Assembly: GCF_000008365.1 (NCBI RefSeq)
Contig: NC_006908.1
Coordinates: forward strand, 450,001-482,000
Length of the DNA: 32,000 nucleotides
Direction: 5' to 3'
Source of the DNA: Mycoplasma mobile 163K
Lineage (GTDB): Bacteria; Bacillota_I; Bacilli_A; Mycoplasmatales; Metamycoplasmataceae
Shown: piece after piece, positions 1 through 32,000 of the stretch
Layout: each line of letters starts with the position of its first letter
Position numbering within the stretch: the stretch's first letter is position 1
The notes under the pieces: model-generated
What the model was told of the DNA's origin: nothing
What the model saw: the letters and a program-made list of their open reading frames with translations, nothing else
The model's database searches: none
Made by a program: the position numbers and the translations under genes

Positions 1-1241
1 TTTGAATTGTAACTTGTATATTATTTTCAATAATTTTAATGTTCGATTTTAAAAGATTTATGCTTATGACAGGAATTTCTTTTTTTGTTGTTTTGGTAAA
101 ATTTTTTTGATATGATTCATTTTTAATTGAAAAAAACATTGAAGGTACATTTTTTGTAAAAAATAAAATCAAAGGAGGATATTTTATTTCAATTGAAAAT
201 CAAATCTACTATTTAAGAACAAAAGAAATACTTTTAGAAAATTTTTTTTACCATATTCAAGGATCTCTTATTAAATTAGATAATGCTGAATTTGAATTAT
301 ATTTAAAATCTAATCAAATTCATCATGAAATTATCAATTTTAAGATTATTGAAAAAAATGAATTTTTTAATTTAAGAAAAATTATTGAAAATTATTTAAA
401 TGATTCAGAAATTTTTTACAAAACTTATATGAATTTGTTAATTATTGGAAACAAAAGTAATGTAAATCAAATTTTTGTTGAAAAAATTAAAGATTTAAAT
501 ATGATTCATATATTTGTAATATCAGGTTTTCACTTTAATATTTTGTATTTTATCTTTAACAAAGGATTTAAATTATTAAAAATAAATGAAAATTTAGCAA
601 ACTTATTTATTTTTTCAATGTTAATATTTTATTTGTATATTCTTGATTTTAATATTTCTTCTCTTAGGTCGTTATTATTTCTTTTTGCTCATTATGTTAA
701 TAAAAAAATTCTAAAAAATAAATTTAGCAAATTGGAAATTTTAATATTCATTTTTGCAATATTATTTCTCTTTAATTTTTATATTATTTATTCACTATCA
801 TTTTTATTCAGTTTTGCTCTTGTATTATTAATTTATGCCTTAAATGTAATATCTTTTAAAAATAAAAGTTTCAAATTCTTCTTTTTTTCAATTTTTATAG
901 GTTTTGCTTCCATTTTGTTCAATTTGCACATAAATAAATCTTTTAATATGTTCTCTATTTTTTACAATTTTATCCTTTCTCCAATTGTTGCTGTACTCTA
1001 TGTATTTTCATTTATTTTAATGCCGTTTAAATTTTTATTAAATTATATTTTCTATCTTTTTGACTATCTACTTATTTTTCTAAATTCTACTTCAGTTCAA
1101 TTAAATTTAAATATTCAACATGATTGAATTGTTGTAATTTACTTTATACTATACGTATGTATTTTATTTATGGTAACGAAAACTACTTGATTTGAAATCA
1201 AATTAAAAAGCTTATATCCAAAAGTAAAACAGAACCTATAA
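1..1241 (+). CDS. comEC: ComEC/Rec2-family DNA-uptake channel protein, 5'-partial (runs off the window start)
   Basis: The frame is open from base 3 when TGA=Trp. The product is a multi-pass hydrophobic protein with the ComEC core motif region 'IHIFVISGFHFNILYF' (compare ISGLH). Track ORF 429..1127 ends at a TGA, and the real TAA stop is at 1239..1241 after a hydrophobic tail 'IVVIYFILYVCILFMV'. Confidence 0.8.
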
Positions 1242-2089
1242 TTTTTGATGAAGAGTCCAATATTTATGAATTAATAAATGAAATAGAATCTTATGATTTG
1301 TTTAGTAATGAAAAAACAATAATTGTAAAAAACTTGTGATTGTTAAAAAAAGAGGATAAAAAATTATCTGAAATATTGATTAGTTCTTTAGAAAATATCA
1401 ATAGCAAATATAAAATTATTTTTTTACTTGAAGAAGATAAAATTAATAATAAAAATTCTTTAATTCATTTTTTACTCAATAATTCAAAAGTTGATAATGT
1501 TAAAAAATATAACCCAAAAGAACTTATAAGTGTGATTGAAAAAATTATAGTTGCGAAAAAGGGAACAATTTCTCATGAAGCTATTATTGAATTTATTTTA
1601 AAAGTTCCTAATGACTTAAGAATTATCATCCAAGAAATCGATAAACTTCTTTTACTGACAAAAGATATCACAAAAGAAATTGTAATTTCAGAAACTTCAG
1701 ATTATTTTGAAAGTGATGCTTTTAGTTTTATTAATGCAATAAATGAATTTGATTTTAAAAAAATTTACGAAACATTACAAGAAAAAATTATAAATTATGA
1801 AGAAATAGGACAATTATTAGGACAATTGAATTCTCATTTAAATTTATCTTTTCTAATTCATACAAACTTTCAATTAGGAAAAAATTTAAAAAAAATTGAA
1901 GAACAATATAACATACATCATTTTCGCCTTCGAAAGGCTTTTGATTTCTTAAAAAAAATTGGTTATAAAAATCTTGTTTATCTAATAAGTAAAAATGCTG
2001 AACTAGATTTTGCTATAAAAAATGGTAGTATTGACGAAATAATAGGTATAAAAAATCTAATTTTAGATTTATTTAAAATTGATTTATAA
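1157..2089 (+). CDS. holA: DNA polymerase III delta subunit
   Basis: ATG at 1157 gives 'MYFIYGNENYLIWNQIKKL...', the typical HolA N-terminus (xYLIYGEExYL). It is in frame with track ORF 1340..2089 through two TGA codons. The product is about 310 aa and sits in the comEC-holA synteny common in Firmicutes and Mollicutes. Confidence 0.85.
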
Positions 2090-2097
2090 TTTTACAT

Positions 2098-3594
2098 ATG
2101 AAAAGCAAAAAAAAGGAACTATTTTATTTTTTAAGACCTTCATTATTTTATGATTCTAACAATACAAATGAAGGTGATTTTGAAGGACTTTTAAAGAAAA
2201 AAGAATATTTTCAAAAATTTCAAGTTGATAATGTGGTTTTTCCAAATTTACTAAAAATTTATGATGTAAAAAATAACACTGATTTGAAAAAAATTTTTGA
2301 TAGCAAGGGATATCTAGAAAGTTTAATTGATTTAATTTATTTTTTTAAGTCTAAAAAAATAAATGTTGGAGTAAAATTTGATGTTTCTGATTTGAATAAT
2401 GAATATAGTATCTTTTTAAAAATTCAAAAATTTTACAATAATGGCAAAAATCCTGTAGTAAATGATACTAATGATTTTTATTTAGTGGAAGAAAATTCTC
2501 TAGATAATAATCTAAAATCTAATTTTTCTAAATTCGAAATAATGGCAAAATTTTTTTTAAATATTGGATTTAATTTTTTTATTTTTGAAAACTTAGATAT
2601 TCTTTTTAATAGCAAAAATTTTGATAATAACTTAAATTTGTTGAATTTATATAAAAATGCTATTCAGAAAATTAATGAAAAATCTTATGTATTGGGTGAG
2701 TTTAAAAATTTTGATTTTTCTAACATTCAAAAAGTTGAAAAATCTAAAATTTTTCAAAAAATAATAATTTATAATTTATCTTACATAGGTATTAAAAACG
2801 AAAAAAAAATTAGTACAAATTGAAGAACTCATTTGCGTAAAATAAATTCAAAAAATAATTGAGATTTTGTTGTATTAAGTTTGAATAATGATGATTTTGG
2901 TTGATTTTTTTCTAGAAATGGAAAAGAAAATTTATATTCAGAAAACATAATGAAAGGATTTTTTTTATTTCAAGTTCTTATCAAAAATGACTTTCTTATT
3001 TTTAGCGGAGAAGAAATAGGCTCTTTAAGGTCTAAAAATATAAATTACAAAAATAATGTAAGTAAAAATTGATTAATTAAACGAATGGAATTGAAAAATA
3101 GAAACTGAACTAAAAAAAATATAGAAGATTATAGAAATTTTATTCATCCAACAAACATAAACACAGTATTTAATTGAAACAGCAATGAGAATGCAGGTTT
3201 TAATTCAAATCTTGAAAGAAAGAACTTGTCATTTCAATACAAAAAATTTAATTTAGAAGATTTGGAAAATAATAAATCCTCCATTTGGAATTTTTATTTA
3301 ATGCTTTTGAGATTAAAAAATAATGAAAAAATGATTGATATAATGAGCAATTTTAAATACAATATTTCATACAATATTTTTAATAAAAATGCTTTTGAAA
3401 TAAACTATAAAAACAAAAATAAGAATATTAAAATTCTTCTGAATTTTAGTTCAAAACCTACTAAAATTTTTATCTCAAAAAAATACAAAGTATTAGTAAC
3501 AACATATAGTAATAAGAAATATGATGAAAATGTTAAATTTTTAGATCCTTATGAATCACTAATTGCAATTAAAAATATTGAAATGAAATTTTAA
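2098..3594 (+). CDS. Glycoside hydrolase family 13 (oligo-1,6-glucosidase/alpha-amylase-like) homologue, catalytic motifs degenerate
   Basis: Track ORFs 2098..2823 and 3226..3594 are in the same frame. The gap contains only TGA codons (checked codon by codon), giving 498 aa. GH13 landmarks present are 'FYFLRPSLFYDSNNTNEGDFEGLL', 'VLGEF', 'IFSGEEIGS', 'FNWNSNENAGFN', 'SIWNFYLMLLRLKNNE' and a C-terminal 'LDPYESLIAI'. Confidence 0.75.
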
Positions 3595-3614
3595 TAAAAT
3601 GGTAAAATGATTTC

Positions 3615-4787
3615 ATGAAATATAATGAACAAAATTTTGAAGACAAATTAGACTTTATTTATGATTTAGTACTAAAAAATAAAACAAGTGAATTAAGTAA
3701 AGATGAATTTAAAACTAGAATAAAATCAATAATTGAAAGACTAAAAAATAAGAATATAAAATTTAGTCAATATTGATCTGGAAATTTAGGATTTTTTCTA
3801 TATAAAAATTCTCAAAAATTAGATTATGAAAATTTTTCTAAAAATTACACAAACAAAATAAATAAAAGTGCATTTGATATTTTTCATTCCTTAAATAGAA
3901 ATGAAAAATATCTAGATTTAGTAAATAAAAAACAATTTTTTGAACTTCTAGAAGCTTTAGAGGCTTTAAGTTCTTTTGATCTTAAGATTGTTGAATTGAA
4001 AAAATGATCAAAATGATTAACAGAAATTTTTGATAGTGAAATTTTGCTACAATATCTAAAATATATTTCAGATCCAATCATGTATTTTTTAGTAATTATC
4101 AAAGATGTTTTAATGCCTTTAAAAAAAATGAAGCAGATAGAAAAAAATGAATTTTACAATGAACTTACTAAAAATCAAAAGCACTTTCAGAAAACATTTA
4201 TCCATAATGAAACAAAATATAATTTGAAATTAAAATCAGTTCAAGAATATGATAAAGAAAATTTAGAAAATTTAAAATTAACTAAAGATGATGAAGATTT
4301 AAAAATGTCTTTAGATTTTGCTAAAAAATACAATATTAGTTTTCTAAGACTTTTTCAATTTTTAAGTTTTCCCTTTTTCATTGAAGAATTAGATAATATT
4401 CCTCAAAATATTTTTCTTGAACATAAAGATAATATTATTGTTTATAGTTCAAAGTACTATTGAGGATTTGAATTAAATGCTTCGGAATTTTTCTATAGAT
4501 TAATTCAAAAACACGAGAGAATTATTCCTTTTGTTTTTTTGTTTATGGAAAGCAGATCTAAAAAAATGGAAACAGAATACATTGAATTCACCAAATTACT
4601 TGATTTTTTCTTAATTTCAGAATCTAGTAACGAACCACTGGCTAAAATTATTTTATTAGCTTTAGAAGAAAAAGACAAATATGATATTTTGTTAAACGAT
4701 TTAAAATTTGTTAAAAATGAAGAATTATTTGCAAAAATTGACAAAGAAATTGATTCAATAAAAGAAGCATTATTTGAAGTAAATTAA
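3615..4787 (+). CDS. Hypothetical protein (paralogue A of a tandem pair), 390 aa
   Basis: ATG at 3615. Track ORFs 4044..4463 and 4539..4787 are in the same frame, and only TGA codons interrupt it (checked). No signal peptide or TM segment is evident and the composition looks helical. It shares 'DFAKKYNISFLRL', 'KW...' and 'EFYNELTK' blocks with the next gene. Confidence 0.6.
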
Positions 4788-4788
4788 C

Positions 4789-5859
4789 ATGAACAGTTTC
4801 CTATTAAGTGAAAATATTAGTAAAATTATTGATTTACACTTTAAAAAGTACAAAAAAATTGGTACTTTTTTAACTTATGAGGAATATAAAAGTACTCTAA
4901 TAAATTTCATGGGTTTTTTATTTGATAATGATTTATCTTTCTTATCATGAGAAACTATTCAAAAAAATTCCTCTGAAATTTTACTTGTCTCTAATGAAAC
5001 AATCAATAACTTTACTACTTCTTTAGTAAAGGTAAAAAGTGAAAAGTCAAAAGTCTTTCAAAATCGTGAATTAATTCAATACATTAATTCTTATGAAGAA
5101 TTTATTATAGATAAAATAGATTTTCATTTTTATAAATTTTTTGTAAAATTTTATGAAAAGATTAAAAACGAAAAATTGATAAAAAATGATTTTAAAGAAA
5201 TAAGATTTTTTACAAAATGAATGAACGAAAATATAGACTATGAAAAAATTTTAATTTTAGAATCTGAATATCCTGTTTCTGAATATTTGAATTTAATATT
5301 TAATATTTTAAAACCTATTGCAAAAGGACAGCATGTAGGTATTAAACAAAGAGAAACTTTTTATAAAGAATTAAAAGAAATATTATTGTTTAAAGAAACA
5401 TACCTCTTTAAACAAAATGATAGTTTAGAGAGAATCAAAAAATCTTTAAAAGTTTTTGGACCAACACTTTTTAGTGATGAAGAAAAAGTCAAAAAGATGA
5501 TTGTTGATTTTTCAAAAAAATATAATATTAACTTGATTTTACTCATGAATTCTTTGTATGTAGTTGATTCTATAAAAATTTTTGAATCATTTCCTCAAGA
5601 TTTATTTGCAAAAAACAATAAGTATATTTATATTGCAGATATTGCAAATGCAATAGGAATGGATATTATCGAATTTTGATTTGTTTCAAAACAAAAGTTT
5701 GATAATTTCGATCATTTTTATGAGTTTTATATCAAAAATTGTAGAAAAAATAATTTATATATTCTAAAATCTTTTTCAGAATTTGAAATATTTTTGAAAC
5801 ATGATTTTCATACAGATTTAATTTACAAGAAAATTTATTCAGCAAGAAAAAGAATTTAA
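4789..5859 (+). CDS. Hypothetical protein (paralogue B of a tandem pair), 356 aa
   Basis: ATG at 4789, one base after the stop of the previous gene. It is in frame with track ORF 5221..5679 and continues through TGA at 5677 to TAA at 5857..5859. The blocks 'DFSKKYNINLILL' and 'TFYKELKE' are homologous to gene 3615..4787. Confidence 0.6.
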
Positions 5860-5917
5860 TTTTATTGAAAAAGTATTGATTATTTTTTTATTTTTAATTA
5901 GAAAATAAAATAGAATT

Positions 5918-6343
5918 ATGAATAACAAAAAAGATTTTTATAGCCCAACAAAACATGAAAAATATATCAGCCAAGTGAATTTAAAGTTGAAAAATAATAA
6001 GGATTTTCATCTTGTTTTTATTATTTTGAAACTTAGCAATAATAAAATTAGTCTTAATAGATCTAAGATAAAATGAATTGTTGTTTTTTGTGAAATGATT
6101 GAAGATATATTTTGCAAAAAACAAAGTGAAATTTTAAAGTATTTAAACAAAAAAATATATTCACCATTTGAATATTCACATAATTTACATCTTTTAAAAT
6201 TAGAATTGCAACTATTTTTTAAATTCAAAAGAGATTTTAAAAAAATTTGAATTTTAATGTTTTTTTTAATACTTGTATATAAAAAAAATAGAATTATAAT
6301 TTTAAAATATTTGTATTGCTTAAAAAATGCATTAGTTTACTAA
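5918..6343 (+). CDS. Hypothetical small protein (141 aa) with a hydrophobic C-terminus
   Basis: A 142-codon frame with no TAA or TAG, which is unusual for such AT-rich DNA, and two in-frame TGA codons. The stop lies inside the terminator hairpin shared with clpB. No homology was recognised. Confidence 0.4.
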
Positions 6344-6353
6344 TGCATTTTTT
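6322..6353. terminator. Bidirectional rho-independent terminator hairpin between convergent genes
   Basis: Perfect 14-nt arms AAAAAATGCATTAG and CTAATGCATTTTTT flank a TTTA loop, with A and T runs on both sides. The stop codons of clpB (6332..6334) and of ORF 5918..6343 both lie inside the arms. Confidence 0.7.
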
Positions 6354-8467
6354 ATAACAAGATTCTCATTTTCAATCAAAATAATATAAGATTCATTAGG
6401 TTTCAAATTTCCTGAAATAATATTTAAAGCAATTTTGCTTTGGATTTTATTTTGAATAACTCTTTTCAGTGGTCTTGCTCCATAAAGATTATCATATCCT
6501 TGTTTTGAAATATATTCAACTATTGAATCATCGAATTTAATGAAAATAGTTTGATTTTGATAAACTCTTTTTTCTAATTCATTTAATTCATTTTCTATTA
6601 TTTCTTTTATTGTATCTTTATCCAGTTCTTTAAATGGGATAATTTCATCAATTCTATTTAAAAACTCTGGTTTTACAAATTTTAATAGTATTTTCCTCAA
6701 TTCTTTAGGATCATACACTTTTTCTAAAATTAAATCGGAACCCAAATTAGTAGTCATTATAATTATTGTATTTTTAAAATTAATTGTTTTACCTTTAGCA
6801 TCGGTTAATATTCCATCATCTAAAATTTGCAATAAAACATTTAAGACATCGGGATGAGCTTTTTCTAATTCATCAAAAAGCACAATCGAATAAGGTTTTT
6901 GTCTAATCAATTCTGTTAATTGGCCACCATTTTCATATCCAATATACCCTGGTGGAGATCCGATTATTTTAGAAATTGAATGTTTCTCTGAATATTCTGA
7001 CATGTCTAATCTAATGAGTTGTTTTTTACTATCAAAAAGAACATAAGCAAGTGATTTGGCTAATTCTGTTTTTCCTACTCCTGTTGGACCCATAAAAATA
7101 AAAGAACCAATTGGCTTGTTAGGATCATTGATATTTGCTCTAGATCTTAAAATTGTATCCGAAACAAGTTCAATAGCTTCTTCTTGCCCTTTTACTTGTT
7201 TTTTTAGTTCAGATTGTAAGTTTAATAATTTATCTTTTTGTTTTTCTAATAATTTAGAAATTGGGATCATTGTTCATTTGCTAACAATTTCAGCAATTTC
7301 ATTTTCTGTAACATCTTCTTTTATTAAACTATTTTTTTCTTTATTTAAATTTTCTAATATTTTCAATTCTTTTTCAATTTTTGGTAAATCACTATACATG
7401 ATTTTTGAAGCTTTTTCATATAGACCTTCATTTTGCAATTTTGAAACTTCATGTTTCAGACTCTCAATTTTTCTTTTCTTATCATTTAATTCAATAACAA
7501 CATTTTTTTCTGAAATTCATTTTTCGCTTAATATTTTATGTTCAGAGTTTAGTTTTTTTAATTCATTATTAAGCTCTTCAACTCTTAAATTACTTTGAAT
7601 AGTATTTTCAGATTTCAAAGCTGCTTTTTCAGTTTCAAAAGTAATAATTTTTTGTTGAATTTTTTCTAATTCTTCGGGTTGAGAATTAATTTCAGTTTTA
7701 ATTGTCGAAGCTGCTTCATCCACTAAATCAATTGCTTTATCTGGTAAAAAACGATCTGAAATATATCTAGCAGATAAATTTGCTGCTGCAATCAAAGCCT
7801 TGTCACTTATTTTTACATTATGAAATGTTTCAAATCTTCCTTTTATACCTCTTAAAATTGTAATTGTGTCTTCGATGTTAGGTTCAGCAACTTTTACTTT
7901 TTGCATTCTTCTTTCTAAAGCTGAATCACTTTCAATGTATTTTCTATATTCTTCGATTGTTGTGGCTCCTACTAGTTGCATTTGTCCTCTTGCTAAAGCC
8001 GGTTTAAAAATATTTGCAGCATCCATTGTAGAATTTGAACTGTTTTTTCCGGTCCCAATCAGTAAATGAATTTCATCAATAAAAATTATGTATTTTCCTT
8101 GATTTTTTTCGATTTTATCCATTAAACTTTTGATTCTTTCTTCAAATTGCCCTTGGTAAGATGCTCCTGCAATTAAAGAAGGTAAGCTTATTTCTATTAC
8201 TTCTTTATTTTTTAAATCTTCTGGAACTTGTGCATCATGGATTTTTTTTGCCAAACCTTCTACAATTGCAGTTTTCCCTACACCTGGTTCTCCAACAAGA
8301 ACAGGGTTATTTTTTGTTTTTCTTGATAAAATTCTAATAATTCTTCTAATTTCGTCTTCTCTACCAATAACAGGTTCTAACATGTTTTTCTTAGCCAAAT
8401 CTGTTAAATTCCTTCCAAATTGTTTCAATGGATCATTATCATCTGGTTTTTTGTAGTTCATTTGCAT
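6332..8467 (-). CDS. clpB: ATP-dependent chaperone ClpB (short form without the N-terminal domain), 711 aa
   Basis: Track ORFs 6332..7270 and 7517..8467 are in the same frame and joined through TGA codons (checked). Two AAA+ modules carry Walker A motifs 'GEPGVGKT' and 'GPTGVGKT'. A coiled-coil M-domain lies between them, and a GAGGAG RBS lies upstream. Confidence 0.97.
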
Positions 8468-8519
8468 ATGTTAACTCCTCAATTTTAATATCATCATATA
8501 AATATAATAGCATAAAAAA

Positions 8520-8546
8520 TTAGCACTCTTATTATTAAAGTGCTAA
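8520..8546. promoter_or_regulatory. CIRCE operator (HrcA binding site) upstream of clpB
   Basis: TTAGCACTC-N9-AAGTGCTAA matches the consensus TTAGCACTC-N9-GAGTGCTAA with one mismatch. It lies 53 nt upstream of the clpB ATG. Confidence 0.85.
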
Positions 8547-8554
8547 TTTTTAAT

Positions 8555-8893
8555 TTAATTTTCTATTACTATATTTTGAATTTCAAATAAAGGGTTGTTC
8601 AAAAAATTTGATTCTGGAAGTCATTTAGCTTCTAGAAAAATGTAACTATTTTGTCTAATTTCATCTAAAGCTTTTTTAGAGATATATGTTGTTGCTTCTA
8701 AATAAATGTCTACAATTTCATTTGTTCCACTTAATTCAATTTGTAAAGGTCTAAAAACTCTTTTTTCATCATTGAATTTTGAGGCTCTTTGAATATAATT
8801 GACTCTACCTAAAAAAGTGTGCACAGTTTTTATATCTCTTTTGAAATATGCTTTTTGATTTGCAATTTTATTTGCAAAAATATTTTTTGTCAT
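8555..8893 (-). CDS. Hypothetical protein, 112 aa (possible OB-fold/SSB-like; weak guess)
   Basis: Track ORF 8621..8893 ends at a TGA; read-through gives the TAA stop at 8555..8557. There is a good RBS (AAGAAGG) 6 nt upstream of the ATG. The pattern 'HTFLGRVNYIQ...RVFRPLQIELSG' resembles OB-fold strands only loosely. Confidence 0.6.
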
Positions 8894-8936
8894 TTTACCT
8901 TCTTGAATTTTAATATAATTTAATATTGATTATTTA

Positions 8937-11012
8937 CTAGTTAAAGTTTCTCTTTTTAATAATTTCATCAGAAATATTTTTTGGAGCTTTTTCATAATGA
9001 TTGAAAATCATTTGATAATTTCCTCTACCTGCAGTCATCGAACGTAAATCAGTAGCATACCCAAACATTTCACTTAGTGGAACATTTGCCTTAATAGTGC
9101 TTGCTCCATCTGAACGAGTTTTTGTCTCTTTAATTTGTCCACGACGACGACTTAAATCTCCCATGATATCCCCAAAATAATCTTCAGGAATAACAACATC
9201 AACATTCATAATTGGTTCTAAAAGAGTTGCTCCTAATTTAGATTTACCATCTGTTAAGGCTTTTGAAGCAGCAATTTTATAAGCTAATTCAGAACTATCA
9301 ACATCATGGTATGATCCATCAAATAAAGTTGCTTTAACATCAATTAAAGGATAACCGGCTAAAATACCAATTTCCATTTTCTCTTCAAGACCTTTTTGAA
9401 CATGCTTAATATATTCTTTTGGAATTTTTCCACCAACAATTTTGTCAACAAATTCAAAACCTTTATCATGATTTGGTTCAAATTTAATTCAAACATGACC
9501 ATATTGACCTTTACCACCACTTTGTTTTATGTGTTTTCCTTCAATTTCAGCTGTTGCTGTTATTGTTTCACGATAAGAAACTTGTGGGGCTCCAACATTA
9601 ACTTCAACACCAAATTCTCTTCTTAAACGATCAACAATAATATCTAAGTGTAATTCACCCATTCCTGCAATAATTGTTTGTCCTGTTTCTTCATTTGTAT
9701 ATGTTTTAAAAGTAGGATCTTCACCCGATAATTTTTGTAACCCTAAAGATAATTTTTCTGTTGCAGCTTTTGTAGCAGGTTCAAGAGCTTGAGAAATAAC
9801 AGGCTCAGGGAAAATCATTTTTTCTAAAATAAACATTTTAGCTTTTTCGCCAATTAAAGTATCTCCAGTTGTTGTGTCTTTTAATCCAACAGCAGCTGCA
9901 ATATCTCCAGTTCTTACTTCTTCTATTTCTGTTCTTGAATTAGCATGCATTTGTAAAATACGACCAATTCTTTCTTTTTTTTCTTTTGTTGAATTTATAA
10001 CATAACTACCTTTATTTAAAATTCCTGAATAAACTCTAAAGAATGTTAAAGTTCCAACATATGGATCAGTCATAACTTTAAAAGCAAGAGCTGAAAAATC
10101 ACCATCATCAGAAGGTTTAACAGTAATGATATTTTCTCCTTGATGAGCTTCAATTGCAGGAACATCAAGTGGAGAAGGTAGATAATCAATAACAGCATCA
10201 ATCATGGCTTTTACACCTTTATTTTTAAAAGCTGAACCACAAACTGCTGGGAAAAATTCACTAGTTAAAGTTGCTTTTCTAATAGCTTTTTTCAAAGTTT
10301 CATTATCAACATCTTGACCTTCTAAGGCAAGCATCATAATATCTTCTTCGTAATTAGCTACAGCATCAATTAATTCTTGTCTTTTTTCTTTAGCAATTTT
10401 TACTAAATTTGTTGGAATAGCAATTTTTTGACCATTTTCTTCAGCTTTACCATCAAAAATTCATGCTTCCATGTTTACTAAATCAATAAAACCTTGAAAT
10501 TCTGATTCTGCTCCAATGTTTCATTGAATTGGAACAGCATTTCCACCTAAACGAGTTCTTACTGATTTAACAGCTTCGTCAAAATTAGCTCCTGCTTTGT
10601 CCATTTTATTTACAAAAACAATTCTTGGAACTTTGTAATTTGTAGCTTGCCTTCAAACTGTTTCTGTTTGAGGTTCTACACCTGATTGAGCATCTAAAAC
10701 AGCAACAGCTCCATCAAGTACACGTAAAGAACGTTCTACTTCAACAGTAAAATCAACGTGACCTGGAGTATCGATAATATTAATTCTTTTACCTTTTCAA
10801 AATGCTGTAGTAGCAGCAGAAGTTATTGTAATACCTCTTTCTTGCTCTTGTGGCATTCAATCCATTTGTGAAGCACCTTCGTGTGTTTCACCAATTTTAT
10901 GAATTTTCCCTGTATGAAAAAGAATTCTTTCAGTTGTAGTTGTTTTACCTGCATCAATATGGGCCATAATCCCGATATTACGATAATCTTTTAATTCAAA
11001 TTCTCTTGCCAT
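8937..11012 (-). CDS. fusA: Elongation factor G, 691 aa
   Basis: The N-terminus is '[35 protein letters not shown]...DTPGHVDF'. Track ORFs 8937..9377 and 9489..10337 and the upstream segment share one frame, joined by TGA codons. The gene follows rpsG, as in the str operon. Confidence 0.98.
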
Positions 11013-11014
11013 AA

Positions 11015-11485
11015 TTATCATCTAAAATGAGCAAATGCTTTATTAGCCTCTGCCATTTTATGTGTGTCCTCTCTTTTTTTAATAGAAGAACCGGTTTTGT
11101 TTGAAGCATCAATGATTTCATTTGCTAAACATTCTTGCATGGTTTTTTCTGATCTCAAACGCGAATAGTGAATTAATCAACGAAGTGATAAAGTTTCTTT
11201 TCTTCTTTTTGTAACTTCCATTGGAACTTGATAGTTTGTTCCTCCTACACGTCTTGTTTTTACTTCAAGTTGTGGAGTGATGTTATCTAAAGCTAATTGA
11301 AATACTTCCATTGGATCTTTATTTGTTTTTGTTTTGATGATTTCAAATGCTTGATATAAAATTCTTTCGGCAATTGATTTTTTACCATCTAACATAATTG
11401 TGTTAATAAGCTTAGTAATTGTTTTTGAGTTAAAAATTGGATCACTCAAAACTTGTCTTATCGGAGCTTTTTTTCTTCTTGACAT
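11015..11485 (-). CDS. rpsG: 30S ribosomal protein S7, 156 aa
   Basis: The product starts '[20 protein letters not shown]...' and continues through TGA codons to end '...KAFAHFRW', with TAA at 11015..11017. Confidence 0.97.
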
Positions 11486-11542
11486 ATTTTCCTTTCATAA
11501 TTGTGTAAATTAATTTTTATTTATTTTACTAATTAAAAACCA

Positions 11543-11962
11543 CTAACTTTTTGGTTTTGGTTTTTTTGTTCCATAACGTGAACGAGACTGGTTTCTATTT
11601 GCAACCCCAGCTGCATCTTGAGTTCCACGAACAATTGTGTATCTAACTCCTGGTAAATCTTTTACTCTACCACCGCGAATTAAAACAACAGAGTGCTCTT
11701 GAATATTGTGTCCTTCGCCTGGAATATAAGCTGTTACTTCAAATCCATTTGATAGTTTTACTCTTGCATATTTACGTAAAGCTGAGTTAGGTTTTTTAGG
11801 TGTCATTGTTGCTACCCTTGTACATACTCCTCTTTTAAAAGGTGCAGGAATTTCTGTTTGTTTTTTATTTAATGAGTTATAGACAAGTGATAAAGCTGGT
11901 GAAGAAGTTTTTCACACTTTCTTTTTTCTTCCTTGAGAAACTAATTGATTGATTGTTGGCAT
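11543..11962 (-). CDS. rpsL: 30S ribosomal protein S12, 139 aa
   Basis: ATG at 11962 gives '[17 protein letters not shown]...', which joins the track ORF ('[20 protein letters not shown]...') through a TGA codon. Confidence 0.97.
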
Positions 11963-12033
11963 TCTTTCCTTTCTTATATAATAATTTATATTTTCATAGC
12001 TTAAATTAGTTTAAATTTAAAATACTTTAAAGC

Positions 12034-12064
12034 ATTATACAACAACTATGCCGGTGTATCACAA
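12034..12064 (-). promoter_or_regulatory. Candidate promoter of the rpsL-rpsG-fusA operon
   Basis: On the minus strand there is TTGTGA (12064..12059), a 19-nt spacer, then TATAAT (12039..12034), about 70 nt upstream of the rpsL ATG. The spacer is longer than optimal. Confidence 0.45.
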
Positions 12065-12090
12065 AAAAACACAAAAATTTTTAAAACTAT

Positions 12091-12120
12091 AAAAAAACTA
12101 CTTATTTTAGTAGTTTTTTT
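12091..12120. terminator. Rho-independent terminator downstream of rpiB
   Basis: Perfect 11-nt arms AAAAAAACTAC and GTAGTTTTTTT flank an 8-nt loop. The hairpin begins 2 nt after the rpiB stop. Confidence 0.75.
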
Positions 12121-12121
12121 A

Positions 12122-12568
12122 TTAAATTTCATCATCAAGATCTTTAATACGATCTAGATGTCTGCCTTTTTCAAATTCTGTATTAATGAATTCATCAATC
12201 ATTTTTTTAATATCTTCTATTTTTTGTTGTCTTCCACCAAAAATTAATACATTGGCATTGTTATGTTGTTTAGCTAAATGAGCATCTTCTACAGAATGAA
12301 TTCTCGCCCCTCTAACATTTTTAAAACGATTAACAGCATAAGACATTCCTAAACCTGTTCCACAAATTCCAATTCCATAATCATTGGGATTTTCATGAAC
12401 ATATTTTCCTAATTTTTTTCCAAATTCACTATATGAAACACTTTCTGTTTCACTATTTGTTCCTAAATCTGTATATGGTAATCCTTTTTCGATTAGATAT
12501 TTTTTTATTTCTTCTTTTAATTTATAACCAGCATGATCACTAGCTAAGATAAATTTACTTTTTTTCAT
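12122..12568 (-). CDS. rpiB: Ribose-5-phosphate isomerase B (RpiB/LacAB family), 148 aa
   Basis: The ORF is intact. 'ILASDHAGYKLKEEI', 'GIGICGTGLGMSYAVNR' and 'NANVLIFGGR' are typical RpiB blocks. Confidence 0.9.
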   Translation of the reverse strand: MKKSKFILASDHAGYKLKEEIKKYLIEKGLPYTDLGTNSETESVSYSEFGKKLGKYVHENPNDYGIGICGTGLGMSYAVNRFKNVRGARIHSVEDAHLAKQHNNANVLIFGGRQQKIEDIKKMIDEFINTEFEKGRHLDRIKDLDDEI

Positions 12569-13032
12569 TACCTCAACCTCTTTTTTGTTTCTATATCAAT
12601 TATAATTGAAGATTTTCCATTGCCTTTACAAAAATTATAAATTTTTGTAACTTCAGGGAAAATTTTTTGAGCATTATTTATTTCAATGGGATCTTCACCA
12701 CTTTTATTTGCACTTGTTAGAAAAAATGGTCCTTCATCAATAATAAAATCTTGCAATTTTTTACAATTAGGCATTCTTATTGCTTGATCATTGACAATTA
12801 AAGTTACTGCTCCAGGTCATAAAATATTTGCAAAAGCTTCAGCTTTTTCATTTCAAAATGGCATTTTTCTTGCTTGCTCTATTGAACCAACTACTATAGC
12901 TATTTTCTTATTTTTAGGGCGATTTTTTAACTCATAGAGTAAATTAGGATTTTCATGATGGATACTAATTCCAATTCCTGTTACTGTATCTGTTGAAACA
13001 ATAAAAACATCTTTAAATTTATTCATATTCAT
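12568..13032 (-). CDS. tsaC: L-threonylcarbamoyladenylate synthase, YrdC/Sua5 family (short form)
   Basis: Track ORFs 12568..12774 and 12853..(13032) join through TGA codons. Motifs are 'STDTVTGIG', 'LWPGAVTLIV' (W encoded by TGA) and 'LTSANKSGE'. The stop overlaps the rpiB ATG (TAATG). The start is either 13032 or the ATG at 13026. Confidence 0.85.
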
Positions 13033-13054
13033 TATTATAAAGTAAAATTTAATC

Positions 13055-13879
13055 ATGCCTGAATTACCAGAAGTAAAAACCGTTATTTTACATTTAAAAA
13101 AACTTATATTAGATAAAACAATTTCGAAAATTGAGATTTTTATCCCTAAAATGATAAAAGAAATTTCAAGTGAAGAGTTTAAAAAATATTTAGAAAATGA
13201 AACTATTTTCAATATTGAAAACGAAGGAAAATTTATTGTCTTTTTTTTAAGTAATAATAAAATTATGTTGTCTCACCTTAGAATGGAAGGAGGATATAAT
13301 TTTTATTCCAAAAAAAGACAAAAAGAAATTCATGATAGATTGATTTTTCATTTTACTGATGGATCTTCATTACATTATCACGATTCAAGAATGTTTGGTA
13401 CATTTCATTTTAGAAATAGTGAAAATTATTTGAAAATTAAACCTTTATCCTTAGTGGCTCCTGTTCCGTGAAAAATTGATTTAGATGAATTTTTTAAGCT
13501 TTTAAAAAGAAAAAAAACTGCAATCAAAAAAATTTTGTTAGATCAACAAATAATTGCAGGTTTAGGAAATATTTATGTTGATGAAACTTTATTTGCTTCT
13601 AAAGTTCATCCTGAATTTAAAGCAAATCAATTATCTTTAGAACAAGTAAAGTTAATATTGAAAAATGCAACAAGAATTTTACAAGAATCAACTAAATTAG
13701 GTGGCTCTTCAATTAGAAGTTATACTTCTTTAAATGAAAAAGAAGGATCTTTTCAAAATTTCTTGCAAGTTCATACAAAATTTAATAAGCCTTGCCCTAA
13801 TTGTGGTGAATTGATCCAAAAAATAAAACTTGGTGGAAGAGGGACATATTTTTGTAAAAAATGTCAACAACTAAATTAG
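13055..13879 (+). CDS. mutM: Formamidopyrimidine-DNA glycosylase (Fpg/MutM), 274 aa
   Basis: The catalytic N-terminus 'MPELPEVKTV' is present, followed by 'LLDQQIIAGLGNIYVDETLF'. A C-terminal zinc finger reads 'CPNCGELIQKIKLGGRGTYFCKKCQ'. Two track ORFs join through one TGA codon. Confidence 0.95.
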
Positions 13880-16398
13880 TTATTGCTTAATTTGTCAATT
13901 GCAATAATAATACTTTCAAATGAGTTGAATTTATTTAAATGAGATTTTATTAGCAAATTAGCTTGTTTGGATTTTGTTTTTAAAAATTTATAAATTATAT
14001 TTTTAATTGTTTTTAAAATAATTAAATTTTTAGGAACACTTAAAATTTCAAAAATTTCAACTAACGCATTCAATAAAAGAGTTATCGAATTTTCAAAAGT
14101 TTCAAAATCATTATTTTCTTGACAATATTCATATAAAGAACTTGAAAAAGGTCTTGTTATTCTGAAAAGATATTTTCTAGATTTAAAAACATCAAAAGCA
14201 TTTAAAGTATTTAATTCAGAATTAAATGTTCTTGTATTTAGTAAATATTTTTTAACAAAAGGATTTTTAGCTAAGTAATACATCAAGAACTTAACATCTT
14301 TAAAATCTTTTATAGATTCAGTGATAGCTGATAAATATTTAAAAAATAATTTATAGTTTTGTTTTATGTATTTTTTTGCAATATTGGCTCGATTAAATTT
14401 ACCATTTAAGGGGTATTTCAATTCCAAACTAACATAATCTAAAAATTTGAAAATTAATTCTTTTAAATGATTATTATTTATTAAAAACCATAAAGTAAAA
14501 AGCAAATTTTTTTCTTGAATTTTATATTTAAAATTGTTCAAAATTAATTGATCAATTTCTAATTTTATTTTTTCAGTATTTAATAGTGAATCAAAAAGTT
14601 CGAATAAATCTATCAAAAATTGTTTTACATATTTTTCTGAAAAATTTGCTAAAAAATTTATGTAATTATCAATCTTACTAAACTCTAAATAATGATCAAA
14701 AAGAATAGAAGATAATTTTTTTAAAAATAAAACAAAAGAATTTGAACTTACAATTAAATTATATAATGACTTTACTGTTTCAAAATCGGCTTTTGTAGAA
14801 AGGTTTTTTACATATGATTCAATAAATTTTTCATAAAAAATTTTTGTTAAATTTTGATCATTCAATAAAATAAATGAAGTTTGCACAAAAGTATTTTTTA
14901 TTAATGAATTATTATTTTTCAAAAAATCATCTTTATAAAAATAATTCAAAAATCTATAATAAGTTTCTTTATTAGAAAGATTTTTAATTATTATTTTTTT
15001 GAAGATTTTTAAATCTAAAAAATCTCCAATTTTTTTTGAAGAAAAAGGATAGAAATCAATCGAATTTTGAATATTTTGAAAAATTTCTTCAATTAAATTG
15101 CTATCTAAAATTACTTTTGCTAATTTAATATAATTATTATTTTCTTCTAAAAAAAATTTTATTTTCATAGCTAAATTTTCATTTCATTTTTCTAAATATG
15201 AAACAAGCAATTGAAAATATTTGTATAAAAATTTTTCATTTACCAAAAATAAAATTGTTAAAATTTTTTTTAAAACAATTTTTTGACTAAATGGTAATAG
15301 AATTTTTTCTTCTGAATTAAAAGATTCTAATTCTTCATCATTTGAATTTGTATAAAGATCTGTTAAGGGTTTTTTGTACTTTAAAATTTGTCTAAAATTT
15401 TTGTGATCACTTAAAAAATAATTAAATGAATAATTTTTCTTGTACATTTGTGCAATTTCAAAAGAAAAATTATCAGGAAAACTGAGTTTAAAGAAAATAT
15501 CTTTTGCCATTTTTTTATAAGCAATTTGGGTTGGGTGATAATCAAAAGGTGAACGATTATAAATCTTAATATTTTTTTCAAAATTTAATTTGTCAAAAGT
15601 ATTAATCAAATATATATCTTCGAATAAAGATATTGTTTTTTCTACTATTTTATTTATATTGTTATTAATAGAATTTAATAAATTCAGTTCTGTGTTTTTA
15701 TAATTAACTTTTAATATGTTTTCAAGTCTAAAAAAGAAATTAGGAGGAATGATGTAAACAATAGCTGCGTTTGGATTTTTTTCTCTTAAAGTTTTTAGCA
15801 CTTCAAAAAGATCTACTTTAAAATCTTTTTGTTTTTTTATAAAGCTTTCTCAAAATAAATTAATATTATTTTTTTCTGAAACAAATACATTAAGTAGAAT
15901 TTTTTCAAGAGGGAAATCTCAAAAAATATCATTAAAACCTAAAGTTATTGTGATTAGATTAGCAGATTGGATTAAAGAATTAAAATTTTCATATTTTACT
16001 TCTGATTCATTTGGATTAAACTTGATTTTAAAATCATCTTTGAAAACATTAGAAAGATCAGGATCCTGATCTTTAAGTAAATTTAATTTAATTATATTTT
16101 CTGAATTTAAAAAAGAATGGTCCTTTTTTTTAGAATTTAAAAAGTACAATACATCTTTAGCTCTTGCACCTAAAAACGAGTAATTTTCAAATCATTCTAG
16201 TTTAATTTCATCATTATTTTTTAAAAAAATATCAGCTAAATACGAAGGGAAATTAATTCCTAATTTTTTGCTATGCTCAGATTTAAAATAACCTGGGTAT
16301 TGATTACTATAAAAAACTGAATAACCTAAAGAAAAATCATCTCCAATAGCAAGATATCTTATTTTTTCAGAAATACTTATAGCTTTTTTTCTATACAT
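13876..16398 (-). CDS. SGNH/GDSL-type hydrolase domain fused to a large (~500 aa) helical domain of unknown function, 840 aa
   Basis: Four track ORFs (13876..15168, 15184..15801, 15919..16149, 16192..16398) share one frame, and the gaps contain only TGA codons (each junction checked). SGNH blocks are 'YLAIGDDFSLGY' (I), 'ITLGFNDIF' (III) and 'FDYHPTQIAYKKMA' (V). Confidence 0.7.
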
Positions 16399-16461
16399 AT
16401 TCTAATTTTATATTTTTTAAAAATATTTTTAGAAAAATGTTATTTGAATATGGGGTAAAAA

Positions 16462-17184
16462 ATGAAAGAAATTATTATTTATTTTTCAATAAAATATCAA
16501 GGAGATTATTTTAAAATTAAAAATGCACTAATAAAAATGGAAAAAATTGATATAGAAAAATTAATACAATGGAACAAAAAACTTGAAAATAATAAAATAA
16601 AAGTCTTGACAAAATTTGATCAAACTTATCCAAATTCTTTTAAAAATATTAAATATTCGCCCTATGCTATTTTTTACAAAGGAAATATAGATTTGCTAAA
16701 TAGCGAGAAAATAATGCTTGTTGGAGATTCTTTTGAAAAAAGTTATGAGGATATTGAAAATAGTTTGCATCCGATAATTTTGAAAAAGACACTATTGTCA
16801 TTGGGTTTTAAAAACTTCGATGAAAAAATTTACAATTTATTTAAAAATAATAATGGAAAAATTATTAGTTTTTCAGCAAATGGTTTAATCGATCAATATA
16901 TGTTTAATGAAATTGATTTAAATTTAAATAATTTAATAATTAGTGAATACCCTTTTAAAATAAATTTAAGTAAAAGAAAACTATTTAAAAGAAATTATTT
17001 ATCAAGTATCCTTTCAGATTTTTTAATAATTTATAATTCAGAAAAAAATTCAAAGCTATTCAATTTAATAAATTTTTTCCTAAATAGTGGAAAGGAAATA
17101 TTTTGCTTTCCTCCAAAAGGAGATGATGGAAATTTAATTCTTCTTAATGATGGAGCTAATTTTGTTACAAAAATTGTTGTTTAA
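16462..17184 (+). CDS. dprA: DNA processing protein DprA/Smf (divergent, short), 240 aa
   Basis: 'YPNSFKNIKYSPYAIFYKGNIDLLNSEKIMLVGDS' and 'LIISEYPFKINLSKRKLFKRNYLSS...GKEIFCFP' parallel the DprA Rossmann-fold blocks (PPVLFxKGNxxLL..IAIVGSR; ISEyP.g......F..RNRiia). Confidence 0.75.
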   Translation: MKEIIIYFSIKYQGDYFKIKNALIKMEKIDIEKLIQWNKKLENNKIKVLTKFDQTYPNSFKNIKYSPYAIFYKGNIDLLNSEKIMLVGDSFEKSYEDIENSLHPIILKKTLLSLGFKNFDEKIYNLFKNNNGKIISFSANGLIDQYMFNEIDLNLNNLIISEYPFKINLSKRKLFKRNYLSSILSDFLIIYNSEKNSKLFNLINFFLNSGKEIFCFPPKGDDGNLILLNDGANFVTKIVV

Positions 17185-18278
17185 TTTTCTAAAGATTTGA
17201 CTTTACTTTTGTATTTAGGTATTAATTTTTTTCCTACAAAAGTTTGATAATATGCTGCATTAATAATTAAACCTGCATAAAGATAAAAAGATAATTGTAA
17301 AATTAAAATGACTAAAAACATAAAAGTTCCTATAGTCCCAAAATTACCATAATTAATTAAATCTATTGATGATAACGAACCAAAAATAACAATAAATAAA
17401 CTAGTCGGAATTGTTGTGACAATAGCTCCTGGACTAACATCTTTAAATTTCAATTTAAAGCTTGGGCTTAATTTAAATAACAATAAAAAAGCAACATATG
17501 AACTAAAAATAATTAGAATAAATGACAAAATATAAAAAATTGCAAAAAAAGTTGTTGGAGATTGAATAAGTAAATTTTCCTTTAAGATTTTTACAATCGG
17601 AATTACAACAAGTAAAACCAAAGACATAAATACACTTAATCCTAAAACAATTAAAATTCCTTTAATTCTTAAAATTAAATTATTTTCAATGTTTTGAAAA
17701 TTATATATAAGTGATTCACTCTTGATAAATTTTACAAAACCATTTGAAGATAATCAAAACGAGGATGCAAGTAAAATTATTAGTGCAACTGTACCTACAG
17801 TGCTAGATTGGAAAAATTCTTGGATTGCAGGAATAGATGATTCGATTCCTGGAATTAATCTTCCTAATATATCTGTTCTTAAAATTTCTGTAAATTCAAG
17901 ATTAAATGAAAAAACTGAAAAAACTATTGTCAATATCGGAATAAAAGCCATAAACAAATACAATGCAAGACCTGCAGGGATAAAAGCAAATTCCTTACTT
18001 TGAATCTTTTTATATGTATTATCTACAAGTTCTTCATTAAGAGCTTTGTTTTTATTTCATTTAACTCTTGATGAAGTTATTCTAAGTCCAAAATTTAATA
18101 TTGATTTGATTATTTTTTTTAATGTTTTATTTTCATAAACTGGGACAACCATTTTTGAACTTACAAATGATTTTCTATTTATTTTATCTTTAGAAGAAAA
18201 TTTGAAAATTTTAGAAATTTTCCTTGGTTTTTTCCTATTAAAATTTTCTCATCCAATTCCTAAACTTTTTTTAAACAT
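17181..18278 (-). CDS. YihY/BrkB-family integral membrane protein (formerly 'RNase BN-like'), up to 365 aa
   Basis: Track ORFs 17181..17627 and 17754..17963 and the upstream segment are in one frame through TGA codons (checked). There are six or more hydrophobic helices. 'LLASSFWLSSNGFVKFIKS' and 'FKDVSPGAIVTT' match YihY signature regions. A later start (ATG at 18152) is possible. Confidence 0.8.
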
Positions 18279-18286
18279 ATTTATAA

Positions 18287-19714
18287 TTATACTTTTTTAA
18301 ATTTTTCATCTAAATATTTTTTAGCAAGATTAAAAGATAATACAGGATTTGCTTGACCTTCTGTTTCTTTCATCACAAAACCAGTTAGATATTTCAAAAC
18401 TTTTTCAGGTTTATTTGGATATTCTAAAATAATTTCATTTTTATCTTTAGATGCTTTATTTATTAAATTAAAAATTAAATCCTCATCTGAAATCAATCTT
18501 AAATTATTTCTTGAAACAATATCTTCTACTTTTTCATTTTTAGTGAAAATTTCATTAATTATAGTTTTTAAATGTTTTCCAGAAATTTCTCCATTATCCA
18601 AAAATTTTAATGCAATAACAAATTCTGAAAAATTGAACTTTAGATCTTTAATGTGTACATTTTTTGAATTCGCTAGAGAAATTAATTCAGAAAAAAATAC
18701 TTTAGAAAGCTTTTCACGATTAGGATAAATAATTGATTCAAATACTAAAAGCATTTGAAAATCGTTCAAAAATTGTTGTACAAATTCAGATGAAATATTT
18801 TGAGATAATAATTTTTTTTCAATGTTTCATGGAAGATTTTCAACTTTAATTTTATCTATAAAATCTTTTGGAATTCTTATAAAAGGAATGTTGGGCTCTG
18901 GAATATACTTATAATCAATTGTTTTACTTTTAGTTCTCATAACAACTGTTTCATTTTTAGATTCATCAAATCTTTTTGTTTGGGATTCAATTTTTTCGTT
19001 GGATAAGATTTTTTTAATTTGTAAGTTTTTTTCAAATTCAATAGCTTTTTTAAGATTAGAAACAGAGTTTAAGTTTTTAATTTCAACTTTTTCTCCTAAA
19101 AACTTTTGTCCAAAAGGTCTTATAGAAATATTTACATCAGCTCTCAAAGATCCCTCTGACATTTTTGCATCACTTATGTCTATAAATGAAACAATTTTTC
19201 TAATCATATCAACATAATTTGCAGCTTCTTCTGCATTTGAAATAATAGGTTTTGTGACAATTTCAATTAATGGAACTCCTGCTCTATTGTAATCGACCAA
19301 AGTCTTATCATTAAGGTGAATTTGCTTTGCAGTGTCTTCTTCTAAATGAATTCTTTCAATTAAAATTTCTTTTTTCTTTCCATTTGATTCTATTGTTAAT
19401 GTTCCGTTTTTTCCAATTGGAAAATTTTGTTGTGTTATTTGAAATGATTTTGGAAGATCAGGATAAAAATAATTTTTTCTATCAAAACGCAATAAGGTAT
19501 CAATTTCCATATTTAAAGCTTTTGCAAGTTTTATTGCTTTGACAACTGCTTCTTTATTAAGTCTTGGTAGGGTCCCTGGATAAGCCACATCAATCGGATG
19601 CACCAAAGTGTTGGGTTTTTCATTAAATTTATTTGGTGCAGGAGAAAACATTTTTGTTTTCGTATTCAACTCAATATGTATTTCAATACCAATTACTGTT
19701 TCGAAAGTATTCAT
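18287..19714 (-). CDS. gatB: Asp/Glu-tRNA amidotransferase subunit B, 475 aa
   Basis: The product starts 'MNTFETVIGIEIHIELNTKTKMFS...' and has a C-terminal YqeY-like tail. Two track ORFs join through TGA codons. Confidence 0.95.
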
Positions 19715-19715
19715 G

Positions 19716-21056
19716 TTATCTAATTCCTTTTTTGCTTAAAAATTCTTCTAAAAATAATGAATATGAAAACAATTTTTCATCATCGTAAATATTTGTCTCA
19801 ATTGTGATATTTATAGGTAATTTTTCATTTTGACTTGTAATTCAAGGAATAGAAATAGAAGGATTACCAACTAAATTAGATAAAGTTAAAATATATGGCA
19901 TGTATCCATAATTATTTTTTTCATTAGAAGAAATAGAATCAATTTTAGGAGCAACTTCAGGAGAAGATGGCATCAATATCATATCAATTTTTAACTTATT
20001 AAAAAATGATAATATAGAATCCTTTAAAATTCTTCTAACTTTTTGAGCTCTTAAAAATAGATCTTCTTGATTTTCAACATCTAAAAAATATGCACCAAGA
20101 GTTAATCTTTTTTGAACCATATAGCCAAAATTTTCACTCCTTGTATTTATCATGATTTCTTCCCAATTATTACCATGCTTTTTATTACCAAAAGCCATTC
20201 CATTTAAATTAGCTAAATTTGTAGAAGCTTCTGAATAAGAAATGATTCTATAAACTACTTGAATTAGCAATAAGTATTCTTCTGGAATTTCTAAAACATT
20301 AATTTTTATTCCTTCGTTTTCCAAAATATTGATTAAATCATTAAATTTTTTTGATGTTTCTTCACCTAAAAATTTATAACAATTAAAAATTCCAATTGTT
20401 TTTGGTTTTTCAGCTTTAACTATATTCATTTTTACATCTAAACTTGTAAAATCTTTTTCATCTTTACCATATAAAACTTTAGCAAGAATATTACTATCTT
20501 GAACATTATGAGTAAATCAACCTACTGTATCTAAACTTGAGGCAAAAGGAAATAAACCATACCTAGAAACAGATCCATAAGATGGTTTAAATCCAACTTT
20601 TCCAACAAAAGAAGCAGGTAACCTTACTGAATCTCCTGTGTCAGTACCAATTGCAAAACTTAACTTTTCATTAAAAATTGCAGCAGAACCTGATGAAGAA
20701 CCTCCTACAATTCTTGTTGAATCTAAAGGGTTTAAAATCACACCTTTTGATGAAAATGTTCCTGTTGCACCTAAACCAAATTCATCCAAGTTAGTTTTAC
20801 CAACTAAAGCTGCACCTTCTTTTTGTAATTTAGTAATAATTGTTGAATTATAAAATGGTTTAAATCCTTTCAAAAAATCCGAAGAACCTTCAGAAGTAGA
20901 ATTACTATGAGCAAAAACATCTTTCAAAACATAGGTTGTTTTTGAAAGAAGACCTTCTGAATTTTTAGCATCCAAAAAAACATGAGAAACTGCATTGTTT
21001 TTGTCGTTTTTTAAATGTTCTATAGCATTTTTAATATTTGTAGTAAATTTAAACAT
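19716..21056 (-). CDS. gatA: Asp/Glu-tRNA amidotransferase subunit A, 446 aa
   Basis: The amidase signature 'GGSSSGSAAIF...GTDTGDSVRLPASF' is present. Track ORFs 19842..20429 and 20517..21056 are in one frame. The reading frame passes TGA at 19842 to TAA at 19716..19718, 1 nt before the gatB ATG. Confidence 0.95.
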
Positions 21057-21058
21057 AA

Positions 21059-21349
21059 TTATTTGACCACTTTTGAAACAACGACATAGTCTTGATAAAA
21101 ATCTTTTGCATTTTCAAAAATTTGATCTTGAGTTAACAATTCGCTTGTATCAGAATCATCTTCTCTTAAATAAAAAGTTTCATTTTCATTTATATGTGAC
21201 AAAGCCTTGATATTTTTTATATCAACTTTTTTTAGTAAGACTAAAGTCTTTTCAATTGCATTAAATTCTCTTTCTAATGAATTTAGTACTTTTTCTGAAG
21301 GTATAAGTTTAATAGAAATCGCAATTTCTTTAAATTGATGTTTGTTCAA
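21059..21349 (-). CDS. gatC: Asp/Glu-tRNA amidotransferase subunit C, ~96 aa
   Basis: It is the first gene of the gatCAB order. The track start (TTG at 21367) would place a GAGGAG Shine-Dalgarno sequence inside the ORF. A TTG at 21349 lies 5 nt after that GAGGAG and gives a typical GatC length. The start remains ambiguous (21349 or 21367). Confidence 0.8.
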   Translation of the reverse strand: MNKHQFKEIAISIKLIPSEKVLNSLEREFNAIEKTLVLLKKVDIKNIKALSHINENETFYLREDDSDTSELLTQDQIFENAKDFYQDYVVVSKVVK

Positions 21350-21493
21350 AGTAACTCCTCTCGACAAAATGTATTTTCTTTAGTTTCATTATATATAAAA
21401 AACAGCATTTTAATTCCAAAACCTAAAGTCTTTATGTTGAAAAAAATTCTCAAATAAAATTTAATAAAAAAGTGAAAAAAATTGTATTTACAG

Positions 21494-21499
21494 TATAAT
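21494..21499 (+). promoter_or_regulatory. Candidate -10 box (TATAAT) of the mraZ/dcw promoter
   Basis: A perfect TATAAT lies 37 nt upstream of the mraZ ATG. No good -35 element is present, which is usual for Mollicutes. Confidence 0.5.
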
Positions 21500-21507
21500 A
21501 AAGGTAG

Positions 21508-21534
21508 ATAGTGGCAAAAAGTGGGAGAAAGTGG
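21508..21534 (+). promoter_or_regulatory. MraZ operator: three direct heptamer repeats with 10-bp phasing
   Basis: The repeats are ATAGTGG (21508..21514), caa, AAAGTGG (21518..21524), gag, AAAGTGG (21528..21534), then a-ATG of mraZ. A more distant AAAGTGA lies at about 21469..21475. Confidence 0.7.
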
Positions 21535-21535
21535 A

Positions 21536-21976
21536 ATGTTTGGATCATATGAAAAAACTTTAGATTCTAAAAATAGATTAGTTATTCCATCTAAATTCAG
21601 AGATGAACTTGGTGAAACATTTTACATTACACTTGGTTTTGAAAAATCACTTGAATTTAGGAGTAAAAAATCTTTTGAAGAATTTAGTAATAAAATCAGT
21701 TCAAACAATTTACTTGATTCAAAAATGAGAGAATTAAGTCGTTATATTTTTGCAAACACTATTGAAGTCAGTTCAGATAAATTAGGTAGAGTTATTATTT
21801 TGGATAACTTATTAAAAAAAGCTGAAATTGAAAAGGATGCTGTTATTGTCGGTGTTGGTAATAAGGCTGAATTATGATCAAAAGAAAAATTTGAAAAAAT
21901 TACAAATATATACGAAAATGAAGAGAACATTAAAAAATTAACACAAGAATTATTTGAAAAAGGTGCAGTTTTATAA
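21536..21976 (+). CDS. mraZ: Transcriptional regulator MraZ, 146 aa
   Basis: 'MFGSYEKTLDSKNRLVIPSKFRDEL' and a second half with 'DKLGRVIILDNLLKKA' form the duplicated SpoVT/AbrB-like MraZ repeats. Read-through of TGA at 21875 leads to TAA at 21974..21976, overlapping the rsmH ATG (TAATG). The track's GTG start at 21521 lies inside the operator repeats. Confidence 0.93.
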
Positions 21977-22884
21977 TGGAATCAAATGTTCATATTCCTA
22001 TACTGTTAAATGAAGTTTTGAGTGCTTTTAATTTGAAAGAAACAGATGTTGTTATTGATCTTACTTTAGGAAGAGCTGGCCATTCTCAAGAAATGCTAAA
22101 AAAAATTCCAAAAGGTTTATTAATTGGAATTGATAAAGATAAAAGTGCAATCACATTTTCAAAAGAAAAATTAGAACAAATTGGAAGTAATTTCAAATTG
22201 TTTCATAGTGATTTTAGTAAAATTTCTGACTTATTAAAAGAATTGAAAATTTCAAAAGTAAATGCAATTTTAATTGATTTAGGAATATCATCACCTCAAA
22301 TTGACAATGCTAATAGGGGATTTAGTTATAACAAAGAATCAAGACTAGACATGAGAATGAATTTAGACCAAAAATTAGATGCACATTTTATTGTAAATAG
22401 TTATTCAGAAGAGCAATTAAAAAATCTTTTATATAGGAATGCAGAAATAAAAAATTCAAGACAAATAGCAAAAATTATTACTTCTAATAGGCCAATTGAA
22501 ACGACTTTACAACTGAGTGTAATTCTAAAAAAATACTTGCCTGCTTTTATTGTTAGAAAAAAAGACCCAAGTAAAGCAGTATTTCAAGCATTGAGAGTTG
22601 AAGTTAATGATGAGATAAATTCTTTAAATTTTCTTTTAAAAAATCTAGTTTCAATACTTGAAGAAAATGGAAAAGTTGCAATCATCACCTTTAACTCAAT
22701 TGAAGATCGAATTGTTAAAAAATATTTTGGAAGTTTTATAAAAGATGATGTTCTAGCATTTTTACCAACTAAAAAAGAAAAAGAATTTGAAGTAAAAACT
22801 TACTTGCCTTCAAAAAAAGAATTAGAAGAAAATCCAAGATCAAAAAGCGCAAAAATGCGAGTATTAAAAAAGATAGAAAGGTAA
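21976..22884 (+). CDS. rsmH: 16S rRNA (cytosine1402-N4)-methyltransferase RsmH/MraW, 302 aa
   Basis: The ORF is intact. Motifs are 'HIPILLNEVL', 'DLTLGRAGHS', 'LIDLGISSPQID...RGFSY', 'FNSIEDRIVK' and 'NPRSKSAKMRVLKK'. Confidence 0.95.
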   Translation: MESNVHIPILLNEVLSAFNLKETDVVIDLTLGRAGHSQEMLKKIPKGLLIGIDKDKSAITFSKEKLEQIGSNFKLFHSDFSKISDLLKELKISKVNAILIDLGISSPQIDNANRGFSYNKESRLDMRMNLDQKLDAHFIVNSYSEEQLKNLLYRNAEIKNSRQIAKIITSNRPIETTLQLSVILKKYLPAFIVRKKDPSKAVFQALRVEVNDEINSLNFLLKNLVSILEENGKVAIITFNSIEDRIVKKYFGSFIKDDVLAFLPTKKEKEFEVKTYLPSKKELEENPRSKSAKMRVLKKIER

Positions 22885-22888
22885 AAAA

Positions 22889-24079
22889 ATGACAAAAAAA
22901 ATAAATGCAATAGTAATTCTTCAAGCAAACAAAATTGAACTAAGAATTATGGAGACATTTGAAAAAAGAATTTTTCAAATATATTCATCTAGCTGTGATG
23001 AAGATTCAAAATATTCAAAATTTATCTCTGAATCTATTATGCAAGTTAATAAAAAGTTTTCTTTGAATATTAAAGAAATTGTTTTTGTCATTTTAATTGC
23101 CAAAGGAATTAAATTAAACTTGGAAAAAAGATTTTCAACAATTGAAGTGAATGGAAAAATCTCACTTGAACACATTGAAAAATCAATTAAAATTGAAAAA
23201 GATTCTTTAAAGCAAAATGACCAAGTAGCTATTCTATCAAGACCTTATAAATATGAAGTTCTTTCTAAAAATGATCAAATCGCAACTTTCAATGAAGTAC
23301 CTTTAGATATAGAGGCAAAAGAATTAAAAACCTATAGTGTTGTATCACATATTAGTTCAAGTATTTATAATTATATTATTAACCTTTGTGAAAATGCAAA
23401 CATTACTTTAAAAACTATCGTTACAGATTCTCATTTAAACCAATATTTATTAGACAACAATAGTTTTTTAATTGAAAATAAAGAAAAATCTCTTATAAAC
23501 ATTAATGAAGAAAGTGTAACAATCAACATTTATAATAACAATGTTTTAATAGATTATCACATTTTATCTTTTGGGACAAAATATATTTATGAGAAAATTT
23601 TCAAAAATCATGATTCAATAACTTCTGAAGAGGCTAAGAAAATTTTTAGTATTTACACTGATTTTAATAAGTTCAATAGTGAAAAGCAAGTTGCATTGAA
23701 TTCTAATTTAACTTTAAAAAAATTGAATCAATATACGCTACTTTTTTTTGAAAAGATTTTTGAAGAATTTAATAAAAAATTTTCGCTTGTTTCAAGAGAT
23801 ACAATTTATTTAACAGGTGAAGGTTCTTCAATTTTAGATCTTGAAAAAATTATTAATTCTAATTTTGAAAAAAATGGAATTGATACAAAATGCCATGTTA
23901 ATAGTTTTATTACATACCAACTTCTAAATGAAGAAAAAAATTCCTACATGGCTACAAAATATATAAATAGTATGATAGATACTAAAATGGAAAATAATTT
24001 TCTAATTACAAAACCATTAAAAATATTGCAAACATATGAGTTTATTTCAAATACTTCTGAAAATTACTTAATTTCTTAA
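22889..24079 (+). CDS. Divergent FtsA-like (actin/HSP70-fold) cell-division protein, 396 aa
   Basis: It occupies the position after mraZ-rsmH. 'IYLTGEGSSILDLEKII' parallels the FtsA 'vvLTGGGa.l.Gl.el' block, and 'LININEESVTINIYNN...LSFGTKYIYEKI' parallels 'vvDIGGGTTdiavf...ipiGG..iT.DI'. The nucleotide-binding glycines and aspartates are largely lost. Confidence 0.6.
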   Translation: MTKKINAIVILQANKIELRIMETFEKRIFQIYSSSCDEDSKYSKFISESIMQVNKKFSLNIKEIVFVILIAKGIKLNLEKRFSTIEVNGKISLEHIEKSIKIEKDSLKQNDQVAILSRPYKYEVLSKNDQIATFNEVPLDIEAKELKTYSVVSHISSSIYNYIINLCENANITLKTIVTDSHLNQYLLDNNSFLIENKEKSLININEESVTINIYNNNVLIDYHILSFGTKYIYEKIFKNHDSITSEEAKKIFSIYTDFNKFNSEKQVALNSNLTLKKLNQYTLLFFEKIFEEFNKKFSLVSRDTIYLTGEGSSILDLEKIINSNFEKNGIDTKCHVNSFITYQLLNEEKNSYMATKYINSMIDTKMENNFLITKPLKILQTYEFISNTSENYLIS

Positions 24080-24085
24080 AAAAAT

Positions 24086-24115
24086 AAAAAATGCAAGATT
24101 CATCTTGCTTTTTTT
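24086..24115. terminator. Bidirectional terminator between the dcw genes (+) and the tRNA array (-)
   Basis: Stem GCAAGA (24093..24098) and TCTTGC (24103..24108) flank a TTCA loop. An A-run lies upstream and a T7 run downstream. The hairpin sits 7 nt after the ftsA-like stop and 15 nt from the tRNA-Phe 3' end. Confidence 0.7.
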
Positions 24116-24129
24116 GACCTTTATAGATA

Positions 24130-24205
24130 TGGTGGCTCCGGCAGGAATTGAACCAGCGACACACGGAGCTTCAATCCGTTGCTCTACCGACTGAGCTACA
24201 GAGCC
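24130..24205 (-). tRNA. tRNA-Phe (anticodon GAA), CCA encoded
   Basis: The reverse complement is GGCTCTGTAGCTCAGTCGGTAGAGCAACGGATTGAAGCTCCGTGTGTCGCTGGTTCAATTCCTGCCGGAGCCACCA. The anticodon stem ACGGA/TCCGT leaves loop TTGAAGC. Confidence 0.93.
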
Positions 24206-24208
24206 AAA

Positions 24209-24285
24209 TGGCGGTCCAGACGGGGTTCGAACCCGCGATCTCCTCCGTGACAGGGAGGCGTATTAAACCACTTTACCACTGAACC
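24209..24285 (-). tRNA. tRNA-Asp (anticodon GTC), CCA encoded
   Basis: The reverse complement is GGTTCAGTGGTAAAGTGGTTTAATACGCCTCCCTGTCACGGAGGAGATCGCGGGTTCGAACCCCGTCTGGACCGCCA. The anticodon stem CCTCC/GGAGG leaves loop CTGTCAC. Confidence 0.93.
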
Positions 24286-24287
24286 AT

Positions 24288-24362
<75 letters not shown>

Positions 24363-24385
24363 ATATTATTTTTTTGTGTAAATTC

Positions 24386-24414
24386 ATTATAGCAAAAATA
24401 AAAATATTTGTAAA
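24386..24414 (-). promoter_or_regulatory. Near-consensus internal promoter driving tRNA-fMet/Asp/Phe
   Basis: On the minus strand there is TTTACA (24414..24409), a 17-nt spacer, then TGC-TATAAT (extended -10; TATAAT at 24391..24386). It lies about 24 nt upstream of the tRNA-fMet 5' end. Confidence 0.7.
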
Positions 24415-24436
24415 TTTTTTTGAAATTTATTTAAAT

Positions 24437-24465
24437 AAAAAAATTCAACAAATATTGAATTTTTT
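24437..24465. terminator. AT-rich hairpin (weak terminator) after tRNA-Ser
   Basis: AATTCAA (24442..24448) and TTGAATT (24455..24461) flank a 6-nt loop, with an A6 run on one side and a T run on the other. The stem is short and contains only A/T plus one G-C pair, so function is uncertain. Confidence 0.45.
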
Positions 24466-24481
24466 ATGGTGATATAACAAA

Positions 24482-24572
24482 TGGCGGGCAATGAGGGATT
24501 CGAACCCCCGCGAGTTTTACCTCCTGACGGTTTTCAAGACCGTTCCCTTCAGCCAGACTTGGGTAATTGCCC
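24482..24572 (-). tRNA. tRNA-Ser (anticodon TGA), long variable arm, CCA encoded
   Basis: The reverse complement is GGGCAATTACCCAAGTCTGGCTGAAGGGAACGGTCTTGAAAACCGTCAGGAGGTAAAACTCGCGGGGGTTCGAATCCCTCATTGCCCGCCA. The anticodon stem ACGGT/ACCGT leaves loop CTTGAAA. Confidence 0.92.
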
Positions 24573-24576
24573 TTTT

Positions 24577-24653
24577 TGGTAGTCCTAGCTGGGATTGAAC
24601 CAGCGACCTCACGATTATAAGTCGTGTGCTCTAACCGACTGAGCTATAGGACC
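24577..24653 (-). tRNA. tRNA-Ile with anticodon TAT (UAU), CCA encoded
   Basis: The reverse complement is GGTCCTATAGCTCAGTCGGTTAGAGCACACGACTTATAATCGTGAGGTCGCTGGTTCAATCCCAGCTAGGACTACCA. The anticodon stem CACGA/TCGTG leaves loop C-T-TAT-A-A. The body is Ile-like (GGxCCTxTAGCTCAGxxGGTTAGAGC). Confidence 0.88.
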
Positions 24654-24676
24654 ACAAAGACGGTGCCTTTAGTATA

Positions 24677-24753
24677 TGGTAGCTCCGAAGAGAGTCGAAC
24701 TCTTGACCTTTCGGGTATGAACCGAATGCTCTAACCAGCTGAGCTACAGAGCC
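24677..24753 (-). tRNA. Elongator tRNA-Met (anticodon CAT), CCA encoded
   Basis: The reverse complement is GGCTCTGTAGCTCAGCTGGTTAGAGCATTCGGTTCATACCCGAAAGGTCAAGAGTTCGACTCTCTTCGGAGCTACCA. The loop TTCATAC and the GGTTCATACCC context are typical of elongator Met rather than Ile2. Confidence 0.85.
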
Positions 24754-24758
24754 ATATA

Positions 24759-24835
24759 TGGTGGAGAGGAAGGGATTCGAACCCTCTACCTCCTGCGTGC
24801 AAGGCAGGCGCTCTAGCCAAGTGAGCTACCCCCCC
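24759..24835 (-). tRNA. tRNA-Ala (anticodon TGC), CCA encoded
   Basis: The reverse complement is GGGGGGGTAGCTCACTTGGCTAGAGCGCCTGCCTTGCACGCAGGAGGTAGAGGGTTCGAATCCCTTCCTCTCCACCA. The G3:U70 identity pair is present and the loop is CTTGCAC. Confidence 0.93.
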
Positions 24836-24836
24836 A

Positions 24837-24913
24837 TGGTGAAGAAGACAGGATTCGAACCTGCGACCACTTGGTCCCAAACCAAGTGCTCTACCAAGCT
24901 GAGCTACTTCTCC
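24837..24913 (-). tRNA. tRNA-Pro (anticodon TGG), CCA encoded
   Basis: The reverse complement is GGAGAAGTAGCTCAGCTTGGTAGAGCACTTGGTTTGGGACCAAGTGGTCGCAGGTTCGAATCCTGTCTTCTTCACCA. The anticodon stem CTTGG/CCAAG leaves loop TTTGGGA. Confidence 0.92.
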
Positions 24914-24942
24914 AAAAATGGTATATATTTTTTATGGTATCT

Positions 24943-24964
24943 ATTATACATTGAAATTATAAAC
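24943..24964 (-). promoter_or_regulatory. Candidate -10 elements for the upstream tRNA transcription unit (Pro-Ala-Met-Ile-Ser)
   Basis: Two minus-strand TATAAT hexamers (24948..24943 and 24964..24959) lie 30-50 nt upstream of the tRNA-Pro 5' end. No convincing -35 element was found. Confidence 0.35.
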
Positions 24965-25020
24965 AAAATATTTAAATTAATTTGAAAAAATTCAAAAAAT
25001 AATTACTATATAATTTTTAT

Positions 25021-25365
25021 ATGAACAAGAGCTCTTTAAAAAAAACTTTTTTAATAATGTTTACCATTTTTTTTGGTTTTTTAGGATTTGATAAGTGATA
25101 TTTAGGTTTTAAAAAAATGGCTTTAATAAAAGGATTGTTTTTGAGTGTTTTTGGAGTTTTTGGAATTTTCTTTTTGATTATATTTTCCTCAGTAAATTTT
25201 GGTGCTATAAACATTAACCTTTTATCTTTCCCTATAGGTTTGACTATTTTAGGTAGTATAATTATTGCAATTTACTTTTTAACCATTATGTGATATCTAT
25301 ATGACATATTAAGAGCTTTTTTAGGAAAAACTAAAGATAAAAATAAATTGAATGTTAGCAATTAA
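25021..25365 (+). CDS. TM2-domain small membrane protein, 114 aa
   Basis: The product starts 'MNKSSLKKTFLIMFTIFFGFLGFDKWYLGFKKMALIKGLFL...', which is the TM2 motif (G.lG.hrFYlG....G). It has three hydrophobic helices and two in-frame TGA codons. The track shows only a spurious antisense ORF here. Confidence 0.7.
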
Positions 25366-26090
25366 ATAATTTTTGTTCCTTTTCCTAAAATATTTTCAAA
25401 ATAAGAAGAATTTATTTTCTTTTTTAATTTATGTAGTATTTGATCTACAACTCTTGAATTATCTGTATCATTTTCTATATCTCAAACATATCGAAAAATT
25501 CTATTTTTGTCAATTGAATCTGAATCACGATTATGAAGTAAAAAAGACAAAACTAGAAATTCTTTTTTTGTTAATTCTAAAATTTTATTGTTGTAAAAAA
25601 ATTTATTTGAGACAAAATCTAAAAAAAGTGATCTATGTGAGATGAAATTACCTGATTCAAACCCTTTGAAATAGTTTTTCAAATATGATAAATTAGAGAT
25701 TTTAAAAATTTCGTAATTTTCATTATAGTACAAAATATCATTATTGATATTTCTTAAAAAAAATGTGCTATTCTCATTATATTTGTTTAATAATCAAAAA
25801 ATCTTACTATTAGGAAATAAAGTATTAATTAATTGATATTTATCTTCAGTTAAAATTTGCTCCTTATGAAAATTTTCCACAATTACAAAATTGTAATTTT
25901 GCAATGTTGCTGTAGTTAAATTGTCTAAAAAACAATAATAAACATCTACAAAAAAGTACCTTTCTAGATCTCTAAAGAAGATATTTAAATTTTCGTTATT
26001 ATTATCATTTTTGAGTACAAGTAATTTAAGATTGGGATTGCTTTTCATAAAATTATTATATAGCAAATCAATAAAATGTAAAATATTCAT
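25362..26090 (-). CDS. OmpR/PhoB-family winged-helix transcriptional regulator with a degenerate receiver-like N-terminal domain, up to 242 aa
   Basis: Track ORFs 25482..25733 and 25794..26090 are in one frame and joined through TGA codons, and the frame continues through TGA at 25482 to TAA at 25362..25364. The C-terminal sequence 'LTKKEFLVLSFLLHNRDSDSIDKNRIFRYVWDIENDTDNSRVVDQILHKLKKKI' matches Trans_reg_C (LTxxEfxLLxxLxxNxGxvxsRexLxxxvWgxxxxxxxRtvDvhIxrLRkKi). A likely alternative start is Met15 (ATG at 26048). Confidence 0.75.
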
Positions 26091-26756
26091 ATGTCTCTAA
26101 AAAATATTGAATCAATTATAATAAAAAGTGAAAATTTCCAAGAATTTGATGTAATTTTGAGTGTTATGGATTTTAATAAAATTTATCCAATAATTGCACT
26201 TGGAGTTAGAAAAATTAAAAGCAAAAATCGCAATGGAGTTTTACTAGGATCATATAGCGAATTAGAATTTTTTGAAGCTAGATTAAATAACAAAACTTCA
26301 AAACTTAAAAAAGCACATTTAATTAAAAATTTTGACTTACTAAATTCAGAAAACTTACTTATTGTTCAAGAATTGTTTAAATATATTAATAAAGTAAATG
26401 TTAATACTCAAGCAGTTTTCAATTCTTATTTAGAATGTTTGGATGAATTTGGAAAAGGAAATAATTTTTTTATAAAAACTTACATTGTCAATAAAACTTT
26501 ATTTTCACTAGGGTTAAATGTTAATTATTCTTTTTGTTATAAATGTGGGACAAATCAAAAATTAGCCAACTTTTCTTTTTTTGAAGGAGGTTTTTCTTGT
26601 TTTAAGCATTCGAAAAATAAATTGAATGCAAAAATTCTTCAAAGTATTTATAATTTAAATATAAGTTTTAAAAAATATGTTGAAACAACTTCGGCAGAAA
26701 CAAATATTTTTATATTTAATATATTAAAAAATTACATTGATGAAAATACTTTTTAA
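26091..26756 (+). CDS. recO: DNA repair protein RecO, 221 aa
   Basis: The ORF is intact. An N-terminal OB-like region 'IESIIIKSENFQEFDVILSVM' is followed by the zinc-finger region 'CYKCGTNQKLANFSFFEGGFSCFKH'. Confidence 0.8.
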   Translation: MSLKNIESIIIKSENFQEFDVILSVMDFNKIYPIIALGVRKIKSKNRNGVLLGSYSELEFFEARLNNKTSKLKKAHLIKNFDLLNSENLLIVQELFKYINKVNVNTQAVFNSYLECLDEFGKGNNFFIKTYIVNKTLFSLGLNVNYSFCYKCGTNQKLANFSFFEGGFSCFKHSKNKLNAKILQSIYNLNISFKKYVETTSAETNIFIFNILKNYIDENTF

Positions 26757-26760
26757 AAAT

Positions 26761-27588
26761 TTAATTGGGATTAAGTACCTCATTGATTTTATCAAAAATA
26801 ATATTTGAAGTTCCTTCTAGCAATAAAACATGTTTTGAATTTTCAATTTTTATAGTGTGAAAATTTTCATTAAAAAATTTAATTTTAGTTAATTTATTTT
26901 CTATTTTGTTTTGTTTTATTAAAATATCATCGCTTCCATAGAAAAAATATATAGGAGAATTTGATTTAGCTCTTTTTGCTATTTTTCAAAATGTTCTAAT
27001 TGCATTTCATGATGCAATAATATTTCTTGTTTGAGATATTTGAGTATTTACATCTAATTTTGTTAGCCTTTGCAACACTTTATTGTTACTAATTTTATGA
27101 AAATCTATTCTTGCTTGAAATTTGTAATTTATATTAAAAAAATAAGTAGCAATCGTTCTAAAATTAATTACAAATTTTTTCTTTTTAGAATCAAGAAAAA
27201 TATTAGTTAATTTATCTGGTATAGAGCAAGCAAAAACTGCTTCAACAGCATCTTTAAAATAATAACTAATCAAAGAACTAAAAGCAGCTCCCATACTTTC
27301 ACCTAATAAAAATATTTTTTTAGACATTTTTTTATAATACAAAATAACATCAAAAATATCTTTTAAATATTCTTTGAAATATCTAGAAGCTTTTAAATTT
27401 ATGTTGTTTTCATGCCCTCTTTGTTTAACAACAATTGTAGTGTAATCTTTGATATGTTCAAAAATGAATTTGCTATCTTTTGCTGTTCCACCTAAACCAT
27501 GAAAATAAATTAAAACTTTTTCAGTATCAATTTCATTTTTAATAATAGGAATTGTTTTTGAATTGGTATTAATTATAGTCTCAATCAT
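26761..27588 (-). CDS. Alpha/beta-fold hydrolase (lysophospholipase/monoacylglycerol-lipase-like), 275 aa
   Basis: Track ORF 27007..27588 continues through two TGA codons to TAA at 26761..26763. The oxyanion motif 'YFHGLGG', the nucleophile elbow 'LLGESMGAA', a late 'GSDD' and a 'SKH' near the C-terminus together fit a Ser-Asp-His triad. Confidence 0.8.
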
Positions 27589-27619
27589 ATTGTATTTATT
27601 ATATACACTAAATCAAAAT

Positions 27620-29536
27620 TTAAACTATTTTAAAATTATCTTCAAGAGAAAATACAACATTTTTATTAATTCACTCTTTCCTTAATTCAATTTGATCTCC
27701 CATTAAAGTAGAAACTCTTCTTTCGGTAATTAAAGCATCTTCGATTTCAACCTTAATTAGTGTTCTTGTTTCTGGATTCATCGCAGTTTCTCATAATTGA
27801 TCTGGATTCATTTCTCCCAAACCTTTATATCTTTGAATTTCAAAATCATTTTCTTTTTTCATTAAATTGTTTAATTCATCTTCATCTAAAACATATTTAA
27901 ATTTTTTTGTTTTTTTATTTGTTATTTTAAATAAAGGTGGAAGAGCAATATAAACCATTCCTGCTTCTATTAAGGGTTTCATATATCTATATAAAAATGT
28001 TAAAAGTAATACTTGAATATGAGAACCATCAACATCAGCATCTGTCATAATTACAACTTTATGATAATTAGCTTTTTTAAGATCAAAATCTGCACCAATT
28101 CCTGCACCAATTGTATTTATAATTGTTGAAATTTCTTCATTTTTTAAAACATCAATTAATTTTGTTTTTTCACAATTTATTACTTTACCTTTTAGGGGTA
28201 AAATTGCTTGAAATTGAGAATTTCTCCCTAATTTTGCACTTCCACCAGCAGAATCACCTTCGACTAAAAATAATTCCTTTTCAGATGCTTTTTTGCTTCT
28301 TGCTGGACTTAATTTTCCAGATAAAATTTTTTGTTCCTTTAAAGAATTTTTTGTTTCTCTCGATTCTTTTCTAGCGTTTTTTGCTGCAATTCTTGAATCT
28401 TGGGATTTTTTAATTTTATTTATAATTTTTAATGCATCTTCTTTATTTTCGTTTAGTCAAATTCATAATGAGTTTGATAAAATATCTTCTGTAATACTCT
28501 TTGCTTCTTGCGTTCCTAATTTATCTTTTGTTTGCCCAACAAATTCTAAAATATTTTCAGGAATCCTTAAAGAAATTACAATTGTAATTCCTTCTCTAAT
28601 ATCATTACCTTCGAAAGAATTGTTTTTTCCTTTTAGTAAATTTTTATCTTTTACATATTCATTAAAAACTTTTGTAAGAGCTGTTTTTACTCCATTTTCA
28701 TGACTTCCACCATCTCTAGTTTTGATATTATTTACAAAACTAACAATAGTTTCATTGTAAGAATCAGTATATTGAATTGCAATTTCAACATTGATATCTT
28801 TTTTTGTATCATTAATGTAAATAGTTTTTGAATTAATTGCATCTTTGCCGCTATTGATAAAGTCAACAAACTCTACAATTCCATTTTCGTATTTAAATGT
28901 TTCTTTTTGATTTGTATTTTCATCAACTAAAACAATCTCAAGATTTTGAATTAAAAATGAAGATTCTCTTAATCTTTCAGAAATTATTTCATATGATAGT
29001 TTTGCCCTTTTAAAAATAATGTAATCTGGTCAAAATTCAATTTTAGTTCCTCTTTTTGTTGTTGAACCAATAATTTTTGTAGATTGAGAAATTTCGCCAC
29101 CATTTTCAAAAATGGTTTCATAAATTTTTTTATCACGATAGACTGTTGCGATTAATTTTATACTTAAAGCATTAACAACGCTTGAACCAACACCATGAAG
29201 ACCTCCACTAGTTTTATATGCTCCATCTCCAAATTTACCACCAGTATGTAATTCTGTAAAAACTGCTTCAACAGTTGTTTTTTGATCTGAAAATTTATCA
29301 ACTGGAATTCCACGACCATTATCTTCAACAATTACACTTCCATCTTTAGTTAGAGTAACTTGGATTTTATTTGCAAAATTAGCAATTGCTTCATCAATTG
29401 AATTATCAACAATTTCTCACACTAAATGATGCAATCCTTTAGCATCAGTTGATCCAATATACATCCCAGGTCTTTTTTTAACAGCTTCTAAATCTTTATA
29501 TGATTTTATGCTTTTTGAGTCATAATTTATATTCAT
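27620..29536 (-). CDS. parE: Type IIA topoisomerase ATPase subunit B, ParE-like (topoisomerase IV subunit B), 638 aa
   Basis: The product starts '[29 protein letters not shown]...' and contains '[16 protein letters not shown]', 'EDNGRGIP', '[12 protein letters not shown]' and '[19 protein letters not shown]'. The block '[10 protein letters not shown]' and the length favour ParE over GyrB (IYIAQPPLYK). Many TGA codons lie in the frame. The ParE versus GyrB assignment has confidence of about 0.6. Confidence 0.9.
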
Positions 29537-29941
29537 ACAATCTATTTTAGTTTAAAAAAGTGTAACACGATAAATATTTTAATAAGTTGTTTAAAAAATG
29601 AGTATTATAAGATGAAAAAATATTAATAATTTTATTTTAAATTAATTTTAAAATTTAAACTCTTATATAGAATCATTAAAAAGATTTTTTGTAAATAATT
29701 ATGTGAGTAATTTAAATTAAAAGACTAAAACTAAGAAATTTAGAGTAATTTGAATTTGACAATTTAATGAAAAAAACAAAATTGAAAATGTGTAATGAAT
29801 TCTAAATTTTTATCATTAAATGTTTAAAAATATTAAATTAAATATGAATTAAAAGAATTAAAATTTTTTAGCTTACAAATAAGTTTAAAAACTTCTTTTA
29901 AAAATTCAAAAAAAATACCAAATTTAAATAAAAATAAATCA

Positions 29942-29968
29942 CTTTGCATGATTTATTTTTTTATTGTA
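29942..29968. terminator. Rho-independent terminator after the ABC-transporter operon
   Basis: Perfect 10-nt arms AAATAAATCA and TGATTTATTT flank a 7-nt loop, with T-rich flanks on both strands. It lies 14 nt downstream of the ATPase stop. Confidence 0.65.
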
Positions 29969-29981
29969 AATTTTATAAAAA

Positions 29982-31070
29982 TTAGTTAATTCTATTAGTA
30001 CTTGCAGTGTCAAAAATATGTAGTTTATTTTTGTCAAAAGTAAAGGTATAATTTTTTTCAACTTGAATATTAGCAGAAGAGTGTAGTGATGCAACAAAAG
30101 AATGCTTTCCATCAATTACAAAAAAAGCTTGTTTTTCTTTTCCTAAAATTTCTACAAACTCAGATTTTGCAATAATTTTATCTTCATTATTTTCCTTAGT
30201 TAAATAAATATCTTCTGAACGAACACATAAAGTTATTTTTTTTGAACCTTTTATTTGAATTTTTTCATTATCACTATCATTTAATTTAATTTTTAAAATT
30301 CCTGATTCACTAATAAAATAACCATTTTCATAACTACCTTCAAAAACATTAATTGTAGGATTTCCAATAAATTTAGCTACAAATAAATTTACTGGTTTAT
30401 TGTATAAGTCTAATGGTTTTCCAATTTGCTGAATTTTAGAATTATTCATAACAACAATTTTTGTACCCATAGTCATAGCTTCTAGTTGATCATGCGTTAC
30501 ATAAATAGTTGTAGATTCTAATAATCTATGAATTCTTACTAATTCAATTCTCATTGATTCACGTAATTTAGCATCAAGATTAGAAAGAGGCTCATCCATT
30601 AAAAATAACTTAGGTTTTCTAGCTATTGCTCTACCTAATGCAACTCTTTGACGTTGACCTCCAGAGATATCTGAAGGTTTATTTGAAAGATACTCAGAAA
30701 TTTGTAAAATTTTTGCAATGTCTTTAACTCTTCTATCAATTACATCTTTTCTTTCTTTTCTTACTTTAAGACCAAAAGCAATATTTTGATAAACAGTCAT
30801 GTGTGGGTATAAAGCATAAGATTGAAATACCATAGCGATATCTCTATCTTTTGGACTTAGACCATTAACTCTTATTCCATCAAAAACTAAATCACCTTTT
30901 GTGATTGAATTTAGGCCTGCTATCATTCTTAAAAGTGTACTTTTACCACATCCAGAAGGACCTAAAATGATTAAGAAGTCATTATCATCAATAGAGAGAT
31001 TTATGTTCTCCAAAGTATAATTTTCTCTTCCTTCATATTTTTTTGCAATATTTCTTAATTCTATTTTCAT
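29982..31070 (-). CDS. Sugar / sn-glycerol-3-phosphate ABC transporter ATP-binding protein (MalK/MsmK/UgpC family), 362 aa
   Basis: The ORF is intact. It has Walker A 'GPSGCGKST', the signature 'LSGGQRQRVALGRA', Walker B 'LFLMDEPLSNLD', the H-loop 'YVTHD' and a MalK-type C-terminal regulatory domain. An AAGGAG RBS is present. Confidence 0.95.
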   Translation of the reverse strand: MKIELRNIAKKYEGRENYTLENINLSIDDNDFLIILGPSGCGKSTLLRMIAGLNSITKGDLVFDGIRVNGLSPKDRDIAMVFQSYALYPHMTVYQNIAFGLKVRKERKDVIDRRVKDIAKILQISEYLSNKPSDISGGQRQRVALGRAIARKPKLFLMDEPLSNLDAKLRESMRIELVRIHRLLESTTIYVTHDQLEAMTMGTKIVVMNNSKIQQIGKPLDLYNKPVNLFVAKFIGNPTINVFEGSYENGYFISESGILKIKLNDSDNEKIQIKGSKKITLCVRSEDIYLTKENNEDKIIAKSEFVEILGKEKQAFFVIDGKHSFVASLHSSANIQVEKNYTFTFDKNKLHIFDTASTNRIN

Positions 31071-31080
31071 AATATCTCCT

Positions 31081-32000
31081 TTATTTTACAGCCCCTGATG
31101 TTAATCCACCTACAATAAATCTTTGTGCAAAAACAAATAATAAAGTAATAGGAATGGAAGTGATGATTGCTCCTGCAAGATATTCATATTGGAATATAGG
31201 TGCTCCTGGAGAAGTTGAAATTACAAGTGTTCTTAAACCAGCAGCTATTGTTAATTGCTTAACTGATGCTAATGATCCATCAGATAATAGAATTGGCAAG
31301 ATAATATCTCCAAATGGTCCTATGAAAGATCATAGTGCAACAATTGCAATAATTGGTTTTGCTAATGGAACTAGTATACTTCTAAAAACTTTTAAATTAG
31401 ATGAACCATCAATTTTTGCTGCTTCATCTAAATCTCTTGGTATTGAATCCATATAACCTTTTATAACAAATGTATTCCCTGTGATTGCTCCACCACTATA
31501 AATTATAATCAAGAATATTAATAGAGGTAATTGGGTTAATTGAAATAAAACTAAAAATGCAGTTAAAGATGCAACAGAAGGAACAAGTTGTAAAACTAAA
31601 ATAATAATTAATGAACTACTTTTACCCTTAAATCTAAATCTTGAAAAAGCATAAGCTAGAAATGTTGTAAAAAGCACTGTGATAATCATTGTTGAAATAG
31701 CAACTATGATTGAATTTCCTAATCATAAACCAAAATCTGTTTGTGTAAATAATTTCTCATAGTGTATAAATGAAAAACCTCCTCCTATATTTTCATTATC
31801 TCCTAGAGTATTAACCCCTGATCCATCAAAAGATAATATTAAAATTTGGAAAATAGGAAACAAAATAATAATAGCTCAAATGATAATTGTTATGTAATTA
31901 AAAATTAATGAAATTACTCCAGAAGGTTTTAAAGGAGCTAAATCAGAAAGAGAAATTTTATCATCAGTTTCTGAAATATGTGTTTGAAATTCTGCATAAT
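31081..32000 (-). CDS. CUT1-family sugar ABC transporter permease (MalG/UgpE-like), 5'-partial (runs off the window end)
   Basis: Track ORFs 31081..31299 and 31330..31689 and the upstream region are in one frame through TGA codons, and the frame is open to base 32000. The EAA loop is 'DLDEAAKIDGSSNLKVFRSILVPLAKP'. There are multiple TM helices. Confidence 0.85.

Follow-up and report, generated by a model that had tools for sequence, protein, structure and literature searches.

The minus-strand gene at positions 24577-24653 of the window, by which we mean the whole 32,000-nucleotide stretch of the Mycoplasma mobile 163K chromosome that was analysed, encodes a tRNA whose body is of the isoleucine type and whose anticodon, as specified by the DNA, is TAT. 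We identify it, with a probability of about 97%, as the single-copy tRNA-Ile2(UAU) of this organism, a decoder of AUA codons that operates without lysidine. The observation is correct, but both the gene and the system to which it belongs are already known and were described between 2006 and 2014 for exactly M. mobile, beginning with the report of Silva et al. (2006; PMC1635315), who were the first to note the tRNA-Ile(UAU) gene. It is a textbook case of escape from the lysidine requirement of bacteria, and it illustrates how the joint evolution of anticodon, synthetase, and ribosome can permit the loss of an essential tRNA-modification enzyme. Small additions to this known picture are direct evidence that the TAT gene sits in the Ile2 slot of a conserved tRNA array, the numerical agreement of the window sequence with the published mass data, the finding that sequence comparison does not separate the two published origins of the gene, and a sister lineage in which its origin might be traced.

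A tRNA with a TAT anticodon and an isoleucine-type body

ARAGORN calls a tRNA-Ile with the anticodon tat at 24577-24653 on the minus strand, and the Rfam covariance model RF00005 assigns it 74.9 bits (E 7e-15), the top score among the eight tRNAs of the window, all of which lie above the threshold of 29 bits. The gene reads GGTCCTA-TA-GCTC-AGTCGGTTA-GAGC-A-CACGA-CTTATAA-TCGTG-AGGTC-GCTGG-TTCAATC-CCAGC-TAGGACT-A-CCA, so that the CCA end is encoded in the DNA. The sequence-only reading had described a clean cloverleaf in which the anticodon stem CACGA/TCGTG encloses the loop CTTATAA, and ARAGORN and the covariance model both arrive at this fold; the anticodon TAT (U34 A35 U36) occupies positions 24617-24619 of the minus strand, as the sequence and a listing of the stem pairs also show. 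Position 34 is a T; the C34 that serves as the TilS substrate in the lysidine-dependent tRNA-Ile2(CAU) is absent. All stem pairs are of the Watson-Crick type except the uppermost pair of the acceptor stem, which is a G1-U72 wobble; every Firmicute Ile1 and Ile2 tRNA that we compared has G1-C72 here.

The assignment of the body to the isoleucine type, also made from the letters alone, is upheld by sequence comparison. The tRNA is 69-80% identical to Firmicute Ile1 and Ile2 tRNAs and 56-68% identical to elongator tRNA-Met, with mean identities of 0.777 (Ile1), 0.746 (Ile2), and 0.63 (elongator Met); identities to initiator tRNAs range from 0.49 to 0.59. It possesses all of A35, U36, A37, A38, A73, C4-G69, U12-A23, and C29-G41, which reportedly constitute the identity elements of E. 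coli tRNA-Ile. An exact 28-mer that spans the anticodon had no match in the reference genome contigs; hence, no other species represented there has the same anticodon arm.

Correspondence with the published tRNA and decoding of AUA without TilS

Taniguchi et al. (2013; NAR 41:2621, PMC3575796) purified tRNA-Ile2 from M. mobile and reported an RNase T1 fragment that carries the anticodon and corresponds to positions 31-41, together with a fragment containing pseudouridine-55 that corresponds to positions 54-64. Their LC/MS data revealed t6A37 and an unmodified wobble base, with a parent ion of m/z 1218.49. The window sequence predicts the RNase T1 fragments ACUUAUAAUCG (31-41) and UUCAAUCCCAG (54-64), and for the [M-3H]3- ion of ACUUAU(t6A)AUCGp with a plain U34 we computed an m/z of 1218.489, while a version of the 31-41 fragment with C34 leads to 1218.161 (a shift of 0.33). 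Since both the predicted fragments and the parent ion agree with the data of Taniguchi et al. (2013), we conclude that the gene in the window encodes the published tRNA. The comparison with the published M. mobile tRNA-Ile(UAU) that had been proposed from the sequence thus ends in identity of gene and organism: the RNase T1 positions and the parent-ion mass are reproduced, and no difference was found.

The same ion bears on the possibility that U34 is modified in vivo, for instance to cmnm5U or s2U, and that this modification, rather than the ribosome or the isoleucyl-tRNA synthetase (IleRS), confers specificity for AUA. This idea goes back to Silva et al. (2006), and the genes mnmE, mnmG, mnmA, and iscS are indeed present in M. 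mobile. The LC/MS analysis of the purified tRNA, however, detected no wobble modification (Taniguchi et al., 2013), and the published value of 1218.49 equals the mass computed with t6A37 as the sole modification, an agreement that serves as a consistency test only. The modified forms would lie between 1223.82 and 1247.50 (s2U, 1223.82; mo5U, 1228.49; mnm5U, 1232.84; cmo5U, 1243.16; cmnm5U, 1247.50), so that the common U34 modifications tested shift the m/z by 5-29 units. We regard a modified U34 as refuted by the published mass spectrometry and accord it very little credence.

Still less credible is a reading in which the tRNA-Ile(UAU) gene is redundant or a pseudogene and AUA codons are decoded through tilS and a tRNA-Ile2(CAU) encoded elsewhere. 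The M. mobile 163K chromosome comprises 777,079 bp, of which the window covers 32 kb that contain neither ileS nor the tilS locus nor rRNA genes, and both CAT-anticodon tRNAs of the window are of the methionine type (one elongator, one initiator). The elongator-type gene at 24677-24753 was considered as a hidden tRNA-Ile2(CAU) and rejected, given its identity of 0.76 to elongator tRNA-Met vs. 0.65 to the Ile1 and Ile2 classes. At the level of the whole genome, Silva et al. (2006) detected neither tRNA-Ile(CAT) nor tilS; the latter was sought by tblastn, and the pth-ftsH locus, the site of tilS in relatives, proved to be empty. Yokobori (2013), who recorded tilS in 35 Mollicutes and its absence from M. 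mobile, and Grosjean (2014), according to whom M. mobile lacks tilS and three hemoplasmas have likewise lost it, concur with this finding. Moreover, the tRNA has been purified from cells and is efficiently aminoacylated by the M. mobile IleRS (Taniguchi et al., 2013), and its gene attains the top Rfam score of the array. The published genome analyses hence refute redundancy, and the statement of the sequence-only reading that M. mobile lacks tilS and possesses a characterised UAU tRNA is borne out by publications on exactly this organism.

How tRNA-Ile2(UAU) can function without lysidine has been addressed biochemically by Taniguchi et al. (2013). The M. mobile IleRS charges the UAU tRNA efficiently, and Arg865, which replaces the wobble-stacking Trp of other bacterial enzymes (W905 in E. 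coli, W890 in S. aureus), is critical for this activity; accordingly, the W905R variant of the E. coli IleRS gains activity on the UAU tRNA. On E. coli ribosomes tRNA-Ile2(UAU) binds both AUA and AUG, while on M. mobile ribosomes it binds AUA alone. Taken together with the genome data, these reports outline a route in which the tRNA keeps an unmodified U34 next to t6A37, is charged with isoleucine by an IleRS that has Arg865 in place of the wobble-stacking Trp, and reads AUA and rejects AUG on the M. mobile ribosome; its gene is probably transcribed within a Pro-Ala-Met-Ile-Ser unit. In this manner the tRNA takes over from the otherwise universal TilS/lysidine route, a replacement that follows from the absence of both tilS and tRNA-Ile(CAU) from the genome.

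Two components of this route could be inspected at the sequence level. In a M. marinum-like relative (contig L248), the IleRS encoded at 16142-18790 retains the Trp, its CPRCW motif aligning with CERCW890 of the S. aureus enzyme; the Arg865 change is thus not general in the Metamycoplasmataceae, and the Trp would fit retention of the lysidine route in this relative. Ribosomal protein S12 was named by Taniguchi et al. (2013) as a candidate for the ribosomal discrimination between AUA and AUG. Its gene lies in the window (11543-11962, minus strand), and it offers no obvious basis for the discrimination: in both decoding loops it matches the B. subtilis protein exactly, and the differences between the two proteins (RVAT/RVGT, PGEGHNI/PGIGHNL, VRYT/VRYH, with M. 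mobile named first) are located elsewhere. Direct A-site contacts of S12 therefore explain nothing, which points to the 16S rRNA or to other components of the ribosome.

Other bacteria have dispensed with TilS as well. The hemoplasmas M. haemofelis and M. suis possess a TAT gene after an independent loss of tilS within the Mollicutes (Taniguchi et al., 2013; Grosjean, 2014), but they belong to a different lineage, and the wobble-site residue of their IleRS is Lys or Leu instead of Trp, where M. mobile has Arg. Bifidobacterium and Neorickettsia resemble M. mobile in having a TAT gene and no tilS; however, they rely on a eukaryote-type IleRS, whereas M. mobile carries the Trp-to-Arg exchange in an IleRS of the bacterial type (Taniguchi et al., 2013). 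In the Firmicute B. subtilis, AUA decoding without TilS was achieved through a tRNA-Ile1(UAU) that suppresses the loss of tilS (Fabret et al., 2011; Kohrer et al., 2014, PMC3919564). This suppressor arose under laboratory selection through a G34-to-T change in an Ile1 gene, while the M. mobile tRNA is the natural occupant of the Ile2 slot. Outside of cellular genomes, at least 120 phage or viral contigs among the matches listed (L002-L081) contain the pattern GGTTAGAGC-N6-CTTATAA-N6-GGTC, which is tRNA-like with a TAT anticodon. Judged by this pattern, tRNA genes with a TAT anticodon appear to be common in phages, though they are rare in cellular bacteria.

The Ile2 slot of the array and the origin of the gene

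The tRNA-Ile(UAU) gene is the fourth of eight minus-strand tRNA genes (24130-24913) that ARAGORN reads in the order Pro(tgg)-Ala(tgc)-Met(cat)-Ile(tat)-Ser(tga)-Met(cat, initiator type)-Asp(gtc)-Phe(gaa), exactly the order given in the sequence-only reading. For comparison, we scanned metagenomes with the anticodon arm of tRNA-Phe and obtained 117 matches, all of them from Firmicutes with a GC content of 33-56% and none from a Mollicute; these served as outgroups. Four contigs (L155, L190, L162, L193) carry the order ...Pro-Met(cat)-X(cat)-Ser(tga)-Met(cat)-Asp-Phe, in which X is a tRNA with the anticodon cat. A scan of viral contigs added one array with exactly the order Pro-Ala-Met-X(cat)-Ser(tga)-Met-Asp-Phe (L249) and a nearly identical one (L250). 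The X(cat) tRNAs are 0.90 identical to each other, and since they are nearer to Ile1(GAT) (0.75) than to elongator tRNA-Met (0.63), we classify them as Ile2-type. When the M. mobile array is compared slot by slot with L249 and L250, identities range from 0.73 to 0.91, and the Ile slot is no outlier.

The shared order and the slot-by-slot identities support the view that, measured against these Firmicute outgroup arrays, the TAT gene is the positional orthologue of tRNA-Ile2(CAT). The placement of the TAT tRNA in the slot normally held by tRNA-Ile2(CAU) therefore stands, with L249, L155, L190, L162, and L193 as the comparison. Three other approaches contributed nothing to it: a degenerate pattern for the junction between Ile(Y34) and Ser yielded, in the reference genome contigs, two chance matches at Bacillus tRNA-Ser(CGA) and no arrays; a homologue search with translations of the open frames that cross the array produced one irrelevant match; and a literature search with the array order as a phrase returned nothing relevant.

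Like the M. mobile tRNA, the canonical tRNA-Ile2, whose CAU anticodon is converted to LAU by TilS, decodes AUA and resides between elongator Met and Ser(UGA), and the bodies of both are of the Ile type, with the pairs C4-G69, C5-G68, and C29-G41 in common. They differ at position 34, where the M. mobile gene has T instead of C and has no need of TilS, at pairs 27:43 and 31:39, which are C-G and A-T in M. mobile but G-C and G-C in the canonical tRNA, and at position 44, which is A in M. mobile and C or U in the canonical form.

These differences matter for the question of where the TAT gene came from. The sequence-only reading had proposed an apparent C34-to-U34 change in place within the conserved array; array position speaks for this part of its account, but the body of the tRNA displays a mixture of Ile1 and Ile2 features, Silva et al. 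(2006) proposed an origin from Ile1(GAT), and the change itself is unproven. Between the Firmicute Ile1 and Ile2 classes, the identity is 0.747. Of eight class-diagnostic positions, three (27, 43, and 44) are Ile1-like in the M. mobile gene, three (26, 50, and 64) are Ile2-like, and the two that form the A-T pair 31:39 follow neither class. With the diagnostic positions mixed in this way relative to the Firmicute outgroups, similarity of sequence does not by itself discriminate between a G-to-T change in Ile1 and a C-to-T change in Ile2, the two scenarios put forward in the literature.

Under the former scenario, a tRNA-Ile1(GAT) would have acquired T through a G34-to-T change and would have entered the Ile2 slot by duplication and replacement or by gene conversion. 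Silva et al. (2006), who put it forward, described the sequence as "more similar to tRNAIle(GAT)", and our mean identities (0.777 to Ile1 vs. 0.746 to Ile2) go in the same direction, as do the Ile1-type C-G pair 27:43 and A44 and the fact that four of the five pairs of the anticodon stem (CACGA/TCGTG) are the same as in the Ile1 stem CACGC/GCGTG. A G34-to-T change in Ile1 is also exactly how the tilS suppressor of B. subtilis arose, as cited by Taniguchi et al. (2013). The identity gap of 0.03 between Ile1 and Ile2 is, however, small against the scatter of the values, A26 and the C-G pair 50:64 are Ile2-type, and both Grosjean (2014) and Taniguchi et al. (2013) describe a C-to-U change in tRNA-Ile(CAU). 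Furthermore, the gene sits exactly in the Ile2 slot, with the order of the other array members preserved, and array position favours a change in situ because an Ile1 origin requires an extra, precisely targeted replacement event. We therefore consider an origin from Ile1 unlikely. The positional evidence is explained most economically by a C-to-T change in the resident tRNA-Ile2(CAT), through which the present gene would descend from the ancestral occupant of the same slot, and we hold this to be probable.

A third scenario combines elements of both: the gene may be the ancestral occupant of the Ile2 slot but with an anticodon arm remade toward the Ile1 pattern. The arm might have changed by compensatory evolution after the loss of lysidine, thereby restoring recognition by IleRS, or it might have been acquired from tRNA-Ile1 through partial gene conversion. 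We treat such a remodelling as a tentative proposal with the odds against it. The state of the Ile slot in the sister lineage of M. mobile described below could date the switch and show intermediate steps.

The array, its surroundings, and codon usage in the window

All eight genes of the array encode their CCA ends and were called by ARAGORN and Rfam. On the minus strand, the array begins with tRNA-Pro(UGG) at 24837-24913, which has 91% identity to its counterparts in L249 and L250, and continues with tRNA-Ala(UGC) (24759-24835; also recognised in the slot comparison), elongator tRNA-Met(CAU) (24677-24753; loop TTCATAC, 0.76 identity to Firmicute elongator Met), tRNA-Ile2(UAU), and, 3 nt downstream of it, tRNA-Ser(UGA) (24482-24572; likewise found in the slot comparison). 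An AT-rich spacer of 119 nt (24363-24481) between Ser and fMet splits the array. Downstream of it follow the initiator tRNA-fMet(CAU) with a C1xA72 mismatch (24288-24362), tRNA-Asp(GUC) (24209-24285), and tRNA-Phe(GAA) as the last gene (24130-24205).

Read on the minus strand, the spacer contains an A/T hairpin and T runs, followed by a near-consensus extended -10 promoter; the promoter scan located this site at 24414-24386 (TTTACA-17-TATAAT with a TG extension, 11 of 12 matches). The hairpin and the promoter-like site suggest, from sequence features, that the array may form two transcription units, Pro-Ala-Met-Ile-Ser and fMet-Asp-Phe. A further hairpin with T runs, GCAAGAT/ATCTTGC at 24093-24108, has the appearance of a bidirectional terminator and lies between the array and a convergent gene for a 396-aa protein.

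The initiator tRNA at 24288-24362 is unusual in its anticodon stem. The stem reads TCAGG/CCTGA and contains an A29-U41 pair, which leaves two G-C pairs in a row where a canonical initiator has three; all Firmicute initiators in the arrays that we fetched have three (CGGGCTCATAACCCG).

The genes of the window include those for RsmH, RpiB, an ABC ATPase, RecO, and the 396-aa hypothetical protein that adjoins the array; all five are identical in sequence to M. mobile 163K proteins (records AAT27866, AAT27856, and others). By its RsmH homologues, M. mobile belongs among the Metamycoplasmataceae, whose named species show ~50-56% identity. Closer to it is a sister lineage, as yet uncultured, with 68% identity in RsmH and 55% in the homologue of the 396-aa protein. 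This lineage is known only from Logan contigs of 1.7-2.1 kb (L128, L129, and L130 from SRR26596586, SRR26596549, and SRR26596559). In relatives (L124, L127, L248), the gene order is mraZ-rsmH-(a gene of ~410 aa with a weak SHS2_FTSA match)-ftsZ, and no tRNA array was found within 10 kb of their rsmH loci; the neighbourhood of the M. mobile array is hence not conserved. In M. mobile and its sister lineage, no ftsZ follows the gene for the 396-aa protein, which itself has no Pfam match, and the tRNA array comes directly next (window 22889-24130). In the sister contig L128 (1973-2090), a terminator hairpin is followed by an antisense tRNA-Phe nearly identical to that of the window, so that in this lineage, too, the array stands after the FtsA-like gene; the contig ends inside tRNA-Phe and thus before the Ile slot. 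A contig identical to M. mobile (L001, SRR29904084) and L128 end at the same point in the D-arm of tRNA-Phe, which could be due to the assembly graph or to the library type.

Next to the array, the minus-strand gene at 25362-26090 encodes a protein of 242 aa in which no receiver domain was detected and whose C-terminal part is a winged helix of the OmpR/PhoB type (Trans_reg_C, E 1e-8). Regulators of this type appear to be uncommon in mycoplasmas.

The window has a G+C content of 24%, and its 29 open reading frames under genetic code 4 use TGA 58 times and TGG four times as tryptophan codons, in keeping with UGA being read as Trp. ATA codons occur in these frames at a frequency of 25.3 per 1000 codons, which corresponds to 23% of the isoleucine codons and is nearly twice the frequency of ATG (13.7 per 1000); the abundance of ATA that had been noted from the letters is thereby confirmed. 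Highly expressed genes use ATA more rarely, with 6 of 63 isoleucine codons in EF-G, 1 of 14 in S7, and 0 of 6 in S12, and this avoidance fits decoding by a single-copy minor tRNA.

Follow-up and report, generated by a model that had tools for sequence, protein, structure and literature searches.

A probable orphan OmpR/PhoB-type regulator with a highly diverged receiver-like domain in Mycoplasma mobile

The regulator gene and its surroundings

The window analysed here is a stretch of 32,000 nucleotides of the Mycoplasma mobile 163K chromosome (NC_006908.1, positions 450,001 to 482,000 of the forward strand), and all positions below are numbered within it. The GC content of the window is 24% and TGA is used as a sense codon. 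On the minus strand an ORF at 25362..26090 stays open for 242 codons under genetic code 4 (TGA=Trp), with two in-frame TGA codons. ORF calling with table 11 breaks this gene into fragments. The product combines a C-terminal winged helix of the OmpR/PhoB type with an N-terminal receiver-like domain. The gene is followed by a convergent gene for a TM2-domain membrane protein and preceded by a divergent recO, the same flanking genes that were named in the first-pass annotation of this DNA.

The start of the regulator gene was initially placed at 26090. The strongest sigma-70-like site between 24900 and 26400 is TTTACA-16-TATAAT, which agrees with the consensus at 11 of 12 positions. This predicted promoter (26055..26082, minus strand) has its -35 TTTACA at 26082-26077, a 16-nt spacer and its -10 TATAAT at 26060-26055, and it ends 6 nt 5' of an ATG at 26048. 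The arrangement TATAAT-N6-ATG recurs in a 65%-identical orthologue (locus L001). In view of the promoter position, the same layout in the orthologue and the public gene call of 228 aa, the second methionine, at 26048, is the most likely start. The 14 additional codons of the longer form overlie the regulator's own promoter, and that start had to be given up. The corrected CDS is 25362..26048 (minus strand, 228 aa plus stop, with both TGA=Trp codons). The promoter layout is kept in loci L001, L009 and L011-L019, and the predicted position implies that the regulator mRNA is leaderless or nearly so. No operator-like direct repeats were found near the promoter by sequence search; short AT-rich repeats are uninformative at this GC content.

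The convergent TM2 gene (25021..25365, plus strand) has a Pfam TM2 score of 26.5 bits, just under the cut-off of 27.9. Its stop codon and that of the regulator overlap in a shared 4-bp TTAA (25362-25365), and no terminator-like hairpin is present between the two genes. The TM2 gene is not kept beside the regulator in other species. The divergent recO (26091..26756, plus strand; Pfam RecO_N and RecO_C) starts 42 bp from the start codon of the regulator, and this pairing is kept in 11 related loci. Related loci were collected in a genome scan run with a 9-sequence subset of the family alignment. Ten of them, that of Metamycoplasma sualvi included, have recO and the regulator in divergent orientation, and past the regulator the gene order continues with a 109-aa protein, pgi and dnaN. 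The short contig L001 likewise carries the divergent recO pairing. The order alpha/beta-hydrolase-recO-regulator of the window is common to M. sualvi and a related MAG (L017).

The start codons of recO and the regulator are 23-42 bp apart in these loci and in the window, with back-to-back -10 boxes 5-10 nt from each ATG. This geometry implies two leaderless, mutually overlapping divergent promoters, as far as promoters can be predicted from sequence. In all syntenic species the recO start is no more than about 35 bp away from the -35/-10 of the regulator. With start codons so close together, a factor bound to the regulator promoter would therefore also cover the recO promoter or its 5' end. 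On the other side of the regulator, a conserved ORF of 108-117 aa without a Pfam match begins about 10 nt 3' of the gene and overlaps the start of pgi (L009, L011-L019). This suggests an operon of regulator, small protein and pgi in most species, an arrangement not found in M. mobile.

Two other gene orders were recovered. In M. todarodis, M. marinum, the isolate ATU-Cv-703 and two MAGs the regulator follows rnc-smc-coaD and lies beside ktrAB. In two uncultured genomes (L021 and L022, each with the regulator homologue at 6001-6672) the order is PTS EIICB-EIICB-EIIA-regulator-era-pstSCAB-phoU. There the homologue lies 16 nt 3' of the EIIA gene and one gene before pstS-pstCA-pstB-phoU. A link to sugar or phosphate is possible in these genomes; the window has no such neighbours.

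A winged helix and a receiver-like domain

The C-terminal domain (residues 129-228; 25365..25664, minus strand) is matched by Pfam Trans_reg_C (PF00486) with E=1.3e-8 and 35.2 bits. The match spans residues 157-216 (171-230 in the 242-aa form; 25401-25580, minus strand), and because its score exceeds the curated gathering cut-off of 26.2 it is not a chance match. The OmpR-family winged helix recognised by the first-pass annotation is thereby confirmed. All 31 family members scanned match the same model, the best with E=6.4e-19. Single-sequence searches found the PDB sequences of DrrD, PcoR, CssR and ArlR, with matches confined to the last ~90 residues, and NCBIfam OmpR-family models also align with only the C-terminal ~90 residues. 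The AlphaFold model of this domain has the layout of the winged-helix fold, with a four-stranded N-terminal sheet (strands at 135-157), three helices (161-172, 181-189 and 200-212) and a C-terminal beta-hairpin wing (217-227). In Foldseek the isolated domain superposes on the DNA-binding domains of PhoB, PhoP and RstA with an RMSD of 1.4-2.4 A and a TM score of 0.77-0.87. The third helix, assigned from the model as the recognition helix (residues 200-212, VVDQILHKLKKKI; 25413..25451, minus strand), is the most conserved element of the family, at a mean of 3.05 bits per column.

The regulator belongs to a family of about 35 relatives (sequence clusters). A word-index search with the single sequence gave one relative only. 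An exhaustive search with a two-sequence profile found about 30 full-length proteins (219-248 aa, E<1e-10), and a further profile search added five more. Its members occur in marine and other uncultured mycoplasmas as well as in the M. mobile/M. sualvi lineage; the most divergent of them is the M. mobile lineage. Database names are "winged helix-turn-helix domain-containing protein" and, in one case, "response regulator transcription factor". Compared with the 65% orthologue, the receiver-like half has 49% identity and the winged-helix half 85%, so that the former evolves faster. The dN/dS is ~0.24 overall, ~0.32 in the receiver-like half and ~0.12 in the winged-helix half, with dS ~1 and near saturation. 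These ratios indicate that both domains are under purifying selection. Because dN/dS is low, ORFs are intact across the family and the predicted promoter is strong, a pseudogene is excluded on this evidence.

The N-terminal domain (residues 1-128; 25665..26048, minus strand) is far more diverged. Pfam Response_reg (PF00072) has no match in the regulator even at E<=10, and the Pfam receiver model has none in single sequences of 31 relatives even at E<=1. Of the two Pfam models proposed earlier as a HMMER check on the domain assignment, only Trans_reg_C is therefore significant. The whole-family profile is, however, colinear with full-length OmpR/PhoB regulators, the best being DrrD (1kgs; E=1.5e-22, profile positions 9-214), and it also matches RegX3, RitR, BasR and KdpE. 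Because the winged helix could supply much of this score, the N-terminal halves were cut out of the family alignment and searched separately against PDB. The N-terminal profile matches the receiver domain of ArlR end to end (E=4e-7, profile 6-125 to chain 8-126), then 2qzj at E=1e-5 and a tail of other receivers. The top matches of this search were de novo TIM barrels (sTIM11, DeNovoTIM6 and HalluTIM). These were rejected as artefacts of idealised beta-alpha repeats because the natural matches are all receiver domains. In profile searches, true homologues can rank below idealised beta-alpha designs.

The predicted structure agrees with the profile. AlphaFold was run on an alignment of 37 family sequences that held no canonical regulators, and it returned a model with pLDDT 88.4 and pTM 0.79; an earlier model from a 2-sequence alignment had a pLDDT of 59 and was discarded. 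The order b1-a1-b2-a2-b3-a3-b4-a4-b5-a5 runs over residues 7-126 and is followed by the winged helix. The top Foldseek matches against PDB are all full-length OmpR/PhoB regulators (~230 columns, E~1e-10, probability 1.0, best TM 0.54-0.56), among them the atypical RitR, HP1043 and GlnR. The full (beta-alpha)5 flavodoxin-like fold and the CheY homology of the REC superfamily are thus seen in the AlphaFold model and the N-terminal profile. Profile and model together identify the N-terminal half as a true but highly diverged receiver. An unrelated fold in this half, which the first-pass annotation had raised as a point to check, is contradicted by the N-terminal profile, AlphaFold and Foldseek alike.

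Phosphorylation chemistry and known relatives

Alignments to DrrD and other canonical regulators place the acceptor position at the GAA codon 25875-25877 (minus strand), which encodes Glu58 (Glu72 in the 242-aa numbering). The acidic pair reads N/D, in a loop where the alignment may be off by about one column. The Thr/Ser site is Leu, the switch Tyr is Ile and the Lys site is Tyr. The motifs had been mapped correctly from the start: KLLVLKN covers beta1 and the acidic-pair site, NFVIVEN covers beta3 and the acceptor site, and KIFWLL covers beta4 and the Thr/Ser site. The claim that the phospho-chemistry is lost holds for the catalytic residues; the acceptor position is not simply missing and is occupied by Glu, and no acceptor Asp emerged on realignment. 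The regulator retains one of the five catalytic residues, and the maximum among the 37 members is three of five. The acceptor column of these members reads D15 E13 H2 T2 S2 A1 R1 F1, and 30 of them have Ile in place of the switch Tyr. A REC fold that lacks the phosphorylatable Asp and is fused to an effector domain places the protein among the aspartate-less receivers.

Conservation within the receiver-like domain is uneven. The loops of the former active site are its least conserved parts (1.2-1.7 bits per column), and beta3, beta5 and alpha5 reach 2.4-2.6 bits (beta5 2.6, alpha5 2.4). The family signature aDDiiY...KWK..a.LRR.W lies on the alpha4-beta5-alpha5 face. This face is the dimerisation surface of active OmpR/PhoB regulators, as seen in the structures of PhoB, HP1043 and ChxR. 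The M. mobile regulator and one close orthologue substitute near-invariant family residues here (D103N, W117I, K118S, R124K, R125N and W127F), and for this reason a conserved dimer interface is least certain for the M. mobile protein. A conserved Cys is absent from the family, and 22 of the 37 members have no Cys at all.

No partner kinase was found. None of the 24 window ORFs scanned against Pfam encodes a HisKA/HATPase_c kinase, in agreement with the first-pass annotation; the sole HATPase_c match among them is a GyrB/ParE-type topoisomerase subunit. Several further window ORFs (fusA, rpsG, rpsL, gatA/B/C and others) were identified by visual inspection only. The relatives examined, of all three synteny types, have no kinase within 6 kb. 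The scan covers the window and the flanks of the relatives, and genome-wide absence of such a kinase from M. mobile rests on a review, according to which two-component homologues are lacking in mycoplasma genomes, that of M. mobile among them (PMC4923136).

Canonical regulators such as PhoB, DrrD, ArlR and KdpE share the two-domain fold and the order of secondary structures. The M. mobile regulator differs from them in having neither the acceptor Asp at the end of beta3, the acidic pair, Thr/Ser and Lys nor a partner kinase in the window. A closer parallel is ChxR of Chlamydia trachomatis, a receiver-winged helix protein with Glu at the acceptor position and no cognate kinase. The genome of its host is reduced and encodes few transcription factors. 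ChxR is reported to be active constitutively and independently of phosphorylation, and among the residues that replace the acceptor in aspartate-less receivers Glu is the most frequent (PMC4395418). Such constitutive activity would also be expected of the M. mobile regulator. No specific sequence relationship to ChxR was detected past family level, however, and in the M. mobile family the Lys, the Thr/Ser and the switch Tyr are gone as well, with a receiver too divergent for Pfam PF00072. The aspartate-less receivers of the 2015 census usually keep the Lys and the Tyr/Thr coupling residues (PMC4395418), so that the M. mobile family is more degenerate than the typical member of that census.

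HP1043 (HsrA) of Helicobacter pylori is also an orphan with a full, non-phosphorylatable REC fold and an OmpR-type winged helix. Its structure (2hqr) is a full-length Foldseek match at E=5.8e-8 and a profile match at E~1e-10. HP1043 is essential, its binding sites are known and it dimerises through alpha4-beta5-alpha5. A dimer of this kind fits the conservation pattern of the M. mobile family, although the M. mobile protein itself has the family-conserved beta5-alpha5 residues substituted. RitR of Streptococcus pneumoniae (5u8k, 5vfa), an OmpR-type regulator from the Firmicute lineage, has an aspartate-less receiver and lacks a kinase, and both its domains are matched colinearly by the whole-family profile (E=8.5e-17, profile positions 10-223). 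It differs in having Asn at the acceptor position and a redox switch by a linker Cys. A RitR-type redox switch was considered for the M. mobile family and is excluded at family level by the lack of a conserved Cys.

Interpretation and alternatives

The regulator is probably an orphan, phosphorylation-independent OmpR/PhoB transcription factor of the kind called aspartate-less or 'atypical' response regulators. A phosphorylation-independent OmpR-like factor is what the first-pass annotation had proposed, and the significant Trans_reg_C match, the receiver fold, the lack of an acceptor Asp and the lack of a kinase in the window all support it. The receiver-like domain would no longer receive phosphate. 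Its role may instead be structural, with dimers formed through the alpha4-beta5-alpha5 face as in HP1043 and ChxR, and this would hold the two winged helices constitutively in an arrangement competent for DNA binding. The Glu at the acceptor site may help to fix an active-like conformation, as in ChxR. Given a distance of at most about 35 bp between the regulator promoter and the recO start, the first target is likely to be the regulator's own promoter together with the overlapping recO promoter, and autoregulation would then be coupled to recO. This last step is more speculative and follows from geometry and synteny only; the adjacency to recO could be merely inherited gene order.

The pseudo-receiver might instead be a genuine sensor that responds to a small-molecule ligand (as JadR1), to Ser/Thr phosphorylation (as CovR, RitR and GlnR) or to the PTS. 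Purifying selection on the receiver-like half and retention of its full fold are compatible with such a role, and alternative inputs are documented for aspartate-less receivers (PMC4395418). In one branch of the family the regulator gene also closely follows the PTS EIIA gene, behind two EIICB genes. This context is, however, absent from the window and from most members, and no kinase of any type is found in the neighbourhood. Within the domain, conservation is lowest in the old active-site pocket. This speaks against a ligand site being preserved at that place, and no conserved Cys is available. Because of the variable pocket and the missing Cys a sensing role is not favoured, and we regard it as unlikely. 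The conservation pattern suggests a dimerisation scaffold rather than a sensor.

A bolder form of the sensor reading is that the family is perhaps the sole receiver-derived signalling module of the M. mobile/sualvi lineage, with the pseudo-receiver repurposed to sense a metabolite, the PTS state or Ser/Thr phosphorylation. This is a long shot. If true, an organism credited with almost no environmental switches would have a real one, and the overlapping recO promoters would couple the signal to recombinational repair or, in relatives, to pgi and glycolysis.

Descent from PhoP/PhoB is also conceivable, with the regulator still controlling the pst-phoU uptake genes without a PhoR kinase. The position one gene upstream of pstS-pstCA-pstB-phoU in the two uncultured genomes points this way, as does the presence of PhoB models among the NCBIfam matches. 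The NCBIfam scores do not favour PhoB, however, since CopR/CusR-type, RpaB, HprR and other models score equally well or better and all are far under their cut-offs. The pst genes are also absent from the 32-kb window and from the commonest synteny type, and we consider this origin very improbable. That the gene is a decaying, functionless two-component remnant of genome reduction is scarcely credible. A very degenerate receiver, the place of the M. mobile lineage as the most divergent member and the strong reduction of the genome speak for it. Against it, both orthologues and about 35 diverged family clusters have an intact ORF, dN/dS is well under 1 in both halves, the promoter is near consensus, the recognition helix is highly conserved and synteny is kept.

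The orphan, phosphorylation-independent factor favoured here extends a known class rather than founding a new one, because atypical aspartate-less OmpR-type regulators (ChxR, HP1043, RitR and GlnR) are already well established. The family itself is undescribed in the literature found, and our search returned no paper on it. Mycoplasmas have very few transcription factors, and M. mobile is a model organism for gliding motility. A receiver-derived regulator survives in mycoplasmas, though reviews report no two-component homologues in them. In the 2015 census of aspartate-less receivers, Mollicutes were among the five bacterial classes without any (PMC4395418). The family was most likely missed because detection relied on REC models that overlook it. 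These minimal cells have few regulatory circuits, and the regulator is a concrete, tractable candidate for one of them. It also illustrates, from nature, the extent to which a receiver domain can degenerate with its fold kept. It will be of interest mainly to mycoplasma biologists and to students of receiver-domain evolution.

Several other features of the window were recorded. An eight-tRNA gene cluster (24130-24913, minus strand) includes tRNA-Ile with anticodon UAU (24577-24653). This tilS-independent, AUA-decoding tRNA is already published for M. mobile 163K, whose 777-kb genome has no tilS (PMC3575796). The plus-strand segment 21521-24079 contains mraZ, rsmH and then a 396-aa ORF (22889-24079) without a Pfam match, at the usual place of ftsA/ftsZ; no ftsZ is visible in the window. 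The 840-aa ORF at 13876-16398 (minus strand) has a sub-threshold GDSL-lipase match in its N-terminal third only, and the other ~540 residues are unmatched. The adjacent ORFs at 3615-4787 and 4789-5859 (plus strand; 390 and 356 aa) lack a Pfam match; they are tandem paralogues that have diverged, with 28% identity over 180 aa (E=5e-8).
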